From assembly GCA_002720975.1 (NCBI GenBank), contig PBIX01000007.1, positions 58,251 to 122,250 of the forward strand: a DNA stretch of 64,000 nucleotides. The letters run 5' to 3'. This document shows, one piece after another, positions 1 to 64,000 of this stretch. This DNA comes from Planctomycetota bacterium (GTDB taxonomy: Bacteria > Planctomycetota > UBA1135 > GCA-002686595). A program made the translations under genes and the position numbers. Below the pieces are notes generated by a model that did no database searches, had not been told where the DNA came from, and saw nothing but the letters and a program-made list of their open reading frames with translations. How positions within the stretch are numbered: position 1 is the first letter of the stretch; every line of letters starts with the position of its first letter.

Positions 1-568
1 AGACCTCGACGCCGGAGGTGTCCAGCAGCGCTCCTGCGTAGCCCACCCGGCGCTCGCCCTTGCGCTTGAACGCAGGGACCAGGCGTGCGGGGTACGCCGG
101 TTGGTGGGGGATCGTGCGCATGCGATCACGCGGCAAGCCACCGCGATTGACGGCTCCTTCCTCCAAGGTCCTGCACGGGTGAACCACAGCCTGAAGATGT
201 CCATGGTGATGGTGGATGGGAGAGCTGACGGGGCCTGTCAGCTCGAGGGCGTACGGACTCGCAAGACGCGCACCGAGAGGCGCGAGTTCGGCTCCCAGTA
301 CGTAGATCAGGTCCGCCTCGACCGCGCGTGCCAACTCCTGCATACGATGCGCTACGAAGGGCGCTTGCCAGGGGCTGAGTTCACCTCGCCAATGGACAAG
401 CTCCACCTCCAACTCAGTGAACTCATCCCGGCGGCAGCCCCCGGGGGTGGCCAGAGTGACCCGCGTTCCGGATTGGGCAAGCGAGTCCAGGCAGCAGCGC
501 AGGCGTTCGGTGGAACCGCTGAGGCCCAGATGGGAAGCGATGAAGAGGACGCTGGGAGGGGAGGGCAT
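1..568 (-). CDS. Glycosyltransferase (GT4/GT1-like), N-terminal part; 3' end lies beyond the window edge
   Basis: Hand translation of the minus strand from ATG at 568 gives MPSPPSVLFIASHLGLSGSTERLRCCLDSLAQSGTRVTLATPGG..., open to position 1. The N-terminus resembles a Rossmann-like GT-B fold. It starts 22 nt downstream of the LpxL-like gene stop, in LPS gene context. Confidence 0.45.
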   Translation of the reverse strand, partial: MPSPPSVLFIASHLGLSGSTERLRCCLDSLAQSGTRVTLATPGGCRRDEFTELEVELVHWRGELSPWQAPFVAHRMQELARAVEADLIYVLGAELAPLGARLASPYALELTGPVSSPIHHHHGHLQAVVHPCRTLEEGAVNRGGLPRDRMRTIPHQPAYPARLVPAFKRKGERRVGYAGALLDTSGVEV

Positions 569-589
569 GGCAGTGAGGTGGGCGAGATT

Positions 590-1591
590 CTACGCCTTTG
601 GCGGGCCGGACAGCGCATCGGATGCGAGGCCGCGGGAGGCCAGGGGCGCGGTGGGGCCCTGTTCGGGGGGCGTACGCCAGCGGTGTTGGTGCCAGGCCCA
701 CTGTTCCGGGTCCTGCCGGATCCAATTCTCAAAGACCCCATTCATGCGCTGCAAGAGATCCATCGTGGCCTCCGAACGCGGGGCGTGGGGATCCAGTACC
801 AGGGGTTCCTCGAACAGGAGCGCATAGCCAGTCCCGCGAGCCACGCAACGCATTGGAATGAGCGGTGTCTTGTGGGCCCGGGCCAGGGCGGCAGGGGCAC
901 TCATGGTCAGCGCCGGTCGGTCGAAGAAGGGGACGTGCACACCGGCCAGGCGGCGCACCTCCAGGTCGCAAACGAGGCCGAGAATCTCCCCACGCTGTAG
1001 TACTTCCAGTAGCCGCCGGGGATGGGAGTCCTGGGCCAGGGACTCGAGACCATAGCTGCGACGCATGCGCGTGATCCACTTAGAAGAGGAGTCACGCTTG
1101 CGCTCCAGGCCGACGGCCTGTCCCTCAAAGCCCAGGCGCCGCAATCGGGCTGGACCCAGCTCCCAGTTTCCAAGATGGGCGCTGACGAGGATGGCGCCAC
1201 GCCCCTCGCTCATGACTCGCTCCAGGTGCTCAATGGAATCGTCAACAGCTACCGCACGCTCGATCCAGAGCCCCTTGTGGCTGCGTGGACCGGAAGGAGG
1301 GGCACCACGCGCCAGGCGCATCCACTCTTGGAACACCCTCGCCGAGTGCGAGAAGCTTGCACGTAAGATGGCCTCCCGTTCATCGTGGGAGAGGTCTTGC
1401 CCGAACGCGATTCTCAGGTTGTCTCTGGCGCGATCGCCCAGGCCGCCGCGCCTTACCAGGGCAGCCGCGGTCCTCAGGCCCAGGCCGAGAACGTGCGCGG
1501 GCAAGACACCGCCCGAACGGGTCATGGCACCCAGCAAGTGGGAGCGCAGGGTGCGGCGAAGGGGCTCAGCCACGGGGTGCAATCTCGGCAT
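590..1591 (-). CDS. Lipid A biosynthesis (Kdo2-lipid IVA) acyltransferase, LpxL/HtrB/MsbB family
   Basis: 333-aa ORF with the family signature HLGNWE (SAHLGNWELG) and a C-terminal QDPEQWAWHQHRW-type tail. It sits among LPS genes. The start could instead be the internal Met at 1525. Confidence 0.75.
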   Translation of the reverse strand: MPRLHPVAEPLRRTLRSHLLGAMTRSGGVLPAHVLGLGLRTAAALVRRGGLGDRARDNLRIAFGQDLSHDEREAILRASFSHSARVFQEWMRLARGAPPSGPRSHKGLWIERAVAVDDSIEHLERVMSEGRGAILVSAHLGNWELGPARLRRLGFEGQAVGLERKRDSSSKWITRMRRSYGLESLAQDSHPRRLLEVLQRGEILGLVCDLEVRRLAGVHVPFFDRPALTMSAPAALARAHKTPLIPMRCVARGTGYALLFEEPLVLDPHAPRSEATMDLLQRMNGVFENWIRQDPEQWAWHQHRWRTPPEQGPTAPLASRGLASDALSGPPKA

Positions 1592-2870
1592 CGAGTTGCG
1601 CGCGGATCCTCATGCGCTCGGCTCGGGTGGAGCGCTGGGCGGCAGCGAACCCTTGGACCCAGGCCCCTGCCTCAGTAGGAGTGACCCCCGGGTTGGACTC
1701 CGTCCACTGCTGTAGAGTGCCGGTCGCCTGGGGTTCGGGTGACTCGATCAGGCGCGGGTATTCAAGTAGGAGTCCGGTGGGGGAGGAGGCCAGCAGTGCG
1801 AGGGATCGGTGGCCATCCACCCACAGCCCCCTGTCCTGGAGTGCGCCCATGAGAGTGCCCGCCGCTGCCGCGGCAAGGCTGCGCTCTGAGGGAGACCAGG
1901 TTGTCCAGCACTCACCAAAGGGGATACACCCCCGGGGACGATCGAAGACCACCCGCGGTTTTTCGGTGTGGATCCAAGCCAACGGGCGCTCGGTCGGAAT
2001 CCCGTGGGACTCCAATCGCGCGGCTGTGTTCCAGCGCTGCAAAAGAGGGCCTTTCAAGGGGCCCTCTACCACCTGCACCTCGCGCGTCGGATCCCACGTG
2101 GCTTCACAAAACTCCGCACTCGGATCGAGAGCAGTCAGAACAGCGTGATCAGCGGTGAGATCCCGATGCACAAGCCCGCGCACGTTGCCTTCGTGCAGCG
2201 GTGCCATGGCGCCGCTTACGCGCTGGAACCGTACGAGCCTCTTCCCAACGTCTTCCCGCCTCCGCTCGCGGGCCTGCTGCTCAAAGGTCTCACTTCCGAG
2301 AAGGGCCTTTGAGGCTTCGCATGCTCGCGTGAAGGACCTCAGAACACGCGCGCGGAAGACCTCGTCCGCCCACTCACGTGCGCCAGCGGCCAATGGCAAC
2401 AGGAACTCATGAACATTGCGGGTCCAGCGTGTGCGTACCCGAGCCAGGTCGATCAGGTGAACCTCTCCCCCAGGTCCCACCAGCACGTTGCCCATGTGCA
2501 GGTCGGGGTGCCAGATGCGAGCGCTCCAGAGATCGGCGAGGAGTTGACCCAGGGCACGGGCTACTCTCTGGCGTGCCGCGGGCCAAGGTTTGGCTCCGGA
2601 GAGCAGTTGGGCCAGTGGGACGCATTGGGCCAACTCCTCCTGGACCAACTCCCAGGATCCTGAGCGACGACGCACGCCCAGCGCGCGCGGTACCGGTAGC
2701 CCCCGGCGTCGCAGCAGACACAGGGCCCGGTACTCCCGCCAGGCGCGCAACCCGTCCTTGAGCCCATCAACCGCCCCCGGTGAGTGAAAGCGCTTGACCA
2801 CCCTGCGTGGGCTGGAGGTGCCCTCCAGGAGGATTGTGCGCTTGGGGCCCTGCTTCAGGGGGGAGTCCAT
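1566..2870 (-). CDS. Lipopolysaccharide kinase (Kdo/WaaP) family protein with a degenerate second kinase-like half
   Basis: Contains the catalytic-loop-like WHPDLHMGNVLV followed by HLIDLARV. Start taken at ATG 2870 (MDSPLKQ...). It overlaps the downstream acyltransferase start by 26 nt. Confidence 0.6.
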   Translation of the reverse strand: MDSPLKQGPKRTILLEGTSSPRRVVKRFHSPGAVDGLKDGLRAWREYRALCLLRRRGLPVPRALGVRRRSGSWELVQEELAQCVPLAQLLSGAKPWPAARQRVARALGQLLADLWSARIWHPDLHMGNVLVGPGGEVHLIDLARVRTRWTRNVHEFLLPLAAGAREWADEVFRARVLRSFTRACEASKALLGSETFEQQARERRREDVGKRLVRFQRVSGAMAPLHEGNVRGLVHRDLTADHAVLTALDPSAEFCEATWDPTREVQVVEGPLKGPLLQRWNTAARLESHGIPTERPLAWIHTEKPRVVFDRPRGCIPFGECWTTWSPSERSLAAAAAGTLMGALQDRGLWVDGHRSLALLASSPTGLLLEYPRLIESPEPQATGTLQQWTESNPGVTPTEAGAWVQGFAAAQRSTRAERMRIRAQLDAEIAPRG

Positions 2871-2972
2871 GGGGCAGATGATACCGGGCTGCCAGCCGCG
2901 TCTCGGAAGTTGTTGCCCTGTCTCTTCGGGCAATTGGCTCCAGATCAGTATCTTGCGTGGGTCGAAGGACCC

Positions 2973-4040
2973 ATGAAGCTCCAGCTCTACATTCTGCGCC
3001 AGCTTGTCACAGGCTGCGCGTTCTCCGTGGGCGGCCTGTTGGTCGTGGCTCTACCCGGTATCGCCGTGACCACGATCCACAAGGTGCCCCATGCGGACTT
3101 CATGGTGCTGCTCAAGCTCCTGCCCCTTACCTTGCAGACCCTGGTGCCCTACGTGCTCCCCATGTGTTTCCTGCTGGCATGCGTGGCGACCTATGGACGG
3201 CTGGCCGCGGACAGAGAGTGGACGGCGATCCAGATGAGCGGGACCCGTCCCCTGCGGATGATATTGCCTGCGGCAGCCCTGGCCAGCATCCTGGCCTTGG
3301 TCACCTTCTGGATGGTCTCAACCCAGTTACCCCAGATGAAGGAGCGTCTGCGCGATCTGAGGGTTCAGGCTGTGGCCTCTTCCATCGGGAATCTGGGCCC
3401 TGGTCGCACACACATGAAGTTGGGGGATGTTCTTGTCGAGGCTCTCTGGCACGATCCGGAGACGGGTCTTCTGCACGACGTGTACGTACGCGAGCCGGAG
3501 AGGGAAGGACGACCCAAGCGCGACTATCACGCGCAGACCGCGAAAATGCGCGTGAGCAACGGTCTCCTGACTGTGGAAATGACGGACCTGCTATCCGTCG
3601 ATCCGGTGGATGGAAGCATGGGAACGTTCGAGTGGATAGGGTTCGACTATCAGCTCAAGGACCAAGGGTTCGTGCCATCCAACAGGCCGCGGTACCTCAA
3701 GTCGAACGAAATACGACGGCGCTTGGAAGCGGGTGAGGTTTCCTCCGGGATGCGAGATCGCTACCGCTATGAAATCCACTATCGCTACGTCTTGTCGTCG
3801 GCCTACTTCCTGTTCATGTTGCTGGGTGTTTCCACAGGCCTGATCCTGCGCAAGGGAACCCAGCTGGGTGCCTTGGCCGCATCTTCCGGATACGGACTCC
3901 TGCACTACCTGCTCAACATCAAGCTGGCCAAGGATCTGGGCCTGGGGGCCCTTTTCTCGCCGGAAGCGGGTGCCTGGACCCCAACAGCCATCGGCCTCCT
4001 GATCGCCGTGCCCTTCATGCATCGGGCCCTCAAGCGATGA
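2973..4040 (+). CDS. LptF/LptG (YjgP/YjgQ) family LPS export permease
   Basis: Internal ATG at 2973 gives MKLQLYILRQLVTGCAFSVGGLLVVALPG..., a typical family N-terminus. The protein has multiple TM segments and a periplasmic middle domain. The upstream part of ORF 2784.. is probably not translated. Confidence 0.7.
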   Translation: MKLQLYILRQLVTGCAFSVGGLLVVALPGIAVTTIHKVPHADFMVLLKLLPLTLQTLVPYVLPMCFLLACVATYGRLAADREWTAIQMSGTRPLRMILPAAALASILALVTFWMVSTQLPQMKERLRDLRVQAVASSIGNLGPGRTHMKLGDVLVEALWHDPETGLLHDVYVREPEREGRPKRDYHAQTAKMRVSNGLLTVEMTDLLSVDPVDGSMGTFEWIGFDYQLKDQGFVPSNRPRYLKSNEIRRRLEAGEVSSGMRDRYRYEIHYRYVLSSAYFLFMLLGVSTGLILRKGTQLGALAASSGYGLLHYLLNIKLAKDLGLGALFSPEAGAWTPTAIGLLIAVPFMHRALKR

Positions 4041-5146
4041 CCTCCGAACGTCAACTCTCGATCCGTTCCCGCCTCGATCGCTATGTGGGGGCGCACTTCT
4101 TTTGGAGCTATTGCGCCACCCTGGGGCTGATGGTGGGGATGTTCGTCATCTTGGACCTGGCTGGGAAGACAGGGTACTTCGAGACCTGGGAGGATGGGAC
4201 ACGGGTTCCCTTCACCACGGTTCTGTACTACGGGTTGCTGAACCTCCCCTACCAGCTGCTTCAGATTGCTCCCTTTGTGACCCTCTTCGCGGGGATGTTC
4301 ACGGTCAATCGGCTGATGCGCAAGAATGAGGTTGTGGCCGTCCTGTCGGCAGGCGTTTCCGTTCACCGACTACTTCTTCCCGTCTACATCGGAGGCGTGG
4401 TTATCGCATTGGCCATGTTCGCCCTGCGCGAGGGCGTGCGATTCGGTTTTGCAGAGGAGCGTGATGCCCTGGAGGACATGCTCGCGGAGCAGCGCCACGA
4501 ACGGGTCATAGAGAACCTGGTGGTGCGGGATGTGTCCGGCAGTATTGTGGTTCTCGACCGCTTCTACCCGGGGTCGTCGAGTGAGCCAGAACCCAGAGTG
4601 GTCGGGCTCCATGTGCGCCAGCGGCAGGGGGACTCGTATTCGAGCATCCGGGCATCGAGTGCCAAGTGGATAGGGGAGGATCTGATGCTGGAGGATGGGC
4701 GGCGCCAGGTCGTATCTGAGGTGGAGAGCGAGGTGGAACAGGTACACCGTCTTGTGGGGGTGGACGTTACGCCCAGCATTGCGCTCACCTACAATCGCGC
4801 ACAGTCCGAACCCCTGGAGCTCGCCTTCAGCGAGGTGGAGGAGTTGATCCGCCGGGAGCCGGACAATCCAGCGTGGCAGACCCTCTGGCACTACCACCTG
4901 ACCTTCTCCTTGGCGAATCTGGTGCTCTTGCTCGTGGGCCTGCCCCTGATGTTCGACTTCGAGAGGGGGGGCGGGAGCGAACGCATGGCGCTTGGAGGCC
5001 TTCTGTGCGTGTTCTACTTCGGCATTGACTTCGTCTTGCGCGGTTATGGGCTGTCGGGCGGGCTCTCTCCGATCCTGGCGTCCTGGCTGCCCGCCCTGTT
5101 TTTTGGCAGCTTGGGGGCCGCCCTCGTCGACTCGGTGCGCACCTGA
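4037..5146 (+). CDS. LptF/LptG (YjgP/YjgQ) family LPS export permease
   Basis: Has the N-terminal LDRYVGAHFFWSYCATLGLMVGMFVILDL motif and TM-rich ends. An ATGA overlap with the preceding permease gene gives the paired arrangement typical of lptF-lptG. Confidence 0.75.
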   Translation: MTSERQLSIRSRLDRYVGAHFFWSYCATLGLMVGMFVILDLAGKTGYFETWEDGTRVPFTTVLYYGLLNLPYQLLQIAPFVTLFAGMFTVNRLMRKNEVVAVLSAGVSVHRLLLPVYIGGVVIALAMFALREGVRFGFAEERDALEDMLAEQRHERVIENLVVRDVSGSIVVLDRFYPGSSSEPEPRVVGLHVRQRQGDSYSSIRASSAKWIGEDLMLEDGRRQVVSEVESEVEQVHRLVGVDVTPSIALTYNRAQSEPLELAFSEVEELIRREPDNPAWQTLWHYHLTFSLANLVLLLVGLPLMFDFERGGGSERMALGGLLCVFYFGIDFVLRGYGLSGGLSPILASWLPALFFGSLGAALVDSVRT

Positions 5147-5229
5147 CCCCGCTCGGGTCCCCTCGAATCCAGGGAAGAAGCACTCCCCAGCGGCGTCTGA
5201 GCCAGGGCGCACCCCACCTGAACCCTCCA

Positions 5230-6528
5230 ATGCCCATCCCGACCCGTCTCCGATCTCTGTCCAGCCTTCTGATCCTCGTCTGGCCTGGCCTTCTGGCCTG
5301 CCAGTCCATGACTCCCGAGGATCACGATTCCGATGAGGTCCACCTTCTCGTGGCATCGGGGGAGTACACGGCCGCCGTAGAGGCTGCCCAGGCGCGCGTC
5401 AGCGCGGATCCCAACAGCGCGAAGGCCCGCGATGAGCACCGGCTGGCATCGGTTGCGATGCTCCTCGACTGGGGGCGGCAGCTGAGCTTTCTCGGATATG
5501 ACGAAGAGGCCCTGGAAGCGTTTGGCCAAGCCCGCGCCCTCGCCCAGTCTCCCGAGTTTGAAGCGGGTTCGAGCGCAGGTGAATCCGGTCTGGCCCGTAT
5601 CCCCAACCAGCCCCAGCAGTGGATCGACAAGACGCGCGCGAAGATCGCCGCAGATTGGATGTCTCGCGGGGAACAGTTGTTGGTCAACGGAGATCTTGGT
5701 GAGGCGAGTGATGCCTTCGGCATGGCCGCCGAGTACGACTCTTCCTTGCCGGGGCTTCAGGCTGCGGGCGCGAGCATCGAGAAGCGGCTTGAGTTTCATG
5801 CAGATCTGGCAGAGGTGTACTACAACGAGGGCATCAGCCAACTTCGGAAAGGCGATCTTGATGTTGCGCGTAGCCGCTTCAGTTATGCCGACAAGTACTC
5901 CCATGGAGAAGGGCGCGCCAAGGAACGTCTGAGTGAGGTCAAGGGTGAGCTTGCTCGGCGCCATGTGGCTCTGGCAGAGACCCTGGAGTCGACGGGCTTC
6001 TTCTCAGCTGCTCGGGTGGAATACCTGACGGCCCTGGACAGTGATCCCGGTTCTGCTGAAGCCCTGGTTGGGCTGGAGCGTATGCACAGTGAGGCCAAGG
6101 CCTTCGAGACCCTCAAGCGCGGAGAGATGTGGGTACTGCGCGAGGATTGGGAGCAGGCCAAGGAGGTCTTGCTGGCCGGTCGCGAGCAGACGCAGATGCA
6201 GAAGGAGGCTTTCGATCAGGTGTTGACCCAGCTCGAAGATGCACGCATAGCCGAGAAATATGAGTTGGCCCTGAACCTCGAGCATGATTTCCGCTTCAAC
6301 GGGGCTATTGTCCAGTACGAGGAGATCCTGGACGACAGGGACTTCTTCCTGGATTCGAGGGCGCGTCTCGACACCCTGCGTGAGAAGGTTGAGCGGGTAG
6401 AGACCCTCTACAAGGCTCAAGGCACTGAGCAGGACTCACAGGAGCGGCAGCGGCTCCTGAAGGAGATCGAGTCTCTCTGGCCCGATTACAAGGACATCCA
6501 AGACCTCTTGGAGTCCAGCGGTTCCTGA
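5230..6528 (+). CDS. TPR-like repeat lipoprotein
   Basis: Signal peptide with lipobox (LILVWPGLLAC/QS). The rest is helical, Ala/Glu/Leu-rich repeat sequence resembling TPR. Confidence 0.55.
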   Translation: MPIPTRLRSLSSLLILVWPGLLACQSMTPEDHDSDEVHLLVASGEYTAAVEAAQARVSADPNSAKARDEHRLASVAMLLDWGRQLSFLGYDEEALEAFGQARALAQSPEFEAGSSAGESGLARIPNQPQQWIDKTRAKIAADWMSRGEQLLVNGDLGEASDAFGMAAEYDSSLPGLQAAGASIEKRLEFHADLAEVYYNEGISQLRKGDLDVARSRFSYADKYSHGEGRAKERLSEVKGELARRHVALAETLESTGFFSAARVEYLTALDSDPGSAEALVGLERMHSEAKAFETLKRGEMWVLREDWEQAKEVLLAGREQTQMQKEAFDQVLTQLEDARIAEKYELALNLEHDFRFNGAIVQYEEILDDRDFFLDSRARLDTLREKVERVETLYKAQGTEQDSQERQRLLKEIESLWPDYKDIQDLLESSGS

Positions 6529-6535
6529 CCTTCGA

Positions 6536-7267
6536 CTAGGAGTCCCGCGCTTCTTCCTGAAGTGTCGACTCCAGGGCTGTGCGTGCGAGGCCCCAGATCA
6601 GGAATCCGGCGATGCTGCATTCGAGCCAAGGGTGTATCGACACCTGGGAAAAATCACCGCGCCAGACGACCAATCCCCAGTAGATGTAGGGCACCCAGGC
6701 TCCCAGACAGACAGCCATGGCTGCTCGTGACTTGGCGCGCGGGTCGGGTTCGTCCTCGGCTGGCGGTTCGCCTTTCTCGGCCAAATCGCGATCGATCTTG
6801 TCGAGGGCGTTGGCCACCCGATCCACAAGTCCTTGATTGGAGAGGACGGCCTGGATCTCCACCAAGATGGCGAAGAAGTTCACGCACAGGGCCAGGACTC
6901 CCACCAACATGTGGGTCATGGGGGGGAGGCCGATGGCTGACTGGGCTGTGCCAAGCACACCAGCTGCAACGATAGAGACCGCACCGAGAAGGGCGGCGGG
7001 GTAGGCTTTCTTGCGACTGAAGAACTCATTCAGTTCGGCCAGGAATTCAGCCGGGAGATCGCGGTGCAGGATGGCTTCGCGAATGATCCGCCCGGTGATG
7101 ACCATGAACAGGATCAATAGCGAGTGCGTACCGATGGTGAGGATGGCCGTCACCAGCGCTACGCGGAAGTGCACATCCAACTGCCCCGAGATCCCGAGCC
7201 AAGCGGACACAAGGAGCGCGACAATCGTCAGAAATGCCGCCGCCCCGAAGTAGTGAATCATGCGCAT
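6536..7267 (-). CDS. Integral membrane protein of unknown function
   Basis: 243-aa ORF with about 6 hydrophobic segments and clean coding character. I recognised no family motif. Confidence 0.5.
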   Translation of the reverse strand: MRMIHYFGAAAFLTIVALLVSAWLGISGQLDVHFRVALVTAILTIGTHSLLILFMVITGRIIREAILHRDLPAEFLAELNEFFSRKKAYPAALLGAVSIVAAGVLGTAQSAIGLPPMTHMLVGVLALCVNFFAILVEIQAVLSNQGLVDRVANALDKIDRDLAEKGEPPAEDEPDPRAKSRAAMAVCLGAWVPYIYWGLVVWRGDFSQVSIHPWLECSIAGFLIWGLARTALESTLQEEARDS

Positions 7268-7330
7268 CGCGGCCCATTGTGATTCGCCAAGGGGCTGTGC
7301 GCTAGTCCATCGGCCCGGGTTGTATCGAGT

Positions 7331-8338
7331 TCAGAGGAGGGCCAGGACACTCTCCACTTCCAAGCCGAGCATGGGCCCCAGGCCTCCGGGGTTGGCGCGG
7401 ATGATCCGGTTTCCGGAGTCCGGCGCTCCCTCCAAAGGCCAGGGGCCCGTGAGGAGAGGATCCTGGGGCCCTGAGAGGAGTCGCACGTGCAATCCGCAGG
7501 CGGCGGCCAGATGGCTTGGGCCCGAATCGCAGGCCACGAATCCCACACCCTCAGCGGCGGCGGCTGTCAGGAAACCTGCGAGCTGGCGCAAGTCGCTCTG
7601 ACCAATCCAATGGCTCACACGCTCCTCGTCCTGTAGCTCCTGGGCCAACCGCTGGCCAGTGCCCGCCTCTGCGGGGCCCGAGAGAACCAATGCCCGGTCA
7701 CCGCGACGAGCGAGCTCCCGGGCCAGACTGGCGAAGCGCTCCGAGGGCCAGGTGCGCGGGTCCCCCTCCCGGCCGAGGTGGAGAACCCAGCATTGCCCAG
7801 CTCCGGCACTGAACCGCTCGGCGAGCTCCTTGGCACCTTCCTCCAGCTCCGCTGTCGAGAGTCCGAGGTCGAAGGAGAGAGGGCTTCGGTCTCCGATGGC
7901 GTCAATCAGGGAGACCGCCTTGTGGATGGCATGGGGGCCCTCAGCCGGTGGGGCGAACTCTGTCATGAACCGCGCACCCACGGGTTCCTGCCAGTGAACC
8001 GGCGCGAGGGCGAGTCGGCGCGGGGCAGCGGAGAGGCGCGAGAGCAGCGCGCTCTTCATGTTGCCTTGGGCATCCACCGTGAGGTCAGGGCCGAATGCGG
8101 CCATCGCGCGTCGTGCCCGCCACACGCCACGCAGGCCCGCACGTCGATCGAAGAGCAGGCTCTCGTCAAGACCGGGTAGACCTGTGAGTAGAGGGGCGAA
8201 CTCCTTCTGGCAGATCCACGCAAGCTTGGCGGCAGGCCAGCGCCGGCGTAGGGCGTGAAAGACAGGCAGGGCATGGACCACATCCCCGAGGTGGGACAGT
8301 CGCACCAGAAGGACTCGACCGGGTTCGGGGGGATTCAC
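7331..8338 (-). CDS. Glycosyltransferase family 9 (ADP-heptose:LPS heptosyltransferase-like)
   Basis: Has the typical GT9 N-terminus RVLLVRLSHLGDVVHALPVFHALRRRWPAAKLAWIC and a C-terminal CDSGPSHLAAA motif. Start placed at GTG 8338 (VNPPEPGRVLLV...). The track ORF start at 8572 would run into the divergent kinase gene. Confidence 0.75.
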   Translation of the reverse strand: MNPPEPGRVLLVRLSHLGDVVHALPVFHALRRRWPAAKLAWICQKEFAPLLTGLPGLDESLLFDRRAGLRGVWRARRAMAAFGPDLTVDAQGNMKSALLSRLSAAPRRLALAPVHWQEPVGARFMTEFAPPAEGPHAIHKAVSLIDAIGDRSPLSFDLGLSTAELEEGAKELAERFSAGAGQCWVLHLGREGDPRTWPSERFASLARELARRGDRALVLSGPAEAGTGQRLAQELQDEERVSHWIGQSDLRQLAGFLTAAAAEGVGFVACDSGPSHLAAACGLHVRLLSGPQDPLLTGPWPLEGAPDSGNRIIRANPGGLGPMLGLEVESVLALL

Positions 8339-8440
8339 GGGCACATCCTCTGCGACTTCCCTCCACAGGGAGAAAGTGATTGACGATTGAGGAGATCCGG
8401 TTGCGCGTTCATGCGTAGAGAGGGGTAGAGTGAGCCGGAG

Positions 8441-10432
8441 ATGATACGGCGCATCTCCACGAAGTGGCTGTTGGCGGTCCTGGCGGCTGTTGTAGTCCCG
8501 TTTTCGGTGTTCGCCTACTTCGTCAACACCAAGGTGACTGAGCGGCTGGGTGAGGACGTGGTTCGCTTCCACCTGCTCTCCATGGCCGGTGATCTGGGAG
8601 ATCGCATCGATGAAGAGGTGGAGGAGCGCCGTAACGATGTCGAGCTCGTTTCATCGATTCCCGAGGTCAACTGGTTTGTAGACGGCCTGGATGATGACCG
8701 AGGCACCTTTCAAGCCAACGTAGAATTGATACTCGACCGACTCGTACTTGGACGGCAGGTCTATGACTATGTCCTGGCGCTGGACAAGTCCGGCAGGGTC
8801 GTCGGCATGAACACTGTTGGCCCCTCGGGGGAAGAAGTTGGCGCTCTCGCGGAGAACTACTTCTTCTCAACCGACTTTACGGGAGAAGACTGGTTTCAGG
8901 AGGCCATGGCCGAGGGGGTGTCCCAGGACGACTTTCACGCCCTGAGTTTGGGGCCTGCGACTCCTGGCGAACCTCTTCCCGCAGAGGGTCCTCCAACCGA
9001 GCACTATGTCAGTTTCGTACAGCGCATCGAGCCGCTGTCCAATCAGGATGGGCCCGTCGGGGTGCTCGTGGCCCTGATGAACTGGAAGCACATCCAGGAG
9101 GCGGTTGGGCGCTTCGGGGTCCGGCGGCTGGGGGATGGCGCCTCCGAACTCCATCAGGAGGACATCTACGCTTCCTCCTACGCTTGGATCTGGATGGCGG
9201 ATGCGAACACCATCATCGCACACCCCAACAGAGACCTCTACGGGCAGAAGGTGGAGAAGCTTGAGGATGGCCAGTTGATCGGCATGGTCCACGCGGCACG
9301 CGAAGCGCGCTGGGGCATGTTCCCCGACTATTCATTTCGCGGCATCGAGAAGAAGGCCGCCTTCAAGCACTGCCGAGGTTCTGAGCAGGGGGGCTTTGGG
9401 TGGGTCGTGGGTGTGGGCGTGAACAACGCCGACATTTTCGCAACTGCGGATCAACTGTCGAGGTGGTTGATCACGTTGTCGGTGTCCATCCTGATTCTGA
9501 CCGTGGTCCTGACGGCGTACATCGCGTATCGCACGACCCGGCCCATCCGAGAGCTGGAGCAGCACTTTGATCGCGTGGGTCACGGGGACCTGGATGCACA
9601 CATCGAGGTGCGCTCCGGAGATGAACTTGGTCAGCTGGCCCAGTCCTTCAACCGCATGACCGCCGAGCTGAAGGCGAACAGGGCTCAGCTTGTGCAAGCA
9701 GAGAAGGAGGCTGCCTGGAGGGGCATGGCGCGGCAGGTGGCCCACGAGATCAAGAACCCCTTGACGCCGATCAGCCTGACCCTGGGCCTGCTCAAGCGCA
9801 GTCGCGATGAAAACAGCCCGGACTTTGATTCCATCCTCAAACGGACGATTGACGTGATCCAACGTCAGGTCGAGAGCATGCGGAAGGTGGTGGGGGACTT
9901 CACGGCCCTTGCGGGCGTTCCCCGAGCGCTGGCCAGCGTCAATGTGTACGCCGTCCTCTTGGACACCCTCGAGCTTCATCGGGCTGGGGCCGAGGAGCAG
10001 GGAGTGGATCTGTGTGCCCCGAACCTGAAAGGTTCTCTTCCACCGCTGGCGCAGGCCGACCAGTCAGAGCTTCAACGGGCCCTGGTCAATCTCGTTTCCA
10101 ATGCACTTGACGCCATGCCTGCTGGCGGCAAGTTGTGTTCGGAGGTGACGGTCACAGAGCGAGATGTCCTGATTGAGTTGGCCGACACAGGTTCTGGCAT
10201 TTCTACCGAGGCGGCCGATCACTTGTTTGAACCTCACTTCACCACGCGTTCTGCGGGAACCGGCCTGGGGCTGGCGATTGCTCGTCGGGTCGTGGAGGAC
10301 GCCGGGGGGAGCATCTCCTTGGAGAACGCCACGGAGGGTCCCGGGGCCGTTGCGCGCGTGACTTTGCTCCGTTCTGGGGGCGCGGACGCTGGGGCCGAGC
10401 CGGCCGGTCCCGAGAGCGGTCCGAGTTCATGA
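8441..10432 (+). CDS. Sensor histidine kinase (extracytoplasmic sensor domain, HAMP, HisKA, HATPase_c)
   Basis: N-terminal TM, then a roughly 300-aa periplasmic domain and a second TM. HAMP region is RPIRELEQHFDRVGHGDLD...FNRMTAEL, the H-box is HEIKNPLTPI, and N and G boxes (NALDAM, DTGSGI, GTGLGL) are present. No response regulator lies adjacent. Confidence 0.85.
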   Translation: MIRRISTKWLLAVLAAVVVPFSVFAYFVNTKVTERLGEDVVRFHLLSMAGDLGDRIDEEVEERRNDVELVSSIPEVNWFVDGLDDDRGTFQANVELILDRLVLGRQVYDYVLALDKSGRVVGMNTVGPSGEEVGALAENYFFSTDFTGEDWFQEAMAEGVSQDDFHALSLGPATPGEPLPAEGPPTEHYVSFVQRIEPLSNQDGPVGVLVALMNWKHIQEAVGRFGVRRLGDGASELHQEDIYASSYAWIWMADANTIIAHPNRDLYGQKVEKLEDGQLIGMVHAAREARWGMFPDYSFRGIEKKAAFKHCRGSEQGGFGWVVGVGVNNADIFATADQLSRWLITLSVSILILTVVLTAYIAYRTTRPIRELEQHFDRVGHGDLDAHIEVRSGDELGQLAQSFNRMTAELKANRAQLVQAEKEAAWRGMARQVAHEIKNPLTPISLTLGLLKRSRDENSPDFDSILKRTIDVIQRQVESMRKVVGDFTALAGVPRALASVNVYAVLLDTLELHRAGAEEQGVDLCAPNLKGSLPPLAQADQSELQRALVNLVSNALDAMPAGGKLCSEVTVTERDVLIELADTGSGISTEAADHLFEPHFTTRSAGTGLGLAIARRVVEDAGGSISLENATEGPGAVARVTLLRSGGADAGAEPAGPESGPSS

Positions 10433-11469
10433 GCGCTCCAGCCCAGGTGCTGGTGACTGGAGCTTGTGGGTTCTTGGGCCGGGCAATCTGTCGGGAGCTG
10501 GATGCTCAGGGCTACCAGGTACACGCACTCCTCCGACCACAATCCGATCGGAGGGTTCTGGATGGAACCCGCTCCTGCCACGTGCCCGGGGATCTGATGG
10601 ACCCGGACAGTCTGCAGCGGGCCGCCCAGCATGTGTTTGAGGCGAGTTCCAGCACCTCCCCACCCTGGCTTGTTCACAATGCGGCAGCACTGGGCTATCG
10701 GCGCCGAGACGCGCTGCTTCAGCAAGCCGTCAATGTGGAGGGCACGGCGAACATCTTCTCGGCGGCGCGCCAAGCCCGCTTCACCCGCGCCCTCCACGTG
10801 AGCTCGGTCGTGACTGTGGGGCATGCAGAGAGAGAGGAGAGCGTCACCGAAGAGACGGGTTGGAATGCCGGAAGTCTCCCGGTGGAGTACGTTCAGACCA
10901 AGCGGGAGGCCGAGGAGAAGGTCTTGGCCCTCTCCAACGAACTGGATGTGCGAATCGTGAATCCTGGCGCGATTTTTGGCCCCGGTGGCGAGAAGGGGAA
11001 CACCTCCAAGCTCCTGATCGCATTGGCCCAAGGGAAGCTCGGTCCGGTTGTCCCCCCCGGAGGCATGAGTGTCGTGGGGGTTGAGGACACAGCCCGCGGA
11101 GTACGCCTGGCCTTGGAGCGTGGCCGGCGGGGGTCGCGGTACATCCTGACGGACGAGTTTCTGTGTACCCGCGACCTGTGCGAACGTGCGGTCGCGTGTA
11201 TGCGCCTGCGCGGTATCGCCGCGAAGGTACCGCTGCTGAGCGTACCGCGATCTCTGTGGCCTGCTGCCATCGCCGCGGCCCGGGTGATTGAGTGGTTTCA
11301 CGAACCCCGACTGACCACGTCTCGGGCCCTTCGCATGGTGCGCCCGGATTGGCGTGCCTCATCAGAACGAGCGCGCGAAGAGCTAGGGTGGCGACCTACT
11401 TCTTTCGACCGTGTCCTAGGTGAGACCCTCGATGATCTGGAGGCCCTGGGCCTCCTGGTCTCGAACTAG
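10429..11469 (+). CDS. NAD-dependent epimerase/dehydratase family protein (SDR, dihydroflavonol reductase-like)
   Basis: N-terminal VLVTGACGFLGRAICREL is a GxxGxxG Rossmann motif. YxxxK is present in YVQTKREAE. ATGA overlap with the kinase gene stop. Confidence 0.75.
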   Translation: MSAPAQVLVTGACGFLGRAICRELDAQGYQVHALLRPQSDRRVLDGTRSCHVPGDLMDPDSLQRAAQHVFEASSSTSPPWLVHNAAALGYRRRDALLQQAVNVEGTANIFSAARQARFTRALHVSSVVTVGHAEREESVTEETGWNAGSLPVEYVQTKREAEEKVLALSNELDVRIVNPGAIFGPGGEKGNTSKLLIALAQGKLGPVVPPGGMSVVGVEDTARGVRLALERGRRGSRYILTDEFLCTRDLCERAVACMRLRGIAAKVPLLSVPRSLWPAAIAAARVIEWFHEPRLTTSRALRMVRPDWRASSERAREELGWRPTSFDRVLGETLDDLEALGLLVSN

Positions 11470-11834
11470 GGCCGATCATCTCCATCGAATCCCCAGCGGC
11501 CCGCAATGCGTGCCCGGCGAACGGAGAGGATGTCGAGGACCCAATTCCACCATCCCAGATCCGGTATCACCTCTACTTCCTCGATCTGCATGTTGGCCAG
11601 GTTGGCGTCAGCCAGATTCTCCCGGGTGATCTGCATGGCCGACTTGGGCACATCAATCTTGAAGACCGTGATTGCAACGGCTGTGGCCTCAAAGGTGCCC
11701 GAGGTCTGAGTCGTGCGCTCAAAGTCGAGGGACGCGCAAGAGGCCAGGGCCCCTAGCAGGAGCGTGGGCAGAATCCTCGTCCAACGGGGTGCGGCGTGTG
11801 TGCGCGGTACTGTTCCAGGTGCGGTGCTGATCAT
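11466..11834 (-). CDS. Small lipoprotein of unknown function
   Basis: From ATG 11834 the product is MISTAPG...ILPTLLLGALASC/AS, which carries a lipobox. About 122 aa. Confidence 0.45.
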   Translation of the reverse strand: MISTAPGTVPRTHAAPRWTRILPTLLLGALASCASLDFERTTQTSGTFEATAVAITVFKIDVPKSAMQITRENLADANLANMQIEEVEVIPDLGWWNWVLDILSVRRARIAGRWGFDGDDRP

Positions 11835-11962
11835 GGTGTCCCAGTCTAGCACCGGGCTCCATGGCTCCCGCCAGCCCAATCAGCGGGAACTCTGCAGCCT
11901 GGACTCTTCAGGCTCATGGGTTGGTGCCATTCCGCCCTCATCCCCGCTATCCTCGCTCCTCC

Positions 11963-13186
11963 ATGGTGACCCCTGGCAGGCATACCGACTCAAGAGCCCG
12001 GATCGAGCAATTGGCCGCACACGCGAGCCAATTCGTGGAATGTTATGGTCCCGGACAGGCTCCGCGGCTCTTCTTCTCGCCCGGCCGTGTCAACCTGTTT
12101 GGTGGGCATCTTGACTACAACGGTGGTCCGGTGATGCCGACAGCCATCGATCGCGGCACCTTCATTGCGGCCCGATCGCGCTCTGACCGATTGCTGCGCA
12201 TGGCCTCGGCGTACGACCGGCAGGTTGTGGAAACCGACCTGGATCAGCTGCCCAGTGCACGTGTCAGCAAGTGGGTCGACTACCCGCTGGGCGTGGTGCT
12301 TGAGTTGACCACTCAGCTGGCAGAGTCTGGCTCAGCACTTCCCGGTGGTTTGGACATTCTCTATGGGGGCGACCTGCCCATTGGTTCGGGCCTCTCCTCT
12401 TCCGCTTCGATCTGCGTGGGTACGGCCGTGATGCTCGACTCACTATGGAGCTTGGGGCTCAGCAATCTGGATCGGGTGCGTGCAGCTCTGCGCGCGGAGC
12501 GTCATTTTGTGGGCGTGCAGTGTGGAATCATGGATCCCTACGCAATTGGATGTGCTCGGGCGGGGCACCTGCTCTGGCTGGATTGCAAGGACGAGAGCAT
12601 CGAGTATCTGCCCATCGATGGTGCTCAACTCTCGATCCTTGTCACGAATACGGGAGTGCAACGAGCCCTTGCGGCCAGTGAGTTCAACCGTCGGGTAGAC
12701 CAGTGCGCACAGGCTTTCGACATCCTGCGCTCCGCCTCTGTGGAGGCGACATGCCTACGGGATATTCCCTTGGAAGTCCTCGAATCCGAGCGGGGCTCTA
12801 TGGACCCGGTCCTGGCCAATCGAGCGGAGCACGTGATCCACGAAGTAAGGCGCACCTTCGAGGCCCGGGAGTTTCTATTGGCTGGGAACCCCGAGGGCAT
12901 GGGGGGGTGCATGACCCAGACCCATGAGTCCTTGCGCAGCCTCTACGAGGTGTCCTGCCCCGAACTGGACCTCCTGGTGGAAGCTGCAGCCACCTGTTCG
13001 GGAGCCTTCGGGGCGCGTCTGACCGGGGCAGGCTTCGGTGGTTGCACGGTGACTCTCGTGCGTAGGGGCGACGAGGATGAGGTCCAGGCAAGCCTTGAGG
13101 CGCGCTTTGAGGAGGAGTTCGGGCGATGCCCCCAGGTCGATGTGTTCGAGGGAGATCCCGGCCCGCGGGAAATCGACTGGGCCTGA
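11963..13186 (+). CDS. galK: Galactokinase
   Basis: Galactokinase signature GRVNLFGGHLDYNGG and GHMP motif GGDLPIGSGLSSSASI. The C-terminal TGAGFGGC motif is also present. Start taken at ATG 11963. Confidence 0.9.
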   Translation: MVTPGRHTDSRARIEQLAAHASQFVECYGPGQAPRLFFSPGRVNLFGGHLDYNGGPVMPTAIDRGTFIAARSRSDRLLRMASAYDRQVVETDLDQLPSARVSKWVDYPLGVVLELTTQLAESGSALPGGLDILYGGDLPIGSGLSSSASICVGTAVMLDSLWSLGLSNLDRVRAALRAERHFVGVQCGIMDPYAIGCARAGHLLWLDCKDESIEYLPIDGAQLSILVTNTGVQRALAASEFNRRVDQCAQAFDILRSASVEATCLRDIPLEVLESERGSMDPVLANRAEHVIHEVRRTFEAREFLLAGNPEGMGGCMTQTHESLRSLYEVSCPELDLLVEAAATCSGAFGARLTGAGFGGCTVTLVRRGDEDEVQASLEARFEEEFGRCPQVDVFEGDPGPREIDWA

Positions 13187-13206
13187 GCCTCCTCGATCCA
13201 GTTGGT

Positions 13207-13256
13207 CTAGCCTTGCCCGCACCCCTCTCGTCCGAAGAGGAGCACGGGCAAGCTAG
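13207..13256. terminator. Long imperfect hairpin between convergent genes; possible bidirectional terminator
   Basis: ctagccttgcccg...cgggcaagctag arms, with an inner cccctct/agaggag pairing. It sits between the galK stop (13186) and the stop of the minus-strand repeat protein (13264). Pairing judged by eye. Confidence 0.45.
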
Positions 13257-13263
13257 AGTCCTC

Positions 13264-15204
13264 TCAGTTCCCTCGGGTCGAAGCCCCGTACTGGATGCGC
13301 TTGGCAGCTTCGAGCAGAGCGGCCCCAGCAGGCTCGGTTGAAATTTCACGGCTGAAGGCGTTCTCCAACAGATCCACAGCTTCTGCAGGTCGGCCGCCGA
13401 AGAGGTAATTCGCCGCCAGCACCAGGCGTGCATCGTCATCCAGGAAATGATCTTGGATGTAGAGTTCCAGAGTGGCGATCTGGCGATCGAACTCGATGGG
13501 ATCGGCGTAGAAACCGTGCTTGTCCACCACACTCATGGCGAGCTTGGAGTCCAGCTCAAAGGCGCGGCGCAGAGCATAGGCGGCGTAGTGGTAGTCACCC
13601 GTTGCGAACAGCGAATCAGCGAGGATGAGGTACAGGATCCCGTCCTGGGGGGAGAACTCCACGGCCTTGGCATAGAAGTGAACGGCGTCACCGAAGCGAC
13701 TCTCTTGGAAGGCCTGGTCGCCCAGCGTCAGGTAGTGATCTGCGGCGCGGTTGAGGCTGCCGCCCGCTGCAGGTACCGGTGTTCCACCGGCCCAGTCCTC
13801 GGCCACGACCACTTCGCCCTCGGCGATGGGGCCCTCAACGTAGACCTCTTCCTGGGGTTCTTCGTAGACGTAGACCACGTCGGCCTGAGGATCACTCTCC
13901 ACCGTCTGATAGATGACGGATGTGTAGGACGGGTAGAAGGGGCCGTACCAGTAGTAGCTCGGGCAGCAACCGGGTGACCAATAGCCGCCGCTGTACCAGT
14001 AGTAGTTCCACCAGGAGCCCCAGCAATAGGATGACCAGCCCCAGAGCCAGCCTCCCCACCAACAGCAGGAGTCGCCCCAGCCTCCATTACCCCAGTAGCA
14101 GTTGCTGTAGTTGCCTCCCTGGTAGCAGTAGCTGGAGTTGCTGCCGTTGCCAGAGGCTCCAGAGCCCGCCCGAACGGCGTTCGCGGCGACGGATTTCTGA
14201 TAGTTGGAGCGGGCGGTCGAGATACGCTCGGCGTTCTTGGCCGCGAAGGCTGCACGCGCCTTCTGGGCCCGCTGCGCGTCCCTCTCGGTCAGAGCGGCGC
14301 GAGCCTTGTCGGCTCGGCCCTGATCGCGTGTCGCGATGGAATCGCGCACGTTCGCGGCTCTCTCCGCATTGGTCAGGCCATTGTGGCGGCCGCTGGAGGG
14401 CCCGGACGCCGCGGGGAGGTCACTCGTGTCACGCAGACGTTGGCGTGCCACGTCCCGAGCCGTGGGGCGGTAGCGCTCGAGGATGTCATCCCGCGAAATA
14501 GTGCGTGCCCGGTACCCGTCCGGTGTGACGGTGGTCGGGCGGCTACTGGCGGTCCCTGATCTGGTGCGCAGGCTCTGGGTCAGATTAGTGGGGGGAGATT
14601 GCGTTCCGCGGTAGCGGTCGCGGGACGAAACCGTGGTGCCGGATGACGGCAAGGACGTACTGGACGACTGCGGGAAGCGCACCCGCTGCGGTACCCCTGC
14701 ACTGCTGAGGTCGATGACGTTCGAGCCAGCTGCGGGTCGTGACAGGTCGGTTGTTCCACTGCTGCTGCGCGCGCGCCAGCTGAGGTCTACGGAACCGGTG
14801 CTGGGGCGGACCGTGGGTGTACTGGTCGTGGGGCTCACGGTCGGCCTTGACATGATCGACGAGCTTCCCGTGTACGAGGAGCTTGAGCGAGTGGGCGTGG
14901 TCACCGAGCGTGTGGGCGTCGAGCGCGTGGGCGTCGAGCGTGTGGGTGTCGAGCGGGTGGGTGTCGAGCGGGTGGGTGTCGCGCGGGTGGGCGTCGAGCG
15001 GGTGGGAGTTTGGGTCGAGCGCGTAGGCGTGGACCGGACCGGAGTGGATCGCACGGGGGTGGATCGGACCGGATTCTGGCGGCTGGAGGAACCGGCCCGC
15101 ACCGGCGTGCTCTGGCCACGTTTGCGTTGGGCGCTGGCATTGTCAGCGGTGAACGCGAGAGAGAACGCAAGGGCCAGAAGGAGGAGGGGTCGTTGGCTCA
15201 ACAT
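13264..15204 (-). CDS. Secreted repeat protein: signal peptide, TPTRS pentapeptide repeats, S/T/R-rich region, Trp/Tyr/Gly/Cys-rich block, C-terminal TPR-like domain
   Basis: From ATG 15204 the product starts MLSQRPLLLLALAFSLAFTADNASA (signal peptide). About 12 TP(T/V)RS units follow. Then comes ...SSYCYQGGNYSNCYWGNGGWGDSCCWWGGWLWGWSSYCWGSWWNYYWYSGGYWSPGCCPSYYWYGPFYPSY.... The C-terminal 170 aa are TPR-like (HYLTLGDQAFQESRFGDAVHFYAKAVEFSPQDG...). Confidence 0.7.
   Translation of the reverse strand: MLSQRPLLLLALAFSLAFTADNASAQRKRGQSTPVRAGSSSRQNPVRSTPVRSTPVRSTPTRSTQTPTRSTPTRATPTRSTPTRSTPTRSTPTRSTPTRSVTTPTRSSSSYTGSSSIMSRPTVSPTTSTPTVRPSTGSVDLSWRARSSSGTTDLSRPAAGSNVIDLSSAGVPQRVRFPQSSSTSLPSSGTTVSSRDRYRGTQSPPTNLTQSLRTRSGTASSRPTTVTPDGYRARTISRDDILERYRPTARDVARQRLRDTSDLPAASGPSSGRHNGLTNAERAANVRDSIATRDQGRADKARAALTERDAQRAQKARAAFAAKNAERISTARSNYQKSVAANAVRAGSGASGNGSNSSYCYQGGNYSNCYWGNGGWGDSCCWWGGWLWGWSSYCWGSWWNYYWYSGGYWSPGCCPSYYWYGPFYPSYTSVIYQTVESDPQADVVYVYEEPQEEVYVEGPIAEGEVVVAEDWAGGTPVPAAGGSLNRAADHYLTLGDQAFQESRFGDAVHFYAKAVEFSPQDGILYLILADSLFATGDYHYAAYALRRAFELDSKLAMSVVDKHGFYADPIEFDRQIATLELYIQDHFLDDDARLVLAANYLFGGRPAEAVDLLENAFSREISTEPAGAALLEAAKRIQYGASTRGN
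14886..15075. repeat. 15-bp tandem repeat (about 12 units) inside the CDS, encoding TP(T/V)RS
   Basis: On the plus strand, gtcgagcg[n]gtggg[y] is iterated, for example gtcgagcgcgtgggc gtcgagcgtgtgggt gtcgagcgggtgggt. The flanking units are more degenerate. Confidence 0.85.
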
Positions 15205-15462
15205 GAGGGCTTTCTTTCTGGGGGAGTCCGTGGGGGCGGACAATGGAGGGGATGCCGCGGAGGGTCCGCGTGGGTTCGGACCCTGCAGATCGCAAGATTG
15301 GTGCCGAACTGGTCGGCGAGAAGCGAATCTGCCCCAAATGAGGCATGGCGTACCCAAGAACGTGGTTGGGAAGCCCGTCTTTTCCTTTCAGGGGAGGCCG
15401 CCGTCCCGAGAACTGTGCCCTCTGCGGGGTACACGCTCCCCTCTGAGAGGCCAGGATGGGGG

Positions 15463-16635
15463 CTAGTGTTCCCGGCTGGGGAGCGCGGAGACCCAGACCA
15501 ATTCGGCCCTGCGCGGGGTCGAGTGGGCGGGCTGCACCCTCAGAAACAGGGCCCGGGGAGTCCCCTCCGATGCGGCCCTCATCTCCTTCATGTCCAGAGG
15601 GGAGAGCGTGGGTGCGGGCAGGAATCGGCTGATGGCTGGCCCCCCTTCCAGGCCATTCCAGCCCGGGGCAGCGGGGCTCCCGTCACCATCTTCCAGTACC
15701 AACCAGATGGCCTCCGGCACGCCCGCTGAAGTCAATTCCACATGGGGAGAGGCGGAGAGCGCCTTGTCGCAGAGGGCCATCTGGCGCTCCGCCTCGGTGA
15801 TCGCCGCCGTCAGGGTTGTATTGGGGGGTAGGGCCTGCCGCTGGAAAACGAGGGGGCCAAGCTGAAAGGGAACACAACTCCGGACCGCTTGACCCTTGGT
15901 CCTCTCACGCTGGTCAGCTGGGATGAACCAGGCGTCCAGGTAGCGGGAGTCCAGATCGACTTCGAGCACTTCCTCCTCCCATACCAAAGCGCCGCGCAGG
16001 TAGACATCGAATGCAGCCGGTCGTGTGCGCCCCGCCTCCTCGGTCCAACCCACGGTTCGGAAGGACTCCCTCTCCTGGTCTTCCGCATCGAAGGCGTCCA
16101 TCCGGATCGGCAGGTGAGCACCTTCTCCTTCCAGTACTGCTTCCAGGTGCCCAAAACCAGCGACCTCTGTCCGCAGGCGGTTCTCTCCGGCAGAGGTCCA
16201 CTCAAAGCCGAGCGGCCATAGGAAGAGAGCGCGCCGTAATTCGAACTCCATGACGGCCGCAGCGGCGTGTACCCCTGAGAGCTCGCGGCTCTCCTTCTTC
16301 CCAGGTGGGATGGACCACAACTGATCACCAAAGCGATAGTTGATGGCGCGCTGGGCCGAACGGCCCCCGTCCGGGCGTAGCAGGGAGCGTGCGCGATCAG
16401 GGAACGCGAAGCTGAGTTCGAGCTGATGGGGTTGATCGGGATAGGAGATGAAAGTGATCCGCGAACGGTGACCGAGCCCCATCAGGTTGCCGATCTTTTG
16501 GCGTTCCTGAACTCCCAAGTTCGAATCGGAGGGAGTGTCGGTCAGCGGCGGAGGCTCCGGATCTCCTTGGGGGGGACCACAGGCCACAAAGGCCAGGAGC
16601 ATCGCCGTGCGGGTGGCGAAGAGTGGGACGGTCAT
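15463..16635 (-). CDS. Hypothetical lipoprotein
   Basis: 390-aa ORF with N-terminal MTVPLFATRTAMLLAFVAC/GPP (lipobox). No recognisable domain motif. Confidence 0.5.
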   Translation of the reverse strand: MTVPLFATRTAMLLAFVACGPPQGDPEPPPLTDTPSDSNLGVQERQKIGNLMGLGHRSRITFISYPDQPHQLELSFAFPDRARSLLRPDGGRSAQRAINYRFGDQLWSIPPGKKESRELSGVHAAAAVMEFELRRALFLWPLGFEWTSAGENRLRTEVAGFGHLEAVLEGEGAHLPIRMDAFDAEDQERESFRTVGWTEEAGRTRPAAFDVYLRGALVWEEEVLEVDLDSRYLDAWFIPADQRERTKGQAVRSCVPFQLGPLVFQRQALPPNTTLTAAITEAERQMALCDKALSASPHVELTSAGVPEAIWLVLEDGDGSPAAPGWNGLEGGPAISRFLPAPTLSPLDMKEMRAASEGTPRALFLRVQPAHSTPRRAELVWVSALPSREH

Positions 16636-16695
16636 CTGCCCTAGCCTACACCAAGGCCTGCGCAGAGCCTTCTGTCGGCACTCCGGGCGCGCCGG

Positions 16696-17637
16696 TCAGG
16701 GCAGGCGATGGGCCCATTGGACCCACTCCTCGTGCGTGGGATAATTGCGTCCCGAGAGGCGCTGCAGATCCCGTAGCACGGCACGGTTCACAGTATCGTT
16801 CACCTTGCCGAGGGAGGCTGTCAGGGCGCGGGCGCAATTGCCCCGGGAGCGGACTTCGTGCTTGCCGAGGTACGCTATCGCGCGGCTGGCAGCCATGGCC
16901 GTCGAGTCCAGATCGTCTTCGTAGAGCTGCAGGGCCAGAGCGCCGATGGAATCCACGTCCCGCTCAAAGGCGAGGATCAGGGCAGACTTGGTGCGTACGT
17001 AGGCCGCATCGTCGTGTAGTCCGGCGCGCGCGGCCTCCACGACTTCAGGGATCGTGGGGGAGCCCACTTGCAGGCACTCGAGCAGGGCCAGGGATGCGTT
17101 GCCACGAATCTGCTCGCTGGATCCGAACCGCATCTGGTGCACAATGCCCTGGAGGGGTGTCGTCGGCTCGCCGAGAACCGACAGGCCCACGAGGGCGTTG
17201 TTGACCACCTCCTGATCGGGATCGGCGAGGGCGTTGAGAAGTGGGCTCAGTGCCCGGTCGGAGCTCGTGAATCCCAAGGCTGTTGCGGCAACCCGGCGGT
17301 TGTAGGGCGGGCCGGACTCCAGTTGCTCGACGAGCAGATCGAACAGCTTGAGTGAGCGGCTGCGGATGGCGTCCTCGAGCCGGCTCAGGGTGCGCCGGTC
17401 CCGATCCTGGTTGCCTGTAAGAAAGCTGTGGTTCCACTGTTGGATGGAGCGGTCGAGGGTCGTGATGTACGTCCCAACGGAGGACTGCTCGCGGATGGCC
17501 CCGGGGTTGTAGACCGACACCTTCAGGCGCTCGCGCTCGGCCGCCAGCCCCTTGCTCTCCTTGGGTGCGGCGCAGGATGTAGCGATGGCCAGAGCGAGGA
17601 GGAGGGTCAGTGGGGTTCGATGTATGGGAGGCGACAT
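16696..17637 (-). CDS. HEAT-repeat lipoprotein
   Basis: Lipobox in LLLALAIATSC/AAP. Repeated helical units of HEAT/PBS-lyase type are present (RRVAATALGFTSSDRALSPLLNALADPDQEVVNNALVGLSVLG; RGNASLALLE...; DAAYVRTKSALILA). Confidence 0.6.
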   Translation of the reverse strand: MSPPIHRTPLTLLLALAIATSCAAPKESKGLAAERERLKVSVYNPGAIREQSSVGTYITTLDRSIQQWNHSFLTGNQDRDRRTLSRLEDAIRSRSLKLFDLLVEQLESGPPYNRRVAATALGFTSSDRALSPLLNALADPDQEVVNNALVGLSVLGEPTTPLQGIVHQMRFGSSEQIRGNASLALLECLQVGSPTIPEVVEAARAGLHDDAAYVRTKSALILAFERDVDSIGALALQLYEDDLDSTAMAASRAIAYLGKHEVRSRGNCARALTASLGKVNDTVNRAVLRDLQRLSGRNYPTHEEWVQWAHRLP

Positions 17638-17748
17638 GGGCTCTCTTGGACGATTGGCCGGGAAGGGTCTTCCCTGGAAGGGGAGGAATGTCGGCCGCTG
17701 CGGTGGTTAGGATGGAGCCTGGGCCCCGTTTGCCCAGCCCCACCACCT

Positions 17749-18813
17749 ATGACCCTACCCATTCTTGATGCCATGGCCCAAGAGGGCTTCGAGAAGGTCC
17801 TGGCCGTCCACGACCGCCATTCGGGCCTCAGAGCGTTCGTGGCTATCCACAACACCGCCAGGGGACCGGCCTTCGGAGGAGTCCGACGATTTGCATATCG
17901 GGACGAGCATGACTCCCTGATGGATTGCATGCGGCTTGCCCGAGCCATGACGTACAAGTGTGCCCTGGCGGATCTGCCTGCTGGTGGCGGCAAGGTTGTG
18001 GTTCTGGAATCAGGTGGCGAAGACTGGGAGGGGGCCTACCGCCATTTGGGAGGCATCGTCGAACAGCTCGGTGGCACCTTCTACACGGGGCCGGACGTGG
18101 GTACGGGCGAGCAGGAGCTGCGCTGGATGACCGGGCGGACCTCCTACGTGACCGATCCTGGTGAGGGCGGGCCGGGGCTCCTGCCCGAGTGCACGGCACA
18201 GGGCGTCTTCTTTGGCATCGGGGCAGCCCTGCGTCATCTCGATGGTGAGGAGGACTGGGCTGCTCGAAAGATCGTCGTGCAGGGGCTCGGGTCCGTGGGC
18301 ACCGTGCTCGCCAGGCTTCTTCTCGCCGAGGGGGCGCAAGTACTGGGTGCGGACCTCGACGAGGAGCGTGGCCAGTCGGTGGCGGCCGAGCTGGGTCTTG
18401 AACATCTCGATGCCTCCACGGTCCTCGATCAGGAGTGCGATGTTCTGGCACCCTGTGCCATGGGGGGCCTTGTACACGATCTGACCTTGGATCGTCTGGG
18501 TTGCCGAATCGTGGCGGGCGCCGCAAACAACGTGCTTGCACGTTCTCTGCATGGGGATGAGTTGCACGATCGGGGCATCCTCCTTGTACCTGACTTCGTG
18601 TTGAACTCCGGGGCACTCATCCGGGGCGCGCACTTCCACTTGGATGCCCGCCGGGTGGAGCCTGAAGAGATAGGGCGGGGTGTGGGGCAAACCGTACAGG
18701 GAATACTGGAGCGGGCGAGCGAGCAGAATGCTCCGCCCACCCGGGTTGCCGCCGCGATCGCGGAAGAGCGGATCGCGTCCTGGGATCTGACTCAACCGAC
18801 CTCAGCCCCTTGA
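17749..18813 (+). CDS. Leucine/valine/phenylalanine dehydrogenase (Glu/Leu/Phe/Val dehydrogenase family)
   Basis: From ATG 17749: MTLPILDAMAQEGFEKVLAVHDRHSGLRAFVAIHNTARGPAFGGVRRFAY.... The catalytic region is DLPAGGGKVVV and the Rossmann motif is VQGLGSVGTVLA. Confidence 0.8.
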   Translation: MTLPILDAMAQEGFEKVLAVHDRHSGLRAFVAIHNTARGPAFGGVRRFAYRDEHDSLMDCMRLARAMTYKCALADLPAGGGKVVVLESGGEDWEGAYRHLGGIVEQLGGTFYTGPDVGTGEQELRWMTGRTSYVTDPGEGGPGLLPECTAQGVFFGIGAALRHLDGEEDWAARKIVVQGLGSVGTVLARLLLAEGAQVLGADLDEERGQSVAAELGLEHLDASTVLDQECDVLAPCAMGGLVHDLTLDRLGCRIVAGAANNVLARSLHGDELHDRGILLVPDFVLNSGALIRGAHFHLDARRVEPEEIGRGVGQTVQGILERASEQNAPPTRVAAAIAEERIASWDLTQPTSAP

Positions 18814-18858
18814 ACCTCTTGTGCTAGCACACTATTCACTTTGAGCGGGTTATCGACC

Positions 18859-19878
18859 ATGTGCACCACTTCCATCCTCAAGACCATGACGATCACCGGA
18901 TGGCTGGTTGTAGGAGCCGTTGCAGGCATCTCCTCCACGGCGGACCGGGGTTCAGATGGAAGCCTGCTCGTGGAGCGGGCAGGGGGACTGGCTTTCACGA
19001 TCCCCGAAGCGGAGACCCTGTCCTTCGAGGTCATCGTGGACATCCCGCTTGTGGGTGCGACCGGTTTGGGCTCATTTGAGTTGGTTTCCGGCACGGAGGC
19101 CCATCAGGCGTCGGTATTTGAGCCCACGGAGGGCGTAGGGGGGCAGGCTCCCCGCGCAGGGTGGATCAGGGGAAGCGCCAGCGGTGCCTGTTTGAACTAC
19201 GTGCTCAAGCACGAGATCGACCTGCGTGTACTTCCGCAGGAATGGCCACGAGTGATCTACCGTGACACCCAGAGCGGCACCGAAAATCGGCGGCGTGAGC
19301 TGATGTATGGGTTGCGGAACGGACAGCCGACTTCGCTCTACAGGCGGGACGGGCATTGCGTGAGCGAGACCTGCGAACGTCCCGAGCACCGGGTCGAGAA
19401 AACCTGGCTGCGAAAGGAGCATCACTGCAACAAGTGCAAGCGCGGGGCTCATCGCGACTGGCGCAAGCCCACAGTGCAGGAGATCCCGGTGGACAGCGTC
19501 GACATGTTGAGCGCTGTGTTCCTTGCGCGCAGCATGGTGCAGAACGATCTGGGAGAAGTGAAGTTCCCGATGTTGGACAAGGACCGTTGGTGGGACGTCA
19601 CCTTGACCCTCGGAGAGAGCCGGCGCATCGTCACCAAGGCCGGCACCTTTGAGTGTCGCGCTGTCAAGATGACCCCCGTTCTGCCCTCGGGCAAGAGCGA
19701 GAAGTTCAAGGGGCTGTTCGGCATTCACGGCTCCCTCGCCATCTGGCTGGAGAAAGGGACGGGGGTGCCCGTCTCCATCGAGGGCGTCCTGCCCGCCGGC
19801 CCCTTGGACGTGGGCATCAACCTGCGCTTGAAGGGCTTTCGGGGTACGCCTGAGGAGTTCGCTTCCGTGAGCCGCTAG
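18859..19878 (+). CDS. Hypothetical secreted protein, possibly DUF3108-like
   Basis: N-terminal hydrophobic segment (MTITGWLVVGAVAGISS), then ETLSFEVIVDIPLVGATGLGSFEL. The C-terminal GSLAIWLEKGTGVPVSIEG resembles DUF3108 from memory only. The start is ambiguous (18841 TTG, 18859 ATG or 18886 ATG). Confidence 0.4.
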   Translation: MCTTSILKTMTITGWLVVGAVAGISSTADRGSDGSLLVERAGGLAFTIPEAETLSFEVIVDIPLVGATGLGSFELVSGTEAHQASVFEPTEGVGGQAPRAGWIRGSASGACLNYVLKHEIDLRVLPQEWPRVIYRDTQSGTENRRRELMYGLRNGQPTSLYRRDGHCVSETCERPEHRVEKTWLRKEHHCNKCKRGAHRDWRKPTVQEIPVDSVDMLSAVFLARSMVQNDLGEVKFPMLDKDRWWDVTLTLGESRRIVTKAGTFECRAVKMTPVLPSGKSEKFKGLFGIHGSLAIWLEKGTGVPVSIEGVLPAGPLDVGINLRLKGFRGTPEEFASVSR

Positions 19879-19895
19879 GGGAGTGCTCGCCGGCC

Positions 19896-20966
19896 CTAGT
19901 CTCGGACAGGCTCGGGCACGATGGTCGCGGTCGCCGGTCCGTCGTCGAGGCGGAAGACGGTCCCCGCATCCTGATGGTTGCGCTTTACGTAGGCCAGTAG
20001 GAGACCGCAGTCGAGCGCGAAGGAGTAGGCCCAGGAGGTGCTCACCCCCAGATCGCGCCACTCGCCATCCACCTCGCGCCACAGGCGCGTTCCTGCCACA
20101 ACGGGATCGTCATGATCCACCCGCAGGGCCATCAGGCGCTTGTTCAGCCCGCCGTAGGTGTCGATCTTGGCAACCACTTCCTGACCGATGTAGCAGCCCT
20201 TGGTCAGGGAGAACGCCGCCTCGAGACGTGCCTCTTGTGGGTAGACCGTGCTGTCAACGTCTACACCCCAGAGGGGTTCGATGGCCTCCAACCTGAGGCT
20301 GTCGCGGGCTACCAATCCTCCCGGCACGGCGCCACTGCTGGCCAGCGTCTCCCAGACCCCGAGCATCTGTTCGGGACGACCATCCAGTCGCCAGCCCACC
20401 GCGCCCAATATGGGCAGGTTCGTAATGCGCAGGGGGCCCCAGTCCGACTCGACGGTGTCGAAGTGGTGCAGGAGTGCTTCGGGGACCTCACCCATCACCG
20501 AACCAAGGACGCTGCCGGCGTGGGATCCGACCATGTCGATGGGTGCATGGCTTTGTGACTCATCCGACAGCTTCACGTCTTCAGTGAAGATGTACGTGTC
20601 GAGGGCCGCGATGAGCTCTGTAGCTTGACCCGGGGGCGTAGAGAGTTCGAACCGATCTTCGGTGCTGCGTGCCAGGTCGAACATGTGCTGCACCTTGCCC
20701 TTGCTGTCGAGTAGGAGGCCCGCATTGCCTTGCCCCACTCCCATCGCGTGCACCTCGCAGGAGGTGATGCGGTGAAGAAACTCCAGGGCATCCGCACCGC
20801 TCACGTGGACCATTCCCCTGTCGGTGCAATCGAGCAAGATGGCATCGTCGAGCCCTGCGCGGTATTCGCCGGGAACATCGCCGTAGGTCAGCAGGGTGCT
20901 ACCTGCTGTACCAAGCATCCGGGCTCCGGCGCGCTCGTGGTAGGGGAGGAGAGGGGAGTCCATCAT
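19896..20966 (-). CDS. Folate-binding YgfZ/GcvT-family aminomethyltransferase-like protein
   Basis: Contains the signature TKGCYIGQEVVAKI (KGCYxGQE) and GcvT-like N-terminal text (GMVHVSGADALEFLHRITSCEV). Start taken at the ATG-ATG pair at 20966. Confidence 0.75.
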   Translation of the reverse strand: MMDSPLLPYHERAGARMLGTAGSTLLTYGDVPGEYRAGLDDAILLDCTDRGMVHVSGADALEFLHRITSCEVHAMGVGQGNAGLLLDSKGKVQHMFDLARSTEDRFELSTPPGQATELIAALDTYIFTEDVKLSDESQSHAPIDMVGSHAGSVLGSVMGEVPEALLHHFDTVESDWGPLRITNLPILGAVGWRLDGRPEQMLGVWETLASSGAVPGGLVARDSLRLEAIEPLWGVDVDSTVYPQEARLEAAFSLTKGCYIGQEVVAKIDTYGGLNKRLMALRVDHDDPVVAGTRLWREVDGEWRDLGVSTSWAYSFALDCGLLLAYVKRNHQDAGTVFRLDDGPATATIVPEPVRD

Positions 20967-21157
20967 TGGAGCTTCGCAGCTTGGGTCCGGGGGAAGAGTA
21001 ACCTCCGCGGACCACAGCGGAAGCCTCCAGCCCTCGATGAACCAGACCCACGGTCGCTCTTGACGCTCACGCCTGCATGGGGACACTAGGTGCCCCCAAT
21101 GTCCCCATCGAACCGGCTCGGCGCTGGAATGGGGCCCTTGTTCCGCTCACCTCTACG

Positions 21158-22222
21158 ATGCCCCGTCCCTGCTCCCTTGTATTCCTGGTCAGCATCGGCC
21201 TCGCCTCGTCTTGCGGGTTTGACCCGGCCGTAGGGGTTGATTCCATGGGGCTCTCAGCCGAGTCCTTGGAGCTGTTGCAGGAACAGAGCGCGTCACCTGA
21301 GATCGAGGCTCAACTACGTGATGTCCTCAACGGGCAGTTCGGGTCGATCCTGTCGCCCCGGTTTCCGGACGTACTTGCGGCAGGGGGCCTGGCAACGGGC
21401 TCCGAATTGGAGGCCGCCACGAGGCTCTATCGCGGTCAGTGCATGCACTGTCACGGGGTTGAGGGTGGTGGGGATGGTAGCAGCGCTTTCTTCCTTACCC
21501 CCCCGCCCACGGATTTCCGACCTGGCACCTTCAAGTGGATGGCATTGGAGCGCAATCACCCTCCTCGCATTGAGGACATCGAGCAGACGTTGCGGCGTGG
21601 AGTTCCTTTTACCTCCATGCCTTCGTTCTCACGCCTCACGGACCTGCAGATCACTGGCTTGGCGCAGGTTGTGCGGTGGCTTGCCGTGCGCGGCCAGGTT
21701 GAGCGCTGGCTGGTGGCTGAGTGGGTCCAGGGTGGTGGAGATGAACTTGCGGAATCCGCAGTTGAAGCTGTGGTTGCCGCCGTGGCGGAGGGTTGGAACG
21801 AGTCGGACCAGCATCTGGTGCTTCCCGTTGAGGAGCCGTCTCCAGAGGAGATGGACGCCGAGCGCATCGCACACGGCCGTCGCCTCTACTTTGGTGAACA
21901 GGCCCGATGTTCGGCCTGCCACGGACAGGAGCTGGAAGGAGATGGGCCAGCGGTCTTCCAGGCAATCACCGACCAGGATGGTGCGTCCCGTGAAGAGCGC
22001 GTGCTCGATGAGTGGGGCATTCCCAGTCGCCCGCGCGACCTTCGGCAAGCAGGGTTTCGTGGTGGCTCCTCGCCCTTGGATCTGTACCGTCGCATTCGCG
22101 TCGGGATAAGCGGTTCGATCATGCCGGGTGCAAGTGAAGCCCTGGACGACGATGCCGTTTGGGACCTGGTGTACTTTGTGTTGAGCGAGGCGGGCCTGCA
22201 CCCGCTTGGGGAGGACCGATGA
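21158..22222 (+). CDS. Diheme c-type cytochrome lipoprotein
   Basis: Two CXXCH motifs (CMHCHG, CSACHG). From ATG 21158 the N-terminus is MPRPCSLVFLVSIGLASSC/GF (lipobox). The stop overlaps the ctaA start (ATGA). Confidence 0.7.
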   Translation: MPRPCSLVFLVSIGLASSCGFDPAVGVDSMGLSAESLELLQEQSASPEIEAQLRDVLNGQFGSILSPRFPDVLAAGGLATGSELEAATRLYRGQCMHCHGVEGGGDGSSAFFLTPPPTDFRPGTFKWMALERNHPPRIEDIEQTLRRGVPFTSMPSFSRLTDLQITGLAQVVRWLAVRGQVERWLVAEWVQGGGDELAESAVEAVVAAVAEGWNESDQHLVLPVEEPSPEEMDAERIAHGRRLYFGEQARCSACHGQELEGDGPAVFQAITDQDGASREERVLDEWGIPSRPRDLRQAGFRGGSSPLDLYRRIRVGISGSIMPGASEALDDDAVWDLVYFVLSEAGLHPLGEDR

Positions 22223-23322
22223 ATTCTCAGGGCCAGAGTCTCCGAAGGACACGTCGTGTGGCTGCCGTCCTGGCCGGGACGACCTTCCTGTTGCTCCTCG
22301 CTGGGGGCTTGGTCACCACCTACCGGGTGGGCATGGCCGTCAACGATTGGCCGACGACCTTCGGCTACTCCATGCTCAGCTACCCCCTCGACGAAATGCT
22401 CGAGAACACGGGTGTCACCCAAGAGCACAGCCACCGCTTGCTGGGAACCCTGGTGGGGATCCTGACCCTGATAGTCATGGGCGTCAGCGCCTCCGCGGGC
22501 GGGCGGCTCGCCCGCACCTGGATGTTTGTTGCCCTCGGGCACGAGGTGGCTCTGGTCGTCTGCGTCGTGATGACCAAGGAGGTGTTTGGGCCCATCCAGG
22601 CGGTCTTGTTTGCTGGCGTGCTCATCGCCTTGGCCCTCTCCTACAGGCCTCCTGCCGAGCGGGCTGTACGCGGCGCCGCCATCGGCGCCCACCTGGCCGT
22701 TGTATTTCAGGGTCTGCTCGGTGGAACTCGCGTGCTGGAGAACAGCCAGCAGCTGGCCTTCCTGCACGGGACCTGCGCACAGCTTGTTTTTGTCGTCGTG
22801 GTCATCCTGTTTGTGATAAGCGGGGATGCCTGGCGTGAGGCGCGGCCCGTGGTCTCCCCTGACGGAGCGAACCTGCCCCTCTTCACCTGGTCTGCGATCC
22901 TGGCCACCTTCGTCCAGGTCGTTCTGGGCGCCTGGTTGAGGCACACCGGTGGCACGCTGCCACTCTTCTTGCACATCGTCTGTGCCCTGTTCGTGACAAT
23001 GGCCATCGCCGTGCTGTGGATGCGCCTGGGAAAGGTGCTCGCTGCCTCGCCTGAGCTCGCAGCGCTGGTCGGGGTTCGGCGCTGGCTGATCGGCTCGCTG
23101 ATCCTGCAGTGGCTCTTGGGAGTCTCGGCGCTGGCGGCCATCCTTATTCTGTCCGGCGGGTTTGAGGGTCCCGTAACGGCCGTAGAGGGGATCACGGCCA
23201 CCGCCCACGTGGGAATTGGCGCCCTGCTACTGAGCGGGACGGTCGTCTCCCTGTTATGGTCTCGGCGCTTGATCAAGGACTCGCCGGGTCCAGAGCAACC
23301 TTCTATGCCGGCTTCCTCATGA
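22219..23322 (+). CDS. ctaA: Heme A synthase (COX15/CtaA family)
   Basis: N-terminal LLLAGGLVTTYRVGMAVNDWPTTFG with EHSHRLLGTLVG (His ligand motif). About 8 TM segments and a second HxxxG-type His pair (AHVGIG). ATGA overlaps at both ends. Confidence 0.8.
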   Translation: MNSQGQSLRRTRRVAAVLAGTTFLLLLAGGLVTTYRVGMAVNDWPTTFGYSMLSYPLDEMLENTGVTQEHSHRLLGTLVGILTLIVMGVSASAGGRLARTWMFVALGHEVALVVCVVMTKEVFGPIQAVLFAGVLIALALSYRPPAERAVRGAAIGAHLAVVFQGLLGGTRVLENSQQLAFLHGTCAQLVFVVVVILFVISGDAWREARPVVSPDGANLPLFTWSAILATFVQVVLGAWLRHTGGTLPLFLHIVCALFVTMAIAVLWMRLGKVLAASPELAALVGVRRWLIGSLILQWLLGVSALAAILILSGGFEGPVTAVEGITATAHVGIGALLLSGTVVSLLWSRRLIKDSPGPEQPSMPASS

Positions 23323-24242
23323 CCCAGTTAGACTCCTCGACCCAAAGCAGCGTGCGCACCGAGACCTCGCACCTGCGTGCCTGGCTCGTGCTGTTGCGTG
23401 TGCGCATCGCCTGGATGGTGTTCGCCGTCACCCTCTGTGGAGCTCTGCTTGCGGGTGAGTGGGGCACGAGCTACGCAGCCAGCCTGGAGGTGGCCTTGTA
23501 CGTCACCCTGGTGACCGGATGTGCCAGCATCCTGAACCAGGTGCTGGAGCGGGACACGGACGCCCTCATGGTGCGCACCGCCGGGCGACCGCTTGTCACC
23601 GGGCAGGTTGAGGTTTCCCACGCTATTGCGGTGGCTGTCGTCCTCGGCTCTCTGGGCACCTACGGGCTGATCACGTCTTTTGGACCGCTTCCGGCATCCT
23701 TATCCCTGGCGACCTTGGTGGTCTACGTCGCGGTGTACACACCACTCAAGCGGGTGAGCAGCCTGAACACGGCCGTCGGTGCCATCCCCGGCGCGGCGCC
23801 GCCCCTGATCGGCTACGTGGCTCTTGCGGGAGAGGCCGGACCTTGGGCCTGGTGCCTGTTCGCGATTCTGTTCGTCTGGCAGTTTCCTCACTTCATGGCC
23901 ATCGCCTGGATGTACCGAGAGGACTACGCCCGCGCCAGCCTGCGGATGGTGGGTACGGGGCCCGATTCGGCTGGGGATGCGGGGCGCCAGGCAGTGGTCT
24001 ACGCACTGTTCTTGATGCCTGTCGCGCTGCTGCCCGCCATGACGGGCTTGGCCAGCGTGGTCTATGCGGCCGGCACCTCCATCCTGTGCGCTGCCTATCT
24101 GGGATCGTCTATCGCGTTCATGTTCGTTGAGAATCGCAAGCGTGCACGGATCCTATTGGCCGTCTCCTTGATCTATCTGCCTTTGCAATTCGCTCTGGTG
24201 TTTCTGGATCCCCGTGTGCGTCAGATGCTGGAGAGCATCTGA
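23319..24242 (+). CDS. ctaB: Protoheme IX farnesyltransferase (heme O synthase)
   Basis: UbiA-family motifs NQVLERDTDALMVRTAGRPL and LKRVSSLNTAVGAIPGAAPPLIGY. Polytopic membrane protein located directly after ctaA. Confidence 0.85.
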   Translation: MTQLDSSTQSSVRTETSHLRAWLVLLRVRIAWMVFAVTLCGALLAGEWGTSYAASLEVALYVTLVTGCASILNQVLERDTDALMVRTAGRPLVTGQVEVSHAIAVAVVLGSLGTYGLITSFGPLPASLSLATLVVYVAVYTPLKRVSSLNTAVGAIPGAAPPLIGYVALAGEAGPWAWCLFAILFVWQFPHFMAIAWMYREDYARASLRMVGTGPDSAGDAGRQAVVYALFLMPVALLPAMTGLASVVYAAGTSILCAAYLGSSIAFMFVENRKRARILLAVSLIYLPLQFALVFLDPRVRQMLESI

Positions 24243-24255
24243 GGGAGGGCTGCGC

Positions 24256-25371
24256 ATGGTGTGGGCCCAGCTTGCAGGCTCTGTAGTGTGCTTGAGGACG
24301 TTGCTCCTCTTCCTCCTCGCCTCCTTTTTCCAGCAGGGCGCGGAAGCGGCGCAGCTCTCTCCCAGCGGAGATTCTCCCCAGCGCTTTGGCCAAATCGAGC
24401 CGTTCGATTTCACCGATGCCCACGGCAGGCCGGTCACCAATCAGGATCTGCTGGGCTCTCCATGGGTGGCGGTCCCTTTCTTCGTGCGCTGCTCCGGACC
24501 CTGTCCGAGCCTGACCACCGATCTGCGCTCGCGCGTCTACGAAGAGCTGCAGGGCACGGGCGCCAAGCTTGTGTCCTTCTCCGTGGACCCGAACTACGAC
24601 ACGCCTGAGGCCCTGGCCGAGTATGCCGCGCGCTTTGACATCGACACGGAGAGCTGGCTCTTCCTGACGGGTGGCGAAGAGGCCATGGGGCGATTCATCA
24701 GGAACGGACTGAAGGTACCCCTTGACCGCGGCCCCATGGCAGAGAACGCCATCCAGGAGCCCGACATCACCCACGGCACGCGGCTGCCCGTGGTGGATGC
24801 TGAGGGCCAGATTGCCGGCTGGTACCAGGCCGCCCGAGCCACCCTTGGTACCGACCCGGCCGTGGTGGACGCAGGCTTCGATCTGCTGTTGGATCGCGTC
24901 CTGCATCTGGCGGGGAAACCTCGGGCGGCGGCGGAGACCTCATCCATGCCTCTGCTCAACGCGCTCCTGAATGGCACCGCCTTTCTGCTCTTGCTGGCTG
25001 GATGGCAAGCCATCCGTGCGGGTCACAAGGAGCGCCACATCTTCCTGATGCGGTCCGCGTTCATGGTGAGTGTGGCCTTTCTCACCAGCTACCTGATCTA
25101 TCACCTGGGCGTACAGCGCGATCAGGGACCGCGGCCCTTCAATGGTGAGGGGTGGGCAAAGACGGCCTATCTCGTGCTGCTCATCAGCCACATCCTGCTT
25201 GCGATCGTGAACCTGCCCATGGTCTTGCGCGTGCTTGTCCTTGCCAGGCGCGAGGACTGGGAAGCGCACAAGCGCCTGGCCCGCAAGACCCTCCCGATCT
25301 GGCTCTACGTCTCGATCACCGGAGTCGTTGTCTACCTGTTGTTGTATCCACTCAATCCACCTCCGGTCTGA
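24256..25371 (+). CDS. SCO1/SenC copper chaperone fused to a DUF420-like membrane domain
   Basis: The N-terminal half has the thioredoxin-fold SCO1 pattern FDFTDAHGRPVTNQDLLGSPWVAVPFFVRCSGPC (CxxxC), with FSVDPNYDTPEAL downstream. The C-terminal half has 4 TM segments (LLNALLNGTAFLLLLAG...YLIYHL...LLISHILLAIVNLP...WLYVSITGVVVY) resembling DUF420. Confidence 0.65.
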   Translation: MVWAQLAGSVVCLRTLLLFLLASFFQQGAEAAQLSPSGDSPQRFGQIEPFDFTDAHGRPVTNQDLLGSPWVAVPFFVRCSGPCPSLTTDLRSRVYEELQGTGAKLVSFSVDPNYDTPEALAEYAARFDIDTESWLFLTGGEEAMGRFIRNGLKVPLDRGPMAENAIQEPDITHGTRLPVVDAEGQIAGWYQAARATLGTDPAVVDAGFDLLLDRVLHLAGKPRAAAETSSMPLLNALLNGTAFLLLLAGWQAIRAGHKERHIFLMRSAFMVSVAFLTSYLIYHLGVQRDQGPRPFNGEGWAKTAYLVLLISHILLAIVNLPMVLRVLVLARREDWEAHKRLARKTLPIWLYVSITGVVVYLLLYPLNPPPV

Positions 25372-25907
25372 TGGCCGGGAGGAGGGATGAGTCGGTTGTG
25401 TGGGCCTCCTGGTTGGAGACCGGGTTCGGCAGCATCCTGGCGGCTACGAGTGAGGTCGGCGTGTGTTTTGTGCACCTGGTGCAAGCCACAGCGTGGATGG
25501 ATCTGGACCAGTTCTGCTTACGCCATCGTCTGGGCCCTGCGAAGGAAGTGGAGCTGGCGCGTAATAGGGTGCAACTCAGTCAGCTGCCCGAGTATCTGGC
25601 GGGCCGACGCACCGTGTTTGATCTGCCCCTCGACCTGACGGGCACCCCCTTCCAACGACGGTGCTGGCAAGCTCTGCTCCAGATCCCATTTGGCGAGACG
25701 TGCACCTACGCTCAGCTGGCCTGTGCCCTCGGCATGGCACCCGGTGCGGCACGCGCGGTGGGGCAGGCCAACGGGGCCAATCCCGTGCCCGTGATCGTGC
25801 CCTGCCACAGGGTCGTGGCGAGTGTGGGCCTGGGAGGCTACGCCGGTGGGCTGGACCTCAAGAGGCGACTCTTGGAGTTGGAGGGTGTTTCCCCGCACAC
25901 CCTGTGA
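25371..25907 (+). CDS. ogt: Methylated-DNA--protein-cysteine methyltransferase
   Basis: Active site PCHRV (VIVPCHRVV), preceded by FQRRCWQALLQIPFGETCTYAQLA. The start ATG overlaps the preceding stop by 1 nt (TGATG). Confidence 0.85.
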   Translation: MAGRRDESVVWASWLETGFGSILAATSEVGVCFVHLVQATAWMDLDQFCLRHRLGPAKEVELARNRVQLSQLPEYLAGRRTVFDLPLDLTGTPFQRRCWQALLQIPFGETCTYAQLACALGMAPGAARAVGQANGANPVPVIVPCHRVVASVGLGGYAGGLDLKRRLLELEGVSPHTL

Positions 25908-25940
25908 CACCGGCGCCGGGTCGCCCTCGTCTGGGGCAGC

Positions 25941-26900
25941 ATGCGAGCTCTTGGTCTTGGCCTCTGCTTGGCTCTCCTGGGTTTGGGTCACCATTCACCC
26001 ACGCCCGTCACTTGTGCTCTGGCCTCCCTGTCGGGCACCGAGCCGGACGAACCCTTGCGGTGGTGGGTTGCGGACCGCGCTGGTGGCCGGATCGTCGGAC
26101 TGGACGAGGGGCTCTTCGCTCAGTGGGTCGTGGCTGTGCCGTGCCCGGTGGGCGTCGTGCGCGCCGGGGATGGGTTATGGATCGTGAGCGTGCCGGGAGG
26201 TGGGCGCCATGCAGGCTCGGTCTGGACACGTCTCGACGCCTCGTCAGGCCTTGGAGTACCTCGCCGCCTGGGAGAGTATGCGGGCCTCGTCGGACTGTCT
26301 GATGGTGGCGTGTTGGGCTTGGTCGGACCCGCACCCACACGCGAGTGGATCCACCTGGACCGGGGCGGTGAGGGGCTTCGCCGCGAGGCTTTTCCGGGAG
26401 CCACCTACCTTGCCCAGGTTGGCGGCCAGGTGCTGGTGGCCAACCGGGTGGGGGAGGTGTGGTCGTTTGGCTTGGAACAGGACATGGCCGATGCGCGCCA
26501 TGTGCAACTTGGTGGGACCCCGCGCGGTGTGGCGCCGGGCCCCGAGGGTGGGTGGTGGTGGCTTGGTTCGGACGGAGAGCTCCTGCTCTTGCGAGCCGAC
26601 CTCAGCGTGCGCTGGAAGCGCTGGGTGGGAGAGCGAGCCGCATGTCTTGCGGGAGATGACAAGCGTGTCTGGGTTGTTCCGGACGATCGCAGTGATGCGG
26701 CGTGCTGGGATGTGAATGGTCGCCGTGGCGGCTCATTCACAATGCCACTCATGGGATCCAAGACGGCGTGCCTGACGCAGCGCGGCGGGGTGTTGATCGC
26801 CCTCCCCGGTGCGCTTCTGGAGTTGGGACCGGACGGGAGGCTGCTTCTCGCCCAGGCCGGGTTCGATCACCTGGTGTCGATCAGCGAGCCAGGACCCTGA
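25941..26900 (+). CDS. Hypothetical secreted protein (repetitive, beta-rich)
   Basis: Signal-like MRALGLGLCLALLGLG. Recurring G-W/V-W-V/L segments suggest a beta-propeller-like repeat. No family motif recognised. Confidence 0.45.
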   Translation: MRALGLGLCLALLGLGHHSPTPVTCALASLSGTEPDEPLRWWVADRAGGRIVGLDEGLFAQWVVAVPCPVGVVRAGDGLWIVSVPGGGRHAGSVWTRLDASSGLGVPRRLGEYAGLVGLSDGGVLGLVGPAPTREWIHLDRGGEGLRREAFPGATYLAQVGGQVLVANRVGEVWSFGLEQDMADARHVQLGGTPRGVAPGPEGGWWWLGSDGELLLLRADLSVRWKRWVGERAACLAGDDKRVWVVPDDRSDAACWDVNGRRGGSFTMPLMGSKTACLTQRGGVLIALPGALLELGPDGRLLLAQAGFDHLVSISEPGP

Positions 26901-27423
26901 AGGCCGCCAGCTGGGTCTTCGAATCGGCCGGGCTGAGGTCGATGACCTCCTCGGGTGGCATCCAGAGCACCTCGAGTTCTTCGTCCTCGTCGCATGCCAG
27001 CCCACCTCCGGGGACGACCTCAAGCCCCTGTGCCAGGAACACGTGCACCACCTCGTTGCAAAAGCCCGGTGCGGGGACGAACTCAAAGAAGGGCTCCCAG
27101 CTTGATGCCCGGTACCCGGTCTCCTCTTCGAGCTCCCTTTGGGCGGCCAGCAGAGGGGCTTCACCCACCTCCAGGCGACCTGCGGGAATCTCAATCAACC
27201 AGTCCCCCACGGGCAGCCGGTACTGGCGGACCATCAGCATGCGGCCCTGGTCGTCGAGTGCGGCAATTGCCGAAGCTCCGGGATGGGTGACGAATTGCCA
27301 GTCCTGCTGGAGTCCGGATGGAAGCGTTGCAGCCTGCCGGTACACGTCGAAGAAGCGCCCCGCGAAGAGTTGCTCCTCTTCCCTGAGAGCGATGTCCGGG
27401 TGGACGGGCTTCGGTCGCGGCAT
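26881..27423 (-). CDS. NUDIX hydrolase (ADP-ribose pyrophosphatase-like)
   Basis: Nudix box GRLEVGEAPLLAAQRELEEETGY (GX5EX7REUXEEXGU). Start taken at ATG 27423. Confidence 0.75.
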   Translation of the reverse strand: MPRPKPVHPDIALREEEQLFAGRFFDVYRQAATLPSGLQQDWQFVTHPGASAIAALDDQGRMLMVRQYRLPVGDWLIEIPAGRLEVGEAPLLAAQRELEEETGYRASSWEPFFEFVPAPGFCNEVVHVFLAQGLEVVPGGGLACDEDEELEVLWMPPEEVIDLSPADSKTQLAAFRVLAR

Positions 27424-27442
27424 TGTTGACGGGGGCAGGGGT

Positions 27443-27482
27443 GTGATTGCGGCCCCCCCTTCAGGGGGCCGTCCGCAATCAC
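27443..27482 (-). terminator. Strong hairpin overlapping the stop of the small ORF; terminator-like but without a U-tract
   Basis: gtgattgcgg (27443-27452) pairs with ccgcaatcac (27473-27482). An inner ccccc/ggggg stem closes a ttca loop. No T-run follows on the minus strand. Confidence 0.35.
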
Positions 27483-27751
27483 TTGGATTGCATCGAGCTG
27501 GGGATGGACTTGGCCTGGTGGTCGAGCGTGTGAAGGAACGCCATGACGGAATTCGCCATGTCGGTACGGCCGTGGTCGACACAGACTTGGGAGAACTTGC
27601 TCAGGGCAGTCTTGACCTTCTTGACTTCCTTCAAGACCGGGGCGTCCGAGCGCTGCTCCTGTTGCACCTTGCTCTTGAGTTTCTCGAGTTGACTTTCGAG
27701 TTTGCTCAGCCGTTCTTCATCCGTCCGACGAGTGTATGCGCGCTTTGTCAT
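27479..27751 (-). CDS. Small hypothetical protein (90 aa) with a coiled-coil N-terminal half
   Basis: MTKRAYTRRTDEERLSKLESQLEKLKSKVQQEQ.... ATG start and plausible codon usage. GC is somewhat lower than in the neighbours. Confidence 0.5.
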   Translation of the reverse strand: MTKRAYTRRTDEERLSKLESQLEKLKSKVQQEQRSDAPVLKEVKKVKTALSKFSQVCVDHGRTDMANSVMAFLHTLDHQAKSIPSSMQSK

Positions 27752-28172
27752 GGGTCTTGTGGGAGATAGTGGAGTTGCGGCAATGTGCCTATCCTTGCTC
27801 CCAGTCTTGGTTTCGATTGGAGTGTCTACTTACATCAGAGGCAGACAATTGGCGTTATCGCTTCGCCCCGGTTTACATCGGGAAACGACTGTTTGGAGAG
27901 TGCTAAGGTCTCAGCACGGAGCTTCCTGCGGGTAATCGTGCTCCCAAGAAGGGTGCGTCAGGCCGAGATTGGAAAAGGGAAGTGAGGCCCTAAATGGGTC
28001 CTCCGTGCCTTCATTAACCAATCTAGCCCTTTCCACGCATTCGTCAAGGGGCGGCAGAACCCAAAAGGTGCAACCCGCATCGAAATAAGACCAATCAGCA
28101 TTGGAACAGGGAGCGTCGACCTCCCCAAACCCTCTGCCTTCTGTATACTCCTGCGCCCTACGGTGCGCTCAT

Positions 28173-28201
28173 TTCATTGGTGCATCGCCCCCTAGCATAA
28201 T
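28173..28201 (+). promoter_or_regulatory. Candidate sigma70-type promoter for the hpt operon
   Basis: ttcatt (28173-28178), a 17-nt spacer, then cataat (28196-28201). It lies 36 nt upstream of the GTG start at 28237. Pattern match by eye only. Confidence 0.3.
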
Positions 28202-28236
28202 CCCGGCGCATTCTCAGCGCCCGAAGAGGCACCAGA

Positions 28237-28794
28237 GTGCACCAAGACATCGACCACGTTCTCTTCTCGGAAGAGGCCATCCTGGATGGCATCGAAGCGG
28301 TAGCTGCTGAAGTGACCGAGGCCTACCGCGGTCAGGAATGGACCGTCGTGTCCATCCTGAAGGGTTCCTGCATCTTCGCCTCTGATCTTGTGCGCCGCAT
28401 TCCGATCCCGTTGCAGATGGCCTTTGTCGCCGCGCACAGCTATGGGAAAGGGACGCAATCCGGCGAATTGCACGTGGATTTCCTGCCGAACGGGGACGAG
28501 ATCGAGGGCTGCAACATCCTGTTGGTGGACGACATTCTAGACACGGGGCGAACCATGCACGCCCTCAAGAATGAGCTTCTGGATCGGGGGGCGACACAGG
28601 TCAAGACCTGTGTGTTCCTCGATAAGCCATCCCGCCGTGAGCTGCACCTTGAGCCGGACTTTCGCGTGTTCGAAGTGCAGAACGAATTCGTCGTCGGCTA
28701 TGGATTGGATTTTGCTGGTCGTTATCGAAACCTCCCCTACGTCGGTGCCCTGAAGCCAGCTGTCTTTGAGCGCATCGAGGGAGAAGAGGCGTGA
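28237..28794 (+). CDS. hpt: Hypoxanthine(-guanine) phosphoribosyltransferase
   Basis: PRPP-binding motif ILLVDDILDTGRTM with KTCVFLDKPSRR downstream. GTG start preceded by gaagagg. Confidence 0.85.
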   Translation: MHQDIDHVLFSEEAILDGIEAVAAEVTEAYRGQEWTVVSILKGSCIFASDLVRRIPIPLQMAFVAAHSYGKGTQSGELHVDFLPNGDEIEGCNILLVDDILDTGRTMHALKNELLDRGATQVKTCVFLDKPSRRELHLEPDFRVFEVQNEFVVGYGLDFAGRYRNLPYVGALKPAVFERIEGEEA

Positions 28795-29810
28795 CCGAGT
28801 ACTTGGAGGTGGCCGAGAAGCGGGTCGGGCTGGAGCTGGATGAGTTCCTCTGTCTGGCCTATCCCATGGCCAACAAGGGCTTCATTCGGCGTCAAATCCG
28901 AGCAGGCCGTGTACTCCTGGATGGAGCAGAGGCTCGACCTTCGGACCGTCTGCGCATGAGCAGCGTCATCTGCGTGGAGTTCGGCCAAGAGGATCTACCG
29001 GTCGCCCCCCAGGCTCCCCGCCAGGCCATCCCCATCCTGCATGAAGACGATCAGGCTCTGGTTGTCGACAAGCCTGCGGGCCTGGCCGTTGAGCCCGAAA
29101 GATGGCGCCGGGATGCGGCCTGTCTGTCCGGCGCCTTGTTGGCAGATGCGGTCCAGCGCCAGGAGGACCAGGAGGATGAGAGCCTGCCCGGATCGGTGGA
29201 GTTCCGCCCGCGACTGGTTCACCGCATAGACAAGGGCACTTCTGGCTGTGTGCTTGTGGCCAAGACCCTTGAGTGCGAGCGCACTCTGCGCGCGGCCTTC
29301 GATGAGGGTCGCGTGGGAAAGAGCTACCTGGCCCTTGTCGAAGGTGAGTATCCGGAGAGCGAGGGATGGGGCTCCATCGACCGCCCCCTCGCGCCCGACC
29401 CGCGGCGCACAGGGCGCATGCAGGTCAGTGAGAATGGCAAGCCTTCCCGCACCCGCATTGAGGTGGCAGAGCGCTTCAAGGGCTTCACCTTGCTGCGTTG
29501 CGAGCCCGTGACCGGGCGGACGCATCAGATCCGGGTCCACCTGGCCAGCGAGGGCTTTCCCCTCGCCGTGGACCCCATGTACGGCCACCGTGACGCCATC
29601 CTGCTCTCGGAACTCAAGCGCGGCTACAGGCCCAAGCCCGGCGCCGTAGAGCGGCCCCTGATTGACCGCCTGACATTGCACGCTCACACCATTCGCTTCC
29701 CCGATATTGGTGGAGATCCCAATGAATCCATCACCGTCGAGGCCCCTCTCCCCAAGGACTACTCGCGCGTGTGTACCCAATTGGCCAAGGTTCGGCCCGC
29801 AAAACCATGA
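28791..29810 (+). CDS. RluA-family 23S rRNA/tRNA pseudouridine synthase (RluD-like, with S4 domain)
   Basis: Catalytic motif HRIDKGTSGCVLVAKT and GRTHQIRVHLAS. The N-terminus is S4-like (LDEFLCLAYP...GFIRRQIRAGRVLLDG). GTGA overlap with hpt. Confidence 0.85.
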   Translation: MTEYLEVAEKRVGLELDEFLCLAYPMANKGFIRRQIRAGRVLLDGAEARPSDRLRMSSVICVEFGQEDLPVAPQAPRQAIPILHEDDQALVVDKPAGLAVEPERWRRDAACLSGALLADAVQRQEDQEDESLPGSVEFRPRLVHRIDKGTSGCVLVAKTLECERTLRAAFDEGRVGKSYLALVEGEYPESEGWGSIDRPLAPDPRRTGRMQVSENGKPSRTRIEVAERFKGFTLLRCEPVTGRTHQIRVHLASEGFPLAVDPMYGHRDAILLSELKRGYRPKPGAVERPLIDRLTLHAHTIRFPDIGGDPNESITVEAPLPKDYSRVCTQLAKVRPAKP

Positions 29811-30982
29811 GACTCAAGCAACAGCCCGGTGATTTTCGCGTCGACGAAGTCCTGCGCGACGACTATCTGCAGGCCAAAGGACGGCATCGTGTCTACCGCG
29901 TGACCAAGCGCAAGCTGACCTCCATAGAGGCGGCACGCTTTCTGGGGGAGACGGCCGGTGTCTCTGGTAGTGACGTATCCATGGCGGGCCTCAAGGACAA
30001 GCAAGGGGTTACGACCCAGTACATGAGCATTCAGAAAGGCAAGCGAGTGCAGTACAAGGATCAGGAATTGGACATCGAGACTGTGGGCTTTGGGAGAGAT
30101 GCACTCAGTAGCCACGACAGTAATGGGAATGCCTTTCAGATCATCGCGCGGGACCTAGGAGCGAGCGAAGTGGTCAAGATCCGGTCGTCCTTGGACAGCG
30201 TGCGCGAGCATGGTCTGCCGAACTACTTCGACGAGCAGCGCTTCGGAAACCTGCGACACAATCAGGGCTGGATTGCCAAGGGGTTGATGCTCGGCCAAAC
30301 AGATCAGGCGCTGAAGCGCCTCTTAACGGCCGTGTCCGATTACGACCCTGAACGCGAGAAGTCCATGAAGGTTGCTTTGGCTCGCAAGTGGGGGAATTGG
30401 CGCGCCTGTCGGGATGTTGCTGGCCGCTTCGGGCGGCACCACTCCGTGTTTGAGCACTTGCGACGCGACGAAGACGACTTTGCAGGGGCCTTTCGCTTCG
30501 TGGCTTCCCGCATACGCCTGATTCACCTCTATGCCTGGCAGTCGCACGTTTGGAACCGCGCGTTAGCCCGCCATTTCGATGGCTGCACTCCCAGCAAGGA
30601 GAAGTTCGTGGTGCGCACGCCCGAGGGTCCACAGGTCTTCCCCAAGGGGCTGGGGATGCTGCCGCCTGAGTGGGAGGGTTCCCTACCACTTCCCGGGAAC
30701 AGACTCGCCGGGGTGGAGCAGCCCGATCAGGTGGCCCTCTTCGAGGCCGTCCTGCAGCGCGAAGGCCTGACCCGCTTCCAATTCGCCATTGAGGGGGTCC
30801 CGGGCTTCGTTCTCAAGCCCGAGCCGCGACCTGCCCTGGTCGTGCCACAGAACCTCCGTATCCGACCGGCCGAACGTGATCCTCGCAATCGGGGTCAGCG
30901 CATGGTGAAACTGTCGTTTCAACTTCCGCGTGGTTCCTATGCCACCCTTGCCGTGCGCCGCCTGCTGTCCACATCACGCTAG
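29807..30982 (+). CDS. truD: tRNA pseudouridine(13) synthase TruD
   Basis: N-terminal MRLKQQPGDFRVDEVL and catalytic GLKDKQGVTTQ, with NYFDEQRFG downstream. ATGA overlap with the preceding gene. Confidence 0.85.
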   Translation: MRLKQQPGDFRVDEVLRDDYLQAKGRHRVYRVTKRKLTSIEAARFLGETAGVSGSDVSMAGLKDKQGVTTQYMSIQKGKRVQYKDQELDIETVGFGRDALSSHDSNGNAFQIIARDLGASEVVKIRSSLDSVREHGLPNYFDEQRFGNLRHNQGWIAKGLMLGQTDQALKRLLTAVSDYDPEREKSMKVALARKWGNWRACRDVAGRFGRHHSVFEHLRRDEDDFAGAFRFVASRIRLIHLYAWQSHVWNRALARHFDGCTPSKEKFVVRTPEGPQVFPKGLGMLPPEWEGSLPLPGNRLAGVEQPDQVALFEAVLQREGLTRFQFAIEGVPGFVLKPEPRPALVVPQNLRIRPAERDPRNRGQRMVKLSFQLPRGSYATLAVRRLLSTSR

Positions 30983-31000
30983 CCCAACCCCATCCACTCC

Positions 31001-31885
31001 ATGAGCTCCACACAGCAGCCTCCCATCAAGATCGGCGTCATCGGCGGCTCGGGTCTGTACGACCTCGAGGGGCTGACGGATCTGGAGGAGGTTCAGCTCT
31101 CCACTCCCTATGGCGAGCCCAGCGACGCGTTCCTCACCGGTCAGCTTGACGGGATAGATGTGGTCTTTCTTCCTCGGCACGGCCGGGGCCACCGCGTCAA
31201 TCCCAGTGAGATCAACTTCCGTGCGAACATATGGGGCCTCAAGCGCCTCGGCGTGACCCACGTGCTGTCCGTCTCCGCAGTCGGCTCCCTGCGTGAGGAG
31301 ATCGTTCCAGGGCACTTCGTCGTGATCGACCAGTTCATTGACCGCACCCGCCACCGTCCCGATACCTTCTTCGAGGATGGCATCGTGGCCCACGTGATGT
31401 TTGCCGATCCCGTCTGTAGCTCTCTGCGTGCCTCACTCCTCGAAGCCTGTGCCGAGGTGGACCTTACAGTTCATGACGGTGGCACCTACGTGAACATGGA
31501 GGGGCCCCAGTTCTCCACCCGGGCCGAGTCCAACCTGTACCGCTCCTGGGGGGCGGACGTGATCGGGATGACCACCCTCCAGGAAGCCAAGCTCGCGCGC
31601 GAGGCCGAGCTGCACTACGCCACGGTGGCCATGTCCACCGACTACGACTGCTGGCACACCGGCCACGATGACGTCACGGTGGATGCGGTGATCGCCACGA
31701 TGAGGGAGAACGTCGGCCACGCTCGCGAGTTGATTGCGCGCACCATTCGTCTCATCCCCGGGGCCACATACGCCTGCGGCTGCGATTCGGCCTTGGCCCC
31801 CGCCATCATGACGGCACGAGAGTGCATCACTCCTGAGGCCCGCTTGCGGTTGGGACCGCTGGTGGACAAGTACCTCAGCGACTGA
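31001..31885 (+). CDS. mtnP: S-methyl-5'-thioadenosine phosphorylase
   Basis: IGVIGGSGLYDLEGL, FLPRHGRGHRVNPSEINFRANIWGLK and GMTTLQEAKLAREAEL, all typical of MTAP. Confidence 0.85.
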   Translation: MSSTQQPPIKIGVIGGSGLYDLEGLTDLEEVQLSTPYGEPSDAFLTGQLDGIDVVFLPRHGRGHRVNPSEINFRANIWGLKRLGVTHVLSVSAVGSLREEIVPGHFVVIDQFIDRTRHRPDTFFEDGIVAHVMFADPVCSSLRASLLEACAEVDLTVHDGGTYVNMEGPQFSTRAESNLYRSWGADVIGMTTLQEAKLAREAELHYATVAMSTDYDCWHTGHDDVTVDAVIATMRENVGHARELIARTIRLIPGATYACGCDSALAPAIMTARECITPEARLRLGPLVDKYLSD

Positions 31886-31888
31886 GCC

Positions 31889-33538
31889 ATGGACCGCACC
31901 GTTCTCGCCCTGTGTCTGGCTGTGGCGGCCTGCTCCTCGCCACCCGGGGGGCCGCCTATCGAGGGCTGGGGAGGCTACTCGGCGGGCTATCACAACGGGC
32001 CGAAGGTGGTGCTGGGCGGGGACGGGACGGCGCGCTTTGTGGGTCCCCTTCTCGGGGGCTTTGACAAGGAGGCCGCCATGGCCACGGTGGCCGAACTCGA
32101 TCCCTGGTACCGGGAACCTGGCAACGATGGATTCGAGTTCGCCATGGATGATGTGGAGGCGAAGCTGAGGGCTGTGGGGTTCGGGTCCCGCGAGGGCTAC
32201 GAACTGCGTGAGATCCAAACGCCCATGGACACTCCGGCCTGGACCCCTCTCTCGGCCTCCTTGACTCTGCACCTTCTGGGCGAGCCCATCCAAGATCTCC
32301 ATCAGTTCCACAGCGCGGATGATTTCGAACGCACCATGCTGCCCGTTCATGCTCCCGCCTGTGACGTGCGCGGCAAACTGGAGCAGGACCTCGCCGAGCT
32401 GGACCCCGGTGAGATCCTCCTGACCGACCTCGAGCTGGACGAGGTACTTGAACAGGCTCAGGAACGAGGGGCGGCTGCCGTCCTCTCTTCCTACCTCTTT
32501 GAATTCAACGTGGATCCTCTCGGGTCCACCCGCCACCGGGATGCGATCCACTATGGCGCCGTCCCTGCCGGGACGACTCTTCCCGTGGCGCACGTCTCAC
32601 CTCGCATCCATGCCCTTTTGGCTGACTTGGAAGACTGGTCGAGTGCCGAAGTGCGCCTGCAAGCCAGCGTGCGTCTCGACGAGCGTCCGTTGCGCACCCT
32701 GGTCGCCACCGTTGTGGGTTTGGAGCAGCCGGAGGAGGTAGTGTCCCTGGTGGCGCACGTGCAGGAGCCGGGTACCAACGACAACGCCAGTGGAGTGGCG
32801 GGCCTCCTTGAAGGGGCGCTGACTCTCATGCGAGCGGTGGACGAGAGGGCCTTGCGTCGCCCCCTACGCTCCATCAGCTTCATCTGGGGCGATGAGTACA
32901 CGGCCAGCAGCGTCTTTCTTGACCACACCGAGCGCAGGGTTGTCGCCGCCATTGCGGCGGACATGATGGGCAACTCTCCGACAGAGACCGGTGCCGTGTG
33001 CCTGCTGGAGAGGGGGCCCGATCCGGGTGCCCGTTGGGTGCTGCCCCCCGATGAGCACACGGCCTGGGGGGTGGGGGAGTTGGACCCCGACTGGATCCTG
33101 CCCAGCGGGCTCGCCGTGATAGTGCGCATGGCCCTCGTGGACGTGGGCCTGGCGGTTGAGGGGTGGGAATCAGCCGAGCATCCCTGGGAGGGGGGGAGTG
33201 ACCACGACGAGTTCCTGGGACGCGGCATCCCCGCCGCGCTGCTCTGGCACTTCCCTGACTTCGCCTATCACACCAACCTCGACCGCCTCGATTTCGTGGA
33301 CTCACGCGAGCTGTATCTGAGTTCGGTGGCTCTATTGTGCGCGGGTTGTGGGGTGGCGGACGCCCGCCCCCAGGACCTGGAGCGCTACATCGAGAGCCTC
33401 TTGCACGAGCGCTACGAGCGCCAGGGCATCGTGGTCGAGGAGGAAGCGCCGGAGGAGGCGGCTCTCAACTGGGGCGAGTGGGCGACGGCTGCCAGGCGTT
33501 GGCTGGCGGCTCTGTGCAGCGGCGAATCCTCGCGCTGA
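31889..33538 (+). CDS. M28-family metallopeptidase-like lipoprotein
   Basis: Lipobox LALCLAVAAC/SS. M28 hallmark GTNDNASGVAGLLEGA, plus later GGSDHDEF (metal-ligand-like). Confidence 0.6.
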   Translation: MDRTVLALCLAVAACSSPPGGPPIEGWGGYSAGYHNGPKVVLGGDGTARFVGPLLGGFDKEAAMATVAELDPWYREPGNDGFEFAMDDVEAKLRAVGFGSREGYELREIQTPMDTPAWTPLSASLTLHLLGEPIQDLHQFHSADDFERTMLPVHAPACDVRGKLEQDLAELDPGEILLTDLELDEVLEQAQERGAAAVLSSYLFEFNVDPLGSTRHRDAIHYGAVPAGTTLPVAHVSPRIHALLADLEDWSSAEVRLQASVRLDERPLRTLVATVVGLEQPEEVVSLVAHVQEPGTNDNASGVAGLLEGALTLMRAVDERALRRPLRSISFIWGDEYTASSVFLDHTERRVVAAIAADMMGNSPTETGAVCLLERGPDPGARWVLPPDEHTAWGVGELDPDWILPSGLAVIVRMALVDVGLAVEGWESAEHPWEGGSDHDEFLGRGIPAALLWHFPDFAYHTNLDRLDFVDSRELYLSSVALLCAGCGVADARPQDLERYIESLLHERYERQGIVVEEEAPEEAALNWGEWATAARRWLAALCSGESSR

Positions 33539-33582
33539 ATTCAACGCACCACGTGGGTTCTTCCAGGCCTTAGTCTGTGGCC

Positions 33583-34704
33583 ATGAAGAACCTCCCCGTC
33601 GATTCCATTCTTGCTCGTCGGCGCTTTCTGGCTGCCGGCGTGGGTGCCGCCCTGACTCCTGCTGCTCTGGCCCGGCACCCGGGGGTCCGCTCCCAGGAGC
33701 CCGCCAAGGAGCGGCCCACCATGATCGGGTCGGCCAACGCGCTGGCAGGCATGAAGAATGTGTGGGAGTCGTTCCGAGCCGGGGGCGATCCGCTCGACGC
33801 CGTGATAGAGGTCGTCAAGGTGCCCGAGGCCAACGCAGACGACCTCTCCGTGGGCTTGGGCGGGTTGCCCGATGAGTCCGGGCATGTGACGCTGGATGCG
33901 GCGTGCATGCATGGGCCGACACACAACTCGGGCGCGGTGGGATGCCTCCAGAACATCATGCACGCAAGCGAGGTTGCACGGCTTGTGATGGAGCGCACGG
34001 ATCACTGTCTGTTGGTTGGGCAAGGCGCCTACCGCTTCGCCCGGGACCACGGGCACCCTCATGCGGAGCTGCTCACAGATCGAGCACGGCGCATCTGGAC
34101 CGCCTGGCGTGAGCGCATGAGTGAGAGCGACGACAGGCTCGCACCAGCCAAGAAGGATCAGAAGAGTGGCATGCTCTTCGATATACACGGTGAGCAGGTG
34201 ACCCTTGAGGAGATCATCGGCGACAAGCGTCCGACGGGGACCATTCACTGCTCGGCCCTCTCGACCACCGGCGAGTATTCGAGCGCCACGACCACTTCAG
34301 GGTTGGCCTACAAGGTTCCGGGGCGTGTGGGGGATTCGCCCATCGTGGGAGCGGGCTTGTATTGCGACCAGGAGGCCGGCGCGGCCGGTGCGACGGGCCG
34401 AGGCGAATCAGCGATCCTCTCGAATTCCAGCTTTGCCATGGTGGAGTTGATGCGCCAGGGGGCGAGCCCCGAGGAGGCGGGTCTGGAAGTGCTACGACGC
34501 GTGACCCGTCAAGCACAGCGGGCAGCCGCCTGGCAGCCCGGAATGGTGGACGGTCAAGGTCGACCGAGCTTTGGTCTGCACCTGTACGCCATGGGCCTGG
34601 ATGGGGCCACGGCAGGGGTCAGCCTAAAGGGCGGAGGGCGGTACGCCGTGGCAGATCTGGAGAAGGGGCCGCGGCACGAGGAGCTCGTAGCACTGCACCC
34701 CTAG
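33583..34704 (+). CDS. N4-(beta-N-acetylglucosaminyl)-L-asparaginase / Ntn-hydrolase asparaginase-2 family, with Tat signal
   Basis: Twin-arginine signal ARRRFLAAGVGAALTPAALA. Autoprocessing and active-site region is GTIHCSALS...TTTSGLAYKVPGRVGDSPIVGAGLY. ATG 33583 preferred over GTG 33577. Confidence 0.75.
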   Translation: MKNLPVDSILARRRFLAAGVGAALTPAALARHPGVRSQEPAKERPTMIGSANALAGMKNVWESFRAGGDPLDAVIEVVKVPEANADDLSVGLGGLPDESGHVTLDAACMHGPTHNSGAVGCLQNIMHASEVARLVMERTDHCLLVGQGAYRFARDHGHPHAELLTDRARRIWTAWRERMSESDDRLAPAKKDQKSGMLFDIHGEQVTLEEIIGDKRPTGTIHCSALSTTGEYSSATTTSGLAYKVPGRVGDSPIVGAGLYCDQEAGAAGATGRGESAILSNSSFAMVELMRQGASPEEAGLEVLRRVTRQAQRAAAWQPGMVDGQGRPSFGLHLYAMGLDGATAGVSLKGGGRYAVADLEKGPRHEELVALHP

Positions 34705-34722
34705 AGTTGCTCAGGTCGGGCG

Positions 34723-35751
34723 CTATTTCTCGATGCCGCCGAGCGCGCGGTATAGCTCTTCGGGGCTCAGCTTGAAGTCGCCATCGCCATCCAGCGTGTT
34801 GATCACCGTGTGTGGGCGAACGGACAGGCGCAAGGGGCGCAAGAGTCGCTCCAGATCATCTACGGTGATGAACCCATCGTTGTCCACGTCCAAGCGACGG
34901 AAGTGGGGGACAGGGCCGATGATCAGCGGTGGCAGGGGTACCGTACTGGCCTGAGAAGTGCCTACATCGGCAAATCGATTCACAGGCGTTCCGAAGAGTT
35001 CAAGTAAAGACGTGGGTGCACCTGGCAGGGTGGGTGCCGTGAGGCCATCACCCAAGCCCACGGGATTCAGGGCGGTGGGAAGTGTGGCCATTTCGGTTGT
35101 GCTCAATAACCCATCCCCCGATGCGTCGAGGCTTTGGATGACGCCCTCCGCCTCGTCGCTCTCGCGTCCGTAGTCCACCAGTAGGCTGGAGAGTTCGCTG
35201 CTGGAAAGGGCACCGTCAAGATCGGTGTCGTAGGCGTTGCGCAGCTGAACCGCACTGCGGTGGGGCGGCCTGGACTTGCGTGGAGCGCGAGAGGGAGGGC
35301 TGAAGGTGCCGCCGCCCAGGATGGAGTAGCGGTAGAACTCCTCGAATTCACTCCGAGCGAAGCGTCCATCACGGTCGGCGTCGAAGGCCTGGAAACGCTT
35401 GCGCGAGAAGCGCAATGAGTGGGAGGTCTCCGAGAACGAGAGCCACGAGTTCGAGTTGTGGTCGCAGATCGTGAACCACTCCAGGATCTGGTCAGCGTCG
35501 ACAAACGTGGTCTGTCCCGTGACGTCGCGCTCTCCGCGGGCTTGGATCTCGGCTTTCAGGTCGATGATCCTCTTGTTCAGAGGGTCCTCTACTCGTTTGG
35601 GCGCGGGCTTGGGATCGCGTGGGTTTGAACGGCCCCGAACAGGGTCCTGTGAGAATTCCCCGGCGCTCGCTGCGGGCATGGTGCTCAGCGCAGGGAGGGC
35701 CAACCAGCAGAGCGGCAGGAGAACCAGGGCGGTGGTCGTGGAGGAGGTCAT
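34723..35751 (-). CDS. Secreted multi-EF-hand calcium-binding protein
   Basis: Signal peptide MTSSTTTALVLLPLCWLALPALS. It has 5-6 DxDxDG-type loops: DADRDGRFARSEFEEF, DTDLDGALSSSEL, DASGDGLLSTTEM, DVDNDGFITVDDL, DGDGDFKLSPEEL. Confidence 0.7.
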   Translation of the reverse strand: MTSSTTTALVLLPLCWLALPALSTMPAASAGEFSQDPVRGRSNPRDPKPAPKRVEDPLNKRIIDLKAEIQARGERDVTGQTTFVDADQILEWFTICDHNSNSWLSFSETSHSLRFSRKRFQAFDADRDGRFARSEFEEFYRYSILGGGTFSPPSRAPRKSRPPHRSAVQLRNAYDTDLDGALSSSELSSLLVDYGRESDEAEGVIQSLDASGDGLLSTTEMATLPTALNPVGLGDGLTAPTLPGAPTSLLELFGTPVNRFADVGTSQASTVPLPPLIIGPVPHFRRLDVDNDGFITVDDLERLLRPLRLSVRPHTVINTLDGDGDFKLSPEELYRALGGIEK

Positions 35752-36024
35752 GAGCAGGGTGGGGACCCTTACTTATCGGCCAGGAGCCCCAGGGGAGAAT
35801 GACCATGGATCGTTTTTTTTGGCCAATTCGGACTTCTGGCCCGACCCCGTGCTCTCCCGGCCCTGTCCAGGTTGCAGTCTGCACCCCAAACCTGCCGTCG
35901 GGCCACCTGCGGGGTCGATCCCCACGCTTGCGTTTGTACATCTGCCAGGGCCTTTGGCAGGATTGCGCGGCAGTTCCACCGCTTCCGTCCCGGCGGCGAC
36001 CTCCTTCCCCCCAAGAACCAGCGT

Positions 36025-37683
36025 ATGTCCACAGCTTCTATTCTCCTTGCTCTGTTCGCTGCCCCCCTCGGCGCGCCCGCCACCTCTGCAGTTCCCGCAC
36101 TGGACGGCGTGGCGTCTCCTCAACCGATCGTCGAAGCTCAAGAGGCTGAGGCAGCAGATGCGGGTGAGGACAAGGGCTTTGAAGATTGGCTCGACCACAA
36201 GATGCATCGCGTCAATGTCTTCATTGGCGGGGGCGATGATCCGGACACGAAGGAAGAAGAGGAAAACGCGTTCGGGTTCTTCCAGCTGATCCCCATCGGC
36301 GTGGATGACTCCGACGGGGAACCCATCCGTGTGCCACTGCTGGTGATGTGGCTCGTCCTGGGTTCAATCTTCTTCACCGTTCGGATGGCCTTTGTCCAGT
36401 TCAGGGTCTTCCGTCACGCCATCGAGGTGACCCGCGGCCGTTACGACGACCCCGAGGATGAAGGGGAGGTCAGCCACTTCCAGGCCCTCACTGCGGCCCT
36501 CTCCGCTACCGTTGGCTTGGGCAACATCGCCGGCGTGGCAATCGCCATCAGCATCGGCGGACCTGGCGCGACCTTCTGGATGATCATGGCCGGCTTCCTG
36601 GGCATGGCCTCCAAATTCGTGGAGTGCACCCTCGGTCAGCTCTACCGCGAAGTGCGTCGCGACGGCTCGGTCATGGGCGGCGCCATGTGCTACCTCTCAA
36701 CGGGGCTCAAGGAGAAGGGCATGGGTGGCTTGGGCAAGGTCCTGGCAGTGATCTTCGCCGTACTGTGCATGGGAGGTTCGTTCGCCGGCGGCAACAGCTT
36801 CCAGGTCAACCAATCCTTGGGGGCCATCAAGGAGGCAATTCCGTCATTGGAGGGCTTCGAATGGATCTATGGCCTGATCATGACGGCCATGGTGGCCGTC
36901 GTCATTGTGGGCGGCATCAAGCGTATTGCCGCCACGGCCGAGAAAATCGTGCCCCTGATGTGCGGCATCTACGTCGCTGCTTGCTTGATCGTCCTGGTCA
37001 TGAAGATGGGTGAGATCCCTGCGGCCTTTGGAACGATCCTGTCAGAGGCCCTGAGACCAGAAGCCGGCTTCGGCGCGATCATCGGAGTGCTCGTTGTCGG
37101 GTTCCAGCGGGCGGCCTTCTCCAACGAGGCGGGCGTCGGATCGGCGGCCATCGCCCACGCAGCGGCCAAGACCAAGTATCCGATCCGCGAGGGCGTCGTG
37201 GCTTCCTTGGGGCCTTTCATCGACACGGTCGTGATCTGCACCATGACAGCCTTGGTGATCGTGATCACGGGTGCCTACAACGACCCCGACCTCCAGCACC
37301 TCGTGGACGGCAACAACGGGGCCGCCCTGACTTCGATGGCCATGCAGGGCGCCATCGGATCCTGGTTCAAGTACGTGCTCGCCATCGCGGTGATGTTCTT
37401 CGCCTACTCGACCATGATCTCCTGGTCCTACTACGGCGAGCGCTGTTGGGTGTGGCTCTTCGGGGATGCGTCCTCGATGATCTACAAGATGATCTTCCTG
37501 GTCTTTGTCTTCCTGGGTTCTGTCGTTTCCGCCACCAGCGTGCTGGAGTTCGGTGACCTGATGATCCTCGGCATGGCCTTCCCCAACGTCCTCGGTGTCG
37601 TCATCCTCTCGGGCAAGGTGCGAACGCTGACGGACAAGTACCTTGCCCGCCTCAAGGCTGGGGAGTTCAAGGTCTACAGCTAG
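36025..37683 (+). CDS. Alanine/glycine:cation symporter (AGCS family)
   Basis: FQALTAALSATVGLGNIAGVAIAISIGGPGATFWMIMAGFLGMASKFVECTLG is the AGCS signature region. About 11 TM segments. Start taken at ATG 36025. Confidence 0.85.
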   Translation: MSTASILLALFAAPLGAPATSAVPALDGVASPQPIVEAQEAEAADAGEDKGFEDWLDHKMHRVNVFIGGGDDPDTKEEEENAFGFFQLIPIGVDDSDGEPIRVPLLVMWLVLGSIFFTVRMAFVQFRVFRHAIEVTRGRYDDPEDEGEVSHFQALTAALSATVGLGNIAGVAIAISIGGPGATFWMIMAGFLGMASKFVECTLGQLYREVRRDGSVMGGAMCYLSTGLKEKGMGGLGKVLAVIFAVLCMGGSFAGGNSFQVNQSLGAIKEAIPSLEGFEWIYGLIMTAMVAVVIVGGIKRIAATAEKIVPLMCGIYVAACLIVLVMKMGEIPAAFGTILSEALRPEAGFGAIIGVLVVGFQRAAFSNEAGVGSAAIAHAAAKTKYPIREGVVASLGPFIDTVVICTMTALVIVITGAYNDPDLQHLVDGNNGAALTSMAMQGAIGSWFKYVLAIAVMFFAYSTMISWSYYGERCWVWLFGDASSMIYKMIFLVFVFLGSVVSATSVLEFGDLMILGMAFPNVLGVVILSGKVRTLTDKYLARLKAGEFKVYS

Positions 37684-37714
37684 ATCTCTGCCAGCGCCTG
37701 AAGATTGACGTTGG

Positions 37715-38518
37715 TCAACCGAAAGCTGCCGCCTTGGTGCGGCGCCTGACCGGGACTCCACCGGTCACGGTACCCGAGAAGAGAAACGTCCCCTCGATTC
37801 GCCAACCGGGACGCGGAGGTGGCTGGCCGTGCTCTTCTAATTGCCAAGGGCTGACGAACAACAGGAGCGGGCGCTCGGGAGCGTCCGTCACGAGCAGATC
37901 CACCGCTTGGCCGGTGAGGGGGTTTCGCAGGTGCTGGATCGACCGCACACGCAAGGAGACGTCTGAACACCCGCCCGGCGCACTGGGATCGCCGAGAGGT
38001 GCCACGAACGCGCCGCGACGTTGCTCCAGGATGCTCGGATCGCAGACGCCCTCATTGGGCCCCACGTAGTCCACGTGCAGCGCAAAGCCGGCGATGCTCA
38101 CGGCCAGCACATGGTTTATTGGCATGTGGGGAGGGAGTCGCTGGGCATCCACCAGCCAGGTCGCCAGACGATAGGCACCGGGCTCACCCGGTTGGAGCAG
38201 AGGCCCGGGATCGCCGGGGTTGGGTGGGCAGGCCCAACCCGTGAGCAGGGCATCGAAGGGTGAGTCGGGTACGTGGTTCAGCGTCTCGATCCCCATGCGT
38301 AGCCGATGGGGGGAGCGGTAGTGGGGCAAGAGGGTCCAGAAGTCCTTGCCCTCCTCCCGGTCAAGACGGACTTCAAGGCCCGCACCCAGCGCGAGGGTCC
38401 GATGTTCCTGAGGATCACCACGCCAGGGGGCGGGGTCGCCTTCCTGCACGACCTGGTCCACGAGAGCCTCGTGATCAAGGTCCGGGGGAAAACCGATGCA
38501 TTCCAGAAGAAAGTCCAT
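37715..38518 (-). CDS. Hypothetical protein
   Basis: From ATG 38518: MDFLLECIGFPPDLDHEALVDQVVQEGD.... 267 aa with no recognisable motif. Confidence 0.45.
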   Translation of the reverse strand: MDFLLECIGFPPDLDHEALVDQVVQEGDPAPWRGDPQEHRTLALGAGLEVRLDREEGKDFWTLLPHYRSPHRLRMGIETLNHVPDSPFDALLTGWACPPNPGDPGPLLQPGEPGAYRLATWLVDAQRLPPHMPINHVLAVSIAGFALHVDYVGPNEGVCDPSILEQRRGAFVAPLGDPSAPGGCSDVSLRVRSIQHLRNPLTGQAVDLLVTDAPERPLLLFVSPWQLEEHGQPPPRPGWRIEGTFLFSGTVTGGVPVRRRTKAAAFG

Positions 38519-38648
38519 GGGCGTTGGGCTCGGGAGGGAGACAGGGCACAGGATAGGCTCTTTGGGAGAGGGCGTCTCTGCTTGGACATCCGGCCGCCTC
38601 CCGCTTCGGACTGCCACGCCCATCCCGTCCATGGGCTACCATCTGCAC

Positions 38649-39230
38649 ATGTCCTGGATACGCACCATTTCTCTGGAGGAGGCCACCGGGCGTCTGAAGC
38701 GTTCCTACGACGCAGCCGTACAGCGCGCTGGAGCCGTGGCCGGCATCGTGCGCGCCATGAGCCTCTCGCCTCCGGTCCTGGACGCCTCCATGGGGCTCTA
38801 CCAGCGGATCATGTTTGCGCCGGAGGGCCTGAGTCGCGTGCAGCGCGAGCTGTTGGCCACAGTGGTCAGCCAGACCAATGACTGTCACTACTGAGTGCAC
38901 TCCCATGCTGGGGATCTCCGTGCTGAGCTCCTACAAACCGATGCCGAGCCCGAATCCGTTGAGAGCCTCGTGGACGCCGTTCTCACGGGCTGGAGCTCCG
39001 CGGACCTCTCTGCTGCGGACAAGGCCCTGTGTGTGTATGCGGAGAAGCTGACGAGGGACCCGGCGGCCATGAGCCAGGAGGACGTGGAGGTTCTGCGTAC
39101 GGCGGGGTTCGACGATGAGGCCATTCACGACGCCGTGCAGGTCATCAGCTACTTCAACTACATCAACCGTGTGGCTGATGCGACGCACGTAGACCCGGAT
39201 CCGGGCATGCCGCCCTACCCCGAAGGCTAG
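38649..39230 (+). CDS. AhpD/carboxymuconolactone-decarboxylase-family peroxidase-related protein with in-frame TGA (38892-38894); candidate selenocysteine
   Basis: Track ORFs 38496..38894 and 38895..39230 share one frame and are split only by TGA. The joined text is ...LLATVVSQTNDCHY[TGA]VHSHAGDLRAEL..., which fits CxxCxxxH with the TGA at the second Cys. The N-terminal MSWIRTISLEEATGRLKRSYD and C-terminal VISYFNYINRVADA fit the family. Confidence 0.6.
38897..38923 (+). promoter_or_regulatory. Candidate SECIS-like hairpin immediately 3' of the in-frame UGA
   Basis: GCAC(38897-900) UCCC(901-904), loop AUGCUG, GGGA(911-914), bulge UCUCC, GUGC(920-923). Drawn by eye and not energy-evaluated. 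Confidence 0.2.
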
Positions 39231-41743
39231 TTGGCCTCACGGACCGTACGCCAACCGTCTACCTCCAGCTCCAGGTTCGACGTCGCCCCCGAGGGCCAGC
39301 GGATCTCGGCTTGAATGCGATCCGGTACCGTCCCCAGCCCAAAGTGCAGCTCGGGAGGATTGCCAGCAAGGTAGCTCGTGCCCGCCCCCAGACTCCTGCG
39401 CCAGGCTTGGTTGCCACTGCGCAGAGTGACCTCGGCACCGATGGCGGGCGAGCCGGTGTCGCCGGTCAGAAGGCGTAACCCCAGCCAGCGGCCCGTACGC
39501 GGCGCGTCGTTGCGTAGGAGCTGCAGGACCGAGTTGTTGGCGGTCACGGCCAGGTCCAGGTCGCCATCCCTGTCGAAGTCACAGGCAGCGGCCGCCCGAG
39601 AGGGGAGAGCGCGCAAGAGAGCACTGCCGGCAGACGCGCTCACGTCCGTGAAGCGTCCGCTCCCATCGTTGGTCAGCAGGTGGTTGGGCTGGCCGACGCA
39701 GATGCCCGTGCTCTCGTAGTCGGGGCTCGTGTAGCCATTGGCCACGAACAGGTCCAGGTCGCCATCGCACTCCAGGTCGAAGAGCACCGCGCCCCAGGAC
39801 GTGTAGCCGATGCTGCCCACCAGTCCCGCGGCCACCGTGCCATCGTGGAAGCTCGCCCGTCGATGTTTGGCCTCGTAGGGCGAGTAGAGGTTTGACAAGT
39901 ACAGGGCATTGGCTTCCAGCTGCCAGTTTGTCAGGAACAGGTCCTCGTCCAGGTCCCCGTCCACATCCCCGATGGCGAGCCCCATACCTCCGCGGGGGTC
40001 GTCGACCCCGGTCCTGTAGGAGATGTCCTGGAAGGTGCCATCGCCCTCATTGCGGTAGAGCACGTTGAAGCTCACATCATTGGCCACGTACAGGTCCGGG
40101 TCGGCATCCCGGTCAAAATCCCAGAAGATCGGCTGCATGCCACGACCGTTTGCGTCCGTCAGGCCCAACTCTTCGGTGACGTCCTCAAAAACCAGATCGC
40201 CTTCGTTGCGCAAGAACACGTTCTCCCCCGCTGGGAACGCAAAGGGCAGCATGGGCAGAGGGTCCTCGCGCTGGTAGGACTGCATGTCCGGGCCGCGCTC
40301 CATCTTCGTCAGGTCGAAGTCCAGGTAGCGCGTAACGTAGAGGTCCAGGTCGCCGTCCTTGTCGTGGTCAGCGGCCGCGAGGCCCGCACTCCACTGGTCA
40401 GAAGCGAGAGACGCAGGCAGCGGGACGGGGCTGAAGTGTCCGCTCCCGTCCCCTTCGAGCAGGACGTCCGGGCCACGATTGGCCACGTAGAGGTCGAGGT
40501 CGCCATCACCGTCGGCGTCGAAGAACAGGGCACCCATGCCTGCGCCCGTCGCCTCGGCCCCTGAGCCCAGCGTGATGTCTTCGAAGTGATCTCCTCCTAC
40601 GTTTCGTAGGAGGCGGTTGGGCAAGGGGCCCGTCTCCGGGCGGCCAGATCCCTGTACCAGGTACAGGTCGACCCACCCATCCCCATCCACGTCGCCCCAG
40701 GCAAGACCCGGACCCATCGTGGGGGCGATGGTGAGCTGTTCGGCGGGCCCCTCCAGGTGCAGATTCTCAAGGCCCAAGTGTGAGGTCACGTCGCAGAACC
40801 AACCGGTGGACGGCGCGGATTCTGTACGTGGCGCTCTCCGCGTTTCGATTTCCGCACACTCAATCTCCACCAGCACGGTCCAGGTGCGACCCGGCTGCGC
40901 GCGATGGGGAGGATCGAACCACAGATCCAGGGTCTCGTGCGCGACGAGAGGTGCCGTCCAGGGATCTGGCTGGGTGCCCTCCTGGGTTTTCTTGCCGTCG
41001 TTGCGCTCCCAATCGCGGAGGAGTAGAGGCACACCCGCTGTGCCCTGCACCTCTTCGACCCGCGCGAAGAACGCCTGATCGAGGCGGGCCCCACCCGGCT
41101 CGACGTGCACGTTCTGTTTGGCATGGGCGGGGAGAACGAGGGCTTCTCGCCGGCCGCCGCCCAGCGTGTGCGGGACTCCGTCGACCATCACAGCGTGCGG
41201 CGTGCCTGCGCCATCTCCGGCGATCAGGACCAGACTGTGTGGAAGGATGCCCCAGTCGGGCGGGACAAGGGTGACCGCCGCCGTGGAAAGGTGCTGACCA
41301 TCCTGGCGCGCAAGCCAGGGGAGATGGCTCACACTGGGCAGGGTCTCACGGGGCAATTGGCTAGGGCCCACCACCAGGGCTCCTTCGGATCCGACGAGGA
41401 GCTGGTGGCCCACCGGGTGCTGGATGGCCCGCAGGGCGAGGTCCACGATCTGCCATCGAGCTGACCCTTCGAGGCGCAGTCCCAGGCCCCTGCGGGTGCG
41501 CTCAGCCCGGACAACCTCCTCTGAGCGGCTCACAAGGGGAGCCAGGAGCAGTTGGCGCCCCTCTCTCAGGGAGCCCAGGAGCTCCGGCTCAGGGCTGTTG
41601 AGTGCCCACAGGCCGTGTTCGGGGCGGTCTCCTGCCAGAGGCTGGCGAGGAGAGCAGCTGGCCCCGAGGGCCAGGAGAAGGAGCGCGGTGGGCAGGTTCT
41701 GCACGGATCTGTTGTCCTCGCTCAACGCAACGCGCTCCGCCAA
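39227..41743 (-). CDS. CRTAC1-family protein (FG-GAP/VCBS repeats plus ASPIC/UnbV domain), lipoprotein
   Basis: Many DxDGDGxxD loops (WGDVDGDGWVDLYLV, FFDADGDGDLDLYVAN, DHDKDGDLDLYVT, DFDRDADPDLYVAN, IGDVDGDLDEDLFLTN, CDFDRDGDLDLAVT). The C-terminus is UnbV/ASPIC-like (GAEVTLRSGNQAWRRSLGAGTSYLAGNPPELHFGLG). Lipobox LALGASC. The start codon is uncertain (TTG at 41743). Confidence 0.8.
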   Translation of the reverse strand: MAERVALSEDNRSVQNLPTALLLLALGASCSPRQPLAGDRPEHGLWALNSPEPELLGSLREGRQLLLAPLVSRSEEVVRAERTRRGLGLRLEGSARWQIVDLALRAIQHPVGHQLLVGSEGALVVGPSQLPRETLPSVSHLPWLARQDGQHLSTAAVTLVPPDWGILPHSLVLIAGDGAGTPHAVMVDGVPHTLGGGRREALVLPAHAKQNVHVEPGGARLDQAFFARVEEVQGTAGVPLLLRDWERNDGKKTQEGTQPDPWTAPLVAHETLDLWFDPPHRAQPGRTWTVLVEIECAEIETRRAPRTESAPSTGWFCDVTSHLGLENLHLEGPAEQLTIAPTMGPGLAWGDVDGDGWVDLYLVQGSGRPETGPLPNRLLRNVGGDHFEDITLGSGAEATGAGMGALFFDADGDGDLDLYVANRGPDVLLEGDGSGHFSPVPLPASLASDQWSAGLAAADHDKDGDLDLYVTRYLDFDLTKMERGPDMQSYQREDPLPMLPFAFPAGENVFLRNEGDLVFEDVTEELGLTDANGRGMQPIFWDFDRDADPDLYVANDVSFNVLYRNEGDGTFQDISYRTGVDDPRGGMGLAIGDVDGDLDEDLFLTNWQLEANALYLSNLYSPYEAKHRRASFHDGTVAAGLVGSIGYTSWGAVLFDLECDGDLDLFVANGYTSPDYESTGICVGQPNHLLTNDGSGRFTDVSASAGSALLRALPSRAAAACDFDRDGDLDLAVTANNSVLQLLRNDAPRTGRWLGLRLLTGDTGSPAIGAEVTLRSGNQAWRRSLGAGTSYLAGNPPELHFGLGTVPDRIQAEIRWPSGATSNLELEVDGWRTVREAN

Positions 41744-41830
41744 GGGTGGCGGAGCGCATGTGCCCGCAGGAACATCCCGCGAGGCCTGGGATCACCCGAC
41801 CCATGGCAGGCGTCCGTGGATGACTGCCAC

Positions 41831-42106
41831 CTAGAACTTGAGGTCGCGAATGTCCTCGACATCGAAGTTGATGGAAGCCTCTTTGACGGGATCGATCACT
41901 CTTCCCGTTCCCTTGAAGGGGTTGAAGATCAGCGCTCCGGTAACCACGCGACCATCCTTGAAGGTGATCGTCGCCGTGTCTGCCGTCTGAGCAGCGAGCA
42001 GAGCATCGTAGATTCTCTCAGGTGCCATTTGTTTCGTTGTCTTCTGGGATTTGCGGGATGATCCTTCTTGATTCTTCGCCTGTTGAGTCGGGTTGGTCAA
42101 TGACAT
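41831..42106 (-). CDS. Small hypothetical protein (91 aa, or 65 aa from the internal Met)
   Basis: MSLTNPTQQAKNQEGSSRKSQKTTKQMAPERIYDALLAAQTADTATITFKDGRVVTGALIFNPFKGTGRVIDPV.... Lower GC than the surroundings. It overlaps the upstream Nudix-like gene by 10 nt. Confidence 0.45.
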   Translation of the reverse strand: MSLTNPTQQAKNQEGSSRKSQKTTKQMAPERIYDALLAAQTADTATITFKDGRVVTGALIFNPFKGTGRVIDPVKEASINFDVEDIRDLKF

Positions 42107-42873
42107 GCGGTGAGAACCTCGCCTTCGGAGTTGTGGCCACAGTGGCCGGTAGTATTGGCAGGGATGGAGACCAGGTGGTCCAGATCTGTAAGCAACAGGC
42201 TGGACCAGGTTTCGAAGTTGGCTCCGGTAGCGGCGAGTCTCTGCAGCTCGGCCACCGAAACGAAACTACCTTCGAGCTGGTCCACTTCGCGAATCGCTAC
42301 CGGTCCCTTGACCGCGATCACTTGGACCAACCCGACATGGACGGCTCCGACAGCATTGGAGTCGTCGTTCAGTAATCCCACACGATGGACCGTGTACGGT
42401 CCATCGATGGAGAGTTCCTCCTCAGCCACCTCCCGTCGGGTGGCTGCAGCAATAGGGTCGGAGCCATCCCGCTCCTGTGAATACCCCTGACTTGGCGAAT
42501 CTGAACTGGCCCCCGAGGATGCCCCCTGCATGTCCTCCGGGTTGATATGACCTCCCACTCCGATGGAGAGCTTGTCGTGCAGACGGGCCTCCCCCCCGGC
42601 CTTTGTGCGCCGCAGGCAGAGCACTTCTGGGGTCCCACCATCCCCCTGACGAACCACCAGCGAGTAAGGGATGACCTGTTTCAGCGCTGGGGTGCGCTCC
42701 GCGTACTCGCGCTCCACGAAGAAGCCATGCTCGCGTACACATGCGGCGAAGGCCTCCGCATCTGCTCCTGACCTGGTCCCTTCCTTGGAGTCTCCCGCGC
42801 CGAAGAACTGGACCCCGTGGGGGTAGCTCTCCGGAAAGAGGTTGGGTCGCGGGATGACGAAGACGAATTCCAT
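42097..42873 (-). CDS. NUDIX-like phosphoesterase (MutT-family, COG4112-like)
   Basis: MEFVFVIPRPNLFP...QVIPYSLVV...GGEARLHDKLSIGVGGHINPEDM...AATRREVAEEEL is a split Nudix-box-like pattern. The assignment is from memory of the family. Confidence 0.5.
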   Translation of the reverse strand: MEFVFVIPRPNLFPESYPHGVQFFGAGDSKEGTRSGADAEAFAACVREHGFFVEREYAERTPALKQVIPYSLVVRQGDGGTPEVLCLRRTKAGGEARLHDKLSIGVGGHINPEDMQGASSGASSDSPSQGYSQERDGSDPIAAATRREVAEEELSIDGPYTVHRVGLLNDDSNAVGAVHVGLVQVIAVKGPVAIREVDQLEGSFVSVAELQRLAATGANFETWSSLLLTDLDHLVSIPANTTGHCGHNSEGEVLTACH

Positions 42874-43251
42874 GGATGAGTAGCGCGAAGTTGCGGTGTG
42901 CTACCTGAAGCCGGTGTGCGGTCGGCGGAGGAGTGGATCCTCGTGTGGCGAACGACCTGGCTGGCGAGGCCTTGGCTTTCGAGACGGCGAAGAATCCGAT
43001 GAAGGGAGAAGGATCAACCCGGTCGAGCCGGAGAGTGCGCGGGCGACTCGCGTCCGCGTCACGACTGACCACTCTAGACCACTTCTTGCGGTTCGTCAAC
43101 GGGGTCGCGCGAGCGGGGGACGAGCTCCGGAATCTGTCGACGCTTCGCTTTCCCTTTCTAAGTTCAATTGGGCAAATCACCTGCCCGATGTGCATTCCAT
43201 AGATCCCGCAGTTGCGCCAACTCTTGCTGCGCAAGGAAATCGGAAAGCGGG

Positions 43252-43671
43252 GGTGGAAGTGAGAGGTCCGATAAGCCGGGTTCTGTTCCTCCCCGTGAGG
43301 GGAGGCGACGACCATTTCTCTGGGACCGGAGTTGCCTCCGGCCTCGAACGACCTACCCGGAAGGTGTGAGCGCGGGTCATCGCCCGTTGACCTTCCCTAT
43401 TTGGTCTTTCTCCGCGTGGGGTTTACCTTGCCAGTCCTGTCACCAGGAACTGCGGTGCGCTCTTACCGCACCCTTTCAGCCTTGCCGCCCGCACCGAAGC
43501 GCGGGGTTGGCGGTCTACTCTCTGTTGCACTTTCCCTGGCCTCACGGCCGGTTGCCGTTAGCAACCACACTGACCCGAGGAGCCCGGACTTTCCTCCCTC
43601 CCAGCTCGCTCGGCCCAGTTGCCTGTGCCTCGCGGTCCTGGAGAGCGGCCGCCTGGGCCTCTCACTTCCGG
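43252..43671 (-). ncRNA. rnpB: RNase P RNA, bacterial type A
   Basis: The reverse complement carries the universal blocks GGAGGGAGGAAAGUCCGGGCUCC, GGGAAAGUGCAACAGAGAG, GGUGCGGUAAGAGCGCACC, CAAGGUAAACCCCAC and ACAGAACCCGGCUUAUCGG. P1 pairs GGAAGUGAGAGG (5', 43658-43669) with CCUCUCACUUCC (3', 43255-43266). The ends are good to about 5 nt. Confidence 0.92.
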
Positions 43672-43675
43672 GCGG

Positions 43676-43681
43676 ATTGTA
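43676..43681 (-). promoter_or_regulatory. Candidate -10 box (TACAAT) for rnpB
   Basis: The minus strand reads ...GGCTACAATCCGCC|GGAAGTGAGAGG. TACAAT ends about 6-7 nt before the predicted mature 5' end. No convincing -35 box. Confidence 0.35.
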
Positions 43682-43753
43682 GCCGGGTCCAGGGAGTGTG
43701 GGGTACCCGACCTGCTGTGTCTGTCCGGGAGGGTGGTAGGATGGCGTGACCCC

Positions 43754-45766
43754 ATGGCCATGACCCCCGCTCCCCCCCTGCTCTGCCTCCTGGCCGCCTT
43801 TTTCGGGGGACTGAGCCACCCGGCCCCTCCGACCATGGGGGGTGACCTGGAGCAGTGTGTGCGGACCTTCCGGCGAGCCGCCGCCAAGCGCGCGAACGCT
43901 GCCAGCCACGCTGAGGCCCAGGCTGCGCTGGACGCCCTGGTCGCCTTGGGAGATCCCGCGGCCTGCGAGGTCATCGGCTTGGAGTTTGCCCAGTGCGTCC
44001 AGCGCCTGGGGGAGGTGGAGTCCGAGCAGCAGCGCGTCCGCGCCCGCCTGGCTCAGGGCCAACGGGTCGTGGATGGGTTGACCCTGCGTGCCGAGAAGGA
44101 CGAGAGTCTGGCCGAGGTGCTGAAGGACCAGGTCCGCGCAGCCGAAGGGCTCACCCGCCGTCTGGGCGAACTGGAGGAGAAGGGTGAGGCGCTGCGGCCC
44201 TGGAAGATGTCCGTGTCCGGCGGTGCCGGACGCCTGTTGACGCAGTTGAGCGATTCTCGCAAGCGGAGCGCTCTGAAGGAGATCTGGAGGCAGGCCGAAA
44301 AGGAGGAGATCTGGAGCACACGCCTGGCCGCCATTGGCTTCCTGGGCGAGGTCGGCGGTGAGGATACGACCAAGCGACTGCAGGCGGTGCTGGCTGATCT
44401 CGCCTCCGATTGCGTGCGCTTGGAGCGAGGCCTCCCCAGGAAGGAGGCGGACGTGCGCAAGATGGAGGCGCGCCTACAAAAAGAGAGTGACCAGAGCGGG
44501 GGTGGGGTGTCGGGTGCCAGCGCGGCTCAGTACGAGAAAATCAAACGCGAAGCAGCAGCCGATCGAAGGCAGATCACGGCGATGGGGCAGGTGTGCGATG
44601 AGTGTGTGCTCTCCGCGGGTCGGGCCCTGTTCCGCATGCAGCCCGACGCCCAGGCCAAGGCTCTGACGGCCCTGCTCAAGGCTCAGAGAAAAGCCTCCAC
44701 GGGAGCGCGTCTGAGGACCTTGCAGATTCTGAGTGCGGTGGAATGCGGGCCGGCACAAGCGGCCCTCCTGCGGTGTCTCGATGGGGAGGATGAACCCCTG
44801 GCCATCGCCACCATTCTGCGTGAATTGGCCCCCTACGGCCCGGTGGTCCTGCCCACGTTTGTTGTGATCGCACAGCTGTCCCACGAGTCGTGGCTCGCAC
44901 AGCGCGCCGCCATCGAGGCCCTAGTGATCCTTGGGCAGCGAGAGGGGGTCCGTGCCATGATCACCGCCCTCGAGGGGGCCAGCGGCCGCGTTCGCACGGA
45001 TTTGCGTGGGGGCTTGGTGGCCCTCACCGGATTGGACTACCACACGAACCACACCCTCTGGCAGACCTGGTGGGAGGCGGACGGTGAGCAGTTCGAGGTG
45101 CCCGAAACAGGTCGTACCCTGAGCGCCGCACTGCCCGCGAGAGACTCGGTGGGCATGACCTTCTTCGGGATCACCACGGAGAGTCAACGCGTTCTGTTTC
45201 TACTCGACCTGTCCGGCTCCATGAATTTCTCCATGATCGCCCGGGACAATCCCACCGATACCCCTGGAGTTCCACCGGACTTGCCACGCGGCAAGGAGCA
45301 GTCACGTCTGGAGGCGGCCAAGGTCGATCTGGCGCGAGCCCTGGGTGGGCTGCGTGAGGGAGCGGTGTTCAACCTGGTGCTCTACGCCTCGGACGTGTGG
45401 ACCTGGCAGGACGAGCTGGTGGAGATGGAAGGCACCCAACGCGTGGACGTGCAGGAATATGTGGGCAGCCTGCGCGCTTCAGGGGGCACGAACATCTACG
45501 GCGCCCTTCGCACGGCCCTGGAGATTGCGGGGGTGAAAGGAGGGGAGGAGTGGGATTCTCCGCGCATCGACACCCTGTTCCTCCTGACCGACGGGCGCCC
45601 CTCGGTGGGCCTGACCACCCAACCCGACGAGATCCTGGCTTACGTGAGGGAGAAGAACCGCTCCGGTGGGATTGTGATCCATACGATTGGACTCTCGGGG
45701 GCTCAGGATGCCTACCTGTTGAGTGAGCTGGCTGCACAGAACGGTGGAACGTACTCCGCACGCTGA
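43754..45766 (+). CDS. Secreted HEAT-like repeat / von Willebrand factor A domain protein
   Basis: Signal-like MAMTPAPPLLCLLAAFFGG. A long helical or coiled region is followed by a C-terminal VWA domain with the MIDAS motif LFLLDLSGSM, then GGTNIYGALRTAL and LFLLTDGRPS. Confidence 0.7.
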   Translation: MAMTPAPPLLCLLAAFFGGLSHPAPPTMGGDLEQCVRTFRRAAAKRANAASHAEAQAALDALVALGDPAACEVIGLEFAQCVQRLGEVESEQQRVRARLAQGQRVVDGLTLRAEKDESLAEVLKDQVRAAEGLTRRLGELEEKGEALRPWKMSVSGGAGRLLTQLSDSRKRSALKEIWRQAEKEEIWSTRLAAIGFLGEVGGEDTTKRLQAVLADLASDCVRLERGLPRKEADVRKMEARLQKESDQSGGGVSGASAAQYEKIKREAAADRRQITAMGQVCDECVLSAGRALFRMQPDAQAKALTALLKAQRKASTGARLRTLQILSAVECGPAQAALLRCLDGEDEPLAIATILRELAPYGPVVLPTFVVIAQLSHESWLAQRAAIEALVILGQREGVRAMITALEGASGRVRTDLRGGLVALTGLDYHTNHTLWQTWWEADGEQFEVPETGRTLSAALPARDSVGMTFFGITTESQRVLFLLDLSGSMNFSMIARDNPTDTPGVPPDLPRGKEQSRLEAAKVDLARALGGLREGAVFNLVLYASDVWTWQDELVEMEGTQRVDVQEYVGSLRASGGTNIYGALRTALEIAGVKGGEEWDSPRIDTLFLLTDGRPSVGLTTQPDEILAYVREKNRSGGIVIHTIGLSGAQDAYLLSELAAQNGGTYSAR

Positions 45767-45770
45767 AACC

Positions 45771-46664
45771 ATGGACGACTTCACCCTCACCAACCTCGAG
45801 CTGCGCGAGTCCACGGAGACCGGGGAGGAGGCCGCAGGTCTGTCCCACGCTTCCATGAAGGGCATGCTCCTCCTGACCGTGCTGGAGCTCGCTCCCCGGG
45901 GTGAGCCGCGGGGGGCCGTGACTGTCGTGCACGATGCGGGGGACACGGGTGACCGCTATCGGGAGCTGGCCACCGTGCTTGCCACCCGGGGCTGGGCGGT
46001 GGCCCTGCCCGACCTGCGTGGCCACGGTCGCACCGAGGGGGAGCGGGGGCACAGTGCTGGCCTGATCGAGATCGGGAGGGACCTGGAGGAGATCCAAGAC
46101 CATCTGGCCTATCGCATGCCCGATGAGCCCAAGGTCCTGGTGGGGCAAGGGCTGGGTGCCCTGCATGCCCTCTCCTATGCCATCTCAAAGCCTGGGACCC
46201 TGGCAGGTCTCGTGCTCGTGGCTCCCCTGCACGAACCCCGGTTTGAGCCTCCCGAGGCTCCGAGTGGAATGTTGGGACGCCTGATGGGCAAGAAGTTGAC
46301 GTCCACCTCGCCGGGCTCCATCCCTTGGACGGGCGACCAGCTGGTGCGTGGTGCGGCGGCCGCGGCCTGGGACAGCGATCCGCTCACCCACAACATCATC
46401 ACGGCCCGGGCGCAGGAGCAGGCTCAGCGAGCCGCGAGCGAGTTCCTCCCACGCCTGAGCGAGGTAGGCGTCCCCGTGCTGATACTCCATGGCGCGGACG
46501 ATCCGCTGTCCGACGCCGAGTGCAGCCGCGCGCTGGCCGGGGATGGAGTGCACGTGCAGGTCCTCGATGGCCTCCTACATCATCCCCTTCAGGGGGACGG
46601 CAGCGACGCGGCACATCTGGCTCTGGCCGATTGGCTCGATCAGCACGTGCCAGCCAAGGGCTGA
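45771..46664 (+). CDS. Alpha/beta-hydrolase-fold protein (lysophospholipase/monoacylglycerol-lipase-like) lacking the canonical nucleophile Ser
   Basis: AVTVVHDAGDTGDRYRELATVLATRGWAVALPDLRGHGRTEG and LILHGADDPLSD fit the fold. The nucleophile elbow reads VGQGLGA (GxGxG) where GHSxG is expected. Confidence 0.55.
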   Translation: MDDFTLTNLELRESTETGEEAAGLSHASMKGMLLLTVLELAPRGEPRGAVTVVHDAGDTGDRYRELATVLATRGWAVALPDLRGHGRTEGERGHSAGLIEIGRDLEEIQDHLAYRMPDEPKVLVGQGLGALHALSYAISKPGTLAGLVLVAPLHEPRFEPPEAPSGMLGRLMGKKLTSTSPGSIPWTGDQLVRGAAAAAWDSDPLTHNIITARAQEQAQRAASEFLPRLSEVGVPVLILHGADDPLSDAECSRALAGDGVHVQVLDGLLHHPLQGDGSDAAHLALADWLDQHVPAKG

Positions 46665-46674
46665 GCTGCCGGAT

Positions 46675-47286
46675 CTAGCCTCCGCGGATCATCGACAGGA
46701 ACTCCCGTCGAGTGGCGTCATTGCGCCGGAAGGCGCCAGTCATGCGGCTGGTGACCGTGACGGAGCTGGGCTTCATCACGCCGCGTGTGGTCATGCATTG
46801 GTGTTGGGCTTCGATGACGACTGCCACACCGCGCGGCTCAAGCACCTTGTCTATGGTGTTGGCGATCTGGACGGTGAGCTTCTCCTGGATCTGCAGTCGG
46901 CGTGCGTAGATCTCCACCACCCGGGCCAGCTTGCTCAGACCCACGATGCGGTTGTCGGGCAGGTAGGCGACGTGGGCCACCCCGATGAAGGGCACCATGT
47001 GATGCTCACAGTGTGAGTGCAGGCAGATGTCGCGCACGGTCACCATCTCGTCGTAGCCACCGACCTCCTCAAAGGTCTTGGAGAGGACAAGCTCGGGATC
47101 TTCCTCGTAGCCACCGAAGAATTGATCATAGGAGCGCACCACCCTGGCAGGCGTCTCCTGTAGACCTTCGCGCTGGGGGTCATCGCCCGCGTAGGCGATC
47201 AGTGTGCGTACCGCTTCCTCGGCGGCCTCCTTGGTGGGGCGGGTGTTCTGGGTGGCCATCGGGGCAGTGGTGGTGAGGCGCGTCAT
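46675..47286 (-). CDS. folE: GTP cyclohydrolase I
   Basis: [13 protein letters not shown], zinc and active-site block [48 protein letters not shown] and [13 protein letters not shown]. Start taken at ATG 47286. Confidence 0.9.
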
Positions 47287-47463
47287 GGGAGTCTCCGGCG
47301 GGATTCTAGCAGATTCCTCAAATGGCCGAGACCTCGCCACCTGCGGCTTGTCGGCCCATTCTCGGCCGGGGGGAGGAGTCGGCACGGTGCGCTGCCATCC
47401 TCCACTCCGATCTCCGAGCGGCTTCAAGCGAATCCACGACCACTCAACTGTGCGACGACTCCC
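47164..47463. repeat. Copy A of a roughly 300-bp segmental duplication (folE 5' end, folE-cysS intergenic region, first ~25 nt of cysS)
   Basis: Aligns by eye at about 90% identity with 48829..49124. The track ORFs 47322.. and 48987.. both begin [27 protein letters not shown]. The cysS ATG position reads ACG in this copy. Confidence 0.85.
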
Positions 47464-47520
47464 GCCGCGTGGCGTCGTTACGCCGGAAGGCGCCGGTCAT
47501 GCGGCTGGTGACCGTGGCGG
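47457..47520 (-). pseudogene. Fragment matching the folE 3' end
   Basis: gactcccgccgcgtggcgtcgttacgccggaaggcgccggtcatgcggctggtgaccgtggcgg aligns with folE 46699..46763 (gaactcccgtcgagtggcgtcattgcgccggaaggcgccagtcatgcggctggtgaccgtgacgg). Confidence 0.75.
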
Positions 47521-47548
47521 GACAACAACTGGCTTGGCCGGCTCTTGG

Positions 47549-48742
47549 TCAACGACCCGAGCCGCTGTCCTGAGTGCCGCGGGCTGTGATCGAGCGAAGG
47601 AAGGCGGCCTCCTCATCGTCGAAGGGCGTGCCGTCGGCGCGCAGGATGTCGTGGTGCCACGTCTTCGGCAGGGGTTCACCGGGAGTATCCCAGGAGGCCC
47701 AGCCGTAGGCTGTGTTGGTCTTGCCGGTGACGAGCCCCCAGTTGATCGCGCCGATGCCGTGCTTCTGTAACACCGGCAGGGTCAACTGGAACGTGTCCTC
47801 TCGACTGCGGATGAAGTACTCCGTGCAGAGCATGGGGCGTCCCGGCGCGCCTTCTCCGAGCATGAGGATGAGCTTCTCCAGCGAGTCCTGGTTGCCGTAG
47901 TGGTGAAAGGTGACGATGTCGGCCCACTCGAGCGCTGCCTCGACCTCGAAGTCCCCGCGATTCCAGCAGCTGGTCAGCGGCTGGGTCGGAGCAACCGAGC
48001 GCGCCCACCCCCACACGTCCTTCAGCAACGGCACGCAGAGAGCGCCGGTCAGCCCCTTGGTGTACTCGCCCGGCTTCTTGCCGCGCTGATACCACCACCC
48101 GCCGGGCTCGTTGTAGAGGTCCCACATCAGCACGCGTGGGTCGTCTCGGAAGCGTGTCAGCACGGCGTCGACATATTGCTGGAGGCGACGGCGGAGCGCC
48201 TGATCGGTGGGGTACCGCTTCAGTTGCGGCAGGCCCGGGCTCTCCAGCCAGGCAGAGTTGTGAACGCCCGGCCAGGGACTGGGTTGCTCTCCGATCTTCG
48301 GCTCGGCGAGCCAGCAATCGTCGAAGATCACCAGCAGCACCCTGATATCGTGCGAGGCTGCGATGTCGAGGAGCCGGTTGACGCGCCGCAGGAAGCCCTT
48401 CGGGTCCTGGTCGTAGGCGAGGTCGTGCAGGTAGACGCGCACGACGTTCATCCCCAGATCGGAGGCCCAGCCCAGCTCCCGGTTGATCGTCTCGGGATCG
48501 AAGGTGTCCTCCTGCCACATCTCAAGCTGGTTGACGGCGTTGCTGGGTATGAAGTTGCAGCCGAGCAGCCATGGCTGCCGGGCATGCCACGCTCTCGCCC
48601 GCTCGGTGGTCCAGCGCCCCTTCAGGTGGTCGGGCACCTCCAGCTCCAGCGTGCTCGCTGGCGGCAGCGGCGGCTCTGTCTGCCCGAACCCAGCCGAGGC
48701 GAAGCTCAGCACGGCACATAGAACGGCGGCGGTATGTGTCAT
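47549..48742 (-). CDS. Secreted glycoside hydrolase, GH5-like (clan GH-A; cellulase/mannanase/xylanase-type)
   Basis: Signal peptide MTHTAAVLCAVLSFASAGFG. LGMNVVRVYLH, the acid/base motif MWDLYNEPG (NEP) and a candidate nucleophile in MLCTEYF (TE). ATG 48742 preferred over GTG 48757. Confidence 0.7.
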   Translation of the reverse strand: MTHTAAVLCAVLSFASAGFGQTEPPLPPASTLELEVPDHLKGRWTTERARAWHARQPWLLGCNFIPSNAVNQLEMWQEDTFDPETINRELGWASDLGMNVVRVYLHDLAYDQDPKGFLRRVNRLLDIAASHDIRVLLVIFDDCWLAEPKIGEQPSPWPGVHNSAWLESPGLPQLKRYPTDQALRRRLQQYVDAVLTRFRDDPRVLMWDLYNEPGGWWYQRGKKPGEYTKGLTGALCVPLLKDVWGWARSVAPTQPLTSCWNRGDFEVEAALEWADIVTFHHYGNQDSLEKLILMLGEGAPGRPMLCTEYFIRSREDTFQLTLPVLQKHGIGAINWGLVTGKTNTAYGWASWDTPGEPLPKTWHHDILRADGTPFDDEEAAFLRSITARGTQDSGSGR

Positions 48743-48828
48743 GGCACCTCCAAGCACGTTGCACGGTCAGGTTGCACCCGTCCGAGCATCCCAGGCGAAT
48801 GTGCCGTGGGAGAGCACCGGAGCGGCAA

Positions 48829-48951
48829 CCCTTCGCGCTGGGGGGCATCCCCCGTGTAGGCGATCAGTGTGCGTACCGCTTTCTCGGCGGCCTCCTTGGC
48901 GGAGCGGGTGTTCTGGGTGGCCAATGTGGCAGGGGTGGTGAGGCGCGTCCT
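48829..48951 (-). pseudogene. folE 5' fragment (about 41 codons) with a destroyed start codon
   Basis: Translates as ...[41 protein letters not shown], against fol[43 protein letters not shown]. The position of the folE ATG reads AGG (plus-strand cct at 48949-48951). Similarity stops at about 48829. Confidence 0.8.
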
Positions 48952-49124
48952 GGGAGTCTCCGGCGGGATTCTAGCAGATTCCTCAAATGGCCGAGACCTC
49001 GCCACCTGCGGCTTGTCGGCCTATTCTCGGCGGGGGGGAGGAGTCGGCACGGTGCGTTGCTATCCTCCACTCCCGCCTCCAAGCGGCTTCAAGCGAACCC
49101 ATGACCATTCAACTGTACGACTCC
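48829..49124. repeat. Copy B of the roughly 300-bp duplication (folE 5' remnant, intergenic region, genuine cysS start)
   Basis: See copy A. This copy retains the cysS ATG at 49101 but has lost the folE ATG. Confidence 0.85.
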
Positions 49125-50708
49125 GTCTCCCGCACCAAGCGGCCCCTGAATCCCCTGCAGCCCGGCAAGGTCGGCATGTACGTCTGTGGCCCGACGGTCT
49201 ACGACGATTGCCACGTGGGGCACCTGATGGGGCCCGTCGTGTTTGACACCGTGGCGCGCTGGCTCATGGCACGCGGGCATGAGGTGCGGTTCGTGATCAA
49301 TATCACCGACATCGATGACAAGATCATCAATCGTGCGATTGAGAGCGGTGAGGACTGGTCGGCAATCGCCGAGCGCTACACGGCGCAGTACCTCGGTTTC
49401 TTGAAGGAACTCTCCGTGGTCACCGTGACGGATCACCCCCGTTGCTCAGAGTACGTGCAGGCCATGGTGGATTTCATCGCGGATCTGGTCGCGGGGGACA
49501 TGGCCTACCAGGCCTCCGACGGGGTGTACTTTGACGTCTCGCAGCATGAGGGCTACGGGAAGCTGTCCGGTCGCAAGCTGGACGACATGCTTGCTGGAGC
49601 CCGGATCCAGGCCAGCGAGGGGCTGCGTCATCCGGCGGACTTCGCCCTCTGGAAGAACGTCAAGCCCGGGGAGCCCAGCTGGGAGAGCCCCTGGGGACCG
49701 GGCCGCCCGGGCTGGCACATCGAGTGTTCAGTCATGTCATCCCAACTGCTGGGGCGTACCTTCGACATCCACGGTGGCGGGGATGACCTGAAGTTTCCGC
49801 ATCACGAGAATGAGATCGCTCAATCTGAAGCCCACGGCGACGGCTATGCACGCCACTGGATGCACAACGGCCTGATTCAGTACGAGGGCCGCAAGATCTC
49901 CAAGAGTGATCCGCGCATGCAGGAGGAGTCCTTCTCCCAGCAGTTCCAGGCGCGCTGGCTGCTGGACCGTTTCGGGCCTTCAGCCGTCCGGTTCTTTCTT
50001 CTGCGCACGCCCTACGGTCGGCCCGTGGACTTTGGCCCCAAGGTCCTGGATGGGGCCCAGAAAGGTCTGATCCGGGCCTTGAAGCTCCTCGCCCCGGTCT
50101 TGGATCAGGAGTCCGATCGTGACCTGGAGGCCATTTGTGCCGTACCACTGGAAGAGAATCTCGACAAGGCGCGCGCGTCGTTCTGCACCGCCATGGACGA
50201 TGACTTCAACACGGGTGAGGCCATCGCCCAGTTGTTCACCCTGGCCCGGGACCTGCGTGAGGTTCCTGAGGAGGCGCGTACACCCGGACTCGAAGTGCTC
50301 AGGGACCTGGGCCGCATCCTCGGCCTGTTCCAGCTCGGGGACACCGGGCTCGGGGAAGGGCTCGGCGAAGGAGGAGACCAGGCTCTCTTGGGCAAGGTGT
50401 TGGGCGCGCTGCTCAGCGTGCGCGAGACGGCCCGGAGTGCGGGCGAGTTCGCCACCGCCGATGGTGTTCGTGACCTGCTGGTGGCCCAGGGCGTCGAGGT
50501 GAGTGATTCCGCAGAAGGTGCAGGTTGGTCCGTGGGGTCGGGAGGGGCTCCCGATCTTGAGGGCCTGCTCAATGGCGCCATGGACCTGCGGGAGGCCGCG
50601 CGGGAGCGTGGCGACTATGCGACAGGCGATGGCATACGCGACAAACTGGGCGAAGTGGGGGTGTCAGTGCAGGACGCGGCTGGCCGCTCAACTTGGACCC
50701 TCGCGTAG
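49101..50708 (+). CDS. cysS: Cysteine--tRNA ligase
   Basis: MTIQLYDSVSRTKRPL..., with the HIGH-type motif CGPTVYDDCHVGH. WESPWGPGRPGWHIECS is the zinc site and KISKS is the KMSKS motif. The C-terminal helical module is duplicated. Start taken at ATG 49101. Confidence 0.9.
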   Translation: MTIQLYDSVSRTKRPLNPLQPGKVGMYVCGPTVYDDCHVGHLMGPVVFDTVARWLMARGHEVRFVINITDIDDKIINRAIESGEDWSAIAERYTAQYLGFLKELSVVTVTDHPRCSEYVQAMVDFIADLVAGDMAYQASDGVYFDVSQHEGYGKLSGRKLDDMLAGARIQASEGLRHPADFALWKNVKPGEPSWESPWGPGRPGWHIECSVMSSQLLGRTFDIHGGGDDLKFPHHENEIAQSEAHGDGYARHWMHNGLIQYEGRKISKSDPRMQEESFSQQFQARWLLDRFGPSAVRFFLLRTPYGRPVDFGPKVLDGAQKGLIRALKLLAPVLDQESDRDLEAICAVPLEENLDKARASFCTAMDDDFNTGEAIAQLFTLARDLREVPEEARTPGLEVLRDLGRILGLFQLGDTGLGEGLGEGGDQALLGKVLGALLSVRETARSAGEFATADGVRDLLVAQGVEVSDSAEGAGWSVGSGGAPDLEGLLNGAMDLREAARERGDYATGDGIRDKLGEVGVSVQDAAGRSTWTLA

Positions 50709-50846
50709 TCTCAGTGGGTTACAATTACCTCCTCAGAGGCCACCGTTCGCTCCATTTACACTTTCGTTACACCCATGGAGACGTTGGGGTGCGTCCCGTG
50801 AGGGACGCGATCGCAGTTGTCCATAGCTGCGGCAGTCTCGATCCCC

Positions 50847-50879
50847 CGACCTCTGACCTCCGACCTCCGACCTCTGACC
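50847..50879 (+). repeat. Heptanucleotide tandem repeat (c/t)gacctc, 4.7 units, 14 nt upstream of the protease start codon
   Basis: cgacctc tgacctc cgacctc cgacctc tgacc, read directly from the sequence. Confidence 0.8.
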
Positions 50880-50892
50880 GGCCCCGAACTTC

Positions 50893-52632
50893 ATGCAGAA
50901 CCTCCTCACCATGAGAACGCCTCTACTCGTCACCTTCCTTGGCAGCACCCTTCTGGCAGCGGCCTCCGCCCAAACTTCGGAGCCCCTACCCTTTCCCGGT
51001 GTCCTGATCGGTCCGGGTGAAGTATCGGAGGTCCTGGAATTTGAAACGGACCTGGCGGTGGTCGATGCCCTGACAGACCTCGGCCGGGTCAGCCTGCGGG
51101 GTGTGCCCATGCCCACGGGACAGATCCTCAACCTGGATCTGGAGCGTGTCGAGTTCCAATGGGGATCGCTGGGTGTCTACGTGGACGGTGTGCGCACTGA
51201 ATACGATCCGGGTGATTCCAGCTGCTGGAAGGGCGAGGTTGCCGGAGTGGAGGGCAGCGAGGTCTTCATCTCCTTCTCTTCGTTGGGTAGCTACGGCTGG
51301 ATTCACGACGGCGTGGACTACACGCATCTTAGCGCCATGCCCAATGGCGACGGTGAGTGGGAAGGCGCCCGCATGCGCCTCTACTCGGACAAGGCCCTGA
51401 ACGCAGCCGGTCCAGGGCTCGGCGCCCGCGGAATGGGGACTTGCCTCAGTGATCAGCTGCAAGGCGGCCCTCAGTCTCCTCCGGCCATCAATCCTGCCGA
51501 TCTTTCACCTCCCACCTACGGCGCGGCTCAGAAGCTCGAGTGCAAGATGGCCATTGAGACGGACAACCAGCTCTACAAGAAGTGGAACAATCTGTCCGCC
51601 TGCGAGAACTACGTCTTCGCCCTGCTGGGCGCCATCAGCGACCGCTATGACACCCAGATCGACACCATCCTGACCTTCCCCTATGTGCAGTTCTGGACGA
51701 CCGCGAGCGACCCGTGGAATAGTCAGGATTCGGGCGGCAGCTCGTCCGATCTACTCACCGAGTTCCAGAACGCCTGGGCGGGTAACATCCCCAACGGTGC
51801 CCACCTCGCGCACTTCGTCTCCGGTGCCAACCTGGGTGGGGGAGTGGCTTGGGTCGGTTCGCTCTGCAGCCAGACCTACGGATTTGCCGTGAGTGGCAAC
51901 ATTGATGGTGGTGTGACGTTTCCTGTCACCCAGGGCTCCAACACCTGGGACTTCATGGTGGTTGCCCATGAGACCGGTCACAACTTCGGTACGTCCCACA
52001 CCCACGACTACTGCCCGCCCCTGGACAAGTGCTACAGCAACTGCACGGGCAACACGCAGTGCACCAACCAGGGCACGATCATGTCCTACTGCCACCTGTG
52101 CAGTGGTGGGATGAACAACATCACCACCTATTTCCACCCGAGCGTCGTGTCGACGATGCGTTCGGGGGCAGTCTCCAGTTGCATTCCGAACTGGAACTCG
52201 AACAGCTTTGCGACGGTGTTCTACGACGACTTTGAAGTGGGGGGATTGGTAGCCAACGGCTGGACCAAGGTCAACTCCCGCCGGAAGTCGGACTCGGCCC
52301 ACGAAGGCAACAAGGGGGCCAAGATCCGCAAGTCGGGTAGCATCCTGCGCACGGTGGACACCTCGGGCTTTGGCGAAGTCGTTGTGCGCTACTGGCGCAA
52401 GACCAAGAACTACGATGCGGGCGAAGAGCTACGCCTGCGGTACTCCACGAACGGTGGATCCAGCTGGAAGACTGCTGGAGCCTCCGATGCCATCTCGTGG
52501 GGCTTTGTCGAGTACGCGATGCCCTCCTCCGCGGGCAACAACGCCAACTTCATGATCATGTTCAAGTCCTTTGGCGGCGACGAGCCCAAGGAGAACGGAC
52601 GCGTGGATCAGGTAGAGGTCTTGGGCCGATAG
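50893..52632 (+). CDS. Secreted zinc metalloprotease (metzincin, reprolysin/M12B-like) with a C-terminal beta-rich domain
   Basis: Signal peptide MRTPLLVTFLGSTLLAAASA. Zinc motif HETGHNFGTSHTHD (HExxHxxGxxH). A Cys-rich stretch follows (CPPLDKCYSNCTGNTQCTNQGTIMSYCHLC). Confidence 0.75.
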   Translation: MQNLLTMRTPLLVTFLGSTLLAAASAQTSEPLPFPGVLIGPGEVSEVLEFETDLAVVDALTDLGRVSLRGVPMPTGQILNLDLERVEFQWGSLGVYVDGVRTEYDPGDSSCWKGEVAGVEGSEVFISFSSLGSYGWIHDGVDYTHLSAMPNGDGEWEGARMRLYSDKALNAAGPGLGARGMGTCLSDQLQGGPQSPPAINPADLSPPTYGAAQKLECKMAIETDNQLYKKWNNLSACENYVFALLGAISDRYDTQIDTILTFPYVQFWTTASDPWNSQDSGGSSSDLLTEFQNAWAGNIPNGAHLAHFVSGANLGGGVAWVGSLCSQTYGFAVSGNIDGGVTFPVTQGSNTWDFMVVAHETGHNFGTSHTHDYCPPLDKCYSNCTGNTQCTNQGTIMSYCHLCSGGMNNITTYFHPSVVSTMRSGAVSSCIPNWNSNSFATVFYDDFEVGGLVANGWTKVNSRRKSDSAHEGNKGAKIRKSGSILRTVDTSGFGEVVVRYWRKTKNYDAGEELRLRYSTNGGSSWKTAGASDAISWGFVEYAMPSSAGNNANFMIMFKSFGGDEPKENGRVDQVEVLGR

Positions 52633-52639
52633 GCCGACA

Positions 52640-52673
52640 AGGGCCTTCAAGGATCTTGATCCTTGGGGGCCCT
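52640..52673. terminator. Hairpin between convergent genes; possible bidirectional terminator
   Basis: agggcc...caaggatc tt gatccttg...ggccct. It lies between the protease stop (52632) and the stop of the minus-strand gene (52672). Confidence 0.4.
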
Positions 52674-53682
52674 AGAAGCCCGAGTCGACCGTGACCGCAT
52701 ACACGGCGAACTGCCCGACCCAGTGGTCGTAGTTCAGGAAGTCGCCCTTGAGTTGGTAGTGGCGCTGCATTCCCAGGGCCAGATGTGCGTTAGCCGATCG
52801 TAGGAAGCGTCTGCGGTCGGCTCCGCTCGTCGTCGTGTCGGCCATGCTGCGGAGGCTCCAAAGGCGCGACCAACCCATGCCGTAGGAATGGGACGTCGCA
52901 ATGCGGTTGACGGCGAGATGCTTGTCCTTGATCGGGTCCTGTAGCTGCCAGAAGCCCTGTGCCACTGTCAGGGGTTGCGTGGTGTGAATCAGGTGGTGCC
53001 AGTTGCCAAAAGTCGAGAAGAAGCTCAAGGATGGGTCGAGGTCGCTCTTGAAGCTCGTGCCTGCTATGTCCACCAGGAAATACTGCTGGATCCAACCGTC
53101 CAGAGTGCTCTGGTCCGAGAGGTTTCCAATGTACCCAAGGTATTGGTGCAGCTGGGTGAAGGCCCAGGCCGTGCTGTTGTAGTTGGACGCCAGGGGATCA
53201 ATCTGGGTCACCGAGAAATGACCCAGCAGAGCTTGTGCCACCTCATCGGCCACGGGACGCATACGTGAGGGAGCGGGTCTTCCGTTCTCGATGGCCCATT
53301 TCTCGTATTCGGTAGCCAGGCGGAGGAACCAGGCCCGTGCGTAGGTGTAGGTAACCCAGTTGGCGACCTCGTAGCGCAGCTTGTCGTAGCGCAGCGCATC
53401 TTCGGAGGCCAAAGCGATGGCCTGCAGAGAGGGCACGGCGCGCGCAATGCGGTAGGCGGCCCAGTGGGCATGGACGCTTGAGTGCGTGTCAAACATGCGC
53501 GTGAACACGCGCTTGCCCTTTGTGGGCTGAACACCGGGGTAGATCAGCGTTTCCATTTCCCGGAGGACCACTTCCGTTCGTTGATCTACCGAAGGGGCTT
53601 GAGCTGTGGCCTGAGCACCCAGACCCGTGGGGGCGATGAGGGCCAAAGTCAGGACCGGGGCATACCTATTCCAGGGGCGCAT
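52672..53682 (-). CDS. Secreted hypothetical protein, possibly DUF2891-like
   Basis: Signal peptide MRPWNRYAPVLTLALIAPTGLGAQA. DTHSSVHAHWAAYRIA resembles the HSSVHGHW block I associate with DUF2891. Assignment from memory only. Confidence 0.4.
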   Translation of the reverse strand: MRPWNRYAPVLTLALIAPTGLGAQATAQAPSVDQRTEVVLREMETLIYPGVQPTKGKRVFTRMFDTHSSVHAHWAAYRIARAVPSLQAIALASEDALRYDKLRYEVANWVTYTYARAWFLRLATEYEKWAIENGRPAPSRMRPVADEVAQALLGHFSVTQIDPLASNYNSTAWAFTQLHQYLGYIGNLSDQSTLDGWIQQYFLVDIAGTSFKSDLDPSLSFFSTFGNWHHLIHTTQPLTVAQGFWQLQDPIKDKHLAVNRIATSHSYGMGWSRLWSLRSMADTTTSGADRRRFLRSANAHLALGMQRHYQLKGDFLNYDHWVGQFAVYAVTVDSGF

Positions 53683-53811
53683 GACTCTCCATTATACCCC
53701 CTGCTCCCGCATCGGTCCGAACATGGATGGGTGGGCTCACGGTGTGGGCTCGCACCGTGACCGGGGATCCACCATGGCCGCTGTCCTCTGCCCGCAGGAG
53801 CTCCAGCGGTG

Positions 53812-54237
53812 CTACTCCGCGCGTAACCAGTCTTCGAGCAGGATCATGGCCGACCAGGAATCGCGGCGGTCCTTCCGATCCTGCCCCGTATGACCGGCCT
53901 CCACCAGTCGCGCTTCAGCCTCCTTGGTGGATAGGCGCTCGTCCACCAGGGCGAGTTCGGGGTCGGGGAAGCGCGCACACAGTCGCTCGCAGAACTCCGC
54001 GACGTCCTTGGCACGCGGGCCAGCGGTTCCATCCATGTTCAGGGGCTGGCCCACCACAATGACGCTCACCTGGCGGTCAGCCAGGAGGTCGTCGATGAAA
54101 TCCAGTAGCTCGTCTCCGTCCCCCGCGCCATGGAAGGTAGTCAGGGGCTCGGAGGTGATGCGCAGGGCGTCGGCCAAGGCGAAGCCCGTACGCCGGGTGC
54201 CGTGGTCGATGGCCAGAACCGCTCCGGGGACAGTCAT
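53812..54237 (-). CDS. ruvX: Holliday-junction-resolvase-like pre-16S rRNA nuclease YqgF/RuvX
   Basis: From ATG 54237: MTVPGAVLAIDHGTRRTGFALADALRI...VIVVGQPLNMDGTAGPRA...VDERLSTKEAE. Confidence 0.8.
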   Translation of the reverse strand: MTVPGAVLAIDHGTRRTGFALADALRITSEPLTTFHGAGDGDELLDFIDDLLADRQVSVIVVGQPLNMDGTAGPRAKDVAEFCERLCARFPDPELALVDERLSTKEAEARLVEAGHTGQDRKDRRDSWSAMILLEDWLRAE

Positions 54238-54241
54238 GGGC

Positions 54242-55303
54242 CTAGGCGCGATCAGGCGCCTGCTCGCGTACCTGCTTGACCACCGCACGCACGTCCTGGG
54301 CGTGCTTCTTGGAGCACACAAGACTGGCACCTTCGGTGTGCACCACCACCAGGTCTTCCACTCCAATCAATGCCGTTACGTGGCCGTCTGGCCCGTGCAC
54401 CACGTTGTTTGAAGCGTTGACCGCAATCAACTGCCCCTCGCCGCTACAGCGGTTACCCGCGCCAGCATCGGGCAGTACGTCGTCGAGCGCGGGCCAGGAG
54501 CCTACGTCGCTCCAATGGAACTCTGCTCCCACGACCTTGCAGTCTTCCTCCTTCTCGAGGACCCCCACGTCCACGGAGAGTGGGCTGACGCTTTCCATGA
54601 ACTCCTCAAGGCCTCCCTCGGCACAATCGAGGAGACCGTGCCACAACTCCGGAGCATGTCGTTCCAGGGCCGCCTCGAAGGCCGAGGTGGACCACACGAA
54701 AATTCCACTGTTCCAGAAAAACTCACCGCTGGCCAGGAGCTCTTGGGCCCTGGCCATATCAGGCTTTTCAATGAACTGCCGTACGCCCCATGCCTTGCCT
54801 CCGCTTACGTCCTCGATGGGCTCGCCCGGTTGGATGTAGCCGTACCCCGTGGCTGGAAAAGTCGCTGGGATGCCCAACGTAACCAGGCCCCCCGATTGCG
54901 CAGTGTGGATGGCGGCACCCACGCTCTGCTGGAATGCTTCCCGAGACGGGATGATGTGGTCGGCTGGCAGAACGATCTGGATGGCATCGGGATCGATCTC
55001 TCGCAAGAACTTCTGAGCCAGAGCCAGGCAGGGCAGGGTGTTGCGGCCCACAGGTTCAAGGATCAGGTTCTCTGCTGGCAATTCGGGGAGCTCCGCTCGT
55101 ACGAGGTCTGCGTGACCCTGCCCGCACACCACCAGAATATTCTCGGGATCTACGAGTCCATCCAGTCGCGACCAGGTCCCGCGCAGGAGAGAATGGCCGC
55201 CCTCGACTCTCAGGAACTGCTTGGGCAGATTCTCACGGCTCGCAGGCCAAAAGCGCGTGCCCGACCCCCCCGCCATGATCACTGCGAAGATCGTGTTCGC
55301 CAT
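54242..55303 (-). CDS. Mannose-1-phosphate guanylyltransferase
   Basis: N-terminal AVIMAGGSGTRFWPASRENLPKQFL. NTP-transferase fold with GYGYIQPGE and FIEKPD blocks. Confidence 0.8.
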   Translation of the reverse strand: MANTIFAVIMAGGSGTRFWPASRENLPKQFLRVEGGHSLLRGTWSRLDGLVDPENILVVCGQGHADLVRAELPELPAENLILEPVGRNTLPCLALAQKFLREIDPDAIQIVLPADHIIPSREAFQQSVGAAIHTAQSGGLVTLGIPATFPATGYGYIQPGEPIEDVSGGKAWGVRQFIEKPDMARAQELLASGEFFWNSGIFVWSTSAFEAALERHAPELWHGLLDCAEGGLEEFMESVSPLSVDVGVLEKEEDCKVVGAEFHWSDVGSWPALDDVLPDAGAGNRCSGEGQLIAVNASNNVVHGPDGHVTALIGVEDLVVVHTEGASLVCSKKHAQDVRAVVKQVREQAPDRA

Positions 55304-55332
55304 GGGGGCATGCTACCCGCCCGGAGCGCCAG

Positions 55333-58300
55333 TCAGAAGCGTCGTCGCCGCTTGCTGTAGGGTGGCAGGGGTAGTTTTTGTCCTCCCTTTGAAGGGGGGA
55401 AAAACTGGGAGAAAAGCCCCTTGACCGCCACTTCAGGCCGATCGAGGTTCCCGAGCACGCTGATGCGTAGGAGGCCACTTTGGATCTTGTAGAGCACGCG
55501 AGTGATAGGGCCCAGGCGATCCAGGAGGCTGTAGTTCACCTCCAGGTCATGATTTAGGTTGCCGTTCATCTTCAGCGTGCCGGAGCCGACCAGTGAGAGC
55601 AGGTCGCTCTTGAGTCGGATGTGGTTCATGTCGATCTCGCCCCCAGCCACACCGAAGCGCGCATCAAAGCGGGAGAAGGTGGCCGCAGACTCGAATCCGA
55701 GTTGGGAGAACAGGACCTGGAACACGGGAATGGCCCACAGGTCGGAATTGGTCAGGCGGAAGCGGCCCACCCCCCGGATGCCATTCAGATCGGATAGGCG
55801 TCCGCGCAGCTGCATGTCCGCGTTGATTTTTCCTCGGTTGGCAAAGTCCGAATTGAAGACCCCACGCAACAGTTGCGAGACGTCCACGTCTATCATTTCA
55901 CCGGCCAGGGAGAAGGCGTAGGGCTCGGCCAGGTCCAATGAGAAGAACCCCGAGCGTGCCGAGCCCGGGAGAGCAATGGAGCTCAAGTGTCCCCCTTCAA
56001 AACGTCCGTTCAGGGCTTCGATCGTGAGCCGCGGTTCGAGGTAGGTGACCTGCAAGTTCGTTTGGCTCAGCTTGCGCCCCGCCACTTCGCCCTCAAGATC
56101 ACGCACCTCGGCCGCCGCCCGTACCCGGCCGTTCTCGTAGAACAGGTCGAGGGCGATGTTCTCCGAACGGTGCAGGACCACGGGCAAGCCGAGCCGCAAG
56201 GAGACATCCCGCAAAGTCACGGGACCCTTCAAGTGCATGCCTATCGTCCCGTCCTCTTGGTGGGCAAGCTCGAGCCGTGTGCCGTCCAACTGAATCTCGC
56301 CACTGCAACCCAACTCGCCCAGCAGGGAATCCAGGGTCTGCGCATCCAAGAAGTGCTGCAGGTGCGCCTCATCTATGGGCAGGGATGGTGCTGAGAGTTG
56401 TGCCTCGAGCCACGTGCCTGGAGACCCGGGCTGTAGGACCACTTCGTTGAATGCTACCGGGGATCCAGCCAACTCCGCCGTCAGAGAGGCGAAGGTCCAG
56501 CTGCTTCCGTTGTATTCGCCACCACCTTCCAGCGCTTCCAAGATCGGAGCGTCCTGGGGCCCGATGCGCTTCAGGTGAGTGGAGAGGCCCAGTTGCAATG
56601 CTGGCGGAGGTGAATCCGTGGCCTCGGGGCCCGAGAGGGGCGGCAGCGTGAGCTGTGCCGAGAAGTCCAGGGTCCCGGCCTGCTCCAATTCAGCCAGGGC
56701 AGAAGTGGCGTCCCCTTCGGTGCCGGGGCCGACGAACAGGGCCAGGCTCTCTTTGACCTGGGGGTCCTCCAGATCCAACCCCGCTCCCCAAACGGCGATC
56801 TGGGCCGGGCGCTCTGGCCGTCCATCGGCAGATAGGTACAGCGGCACACGGGAGCCCAGCAGGGGTAGCTGGCCGGAGGTTGCAACGCGCCAGGCCACCT
56901 GCGCAGACCCGAGCGCGTCGCCTTCGGCCTGAGCTTCCTCGTCCGGCCAGCGCAGGTCGAGTGAGGCACGCCCTGCGACGGCCTCCACCACGCCCGGGAG
57001 ATCCGGGGGAGCGGCACGCAGGGGCTCGGCACCCGAGTGAATCTCGACCCACGCCCTTGTCTGTGAATCAGAGGCCTGCACGGAATTCAGCTCCAGGTCC
57101 ACGTGGCCCACCAGTCCCAAGGCGTCCAGATTCTCTGGCGCTTGCCGCCCCAGCCGCTCCCGCAATAGAGGGTCGTTCAGGTCGACTCCGGAGGCTGCGA
57201 CATTCCACCAGACCATCGAGGCTTCGGACGCGCTTTGGGAGCGCCCCAGCACCTGAACGCCACCCTCGCAACCCGCTGCATTTCCAAGCAGGTCAACCGA
57301 GATCGCGCTGCCTCCGGTGCTCCGCCCGTCGATCAAGATAGCCAGATTCCCTCGTGCTGCCTGCAGACCGACTCCCAGCGTCTCGGGGGTCAGGTCGACC
57401 TCTTGCACATCCACCAGGATGTCAGCTGAGAGCTTCTCTTGGCCCGTTTGTCGCCACAGGTCCAACTGGAGATCGAAGCGACCACCGTCCGGTCGGTATT
57501 CCTCGGCTAGCCGCTCGCATCCCTCGAGACCCGATAGTCCGCCCAGGGCTGCTCGAAGTTCATCGTCGACGGCCAAGGCAGTGGCTCGGATGCTCAAGTC
57601 AAACTGCTTTGGTCGATGTTTGCCCTGTTGGCTCGCCGTGGCCAGCCGCAATGGCATCAGATGGCTGGAGCCATTGGCGCGCACCGGGCCCGAGGGATGC
57701 AAGCCTTCCAGGCCGACAAGGGAGAGGCGATCGGGCAGAGCGAGATCTGGGCCGACCAGGTGCGTCACCAGGCCCTCTACTTTCGTGATGGGCAGCGGGA
57801 AGCCGTAGTTGCGCACCCCGCTTCCATCTTCATTGAGGCCGCCCACGTAGGCGCAGGAGGCGTTGCCATCGGCCACCAGGGCGACGGCCCTCTCCAGGGT
57901 CTCAGGCAAGGTGGGGTCCCAGTCGGTGGGGGTACGGAGGCCGACAAAAGCCTCCAATCTGCCGCCCAGGGCCAGACTCTCCCACAGATCCTGGGCCCAC
58001 TCTGCCGACCCGAGCAGCTCCACCAGCTCCTCATCCAGGGCAACCTCCGCCACGTGAGCGAACAACTCGGCCAGGGCATTGGTTGTGCTTGCCCGCGCGA
58101 AGCGAACCTGACCATCAACCCGGGTGTCTTTCCAACGGGCACTCAGGTCTGCCCGACCCTCCCATGCATCACGATCCCAGAGGGAGGGCTCGCGGCTCGG
58201 GGCGAAGCTCGCGGAGCACACCGCCCCAAGATCCACAAGCGTGTGCGCAGGTCGGTTGGCCAACCAGGGCAACCGCACCTCACCCTCGCGCAAGACGGTA

Positions 58301-59142
58301 CGGATATCCAGATGGGGCAGAGCCTCGCGGCCGAAAGCCCAATGGCCCGTTGCATCCAGGTCGGCGCGGCCCTCTGGGTACAGGTCGCGAACCCAATCAA
58401 AGGTGGGCAGCTCGGGCAGGAATCCCGGACCCAGAGGGAGGTCGCGGGCGGTGGAGCGGAACACAAGGCGGCCATCAGTCTCCATTGATCCTTCGAGGAG
58501 AAACTCACCCTGACCCTCTTCGAGTGCAGGGACCATACGTCCCACCAGATGCGGACGTCCCGAGGAGTCCTCTTGCAGTGAAGCGCGGACCGTACCAAGG
58601 GGCATGTCGCCCCACTCCGGTGTCTCCACCTCCAGTCTCAGATCCTCGATGGCCAGAGCTGGGATACGGGTCAGGTCCAAAGGTGTCGGTGCGTTGGGCG
58701 CATCACCGAGCGTGGCCTGTATGCCCTGGACCAGGGGCTCGGAGACGCGCAAGTAGCCGTGGAGGGCCACGGCTTGTTCGAGATACGGTCCCCTGGTCAG
58801 CGACCAACCCAGCCGTAGTTCGAGATCCTGAAGGGCGAGCTCCTCGCGTTGGGCGACGTAGGCAATGCGTCCGATGGTTGCCGAACGGGCTGTCCAGTCG
58901 AGAGCGATCGCGCTCACCTCTATCGTTCCCTCCGCTGCCCCAAGTTGACTCTGCAGGGTGCGTTCAACGAAGCGCTCCAACCGTCCATTGCTTGGGAGCC
59001 AGAGGCCCATTCCCATCAGGATCCAGGCCGTCCAGCCCAGTCCGATCAACACGCGTAGCCACAGGGGTTTGCGTGCCGTCGTCTCAATCGGCGACCCGGG
59101 TACTGCTTGGGGTATCGCTTGAGATGGAGGTTGGGCGTCCAT
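55333..59142 (-). CDS. Giant envelope protein, TamB/AsmA-like (N-terminal TM anchor, long beta-rich body, AsmA-like C-terminal region)
   Basis: About 1270 aa from ATG 59142. It has a single N-terminal TM (LWLRVLIGLGWTAWILMGMGLWL). The C-terminal ...GRFRLTNSDLWAIPVFQVLFSQLG...GEIDMNHIRLKSDLLSLVGSGTLKMNGNLNHDLEVNY... resembles AsmA/TamB C-termini. Confidence 0.5.
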   Translation of the reverse strand: MDAQPPSQAIPQAVPGSPIETTARKPLWLRVLIGLGWTAWILMGMGLWLPSNGRLERFVERTLQSQLGAAEGTIEVSAIALDWTARSATIGRIAYVAQREELALQDLELRLGWSLTRGPYLEQAVALHGYLRVSEPLVQGIQATLGDAPNAPTPLDLTRIPALAIEDLRLEVETPEWGDMPLGTVRASLQEDSSGRPHLVGRMVPALEEGQGEFLLEGSMETDGRLVFRSTARDLPLGPGFLPELPTFDWVRDLYPEGRADLDATGHWAFGREALPHLDIRTVLREGEVRLPWLANRPAHTLVDLGAVCSASFAPSREPSLWDRDAWEGRADLSARWKDTRVDGQVRFARASTTNALAELFAHVAEVALDEELVELLGSAEWAQDLWESLALGGRLEAFVGLRTPTDWDPTLPETLERAVALVADGNASCAYVGGLNEDGSGVRNYGFPLPITKVEGLVTHLVGPDLALPDRLSLVGLEGLHPSGPVRANGSSHLMPLRLATASQQGKHRPKQFDLSIRATALAVDDELRAALGGLSGLEGCERLAEEYRPDGGRFDLQLDLWRQTGQEKLSADILVDVQEVDLTPETLGVGLQAARGNLAILIDGRSTGGSAISVDLLGNAAGCEGGVQVLGRSQSASEASMVWWNVAASGVDLNDPLLRERLGRQAPENLDALGLVGHVDLELNSVQASDSQTRAWVEIHSGAEPLRAAPPDLPGVVEAVAGRASLDLRWPDEEAQAEGDALGSAQVAWRVATSGQLPLLGSRVPLYLSADGRPERPAQIAVWGAGLDLEDPQVKESLALFVGPGTEGDATSALAELEQAGTLDFSAQLTLPPLSGPEATDSPPPALQLGLSTHLKRIGPQDAPILEALEGGGEYNGSSWTFASLTAELAGSPVAFNEVVLQPGSPGTWLEAQLSAPSLPIDEAHLQHFLDAQTLDSLLGELGCSGEIQLDGTRLELAHQEDGTIGMHLKGPVTLRDVSLRLGLPVVLHRSENIALDLFYENGRVRAAAEVRDLEGEVAGRKLSQTNLQVTYLEPRLTIEALNGRFEGGHLSSIALPGSARSGFFSLDLAEPYAFSLAGEMIDVDVSQLLRGVFNSDFANRGKINADMQLRGRLSDLNGIRGVGRFRLTNSDLWAIPVFQVLFSQLGFESAATFSRFDARFGVAGGEIDMNHIRLKSDLLSLVGSGTLKMNGNLNHDLEVNYSLLDRLGPITRVLYKIQSGLLRISVLGNLDRPEVAVKGLFSQFFPPSKGGQKLPLPPYSKRRRRF

Positions 59143-59146
59143 GGGA

Positions 59147-60394
59147 TCAGGACCGGGAGGGGGTCCTGGCCCCCGGCGCCGGAGCTGGAGAGCCAGGCTG
59201 CACAGGCACCTTGGTGTGCTCGAGGGGTGGACTCTGGGACGGAAGGAAAGGCTCGGCTCCACCCACGAACACGCGCGGCAGGCGCCCCAGGGAGCAGCTC
59301 AGCTCGTGGGGAATGGTGCCAAGGCTGTGGGCGAGATCTTCCAGGCGCAGCTCCTCCTCGCCGTCCTTGCCGAGCAGGGTGACTTCCTGTCCCACCCGGA
59401 CTCCATCCAGGTGCCCCACATCTACTGTGGCGTAGTCCATGGACAGTCGTCCCACCAGGGGCGCCCGGCGTCCGCCGATGAGTACGTCCCAGCCCTGCAG
59501 ATTGCGGGGCAGTCCATGCCCGTAGCCGATGGGGAGGGTGGCGATGCGTGTGGGGCGTGGTGCGCGCCAGAGGGAGCCATAGCCCACCGGCGTGTCTGCC
59601 GGAACGTCCTTCAGGAAAACGATCCGGGAGCGCAAGCTCATGACCTGGTTCAAGCCGTCGGGGGGCATCAGGTGTCGGGGTAGTGCGCCGTATGCAGCGA
59701 TGCCCACGCGGACCATTTGCGATCCCGAATCGAGGCCATCGAGACCATCGAGGACGCCGAGGTTCGTGAACAGTCCAGCGGAGTTCAGCGCGTGAATCCA
59801 TCCACATGGCAGACTCTCGTTCCGGGCCTCTTCCACAAGGTCGCGGAACAGGGCTATCTGCGCATGGGAGGATGGGCAGTGCCCCCCCTCTGGAGCGGAC
59901 AGGTGTGTCATCAATCCTGCAAGCTGCAGGTGCGAGGCCTCGTGCACCTCCCGGAGCAGGTCGAGAGCCAAGGATGGGGAGATCCCCAGGCGGCCCATGC
60001 CCGTGTCCACATTCAGATGCACGTGGGCCTGCACTTCCATCATGCGGGCCAGTTCCTGCAGCGACCGACAGCGGTCCACCGCATGGACTCCCACGTGGAT
60101 TTCGTGCCGCAGGCAAGCGGGCAACTCCTCTTCCACCACGGTTCCCAGAATCAGAATGGGTGCCTGGAGCCCAGCCTGACGGAGCTCGAGGGCCTCCTGG
60201 GAGCTTCCCACCCCCAAGGCACCTATCCCACAACGCAGTGCATGATGGGCAATGGCGACGGCTCCGTGGCCATAAGCATCTTGCTTGACCACCAGCATGA
60301 CCCGCACCCCGGAGCCCGCCCGTTGGCATACAGAACGCAGGTTCTGTGCCAGGGCATCGAGGTCGATTTCAGTCCATGCGCGGAAGCTGTCCAT
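59147..60394 (-). CDS. alr: Alanine racemase (with a Pro-rich C-terminal extension)
   Basis: PLP-lysine motif VMLVVKQDAYGHGAVAIA. RVGIAAYG and PVGYG blocks are present. Start taken at ATG 60394 (MDSFRAWTEIDLDAL). Confidence 0.85.
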   Translation of the reverse strand: MDSFRAWTEIDLDALAQNLRSVCQRAGSGVRVMLVVKQDAYGHGAVAIAHHALRCGIGALGVGSSQEALELRQAGLQAPILILGTVVEEELPACLRHEIHVGVHAVDRCRSLQELARMMEVQAHVHLNVDTGMGRLGISPSLALDLLREVHEASHLQLAGLMTHLSAPEGGHCPSSHAQIALFRDLVEEARNESLPCGWIHALNSAGLFTNLGVLDGLDGLDSGSQMVRVGIAAYGALPRHLMPPDGLNQVMSLRSRIVFLKDVPADTPVGYGSLWRAPRPTRIATLPIGYGHGLPRNLQGWDVLIGGRRAPLVGRLSMDYATVDVGHLDGVRVGQEVTLLGKDGEEELRLEDLAHSLGTIPHELSCSLGRLPRVFVGGAEPFLPSQSPPLEHTKVPVQPGSPAPAPGARTPSRS

Positions 60395-60490
60395 CGGTTG
60401 CAAGATAGCGATCGGAGCGGGGTGATCAAAGCAGCCTCCCCGTCTCGAATTCAACCCCGATCCAAAGCGCCCTCAACTCGCATCTGGGCG

Positions 60491-60519
60491 TTGACAATGC
60501 CCCCCAACGGTCGCATTCT
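60491..60519 (+). promoter_or_regulatory. Candidate promoter for the histone-fold gene
   Basis: Perfect TTGACA (60491-60496), a 17-nt spacer, then cattct (60514-60519). It lies about 83 nt upstream of ATG 60602. Pattern match by eye. Confidence 0.3.
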
Positions 60520-60601
60520 CTTCGGCCCGATACGGACTTCACATTTCCGCCCCGATACCCTCGGGGCACCACTGCCCACATTGGGCAAGGCAATCAACAT
60601 C

Positions 60602-60838
60602 ATGGCCAAGAAGGCACGCAAGAAAGCTAAGAAGAAGGCAACCCGCAAGAAGGCCGGCAAGAAGAAGAAGGGCGGTGATCTGATCATCAGCAAGGCGCGC
60701 ACCAAAGCCGCCGCCAGCCTCAACGTCTCCAGCGATTTCTACGTCGCCCTGGACGAGTGTGTCCGCGCTTGCATTGCCGCTGCCGAAGATCGCGCCAACG
60801 CCAACAAGCGTAAGACGCTTCGTCCCCAGGACCTGTAG
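60602..60838 (+). CDS. Histone-fold (DUF1931/Bd0055-like) small DNA-binding protein with a Lys-rich N-terminal tail
   Basis: MAKKARKKAKKKATRKKAGKKKKGG-DLIISKARTKAAASLNVSSDFYVALDECVRACIAAAEDRANANKRKTLRPQDL. The C-terminal RKTLxxxDL matches the histone L2/alpha3 motif (archaeal GRKTIxxEDI). It is the 3' in-frame end of a long spurious track ORF (59717..60838). GC3-rich codons and a strong hairpin downstream. Confidence 0.6.
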   Translation: MAKKARKKAKKKATRKKAGKKKKGGDLIISKARTKAAASLNVSSDFYVALDECVRACIAAAEDRANANKRKTLRPQDL

Positions 60839-60932
60839 GAACCATTCGGTGAGGCCCAGGCGGTCTCCGCCGGCCGCCGGGCATTACAAGTTCTCGGAAC
60901 ACGATCGTTCCCAAGGATTGAAGCCCGTTCGA

Positions 60933-60969
60933 GATGCCCCGCACCGCGCACAGCGTGGTGTGGGGCATC
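60933..60969. terminator. 15-bp-stem hairpin between the convergent histone-fold gene and tsaB
   Basis: gatgccccgcaccgc / loop gcacagc / gtggtgtggggcatc. The stem has 13 Watson-Crick pairs and 2 GU pairs by eye. Confidence 0.5.
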
Positions 60970-61003
60970 TGTCGTAGGGGGGCGGCGTAGGAGTATAAGG
61001 GCC

Positions 61004-61669
61004 CTATCGCTTGCGGACGTTGGCTGCGAATGGGCGCAGGTAGAGCGGCTGAACTTCAGCGGGATTGAGCGGGCCAGCCGCCTTGAGTTGAGCGATGCCC
61101 AAGGGCAGCAGGTGTTGGGCTTCTGGGCCCGTACTCGTGCGCAGGAGCGAGCGTTCTCCTTCAACCAGCCCGGCGGTAGCAGCACTGGATGCGTCGCACA
61201 CGATGCAATCCGCGGAGGGCAGGACGGCGCGCCACTCGTCCGCAGCACAGACCATGGGGGGGATGACTGCGCGAACGCCCGTCGCTGTGCGCTCGTACTG
61301 AGCGCCATAGAACTGGCGTGAGCGTGCGTCGAGTAGGACGGTCCCACACTCGCCCTCTTTCAGGTGCGCCATGGCGAGCGCCTCGAACGAGGGCAGGGCT
61401 TGCAGTTGCGCGCCAGATCCACGACTCAGACCCAGGGCCGTTGCGATTCCTACTCGCAGGCCGGTATAGCTTCCCGGTCCCGTTCCGACGATGACGGTCT
61501 GGATGGTCGAGGCGTCTTCGCCGAGCGTGCTCAGCAGGGATTCCAGCGCCCCAAGGAGGTCGCTGGCATGGCGTCGCCCCTCTTCCAGGGTGAGGGCCAG
61601 GGTCCTCTCCGCACTCCTCACCGCGATGGACGGTGGGCGAGAGGACGTCTCCAGGGCGACGATCGTCAT
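61004..61669 (-). CDS. tsaB: tRNA threonylcarbamoyladenosine biosynthesis protein TsaB
   Basis: MTIVALETSSRPPSIAV... with VIVGTGPGSYTGLRVGIATALGL. The start overlaps the glmM stop. Confidence 0.85.
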   Translation of the reverse strand: MTIVALETSSRPPSIAVRSAERTLALTLEEGRRHASDLLGALESLLSTLGEDASTIQTVIVGTGPGSYTGLRVGIATALGLSRGSGAQLQALPSFEALAMAHLKEGECGTVLLDARSRQFYGAQYERTATGVRAVIPPMVCAADEWRAVLPSADCIVCDASSAATAGLVEGERSLLRTSTGPEAQHLLPLGIAQLKAAGPLNPAEVQPLYLRPFAANVRKR

Positions 61670-63033
61670 GGGGACGACTGGCGTAGGGCGGCCTGGATGC
61701 AGTCCGCAACCTCCTGGGCCTGGGCTTGGATCAGCTGCTCATCGGGTCCCTCCACCATGACGCGTGCCACGTTTTCAGTGCCCGAGTAGCGCAGCAGCAC
61801 CCGACCTTCTTCCCCCAGTGCCTCCTCTGCCGCCCGCACCGCCGCCATGACCTCAGGAAAGTCCGCGAGGACCGGTTTTGAGGCCACAGGCGTGTTGAGC
61901 AGGACCTGGGGGTAGGGCTTGTAGGGAGCCGCAAGCTCGGACAGGTCTTGGCCCGTCGCATGCATCACGCTCAGCACGCGCAGGGCTGTAAGCATGCCGT
62001 CACCGATGAACCCATTCTCGCCCCCGAGGATGATGTGACCCGACTGCTCTCCCCCCAGTGCCAGCTTGTGCTCGCGCATGCCCTCCACCACGGCCCGGTC
62101 GCCTACCCCGACCTCGAGTACTCCCACACCGACCTCCCTCAGGGCCCGGTTAAGTCCACGGTTGCTCATGACCGTGGCCACGATGCGTTCGTCGGCGGCT
62201 TGTCCCGACTGGGCGGCGTGCCGTCCGATGACGGTCATGATCCCATCTCCGTGGACCAGCTCGCCGCGCTCGTCGGCCAAGATGCAGCGATCGCCGTCGC
62301 CGTCGAGGGCGATGCCCAGGTGTGCCTTGTGTTCACGCACTGCCGCTTGCATGGCTTCGGGATGTGTCGAGCCGCAGCCATCGTTGATGTTGTCCCCGGT
62401 GGGGGAGCAGGCCAGCGCGTGGACCTCGGCCCCCAGAGCGCGGAGCGTCTCGGGTGCCACATGGCTTCCGCCTCCGTGCGCGCAGTCCACCACGATGGAC
62501 CGACCCTTCAGGGACAGGGCTTCGCTTCGGACCAGGTACTCGAGATAGGAATGCTCCAGCGCGCGGTCGACATCCAAGGAGGCGAATGTGGCTTCGTCGA
62601 TCTCAGGCAGAGTGGTCAGTCCTTGGGTGCCGCCGAGGAGTTGTTCCATGGCCGCCTGATCGTCATCGGTTGGCTTGCCCCCTTGGGCGCTGAACAGCTT
62701 GATACCGTTGTCTTCGGCCGGGTTATGGGAGGCGCTGAGCATGCAGCCCAGGCCAAACTCACCATTGCGCACGAGCCAGGCCAGTCCGGGCGTTGTGATC
62801 ATGCCCACGCTCCGGGCCTCGATACCCGCCTGGGCCAGGCCCGCCGCCAAGGCAGCTTCCAGAAGGGGGCCCGAGCGGCGTCCATCATGACCGAGCAAGG
62901 CGGGTGAATGCGCTCCGTGGCTCATCACCTCGCCTGCGGCTACGCCTATCGCGTGTACGGCTGCGGCAGACAGCCAGCCCTCACCGGCCAGCCCCCGGAT
63001 TCCATCCGTCCCGAATATCTCTCCCTCGGTCAA
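61666..63033 (-). CDS. glmM: Phosphoglucosamine mutase
   Basis: IFGTDGIRG and phosphoserine loop SASHNPAEDNGIKLF. Metal loop is GIALDGDGDRC and GGEQSGH is also present. Start placed at TTG 63033 (LTEGEIFGTDGIRG), 1 nt after the upstream stop and preceded by GGGAGA. Confidence 0.9.
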   Translation of the reverse strand: MTEGEIFGTDGIRGLAGEGWLSAAAVHAIGVAAGEVMSHGAHSPALLGHDGRRSGPLLEAALAAGLAQAGIEARSVGMITTPGLAWLVRNGEFGLGCMLSASHNPAEDNGIKLFSAQGGKPTDDDQAAMEQLLGGTQGLTTLPEIDEATFASLDVDRALEHSYLEYLVRSEALSLKGRSIVVDCAHGGGSHVAPETLRALGAEVHALACSPTGDNINDGCGSTHPEAMQAAVREHKAHLGIALDGDGDRCILADERGELVHGDGIMTVIGRHAAQSGQAADERIVATVMSNRGLNRALREVGVGVLEVGVGDRAVVEGMREHKLALGGEQSGHIILGGENGFIGDGMLTALRVLSVMHATGQDLSELAAPYKPYPQVLLNTPVASKPVLADFPEVMAAVRAAEEALGEEGRVLLRYSGTENVARVMVEGPDEQLIQAQAQEVADCIQAALRQSSP

Positions 63034-63034
63034 C

Positions 63035-64000
63035 TTACTGTTCTCCCGAGTTCGGCACCTTGTCGGGAGGTGCCGGGTTCGAGGGCACCTCTTGGATCTC
63101 CACCAGCTGAATCTCGGGCTCGTCAAAAACGATGCGCAGGTCGCCTGGGGCGGCGCCCTTGCAGGCCTGGGCAAAGCGACCGGCCTCCAGGGGCAGAAGC
63201 TCGCGCCAGTCGTCCAACCCAAGGGTCTGGATTCGGCTGCGGTTGGAGCCCGGGGGAATGGCATCCACGTCGACGAAGACGCGCAGGTGTTTTTTCACGA
63301 ATCCAACGATGGCTGAACGATCGGCCACCCAATCGTCCGAATTCGGGTCGCCGCGAACCAACCCACGGGTGAATATGCTGACCTGGGCGCGCTTGGAGGG
63401 TGCTTCAAACTCCCGTGCACCTGAGGTTCCTGGGTCGTAGGTCGGGTCAAGGTGCTGCAGCCCGATAACCAGATCCAGGGCGCGGCACTCCACCTCGACG
63501 GGGCGCACGGGTACCTCGACTTCAATACGACTCACGTTGAGGGTGATGCCGACTTCGGTCCAGGCTGTGCGCAGACCGGTCGTCAGCCGTTGGGAGGACT
63601 CATGCCCTGCACCCAGATGAACCCCGGAGAGCAGCGGGCCCTCATCCGTAGTTCCCTGCCCCAGCTGGGCGATGATCGTCTGCGGTCCGGTCAGGGGCAC
63701 GTGGCTGGGGTGAAAGACGATCCGCGTGGGGTCCATCTCATAGCGCTCGTCCAGATCTGCGCCGTTGATCTCAATCATCGAGGCGTCAAGCTGTAGTGTC
63801 ACCGAAGAGAACACCTCACTCATCAACGGGGGCGCACCTTCGGACCAGGACACGTCTACCTCCCGCTCCAACTCGACTCCGTTGCGGGTCAGGCCGGCCA
63901 AGTCGAGGAGCAGTGCCGTTCTTCCTCCGGGCGAATCTTCTGCAGCACCAGGGGTGTGCGCTTCGATCTGCCATAGCCCCAACTCCTGGAGGCGCGTCAG
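63035..64000 (-). CDS. Hypothetical protein (5' end probably beyond the window); position suggests a YbbR/CdaR-like gene but the sequence does not establish it
   Basis: The frame stays open from 63035 to the window end, and the first in-window start is TTG at 63982. Beta-rich sequence. It sits immediately upstream of glmM, as ybbR does in cdaA-cdaR-glmM operons. Confidence 0.4.
   Translation of the reverse strand: MTRLQELGLWQIEAHTPGAAEDSPGGRTALLLDLAGLTRNGVELEREVDVSWSEGAPPLMSEVFSSVTLQLDASMIEINGADLDERYEMDPTRIVFHPSHVPLTGPQTIIAQLGQGTTDEGPLLSGVHLGAGHESSQRLTTGLRTAWTEVGITLNVSRIEVEVPVRPVEVECRALDLVIGLQHLDPTYDPGTSGAREFEAPSKRAQVSIFTRGLVRGDPNSDDWVADRSAIVGFVKKHLRVFVDVDAIPPGSNRSRIQTLGLDDWRELLPLEAGRFAQACKGAAPGDLRIVFDEPEIQLVEIQEVPSNPAPPDKVPNSGEQ

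Follow-up and report, generated by a model that had tools for sequence, protein, structure and literature searches.

An aromatic low-complexity block on a putatively exported TPR protein of Planctomycetota: a candidate cohesive module conserved by composition

The window analysed here is a stretch of 64,000 nt from a Planctomycetota bacterium (GCA_002720975.1, contig PBIX01000007.1, positions 58,251 to 122,250), and one of its minus-strand genes encodes a 77-residue block so rich in Trp, Tyr, Gly and Cys that the locus raises two questions: whether the block is a genuine part of a translated protein, and what such a segment would do beside a TPR domain. The earlier note had quoted the peptide with about 13 W, 15 Y, 14 G and 7 C, and re-translation of 13906-14136 on the minus strand reproduced it exactly (W13 Y15 G14 S12 C7, one charged residue).

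The gene and its product

The ORF list gives a maximal frame of 697 codons with a TTG start (13264..15357, minus strand), which had been taken as the translated one. The frame stood and its length did not: the N-termini of relatives point to the ATG at 15204, and the start was therefore set there, giving 646 aa (Table 1). The reading frame is real by its coding signals, with a GC3 of 0.82 for the block and a block dN/dS of 0.15 against two close relatives, and the gene is under purifying selection (dN/dS 0.05-0.15 across the protein regions, against close relatives). That the block might be an untranslated frame, or the functionless product of a recent frameshift or repeat expansion, is a fair concern in a GC-rich genome with many long spurious ORFs on both strands, but the coding signals speak against it, as do a relative encoded in 139 species of the genome collection, one copy in each of the 13 sampled genomes of the window's GTDB family, and block DNA free of tandem repeats; this explanation is effectively refuted. 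A paralogue search of the window's own genome found none, and the gene is single copy.

Table 1. Features of the aromatic-block locus and its neighbours (positions in the window)
Feature	Position	Strand	Description or basis
Aromatic-block TPR protein gene	13264..15204	minus	646 aa from ATG at 15204
Sec-type signal peptide, residues 1-25	15130..15204	minus	MLSQRPLLLLALAFSLAFTADNASA followed by QRKRG; AxA-Q cleavage pattern, read from sequence
Basic S/T/P/R-rich low-complexity region, residues 26-278	14371..15129	minus	composition
Long Ala/Arg-rich alpha-helix, residues 279-345	14170..14370	minus	AlphaFold2 model
Trp/Tyr/Gly/Cys block, residues 357-433	13906..14136	minus	77 aa; translation, composition
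Acidic linker, residues 434-480	13765..13905	minus	net -12; composition, strand-like V-x-Y-V-E motifs
TPR domain, residues 481-640	13285..13764	minus	~four helical hairpins; AlphaFold2, phmmer, Foldseek
Putative lipoprotein, 390 aa	15463..16635	minus	lipobox AFVAC; upstream same-strand gene, LolA/LolB-superfamily fold predicted
HEAT-repeat putative lipoprotein, 313 aa	16696..17637	minus	lipobox IATSC; Pfam HEAT_2, E 1.1e-11
Galactokinase gene, convergent	11861..13186	plus	Pfam GalKase_gal_bdg and GHMP kinase domains

The N-terminus reads as a cleavable-looking Sec signal peptide, in agreement with the earlier claim, with n, h and c regions MLSQRP, LLLLALAFSLAF and TADNASA ahead of Q and small residues at -3 and -1. 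The same pattern (small-x-small followed by Q[RKGS], mostly AxA and then QR) was located at the N-terminus of 40 full-length relatives, and from it we infer Sec export to the periplasm and cleavage by signal peptidase I. Basic residues directly after the cleavage site are unusual.

The S/T/R-rich region before the block looks disordered, as had been supposed (S52 T47 R39 P28, net charge +29). It contains TPTRS pentapeptide repeats that derive from a 15-nt tandem repeat at 14905-15006, and a conserved island, DILERYR, within its last ~40 residues. In the 40 relatives the whole segment from signal peptide to block measures 274-481 aa, with 14% R and a net charge of +13 to +83. Most of the length of the helix that follows (44-110 of the 411-aa modelled piece) was modelled at pLDDT 84-95. 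On the far side of the block, the acidic linker keeps the motif 'VIYVE..EP..EVIYVE..GE' in relatives and carries a net charge of -3 to -13 in the 40; its pLDDT is below 50 (AlphaFold2).

TPR proteins are built of tandem 34-residue helix-turn-helix repeats with the pattern W4-L7-G8-Y11-A20-F24-A27-P32 and form a right-handed superhelix. The folded TPR-like domain placed after the block proved a genuine TPR fold by three methods: phmmer matched it to consensus TPR proteins in the PDB with E down to 7.9e-36, AlphaFold2 gave paired helices at pLDDT 92-98, and Foldseek returned CTPR, SGT, CHIP, PP5, MamA and PilF, with a probability of 1.00 to CTPR, SGT, PP5 and MamA. Individual Pfam TPR models scored 11-18 bits, under their gathering cut-offs, and the domain is therefore assigned to a divergent TPR subfamily; the whole protein matched only TPR families in Pfam at E<=1, all sub-threshold. 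The named TPR families PrsT, LcrH/SycD, MamA, HemY, LapB and PilW were rejected at 9-17 bits against NCBIfam cut-offs of 105-900. The domain is the most conserved part of the protein and holds all 17 invariant columns. By an inferred mapping of repeat positions, position 9 of both TPR1 and TPR2 is an invariant Asp and position 12 a Phe that is invariant or nearly so; these groove residues suggest a basic or aromatic ligand.

The aromatic block and its conservation

At the Trp frequency of the genome the probability of at least 13 W in 77 residues is ~1e-9, and chance is excluded on that account. In a scan of all 16,397 ORFs that reach 100 aa in the six frames, the block was the most aromatic stretch of the 3.58-Mb genome, with 28 W+Y per 77 residues against 16 for the next best. 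The next-best windows among the matches listed resemble GC-rich off-frame ORFs.

The earlier failure to match the composition of the block to a domain family was borne out by every search made. Block and linker together matched nothing in Pfam or, by phmmer, in the PDB (both at E<=10); the whole protein gave only sub-threshold TPR matches in NCBIfam, and Foldseek against the PDB returned TPR structures and none for the block. HMMER searching of block and linker against 1.84 billion representatives yielded 16 matches, 15 of them from the same family; the sixteenth (P0122), an unrelated repeat protein matched spuriously through the acidic linker, was set aside. No description of the protein family or of its S. 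ferox Poly30 member, Poly30_17420, was found in the literature, nor of a compositionally conserved aromatic low-complexity module in an exported bacterial protein.

Structure prediction with AlphaFold2 from a 114-sequence alignment, a step the earlier note had proposed, gave the block low confidence (pLDDT 39-59) and no confident fold; the block is probably disordered. Its aromatic residues are neither clustered nor periodic (observed/expected co-occurrence 0.79-1.11 over lags 1-10), and no helical (3.6-residue) or strand (2-residue) aromatic periodicity was detected in the blocks.

In total, 285 homologs were found. The GTDB family of the window includes the cultured Saltatorellus ferox Poly30. 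All 85 species-level relatives with upstream sequence available have the block, with a median length of 79 aa and a tightly similar composition (16.6% W, 16.8% Y, 14.1% G, 5.9% C and 4.2% charged residues). Its composition is conserved and its residue order is not: below ~65% TPR identity, aligning two blocks gains little over aligning shuffled ones (median z 1.4-1.8), while the TPR domains of those same pairs are still 30-65% identical. A positional motif, YWW.SYWY.GGYW...P.YYWYGPF.P, does persist among nearer relatives in the C-terminal half of their blocks and could mark a specific structure or binding site. Remote relatives across Planctomycetota have the same layout with blocks that favour Tyr, Phe or His over Trp; at least 20 W/Y/F per 60 residues occur in 26 of 40, in stretches whose start lies 76-197 residues before the TPR match. 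The block is not the isolated oddity it had seemed but the Trp-rich version of a phylum-wide aromatic block. One remote lineage (L118, L125) carries this TPR domain on a lipoprotein with a lipobox but without an aromatic block. The middle domain of this lipoprotein variant also differs, and it comes from that single lineage.

All seven Cys of the mature protein fall within these 77 residues, four of them as two CC pairs, which would fit a small Cys-stabilised fold or a metal or redox Cys/Trp/Tyr cluster (a disulfide knot, a quinone-type cross-link or a metal site), and in many relatives a run rich in His and Asp directly precedes the block. The earlier note had listed a redox or metal-binding Cys cluster among the possible roles and had raised conservation of block and Cys spacing among orthologs; the former was retained in all 85 relatives with upstream sequence and the latter was not. 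Cys number per block ranges from 1 to 9 across the 85 species with no bias toward even numbers (48 even, 37 odd), Cys columns are not conserved even at 50-90% TPR identity, and P0012 and P0120, among the relatives listed, have no Cys in their densest 60-residue window. Together with the low pLDDT of the block and the lack of CxxCH or other known motifs and of any Pfam match, these counts contradict a cluster of fixed spacing and make a Cys-based fold or site of any kind highly improbable. In 72 of the 85 relatives, linker and TPR domain are also free of Cys.

Superficially, the block resembles hevein/CBM18, fungal CBM1 and the planctomycetal Cys/Pro-rich YTV wall proteins in its C, G, Y, W, N and S content and CC pairs, and the protein is probably extracytoplasmic as well; in contrast to the variable number and positions of Cys in the block, those families have fixed Cys spacing. 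A mini-domain of the hevein/CBM18 or CBM1 type was rejected on variable, unaligned Cys and the lack of a Pfam match at E<=10. The YTV repeat proteins constitute a Pfam family, and since no Pfam family matches block plus linker at E<=10, membership there was rejected too.

Candidate roles and gene neighbourhood

The reading preferred here, held at slightly less than an even chance, is that the block is a cohesive aromatic low-complexity 'sticker' module on an exported envelope TPR scaffold and not a folded domain. It is preferred because composition is kept without order, charges are few, pLDDT is low and periodicity is lacking; because the flanking charge pattern, basic before the block and acidic after it, is conserved in 40 members; and because Cys is confined to the block with neither number nor position fixed. 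The protein would be built like a block copolymer, running from a basic disordered S/T/P/R region through the helix, the uncharged aromatic block and the acidic linker to the four-repeat TPR domain. With ~37% aromatic residues (W, Y), G/S/N/P/C between them and almost no charge, the block would drive self-association of the protein through pi-pi and hydrophobic contacts, with cation-pi contacts to the Arg-rich region as a possible addition. Oligomers or a gel-like assembly could result in the periplasm or on the envelope surface, to which occasional intermolecular disulfides may contribute, and the TPR domain would dock a conserved partner peptide.

The pattern found in the blocks is that of prion-like or stickers-and-spacers sequences, namely composition without order (z ~1.5 below 65% TPR identity), 4% charged residues and pLDDT 39-59. 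In the FUS-family proteins, prion-like and RGG segments likewise place an aromatic, near-uncharged stretch with G/S/N spacers beside Arg-rich disorder, and the family of the window protein shares with them a conserved composition without conserved order. In FUS itself, Tyr recurs about once in 8-10 residues along ~200 residues. The window protein, in contrast, is bacterial, probably extracytoplasmic and Trp-heavy, has Cys, and concentrates ~37% aromatics in one patch of ~80 residues, a density far above the known range of liquid-like prion-like domains; this favours collapse, aggregation or burial in a membrane or partner over a reversible condensate. Cooperative Tyr-Arg cation-pi contacts contribute to phase separation of FUS (PMC5927716), whereas in the family of the window protein the basic region varied in Arg count and net charge independently of how many aromatics the block has (Spearman rho ~0, n=40). 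The nearest compositional analogue that can be named is mussel foot protein mfp-3, a Gly/Tyr(Dopa)/Trp/Asn/Arg-rich underwater adhesive. This secreted, disordered protein has abundant Tyr and Trp with cationic residues close by, and draws cohesion and adhesion from Trp-driven hydrophobic contacts and from cation-pi contacts (PMC12721214). It is, however, a Dopa-modified animal protein of ~6 kDa without a folded domain and without homology to the window protein, in which the block is an internal module of 646 aa. An aromatic sticker or phase-separating role, already suggested from the sequence, stays viable and is our first choice.

Insertion at a membrane interface is the second choice. A lipid-free anchor of this kind would place the uncharged Trp/Tyr block in the interfacial zone of a leaflet and so hold the TPR domain at the membrane; the leaflet may be the inner one of the outer membrane or the outer one of the inner membrane, and a lipoprotein of LolA/LolB fold may shield the block and hand it over. 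Partitioning energy supports such insertion: the Wimley-White interfacial free energy sum of the blocks averages -31.6 kcal/mol (-0.40 per residue; range -16.7 to -46.5). The adjoining basic region could bind anionic head groups next to the near charge-free block, and in the aromatic belt that membrane proteins have at the interface the key residue is Trp (PMC5091009).

The neighbourhood adds to this case. Two putative lipoprotein genes lie upstream on the same strand, the 390-aa one in 44 and the HEAT-repeat one in 46 of 49 loci, and the first is present in 12 of 13 genomes of the same family; in the 11 of these 12 other than the window's own genome, it shares a contig with the aromatic-block gene, ~1.7-2.8 kb apart. 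The 390-aa protein, modelled at a mean pLDDT of 85, is predicted to have an N-terminal domain of LolA/LolB type, an open antiparallel beta-barrel with a helical plug and a hydrophobic cavity, followed by a C-terminal alpha/beta domain. Of its 53 PDB matches by Foldseek at E<=1e-3, 50 were listed, and LolA, LolB or LolA-superfamily/ependymin structures account for almost all of these (3bk5, E 1.6e-7; LolB 1iwm, TM 0.66, rmsd 3.9). It shares the predicted barrel and internal helix with LolA and LolB, and the lipobox with LolB, but differs from them in its extra C-terminal domain and in lacking sequence similarity: no match was found in Pfam, NCBIfam or the PDB, including a profile search of PDB sequences. 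Pfam LolA (PF03548) was not found in the window's own genome. Synteny is what would tie this lipoprotein to the aromatic block.

The TPR domain of L118 and L125, carried on a lipoprotein in place of a block, likewise fits an anchor, and this variant and the LolA/LolB-fold lipoprotein suit a membrane-anchor role at least as well as a cohesive one. Against the anchor stand the absence of 3.6-residue amphipathic or 2-residue beta periodicity; a G/S/N/P-rich block of ~80 residues, far longer than known in-plane anchors; the restriction of the detectable LolB-fold partner to the window's GTDB family, with no phylum-wide conserved neighbour around 20 remote relatives; and the origin of the lipoprotein variant in one lineage whose middle domain is also different. 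On balance, membrane-interface insertion is unlikely but a serious contender, with energetics in its favour and amphipathic periodicity against it. A more speculative combination, to which we give little weight, would make the block a protein-only substitute for a lipid anchor, its Trp/Tyr patch shielded in the cavity of the LolA/LolB-fold lipoprotein and delivered to a leaflet or a cohesive assembly, so that a lineage-specific 'aromatic-anchor sorting' would operate in the Saltatorellus clade while the phylum-wide family would build a cohesive extracytoplasmic matrix.

Downstream, the galactokinase gene is convergent in 46 of 49 loci, with the same arrangement in S. ferox Poly30; it is therefore not part of an operon with the aromatic-block gene, and it is used as a synteny marker only, no functional partner being proposed. 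Glycosyltransferase and epimerase genes lie nearby.

Carbohydrate-binding modules usually bind sugar through aromatic residues, and in a probably exported protein the Trp and Tyr of the block could make CH-pi stacking contacts with sugar rings, by which the TPR scaffold would be tethered to peptidoglycan or a polysaccharide. Bacteria of the Saltatorellus clade do have peptidoglycan, yet change shape (bioRxiv 10.1101/817700). The sole local hint of a glycan link, however, comes from the genes just named, among which galK is convergent; no CBM, LysM, SPOR, hevein or other glycan-binding family matched at E<=10, AlphaFold predicts no folded platform, and residue order is not conserved, unlike that of true CBMs. 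Glycan or peptidoglycan binding, one of the roles first suggested, thus gained no positive evidence and is quite improbable.

Known TPR scaffolds and significance

The protein is comparable with the TPR scaffolds and adaptors of the bacterial envelope (CpoB/YbgF, PilF/PilW, MamA, BamD, NlpI), which are exported and have a short folded TPR array. CpoB has a long helix followed by a C-terminal TPR domain, and the window protein likewise has a long helix ahead of its C-terminal TPR domain. It nevertheless falls outside these families, with NCBIfam scores far below cut-off; neither an Arg-rich disordered region of ~380 residues nor an aromatic low-complexity block is known from any of them, and the gene lies outside tol-pal, pilus, Bam and magnetosome clusters.

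Much is known from eukaryotic condensates and animal adhesives about aromatic low-complexity modules conserved by composition. Here such a module is kept by composition across a whole phylum, reaches ~17% Trp and is fused to a well-behaved TPR domain, and the block also provides a natural template for cohesive peptides rich in Trp. Should it prove only a generic sticky spacer, the analysis would still leave a hitherto unannotated protein family of Planctomycetota cleanly defined. In the culturable S. ferox Poly30 it can be tested directly whether bacteria organise their envelope through aromatic residues that act as 'stickers' or as an anchor that needs no lipid.

Architecture and translated frame of the aromatic-block protein

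The 77-residue peptide quoted in the earlier note was reproduced exactly by minus-strand translation. Its positions include 13 W, 15 Y, 14 G, 12 S and 7 C, and one residue only is charged. The start codon was placed by the N-termini of relatives at an ATG at 15204, giving a modular product of 646 aa. Its signal peptide, which the note had recognised, is of the Sec type; the protein would be exported. Features of the protein and its neighbours are listed below.

Features of the aromatic-block protein and neighbouring genes (window coordinates; residues of the 646-aa product)
Feature	Window position	Strand	Residues	Details
ORF holding the block (maximal)	13264-15357	-
Sec-type signal peptide			1-25	ends ASA/QRKRG
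Basic region			253 residues	S/T/R/P-rich; net charge +29; TPTRS repeats and conserved island DILERYR
15-nt tandem repeat	14905-15006 and 15029-15073			6.8 copies, 91% matches
DILERYR island	14460-14480 region		~242-248	~270 residues upstream of TPR
Helix before block			67 residues	pLDDT 84-95 across most of its length
Aromatic block	13906-14136	-	357-433
Acidic linker			47 residues	net charge -12; V-x-Y-V-E motifs
TPR domain			481-640
Small putative lipoprotein	11466-11879	-		137-aa ORF, lipobox LGALASC, no family match
390-aa putative lipoprotein	15463-16635	-		N-terminal LolA/LolB-superfamily domain plus extra alpha/beta domain (AlphaFold2)
HEAT-repeat protein	16696-17637	-		lipoprotein signal IATSC
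DUF3108 protein	18841-19878	+

At the genome's Trp frequency, 13 or more Trp in 77 residues has a binomial P of ~1e-9. When all six frames of the 3.58-Mb assembly were compared (16,397 ORFs, each 100 aa or longer), the block window held 28 W+Y and the runner-up 16; the runner-up windows, among those listed, resembled GC-rich off-frame ORFs. The frame holding the block was established as the translated one by a block dN/dS of 0.15 against two relatives of ~90% protein identity (0.05-0.08 for the TPR domain in the same comparison) and a GC content of 0.82 at third codon positions. An untranslated-frame artefact is effectively excluded as the source of the block, in whose DNA no tandem repeat was found, and the gene is real and under selection.

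The TPR-like fold suggested downstream proved to be a solid TPR assignment: phmmer against consensus TPR proteins in the PDB gave E 7.9e-36 at best, Foldseek matched CTPR, SGT/Sgt2, CHIP, PP5, MamA and PilF, and AlphaFold2 (114-sequence alignment) returned pLDDT of 92-98. Individual Pfam and NCBIfam models all scored under their cut-offs on the protein. In the same AlphaFold2 model pLDDT was 39-59 in the block, which is not predicted to fold and would be disordered, and below 50 in the linker. Because TPR1 and TPR2 share an invariant Asp at repeat position 9 and a Phe at position 12 that is invariant in TPR1 and at least 90% conserved in TPR2, with the repeat positions themselves mapped by inference, the sequence suggests that the groove ligand would be basic or aromatic.

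The TPTRS pentapeptides of the basic region are encoded by the 15-nt tandem repeat, the copy number of which probably differs between strains. The DILERYR island follows the pattern [ILV][ILV].RY[RK] within an otherwise variable region (strict pattern in 36 of 80 relatives) and is a candidate linear motif that may serve as the TPR ligand.

Distribution and divergence of the aromatic block

The note could not match the composition to a domain family, and this held: the block had no match in Pfam at E<=10, in NCBIfam or in PDB sequences at E<=10, and an exhaustive HMMER search with block and linker over 1.84 billion representative proteins returned 16 matches, 15 of them in the same family. The sixteenth, aligning to the acidic linker, was rejected as spurious. 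The block therefore appears in no other protein context at detectable sequence similarity. No description of protein or block was found in the literature searched, Saltatorellus papers included.

A word-indexed search yielded 285 homologs. Where the source is named, it is a Planctomycetota MAG or else Saltatorellus ferox Poly30 (Poly30_17420); all 120 homologs listed have, ahead of the TPR, a stretch rich in W, Y and C. When each species was represented by one genome, 139 species, virtually all Planctomycetota, proved to encode a relative. Among 400 genomes sampled across the phylum, each of the 13 from the window's GTDB family had exactly one copy. The TPR domain alone matched all 8 genomes from two sister families and, overall, 114 of 401 genomes at E<=1e-6. 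Signal peptide, long basic P/S/T/R region, aromatic block and TPR are all retained at 36-42% TPR identity. Of a yet more distant set of 40 (26-37% identity), 26 reach 20 or more W/Y/F per 60 residues in a stretch that begins 76-197 residues ahead of the TPR match; as these blocks are frequently Tyr/Phe/His-rich rather than Trp-rich, the window's block is the Trp-rich form of a module found across the phylum.

Compared over 85 species, the block is 79 aa long at the median and contains 16.6% W, 16.8% Y, 14.1% G, 11.4% S, 6.8% P, 5.9% C, 5.7% N and 4.2% charged residues. In nearer relatives its C-terminal half aligns as W..P.YC.GYWW.SYWY.GGYW..G..P.YYWYGPF.P, and below 65% TPR identity the median z of local alignments over shuffles matched for composition is only 1.4-1.8; residue order decays fast. 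The flanking regions keep their general character: over 40 full-length members the basic region is 274-481 aa long, with 14% Arg and a net charge of +13 to +83, and the linker has a net charge of -3 to -13. The module thus conserves composition, charge and position, and neither sequence nor Cys pattern. Many relatives (P0007-P0024 and others) have a His/Asp-rich run directly upstream of the block (for example DHHHHHFYD, DDGHHDGHHDD), possibly a metal-binding or pH-responsive element; the window's protein has no such run.

Cys is nearly missing from the rest of the protein, and the spacing of block Cys had been raised as possibly conserved. It is not: blocks carry 1 to 9 Cys at variable positions, and even numbers are not favoured (48 even, 37 odd). 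These data contradict the redox or metal-binding cluster proposed earlier and make a Cys, metal or disulfide-knot domain very improbable.

Genomic neighbourhood and possible roles

Synteny was counted over 49 related loci whose flanks were complete. The HEAT-repeat putative lipoprotein (46 loci) and the ~390-aa putative lipoprotein (44) are both encoded upstream and on the strand of the aromatic-block gene; downstream are a convergent galactokinase (46) and, beyond galK, the small putative lipoprotein (46). Exported or lipidated HEAT-repeat proteins are uncommon. The DUF3108 protein close to the cluster occurs in 25 of the 49 loci. No conserved neighbour gene was found around 20 remote relatives, so this cluster is a family-level feature.

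The 390-aa putative lipoprotein had no match in Pfam, NCBIfam or PDB sequences. Its AlphaFold2 model (mean pLDDT 85) has an N-terminal domain resembling the LolA/LolB superfamily (3bk5, E 1.6e-7; LolB 1iwm, TM 0.66, rmsd 3.9). It was detectable in the window's GTDB family only (12/13 genomes), and in the 11 of these other than the window's own it shares a contig with the aromatic-block gene, ~1.7-2.8 kb apart. As Pfam LolA (PF03548) had no match in the window's genome, the modelled protein could in its own right serve the Saltatorellus clade as a divergent factor for lipoprotein sorting.

This predicted LolB-fold neighbour, a Wimley-White sum of ~-32 kcal/mol for the block, and a lipoprotein variant of the TPR domain without an aromatic block would suit a lipid-free membrane-interface anchor, the main rival; however, the block aromatics show no 2- or 3.6-residue periodicity, hence no amphipathic pattern, and the neighbour is of limited range, and we consider an anchor unlikely. 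The variant occurs in two members of one remote planctomycete family, L118 (G228:C134) and L125 (G374:C33), with lipoboxes LFLAGC and LLFAGC and a different middle domain. Glycan binding by the block is less probable still.

The reading tentatively preferred takes the block for a cohesive low-complexity 'sticker', resembling in mechanism, not by homology, the Tyr-Arg chemistry of FUS (PMC5927716) and mfp-3, a mussel protein rich in Trp and Tyr (PMC12721214). Cation-pi contacts to the Arg-rich region might assist, as might occasional disulfides. The block would make an envelope TPR scaffold self-associate, while its TPR domain would dock a conserved partner.

Follow-up and report, generated by a model that had tools for sequence, protein, structure and literature searches.

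In the present study, two adjacent open reading frames (ORFs) were analyzed in a 64,000-nucleotide stretch of DNA from a Planctomycetota bacterium, which is referred to below as the window and from the first letter of which all positions are counted. The ORFs 38496..38894 and 38895..39230 very probably constitute a single gene, which encodes a 193-residue TIGR01926/COG2128/CMD-fold protein and the UGA of which at codon 82 is decoded as selenocysteine (Sec). This reading is based on the recurrence of the TGA at one catalytic column in every ortholog compared, on the alignment of that column with the second redox Cys of solved homologs, and on a conserved stem-loop a short distance downstream.

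Gene structure and family assignment

The two ORFs share a frame on the plus strand, and the TGA at 38892-38894 is all that separates them. Translation revealed no other defect in the frame, and the codon is placed in the context S-Q-T-N-D-C79-H-Y-[TGA82]-V-H-S-H86-AGDL. The ATG at 38649 is the likely start, given that homologous proteins begin at the corresponding MSWI/MAWI/MAHI position and that residue 2 is the first to match the TIGR01926 profile. At the 3' end, the stop codon overlaps that of a minus-strand neighbor, an FG-GAP/UnbV_ASPIC gene at 39227-41743, and this arrangement is also present in the syntenic loci L001-L004. The features of the gene are as follows.

38649..39230, plus strand: putative AhpD-like selenoprotein coding sequence, 193 codons including Sec82, ATG start and TAG stop (from translation, TIGR01926, and PDB 6k40)
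38847..38849, plus strand: Glu67, 12 residues before Cys79, invariant in alignment A2
38883..38906, plus strand: redox motif C79-H80-Y81-U82-V83-H84-S85-H86, with Y81 and H86 invariant in alignment A2
38892..38894, plus strand: in-frame UGA, codon 82, putative Sec (from the ortholog column, the CxxC alignment, and six assemblies)
39227..39230, no strand assigned: shared end of the convergent genes, palindrome CTAG, where TAG 39228-39230 overlaps the minus-strand stop

Cys was substituted for the TGA in the protein used for profile searches. This protein scored 141.2 bits against the NCBIfam model TIGR01926, 'peroxidase-related enzyme' (cutoff 81.8), with residues 2-185 matching positions 1-177 of the 178 in the profile, and 45.2 bits against the Pfam CMD family PF02627 (cutoff 23). 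The best solved homologs, 6k40, 2oyo, 3c1l, and 2pfx, matched over nearly the whole length (E = 1e-28 to 2e-22); the match to 6k40, which is DR1765 of D. radiodurans, covered residues 11-185 at E = 1e-28. These similarities predict the all-helical CMD/AhpD fold, and the match to solved structures at E = 1e-28 fixes the predicted fold together with the alignment of the motif. In that alignment, the TGA column corresponds to the second Cys of CVYC in 6k40, of CLYC in 2oyo, and of CYYC in 3c1l, and the Cys forms P0005 and P0115 also have Cys at this column. The original prediction had described two same-frame ORFs split only by the TGA in a C-x-x-TGA-x-x-x-H context, which when joined encode a CMD/AhpD-family 'peroxidase-related' protein of approximately 193 aa with the TGA at its second redox Cys. 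The coordinates, frame, and context were confirmed, as were the 193 codons and the family through both profile scores, and the comparison of columns with 6k40, 2oyo, 3c1l, P0005, and P0115 agreed with the placement of the TGA.

Two related models were matched below their cutoffs. NF041238 (AhpD-related CFYUT (seleno)protein, the 'hypothetical protein 1' of the Sargasso Sea survey) gave 77.6 bits against a cutoff of 175, and the match was confined to the C-terminal half of this 357-position model. The canonical AhpD model TIGR00777 gave 25.5 bits against a cutoff of 191.95, with a match limited to residues 55-99, the core motif. Judged by the TIGR00777 score, the window protein is not a member of the canonical AhpD subfamily.

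An AhpD-like CxxU family was previously reported in the Sargasso Sea selenoproteome, with 27 sequences, an assignment to COG2128, and a figure of the predicted SECIS element (Zhang, Fomenko & Gladyshev 2005, PMC1088965). A later survey of the Global Ocean Sampling data counted 299 Sec sequences and 902 Cys homologs under the name 'AhpD-like 1', which ranked fourth in abundance among prokaryotic selenoprotein families (Zhang & Gladyshev 2008, PMC2398784). The family is also listed as 'AhpD-like protein, TIGR01926, CxxU' in a 2026 review (PMC13188914) and may be browsed in BSepDB (PMC13326102). The original prediction had mentioned reports of Sec-containing AhpD-like proteins in computational selenoproteome surveys, and PMC1088965, PMC2398784, and PMC13188914 are such reports. 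The window gene is similar to this family in its TIGR01926 score above the cutoff, a CxxU motif with Sec in the second position, a marine-metagenome setting, and a stem-loop 3' of the UGA, the small apical loop of which contains G. Nothing substantive distinguishes it from the family; the window copy has a U.C mismatch and extra G-C pairs at the base of its stem, and the sole GenBank record of it is a 111-aa fragment labelled 'hypothetical protein'. At the sequence level, the window gene has every characteristic of the AhpD-like selenoprotein family and is of an already known kind, catalogued since 2005.

Conservation of the in-frame TGA

A scan of one genome per GTDB species identified 594 relatives, and the codon was examined in the best 80 loci, all of which (80/80) have TGA within C-x-Y-[TGA]-x-x-x-H. 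Together with the syntenic loci L001-L010, these provided 85 distinct orthologous sequences. At least eight phyla are represented, and TGA was found at the codon-82 column in 85/85. The TGA-bearing loci span Planctomycetota, Vicinamibacterales/Acidobacteriota, Chloroflexota, Latescibacterota, Gemmatimonadota, Gaiellaceae/Actinomycetes (Actinomycetota), Zixibacteria, Calditrichaceae, and others. This recurrence is far beyond chance. Orthologs carrying either TGA or Cys at this column were sought and both were found, TGA in the 80 loci and in L001-L010, and Cys in P0005, P0115, and the PDB homologs.

The syntenic loci L001-L004 encode proteins with approximately 78% amino-acid identity to that of the window, and L006-L010 proteins with approximately 55-58% identity. 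In each of these loci, the gene was called as an 81-87-aa ORF abutting a 109-114-aa ORF. The nearest genome locus, L011 in the Planctomycetota MAG UWMA-0345, has 89% nucleotide identity over the syntenic region and retains the TGA. No neighbor that is conserved across phyla was found. Synteny was lineage-specific only, with a peptidase M1 gene in Planctomycetota and an Ada-like AraC/MGMT gene in Chloroflexota.

Representation in protein databases

A collection of 5.8 billion proteins was searched, and the best 120 matches were classified. Fifty-three of these were C-terminal fragments of 106-127 aa with their first residue at the TGA column or shortly beyond it, and another 52 were full-length proteins with W in that column; 4 entries had CxxC, 7 had TxxC, and the remaining 4 were outside these classes. 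The DNA of one W entry (P0009, locus L005) was checked, and the codon is TGA, which indicates that the W is an artefact of gene callers using table 4. The exact 111-aa C-terminal product of the window gene is deposited as MBJ75611.1 / HJM58146.1, 'hypothetical protein CMJ98_01195 [Planctomycetes bacterium]'. In public records, the gene appears as an 81-87-aa fragment and a 111-aa fragment, and relatives also appear as full-length entries in which Trp has been wrongly assigned to the catalytic residue. The expectation that standard gene callers would split such a gene was borne out by this GenBank fragment.

A conserved stem-loop downstream of the UGA

The 60 nt that follow the TGA were folded in the 85 distinct sequences, and a helix of the form GAYCUC-[CGNGNN]-GAGRUC recurred, with its start 21 nt from the U of the UGA. 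In a gapless alignment of the 85 sequences (A3), the six-pair core of this helix (columns 25-30 with 37-42) was paired in 95.5% of cells, in comparison with 25-50% in a control in which the 3' partner was slid by 1-3 columns. Compensatory changes were present at two pairs, one with C-G in 61, U-A in 15, and U-G in 3 sequences, and the other with C-G in 82 and U-A in 2. The helix reads GAUCUC/GAGAUC in 15 orthologs, and a C38928A change would produce this form in the window copy. The observed number of paired cells, the number of cells with changes on both sides, and the covariation score were not reached in any of 500 shuffles (0/500). The element in the window consists of the following parts.

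38911..38932, plus strand: conserved SECIS-like stem-loop (95.5% of cells paired, compensatory changes, synonymous constraint)
38911-38918, plus strand: 5' arm of the stem-loop, GGGAUCUC
38919-38924, plus strand: apical loop, CGUGCU
38925-38932, plus strand: 3' arm of the stem-loop, GAGCUCCU

The stem starts 16 nt and the loop 24 nt after the UGA, and we take the distance of the loop at 38919-38924 to be within the 16-37 nt window of the bSECISearch model. The second position of the loop is G. The stem has a U.C mismatch at 38915/38928, which is due to Leu (CUC) in this lineage where most orthologs have Val or Ile, and extra G-C and G-U pairs at its base. A SECIS-like stem-loop with a small G-containing apical loop, as expected of the family, is thus present in the window, with the caveats of the U.C mismatch and of a Cys form that keeps the helix. 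No Rfam family matched the element, and a permissive threshold applied to 38850-39000 gave chance-level matches only.

The helix overlaps the codons for a conserved D-L-R-x-E-(V/I/L) peptide, and selection at the RNA level was, therefore, tested separately. Cys forms did not provide clean controls for this purpose. The closest, L091, in which the codon is TGC, keeps 6/6 pairs in a perfect helix, and the more distant L092 and L093 keep 5/6 and 4/6 pairs, respectively, which suggests that the helix is partly a by-product of peptide coding or that these forms are recent Sec-to-Cys conversions. A synonymous-codon null was used instead, in which codons were redrawn from each gene's own usage with the amino acids kept (1000 draws). 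The null gave 73.9 +/- 1.4% of cells paired (maximum 78.2), in contrast to the 95.5% observed, and 10 +/- 3 perfect helices, in contrast to 67/85. The Leu codon of the hairpin is CUC in 82/83 sequences, and the use of CUC elsewhere in the same genes is 35%. Its Glu codon is GAG in 82/84 sequences against a background of 63%, and the two GAA codons pair with two UUC (Phe) variants. The hairpin is under RNA-level selection.

The isolated window hairpin at 38911-38932 folds at -7.1 kcal/mol and is weaker than the family consensus. The unconstrained regional fold favors a competing upstream hairpin, at -12.7 kcal/mol versus -9.2 kcal/mol with the conserved helix enforced. By analogy with E. coli fdhF, the 5' arm of this competitor, 6-13 nt after the U, would be within the ribosome at the time the UGA occupies the A site, and the conserved helix would be outside.

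A stem-loop had been expected at a SECIS-like distance from the UGA, and the one at 38911-38932 is supported by covariation and by synonymous-site constraint. The hairpin that the original prediction had drawn by eye at 38897-38923 was not the conserved one. It is the local minimum-energy fold, but its energy of -12.3 kcal/mol corresponds to z = -0.6 against shuffles, which is no improvement on shuffled sequence, it is not conserved across orthologs, and its 5' arm would be within the ribosome at decoding of the UGA; it was rejected as a SECIS candidate.

The SECIS of E. coli fdhF is also a stem-loop within the coding sequence shortly 3' of the UGA, with a small apical loop that includes a G. 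A further similarity to the SelB-dependent recoding of fdhF is the presence of selB, selA, and tRNA-Sec beside orthologs of the window gene. Unlike the fdhF element, to which it has no sequence similarity, the window element, which is predicted to bind SelB, doubles as codons for the D-L-R-x-E-(V/I/L) peptide.

Sec machinery in the window and at orthologous loci

ARAGORN detected no tRNA in the 64-kb window, and an Rfam scan of the window returned only RNase P. None of selA, selB, and selD was among the top 25 families of an NCBIfam scan of the 85 ORFs of the window, and tblastn with approximate E. coli SelA, SelB, and SelD queries gave matches at other loci and none in the window. A second selenoprotein gene was also searched for; among 12 coding-flanked TGA sites in the window, only that at 38892 is in a redox-motif context.

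At orthologous loci, genes for Sec decoding were found next to the AhpD-like gene. In L054, L078, and L083 (Gaiellaceae/Actinomycetes MAGs), a tRNA-SeC gene with the anticodon UCA is located approximately 1.3 kb upstream of the ortholog, and selB and selA are 2-4 kb downstream. The HMM scores cover L054 and L083, with 346-353 bits for selB (TIGR00475, cutoff 242) and 485-506 bits for selA (TIGR00474, cutoff 268), and the assignments in L078 are based on tblastn matches. In L039, a Planctomycetaceae MAG, selB (328 bits) is encoded on the strand of the ortholog and starts approximately 200 nt downstream of it. The ortholog is, therefore, adjoined by selB in four loci, three of which also have selA and tRNA-Sec.

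Alternative readings of the UGA

The UGA may be read through as an amino acid other than Sec, either by near-cognate insertion of Trp or Cys or because UGA has been reassigned throughout the lineage. Such a reading is compatible with the lack of detected Sec machinery in the 64-kb window and with the many database entries that translate the codon as W; we nevertheless consider it to be improbable. Among the 46 long ORFs of the window, 24 end at TGA, which makes it the most frequent ordinary stop there and indicates that the codon has not been reassigned. The W calls are gene-caller artefacts, as shown by the TGA in the DNA of L005. Furthermore, the codon is at the position of the catalytic Cys and is followed by a conserved stem-loop under RNA-level selection, and orthologs adjoin selB, selA, and tRNA-Sec.

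The possibility that an AhpD-like gene was recently inactivated by a nonsense mutation is smaller still. Gene callers and GenBank treat the gene as fragments, with the C-terminal half recorded as a 111-aa 'hypothetical protein', and Sec machinery was not seen in the window, as might be expected of a pseudogene. However, nonsense mutations would not repeatedly hit a single catalytic column in different phyla, and the TGA occupies the same column in all 85 distinct orthologs. Both halves are also under purifying selection; in a comparison with L011, synonymous codon changes outnumbered non-synonymous ones by 18 to 3 on the 5' side of the TGA and by 16 to 4 on its 3' side, and the frame has no other defect. 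The earlier argument against a decaying pseudogene, which had been made from the coding character of the two halves, was reinforced by these ratios and by the 85/85 recurrence.

Two small genes are very improbable. In this arrangement, an 81-residue protein would end at the TGA and a 111-residue protein would restart by translational coupling at the GTG at 38895, which is directly 3' of the TGA in the window, and many database calls of 81-87 aa and 108-114 aa would be correct. A start-capable codon (ATG, GTG, or TTG) follows the TGA in only 17/85 orthologs, however, and the others have ACG, ATT, ATC, CTG, AGA, and similar codons. The split would also cut the active site between Cys79 and His86, within one helix-borne motif that is on a single chain in solved homologs. 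The scarcity of start-capable codons and the use of TGA to end 24/46 ORFs together exclude, in our view, both the two-gene arrangement and codon reassignment.

A TGC or TGT that was misread or misassembled would have to differ in only one base, and the family has Cys forms, but the probability of such an error is negligible. Six independent assemblies, which come from different samples, agree over all 582 nt of the gene, the TGA included, and contig DASCRK010000197.1 of assembly GCA_034406675.1 contains this identical sequence. Furthermore, the protein collection has the exact C-terminal product in 53 indexed blocks, and relatives at 89% and lower nucleotide identity share the TGA. The 85/85 recurrence, the purifying selection, and the six identical assemblies lead us to exclude both a pseudogene and an error.

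Proposed decoding and catalytic mechanism

Sec insertion in this organism and the catalytic roles of the residues described here are inferred from the sequence comparisons above and from characterized homologs. The stem-loop at 38911-38932 would be positioned just outside the mRNA channel at the moment the ribosome arrives at the UGA. SelB carrying Sec-tRNA(Sec) would bind this stem-loop and deliver Sec in competition with release factor 2. The product would have a Cys79-x-x-Sec82 redox center, backed by Glu67, Tyr81, and His86. By analogy with Cys133 of M. tuberculosis AhpD (MtAhpD), the selenolate of Sec82 may attack an oxidized partner or peroxide, and Cys79, similar to Cys130 of MtAhpD, may resolve the intermediate to form an internal selenenyl-sulfide. 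A reductant would then re-reduce the Cys79-Sec82 selenenyl-sulfide.

The positions of the AhpD proton relay are all present in the window protein with the same spacing, as Glu67, Cys79, Tyr81, Sec82, and His86, of which E67, Y81, and H86 are invariant in alignment A2. The corresponding residues are Glu118, Cys130, His132, Cys133, and His137 in MtAhpD and Glu36, Cys48, Tyr50, Cys51, and His55 in PA0269 (PMC3141380). The Glu-Cys spacing is 12 in each protein (Glu67-Cys79, Glu118-Cys130, and Glu36-Cys48, respectively). Cys133 of MtAhpD is exposed and cross-links with Cys61 of AhpC, and Cys130 is partly buried (PMC6626918). Since Cys133, the second Cys of MtAhpD, is the residue that attacks AhpC Cys61, Sec82 of the window protein would occupy the attacking position. 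The attacking position is the usual place of Sec in redox enzymes.

MtAhpD (Rv2429), a lipoamide-linked reductant of AhpC, and the window protein share the predicted CMD/AhpD fold and the Glu...Cys-x-x-Cys-x-x-x-His layout of the relay. Two relay positions of the window protein differ from those of MtAhpD, with Tyr instead of His between the redox residues and Sec replacing Cys133. Another difference is that the window gene does not have ahpC or a peroxiredoxin gene nearby; no AhpC-TSA or Redoxin gene was found among the called genes (+/-10 kb; syntenic loci L001-L004 and L006-L009).

DR1765, the best solved homolog and also the nearest characterized one, has the same motif spacing as the window protein and differs from it in having Cys (CVYC) at the position of Sec. 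According to the account of Zhao et al. (2020) that is given in PMC8945050, a DR1765 knock-out is sensitive to H2O2, and complementation needs the cysteines of CxxC. Based on the relay residues, the role of Cys133 in MtAhpD, and the H2O2 protection conferred by DR1765, we infer that the window protein may be a selenol/thiol oxidoreductase in peroxide defense that cycles through the Cys79-Sec82 selenenyl-sulfide. We hold the antioxidant role with less confidence than the Sec assignment itself.

Implications for the family and the organism

The main value of the present results is a correction of annotation, namely, that two fragments need to be merged as one selenoprotein. At least 105 of the 120 nearest database entries are distorted, as a fragment or by a false Trp, and these entries affect any profile, alignment, or structure prediction that is built from them. 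At the level of kind, the finding has no novelty and opens no new question. What remains of most interest is the clustering of sel genes with the AhpD-like gene in Gaiellaceae and in one Planctomycetaceae MAG, together with the apparent fossil SECIS in a Cys form.

The compact cluster of tRNA-Sec, the AhpD-like gene, selB, and selA in the three Gaiellaceae/Actinomycetes loci has the appearance of a self-contained 'Sec cassette', which might be transferred from one genome to another along with its client gene. It is conceivable, but rather unlikely, that the AhpD-like protein is the main or only selenoprotein in some lineages and, hence, the reason why the whole Sec-decoding apparatus has been retained. 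Mutual constraint between the SECIS helix and the D-L-R-x-E-V peptide is also conceivable, in which case Cys forms such as L091 may carry a fossil SECIS that marks a recent Sec-to-Cys conversion.

The gene would add one Planctomycetota lineage, which is apparently abundant in metagenomes, to the users of Sec-dependent thiol/selenol oxidoreductases. From the reading of its UGA as Sec, it follows that the Sec machinery is retained and selenium required in this organism.

Genomic context of the AhpD-like selenoprotein gene

The AhpD-like selenoprotein gene lies between two protein-coding frames on the opposite strand, with an RNA gene beyond them:

37715-38632, minus strand, divergently oriented ORF upstream of the selenoprotein gene
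39227-41743, minus strand, FG-GAP/UnbV_ASPIC gene (838 aa), convergent with the AhpD-like gene
43256-43664, minus strand, class A bacterial RNase P RNA (RF00010, 278.5 bits, full length)

The AhpD-like and FG-GAP/UnbV_ASPIC genes end on the same palindromic CTAG (39227-39230), and, therefore, their stop codons overlap, a convergent arrangement that is conserved in four syntenic Planctomycetota loci (L001-L004). The upstream ORF had no Pfam or NCBIfam match; its counterpart, a 267-aa hypothetical protein, is conserved in these four loci and in a fifth, L009, where it is the immediate upstream neighbour of the selenoprotein gene in each case. The RNase P RNA is located approximately 4 kb downstream of the selenoprotein gene, and the region appears in the syntenic loci as a gap without called genes.

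Association with selenocysteine machinery in other genomes

The AhpD-like selenoprotein gene is flanked by tRNA-SeC on one side and by selB-selA on the other in three loci from Gaiellaceae/Actinomycetes MAGs, and selB directly follows it in a locus from a Planctomycetaceae MAG:

L054 8641-15240 (equivalents in L078 and L083), tRNA-SeC, AhpD-like gene and selB-selA
L039 10001-12734, AhpD-like gene and selB

Neither selD nor a further recognisable selenoprotein gene, such as fdhA, was seen in these four stretches, the arrangement of which may represent a compact Sec cassette with one client gene.

Variant forms and database entries

The closest Cys form carries TGC at the Sec column:

L091 305-814, Cys form (protein P0005, 61% identity)

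Because this locus keeps a perfect hairpin (GACCUC-CGUGUC-GAGGUC) at the SECIS position, the hairpin is suggested to be either a fossil SECIS left after a recent Sec-to-Cys conversion or the result of partial coding constraint on the helix. In another homolog, P0117 (158 aa), the C-terminal half is joined to a short, zinc ribbon-like CxxC...CxxC tail (precomputed Pfam domains PF21349 and PF23458), a fusion that was not seen in other orthologs.

Among the 120 nearest database proteins, 52 (P0007-P0026 and others) have Trp at the catalytic column, and the one such entry that was checked at the DNA level reads TGA (L005 418-420). These entries apparently reflect metagenome gene callers that had gone over to translation table 4, and one further entry with Gly at this column (P0017) is possibly a table-25 call. 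Such calls systematically contaminate the public protein sets on the AhpD-like selenoprotein family.

Follow-up and report, generated by a model that had tools for sequence, protein, structure and literature searches.

A foreign glycoside hydrolase gene inside a duplicated and gutted copy of folE in a planctomycete, with a copy of the folE promoter region as its candidate promoter

We analysed the folE-cysS locus of Planctomycetota bacterium (assembly GCA_002720975.1, contig PBIX01000007.1), all coordinates being positions in the window, that is, the whole 64,000-nt stretch of DNA under analysis. The locus contains an intact folE, a gene for a secreted glycoside hydrolase and cysS, together with remnants of a second folE on both sides of the hydrolase gene and two copies of the folE-cysS intergenic region (Table 1). 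The intact folE has a second conserved Met codon at 47259-47257, encodes a protein 97 % identical in amino acid sequence to that of the congener G003 and is the sole full-length copy in the genome. In all population contigs cysS is called at the length given in Table 1.

Table 1 Features of the folE-cysS locus, in order of position in the window
Feature	Position	Strand	Description
Intact folE	46675-47286	-	GTP cyclohydrolase I, 203 aa from ATG 47286; Pfam PF01227, E=2e-75
Repeat copy A	47165-47456		Live folE 5′ end (47165-47286), intergenic region, dead cysS start
folE-proximal block, copy A	47287-47356	-	70 nt; extended -10-like TGCTAGAAT at 47311-47303; GGAG at 47296-47293
Decayed cysS -10 candidate, copy A	47392-47401	+	CTGCCATCCT in A, TTGCTATCCT in B
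Dead cysS start, copy A	47436-47438		ACG (ATG to ACG), followed by 6 codons
Duplication junction	47453-47460		cysS codon 7 fused with folE, 24 nt short of the folE stop
folE 3′ fragment	47458-47520	-	FolE residues ~175-196; remnant of second copy
Orphan tail	47521-47548		28 nt between folE 3′ fragment and hydrolase stop codon
Secreted clan GH-A ("GH5-like") glycoside hydrolase	47549-48742	-	397 aa; ORF from ATG, GGAGG 8 nt upstream
Orphan spacer	48743-48829	-	87 nt upstream of hydrolase ATG; GGAGG and long imperfect hairpin
Dead folE 5′ remnant	48830-48951	-	Presumed leader; 10-11 B-private changes in 122 nt
Repeat copy B	48830-49121		Dead folE 5′ end, intergenic region, live cysS start
folE-proximal block, copy B	48952-49021	-	TGCTAGAAT at 48976-48968; candidate captured promoter of hydrolase gene
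Candidate cysS -10	49058-49066	+	TGCTATCCT, upstream of cysS
cysS	49101-50708	+	Cysteinyl-tRNA synthetase, 535 aa; Pfam PF01406, E=5e-105

A repeat search returned two pairs of repeats, one of 292 nt at 92 % identity (47165-47456 and 48830-49121, copies A and B) and one of 63 nt at 90 % identity (46701-46763 and 47458-47520), the latter with E=2.8e-17 when the region was compared by BLAST with the organism's own genome. tblastn with FolE recovered both remnants, at the equivalents of 48823-48948 (79 % over residues 2-43) and 47456-47521 (86 % over residues 175-196). Both folE fragments that the first-pass annotation had placed beside the hydrolase gene are therefore real, as is their close spacing to its ORF, 28 nt on the 3′ side and 87 nt on the 5′ side. 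The unit 46699-47456 recurs as 47458-49121 with its interior replaced, and copy B runs on into cysS and is colinear with G003. Because copy A includes the first seven codons of cysS and is joined directly to the folE 3′ fragment (47456/47458), the whole structure reads as a tandem duplication of approximately 757 bp, the duplicated unit comprising folE minus its last eight codons, the intergenic region and seven cysS codons. Both parental sequences have the pentamer ACTCC at the joint, where there is also an extra GAC, and 10 % later divergence blurs the joint. A second, gutted copy of folE with the hydrolase gene inside, as first proposed, is thus what we find, except that the missing interior (46764-47164), in place of which lies a 1.3-kb single-gene insert, measures about 400 nt and not 420 nt. 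The duplicated unit moreover extends beyond folE into cysS, and a swap of the folE interior is only one among several possible routes to the structure. Copies A and B share derived bases relative to G003 and G001 at 47203 and 47325, and the duplication arose in situ after divergence from these relatives.

Both start codons are lost from the folE 5′ remnant (ATG to AGG at 48951-48949 and, at the second Met, ATG to TTG at 48924-48922) and eight of its B-private changes are nonsynonymous in the folE frame. Import of this remnant from the working folE of a divergent relative was rejected on these grounds, 8/10 changes being nonsynonymous and both Met codons gone. The 63-nt 3′ fragment, where a manual count puts 5/6 differences at third codon positions, may have had such an origin.

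The hydrolase comprises a signal peptide (residues 1-23), the linker PPLPPASTLELEVPDHLK and a (β/α)8 domain with the motifs NEP (E212) and TEY (E308). PF00150 matches it at 26.7 bits (cut-off 23.5) over residues 98-220 only, no NCBIfam model matches, and a phmmer search of PDB with the single protein found no match; in a profile search the best match was a GH5 mannanase at E=3e-4 over about 100 residues. An AF2 model (pLDDT 89) has an alternating strand/helix pattern, its best Foldseek matches are GH5_18 and GH5 mannanases (TM 0.5-0.57, 13-15 % identity) and the top 40 or more matches are GH5/GH164 barrels. Among 32 homologues E212 and E308 never vary, and N211-E212-P213 and T307-E308-Y309 vary little or not at all. 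The predicted fold makes the protein a clan GH-A enzyme, and the likeness to GH5 expressed in the earlier label "GH5-like" is only distant. The family is large (3932 matches), loosely annotated as "cellulase family" or "1,4-beta-xylanase", and uncharacterised. By sequence comparison the gene is under purifying selection, with an omega of 0.11-0.20 against fused homologues and population polymorphism of 9 synonymous to 1 nonsynonymous changes.

Four congeners (G001-G004) have folE directly beside cysS without the hydrolase gene, which is absent from these genomes and from nearly all of the family. Comparison of relatives at this locus, which had been proposed as a check, thus revealed an empty site. 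The closest homologues lie in unrelated contexts, in keeping with the foreign gene that had been suspected. The best match within the host's whole order (339 genomes) is 70 %, and the closest relatives are in two Planctomycetota MAGs outside that order (85-89 % amino acid and about 88 % nucleotide identity). Phylogenetic distribution and genomic context together show the gene to be of foreign origin. Base composition, another check proposed earlier, is uninformative on foreignness, GC (0.66 against 0.64 for the host) and GC3 both being host-like. In both out-of-order MAGs the hydrolase domain is fused to an upstream BNR_4 domain (PL42/GH145-like) and the neighbouring genes are GH95 and SASA genes. 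The linker PPLPPASTLE is common to the hydrolase and the fusion genes, and the signal-peptide DNA matches that of the fusion at 46/69 positions. As judged from these sequences the hydrolase is an in-frame, BNR_4-deleted derivative of a signal peptide-BNR_4-linker-GH fusion gene.

The BNR_4 half is present in the same genome as a separate gene (C27:23907-25241), which matches PL42/GH145 structures (5MUK, 7ESK) at E=6e-46 to 3e-20. Its product ends in PPLPPASTLELVKLERS at the stop codon, the hydrolase starts with the signal peptide followed by PPLPPASTLELEVPDHLKGRW, and the fused genes read PPLPPASTLEVVKLE(LAKVE)VPD..KGRW. Both halves of the fusion are thus present as separate genes, with the fusion's linker and signal peptide, and relative to the congeners they are two separate single-gene insertions. 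Descent of both halves from one recent copy in this genome is unsupported, the overlapping linker differing at 9/33 nt. Three-taxon synonymous branch lengths are about 0.05 for the GH half as against about 0.33 for the BNR_4 half.

Neither the 28-nt tail nor the 87-nt spacer of the insert has homology to the sequences around the fused genes or to the insertion on C27. The tail is without a match in the rest of the genome and in donor-like loci, and the spacer occurs once in the genome and is not found beside the fused homologues. The spacer holds an imperfect inverted repeat of about 26 bp (fold dG -49.9 kcal/mol, z -2.2, 4/200 shuffles as good), and a search of the leader against Rfam gave zero matches. 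The insert lacks a transposase, integrase or attC site, as first described, although the statement that it has no obvious inverted repeats does not hold in view of the spacer. An integron cassette was rejected, since the sole palindrome lies 5′ of the ORF and has GTTGC in the 5′ arm and GCAAC in the 3′ arm, opposite to the order in attC; the neighbouring genes include no integrase and no intI. An IS element, transposon, MITE or REP was likewise rejected, there being no transposase ORF and no terminal inverted repeats at the insert, while the flanks are unique in the genome. The duplication consists of 757 bp of structured local sequence and is not a short target-site duplication.

The hydrolase gene lies directly downstream of the duplicated folE upstream region in copy B, as had been stated, and the two copies of this region have decayed in a complementary fashion. 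Each has diverged by 9-12 %, and only in the part for which it has no use. By comparison with outgroups, 8-12 A-private changes fall within the 100-nt cysS-proximal part of copy A (47357-47456) and 0-1 elsewhere. Both the candidate cysS -10 and the cysS ATG of copy A are mutated, the former by A-private T to C changes at 47392 and 47396, its motif being kept in copy B, G003, G001 and G004. The 70-nt folE-proximal block differs at 0 positions between A and B, where about 6 differences would be expected at the rate of the remnant (P about 0.003), and the folE 5′ remnant next to it in copy B has decayed by 9 %. Copy A of the block shows zero polymorphism among 16 population contigs. Within it, TGCTAGAAT upstream of folE is kept in G003 and G001, and G004 reads TGCTAGCAT; only 16 nt separate the motif from the first folE ATG, a short distance for a promoter if translation does not in fact begin at the second Met. 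The complementary decay, the identical block with its TGCTAGAAT motif and the 9:1 polymorphism of the hydrolase gene indirectly support promoter capture, and we infer that the gene uses the captured copy of the folE promoter. Alternatively, the 70-nt block could be identical owing to upstream regulation of cysS or to gene conversion between A and B, a process seen in one contig at 47357/47367.

A different reading of the duplication is that it was a by-product of integration, by way of a Campbell-type circle with a 304-nt local segment or of template switching, in which case the hydrolase promoter would lie in the 87-nt spacer or the folE remnant and the copy-B block would serve cysS. Integration and excision at a homologous segment would leave just such flanking direct repeats and precise insert-free alleles, and the spacer, foreign or orphan in origin, holds a structured element; sequence inspection however revealed no TAnnnT hexamer on the coding strand of either the spacer or the remnant. 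A sigma-70 consensus scan, uninformative here as planctomycete promoters are poorly defined, detected no promoter anywhere in the region, and thus the lack of a canonical one in the spacer proves little. An argument against a role of the block for cysS is that the candidate cysS core promoter (49058-49066) falls outside the conserved 70 nt, and that the cysS-proximal part decayed freely in copy A whereas the folE-proximal block in copy B did not decay. We regard this reading as rather unlikely.

More than 20 independent marine metagenome and MAG assemblies, made with different assemblers, show the repeat-insert layout in colinear form at 99.5-99.9 % identity, and an assembly artefact was therefore rejected. 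Four contigs (L134, L135, L138 and L139) of about 99 % identity are without the insert and consist of exactly the left part of copy A and the right part of copy B. The insert-free contigs originate from ERZ23486308, ERZ27245240, ERZ27232239 and GCA_002896115.2. They nest among insertion-bearing haplotypes and suggest scarless loss through the flanking repeats; since direct repeats of 292 bp allow such loss by homologous recombination, this probably explains the near-identical insert-free strains. These contigs might instead be assembly errors across a 71-nt exact repeat, which is unlikely for k141 assemblies. An allele count with IUPAC patterns in JGI metagenomes gave 0 matches, probably because near-identical records are masked. 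Were the insert-free alleles the ancestral state, preserved as an old presence/absence polymorphism, they would equally be functional halves joined exactly, and recombination between strains could have carried later substitutions into both allele classes. They carry, however, the A-private base at 47190 and the B-private base at the equivalent of 49081, which would require a further two coincident reversals if there was no recombination (rough P about 0.01). They also represent at least three haplotype backgrounds with 2-4 differences per 1.3 kb from insertion-bearing contigs, at a locus where the remnants are 9-12 % decayed. An ancestral state of these alleles accordingly seems improbable to us, and secondary loss is the reading that we adopt.

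A silent or decaying hydrolase gene, carried along as cargo in an arrangement without function, would fit with its absence from certain near-identical strains but is very improbable, as none of the more than 20 contigs has a disrupted reading frame, the catalytic residues are retained and both the polymorphism and omega values given above indicate constraint, while the flanking remnants changed by 9-12 % over the same period. A chimeric assembly of co-occurring strains, for which one might cite the 118-contig MAG and three short contigs that end just beyond the hydrolase stop codon, is scarcely credible given a layout that is the same base for base across MEGAHIT, SPAdes-type and other assemblies (Tara, FUCH, JGI and NCBI samples; contigs up to 84-107 kb) and repeat copies that differ by 8 %, far above strain diversity (≤ 1.3 %).

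The following course of events would account for the locus. The ancestral arrangement, still found in four congeners, would have been abhydrolase(+), folE(-), an intergenic region of about 150 nt and cysS(+). A unit of about 757 bp would have been duplicated in tandem in this lineage shortly after it had parted from its nearest congener, with the joint at the apparent ACTCC microhomology. In the redundant right-hand copy, about 400 nt of folE interior would have given way to the 1.3 kb of foreign DNA with its one gene, derived by in-frame deletion of BNR_4 from a BNR_4(PL42/GH145-like)-GH fusion of planctomycetes of another order. Duplication and insertion may have been separate steps or parts of a single complex template-switching event, or the DNA may have come in by Campbell-type integration. 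Transcription of the hydrolase gene would start in the right-hand folE promoter-region copy and give a leader of about 210 nt, made up of the folE remnant without start codons and the hairpin-forming spacer, and translation would begin from the gene's own GGAGG and ATG. The spacer hairpin could attenuate read-through from copy B. A terminator scan of the region, uninformative for planctomycetes, found none on the minus strand, and as no terminator is evident, transcription probably continues into the intact folE. This explanation as a whole, in which a duplication provided a second folE that received a foreign hydrolase gene now driven by the copied folE promoter, we consider fairly probable, with promoter use, the order of events and the mechanism of loss as its conjectural parts. 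A further possibility, which we hold to be doubtful but worth stating, is that the duplicated segment acts as a scarless reversible dock. The folE promoter copy would drive the gene and the 292-bp repeats would permit repeated precise loss, giving a standing presence/absence polymorphism of a "public-good" glycosidase in an ocean-wide population, in a genome that also records how a PL42-like/GH-A fusion was split into two genes that integrated separately.

Candidate routes for such an insertion include homology-facilitated or double illegitimate recombination in natural transformation and template switching (MMBIR/FoSTeS). Like the products of illegitimate recombination or MMBIR, the insert is a single foreign gene with minimal flanks and junctions without signatures of site-specific recombination, and the short templated local pieces around it (63 nt and 122 nt) resemble those of MMBIR/FoSTeS; microhomology is however readable at only one of the three joints. 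The 292-bp direct repeats that bracket the insert, and insert-free alleles that equal the predicted excision product, recall Campbell-type integration. Unlike the latter, the locus shows neither an integrase nor the backbone of a plasmid or phage, its repeats are 8 % diverged, and a simple circle would leave the extra 63-nt folE 3′ piece unexplained.

The hydrolase resembles GH5 and other clan GH-A enzymes (GH5_18 beta-mannosidases 9Y4V, 7LR8 and 6MP7; GH5_7 mannanases) in its predicted (β/α)8 fold with an NEP acid/base and a later TEY nucleophile and matches PF00150 just above threshold, but differs in its low identity and TM scores and in the lack of PDB sequence and NCBIfam matches. The former fusion partner resembles L-Rha-alpha-1,4-GlcA lyases of PL42/GH145 (BT3686-type 5MUK, FoRham1 7ESK), and a clan GH-A family that is uncharacterised is thereby tied to PL42-type rhamnose-glucuronate lyases, a hint at its substrate. 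In contrast to the fused genes of the two other MAGs, the halves here are separate genes at separate loci, with differing synonymous distances to the fusions.

Expression of a newly transferred promoterless gene is a central step in horizontal gene transfer. Host promoters are captured by small duplications and deletions within days in laboratory evolution, and well-resolved natural cases are few. This locus keeps all of the pieces, namely the empty site, the joint, the complementary decay, the untouched candidate promoter block, the selected gene and the apparent loss alleles. If the copy-B promoter is used, it would be a natural example of an already known process of gene activation shown mainly in the laboratory, and it illustrates that an essential gene such as folE can house an insertion when local duplication gives redundancy. 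In the Cit+ lineage of Lenski, duplication of rnk-citT reportedly amounted to promoter capture. In E. coli, activation of ble-GFP as a horizontally transferred gene occurred by microhomology-mediated duplication or deletion (PMC6614815), and tandem duplications were selected through activation of a transferred gene (HTG) in the laboratory (PMC11111574). The planctomycete locus shares with laboratory promoter capture a short tandem duplication with a probable microhomology joint (ACTCC, here blurred), a candidate host promoter-region copy directly upstream of a gene without an evident promoter of its own, and the lack of involvement of mobile-element machinery. It differs from these systems in that it is a natural and long-fixed case, its remnants having decayed by 9-12 %, and in that the foreign gene is not itself duplicated but is present once, within a second and gutted copy of an essential gene.

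A repeat search over positions 44000-52000 of the window identified two direct repeats at the folE-cysS locus (table). A BLAST search of the organism's genome with this region recovered the 63-nt repeat (E=2.8e-17) and a FolE protein query of the genome matched both folE remnants, confirming the repeats and remnants that the first-pass annotation had described around the hydrolase gene. Sequence and alignments place the first seven cysS codons within copy A, where the ATG has become ACG (47436-47438), while in copy B the folE start codon has changed from ATG to AGG (48951-48949) and a second, genus-conserved folE Met codon to TTG. The folE 3′ fragment directly abuts copy A at a joint (47456/47458) where ACTCC is common to both parental sequences. 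The cysS codons in copy A, the direct joint and the lost folE starts therefore identify the locus as a tandem duplication of ~757 bp, made up of folE without its final 8 codons, 7 codons of cysS and the intergenic region between them, with 1309 nt (47521-48829) in the right-hand copy in place of the folE interior. The earlier reading of a second folE copy with its interior swapped is upheld in this refined form, although the missing interior is ~400 nt and not ~420. Of the six positions at which the 3′ fragment departs from native folE, five are third codon positions (chance P about 0.02-0.05) and several show the states of other congeners, which hints that the second folE copy was perhaps functional for a time or that its source was slightly different.

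Features of the duplicated folE-cysS locus, in window coordinates
Feature	Position	Strand	Basis
Alpha/beta hydrolase	45723-46664	+	gene call
folE	46675-47286	-	PF01227, E=2e-75
63-nt direct repeat (folE 3′ end), 90 %	46701-46763 and 47458-47520		repeat search
292-nt direct repeat (copies A and B), 92 %	47165-47456 (A) and 48830-49121 (B)		repeat search
70-nt block beside the folE start	47287-47356 (A) and 48952-49021 (B)		zero differences
Hydrolase, 397-aa ORF	47549-48742	-	weak PF00150 match
Spacer hairpin	48760-48829	-	predicted fold
cysS	49101-50708	+	gene call

Comparison with relatives, which the first-pass annotation had proposed, revealed an empty site in 4/4 congener genomes (G001-G004), with folE directly adjoining cysS and neither duplication nor insert. 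In the closest of these, G003 (~91 % nt identity), window positions 45203-47465 and 48830-50451 map to overlapping coordinates of a single continuous locus. The hydrolase was not found in any of 40 to 60 sampled relatives, weak paralogues aside, and 8 of the 339 genomes of the whole order contain a family member, the best being 70 % identical. In a genome of the same taxonomic family, one 2214-aa open frame (G068:C88:17798-21877, locus L140) contains three tandem copies of this GH-A domain, of which the last shares 70 % identity with the hydrolase in the window.

As the source genome is a 118-contig MAG, other assemblies were compared. The hydrolase protein is present, exactly or nearly so, on at least 24 contigs (Tara, FUCH, JGI and NCBI; different assemblers), all with the gene order cysS / hydrolase / folE / alpha/beta hydrolase at equal spacing, and these population contigs are gapless and colinear with the window at 99.5-99.9 %. 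Two independent short contigs with an E360 variant (L016 and L017; window about 47547) both end exactly 2 nt past the hydrolase stop codon and a third stops 34 nt past it; mixed alleles in those samples may have produced a branch in the assembly graph. Because decay of the remnants (9-12 %) lies between synonymous divergence from G003 (0.13 for folE to 0.30 for cysS) and population diversity (≤1.3 %), and derived bases relative to G003 and G001 are common to copies A and B, the event is, judged from sequence divergence, old, later than the G003 split and long before the present diversity.

The hydrolase had no match in a PDB sequence search or among NCBIfam models. A 32-sequence family profile, in which NEP (E212) and TEY (E308) are invariant, reached GH5 mannanases at only E=3e-4. 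The AlphaFold model is a (beta/alpha)8 barrel (pLDDT 89), the best Foldseek matches of which are GH5_18 beta-mannosidases and GH5 mannanases (TM 0.5-0.57, 13-15 % identity). By its predicted fold the protein is a retaining hydrolase of clan GH-A, from a so far uncharacterised family; the original 'GH5-like' label is fair, but membership of GH5 proper is not established.

The hydrolase family comprises 3932 matches, mostly single-domain proteins of 350-400 aa from Planctomycetota, Bacteroidota and others. The only close relatives occur in two Planctomycetota MAGs, neither of which belongs to the set of genomes from the order. ARS1434 (GCA_002687715.1) has 85-87 % aa identity and 87.7 % nt identity over 1060 nt, and SRP308112_co1_43 has 89 % aa and 88 % nt identity. 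Each encodes the domain as the C-terminal half of a ~800-aa protein arranged as signal peptide-BNR_4-linker-GH, and the ARS1434 fusion gene neighbours GH95 and SASA-esterase genes. The hydrolase N-terminus reads MTHTAAVLCAVLSFASAGFGQTE|PPLPPASTLELEVPDHLKGRW, the second part being the linker of the fusion (one MAG has PPLPPASTLEVVKLEVPDHLKGRW) and the first resembling the fusion's signal peptide (46/69 nt identical vs about 21 by chance). Since both elements are kept here and occur in none of the ordinary single-domain homologues, the gene is, on its N-terminal sequence, an in-frame, BNR_4-deleted derivative of the fusion. The BNR_4 half is a separate gene on another contig of the same genome (C27:23907-25241), 78 % identical to fusion residues 1-445; its product ends in PPLPPASTLELVKLERS followed by a stop, and its PPLPPASTLEL linker equals the start of the window's hydrolase. 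Compared with the congeners, it forms a single-gene insertion of ~1.84 kb (C27:23431-25272, locus L035) between genes that G001 and G003 have 56-70 nt apart, with ~476 nt of orphan sequence upstream of the gene, and the best PDB relatives of its product are PL42/GH145 L-Rha-alpha-1,4-GlcA lyases. Derivation of both halves from one recent copy is not supported, as the shared linker differs at 9/33 nt and three-taxon synonymous branches are ~0.05 for GH vs ~0.33 for BNR_4. Composition, another suggested check, gave no signal (GC 0.66 in the hydrolase vs 0.64 in the genome).

When G003 and G001 serve as outgroups, the 23 sites at which copies A and B differ sort cleanly by region. Ten B-private changes lie in the 122-nt folE remnant, 8 of them nonsynonymous in the folE frame and with both Met codons gone, and eight A-private changes lie in the 100-nt cysS-proximal part, including the cysS ATG and two within TTGCTATCCT, a genus-conserved -10-like motif. 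The 70-nt block shows no difference between the copies, about 6 changes being expected at the remnant's rate (P about 0.003). On the folE strand it contains GGAATCTGCTAGAATCCCGCC, an extended -10-like TGCTAGAAT, only 16 nt from the first folE ATG, kept in G003 and G001 and appearing as TGCTAGCAT in G004; a consensus promoter scan was empty. The identity could partly be owed to cysS regulation or gene conversion. In 1/14 population contigs copy-A positions 47357 and 47367 have the copy-B bases, which suggests that gene conversion has occurred between the repeats where the identical block ends. On the cysS side an extended -10-like TGCTATCCT (49058-49066), conserved across the genus, precedes the cysS ATG by 35 nt; its counterpart in the dead copy A (47393-47401) has mutated to TGCCATCCT, at a position from which a working promoter would drive antisense transcription of the hydrolase gene.

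Neither the remnant nor the spacer has a TAnnnT hexamer on its coding strand, and the minus strand between hydrolase and folE has no terminator-like site. The spacer folds as a long hairpin without a U-tract (dG -49.9, z -2.2), which has no second copy in the genome and no Rfam match. It is imperfect, has arms of about 26 bp and GTTGC...GCAAC ends, and immediately precedes the ribosome-binding site of the hydrolase gene. Omega of 0.11-0.20 against the fused homologues and a population polymorphism of 9 synonymous to 1 nonsynonymous changes argue that the hydrolase gene is under purifying selection. Together with the identical block and the lack of TAnnnT or terminator, this supports use of the copy-B promoter, and on balance we find it plausible that the folE promoter was captured. 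Transcription would run from copy B through the dead folE stretch as leader into the hydrolase, with probable read-through into folE.

An exact FolE protein look-up yielded four contigs (L134, L135, L138 and L139), ~99 % identical to the window, in which folE directly adjoins cysS or which have a hybrid intergenic region. Their intergenic region is exactly A-left plus B-right, with the otherwise A-private base at 47190 and the B-private base at the equivalent of 49081. Judged by their flanks, these contigs fall within the insertion-bearing haplotypes and represent at least three backgrounds, insert-free L134 differing from the window at 4/1331 sites vs 17 for insertion-bearing L025. The simplest reading of these sequences is recurrent scarless loss, through recombination of the 292-bp repeats inside their identical block. 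The polymorphism may instead be old and blurred through recombination, or the assemblies may have skipped the loop in error, which is unlikely for the two k141 MEGAHIT contigs, given an exact repeat of just 71 nt.

Three routes to this structure fit the data, with no discrimination among them, and readable microhomology occurs at the duplication joint only. Duplication may have come first, rendering one folE copy dispensable and open to insertion and deletions. If replication instead switched template three or four times in a single event, this would also cover the templated 63-nt piece and, perhaps, the deletion of the domain. The third route, integration of the Campbell type, would involve a circle with a 304-nt local segment. 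The locus is a well-preserved natural instance of a known evolutionary process rather than a novel type of system, accompanied by the splitting of a PL42-like/GH-A fusion and by what looks like reversible loss. The duplication-first route echoes promoter capture in the laboratory, which likewise proceeds via duplication and deletion (PMC6614815; PMC11111574).
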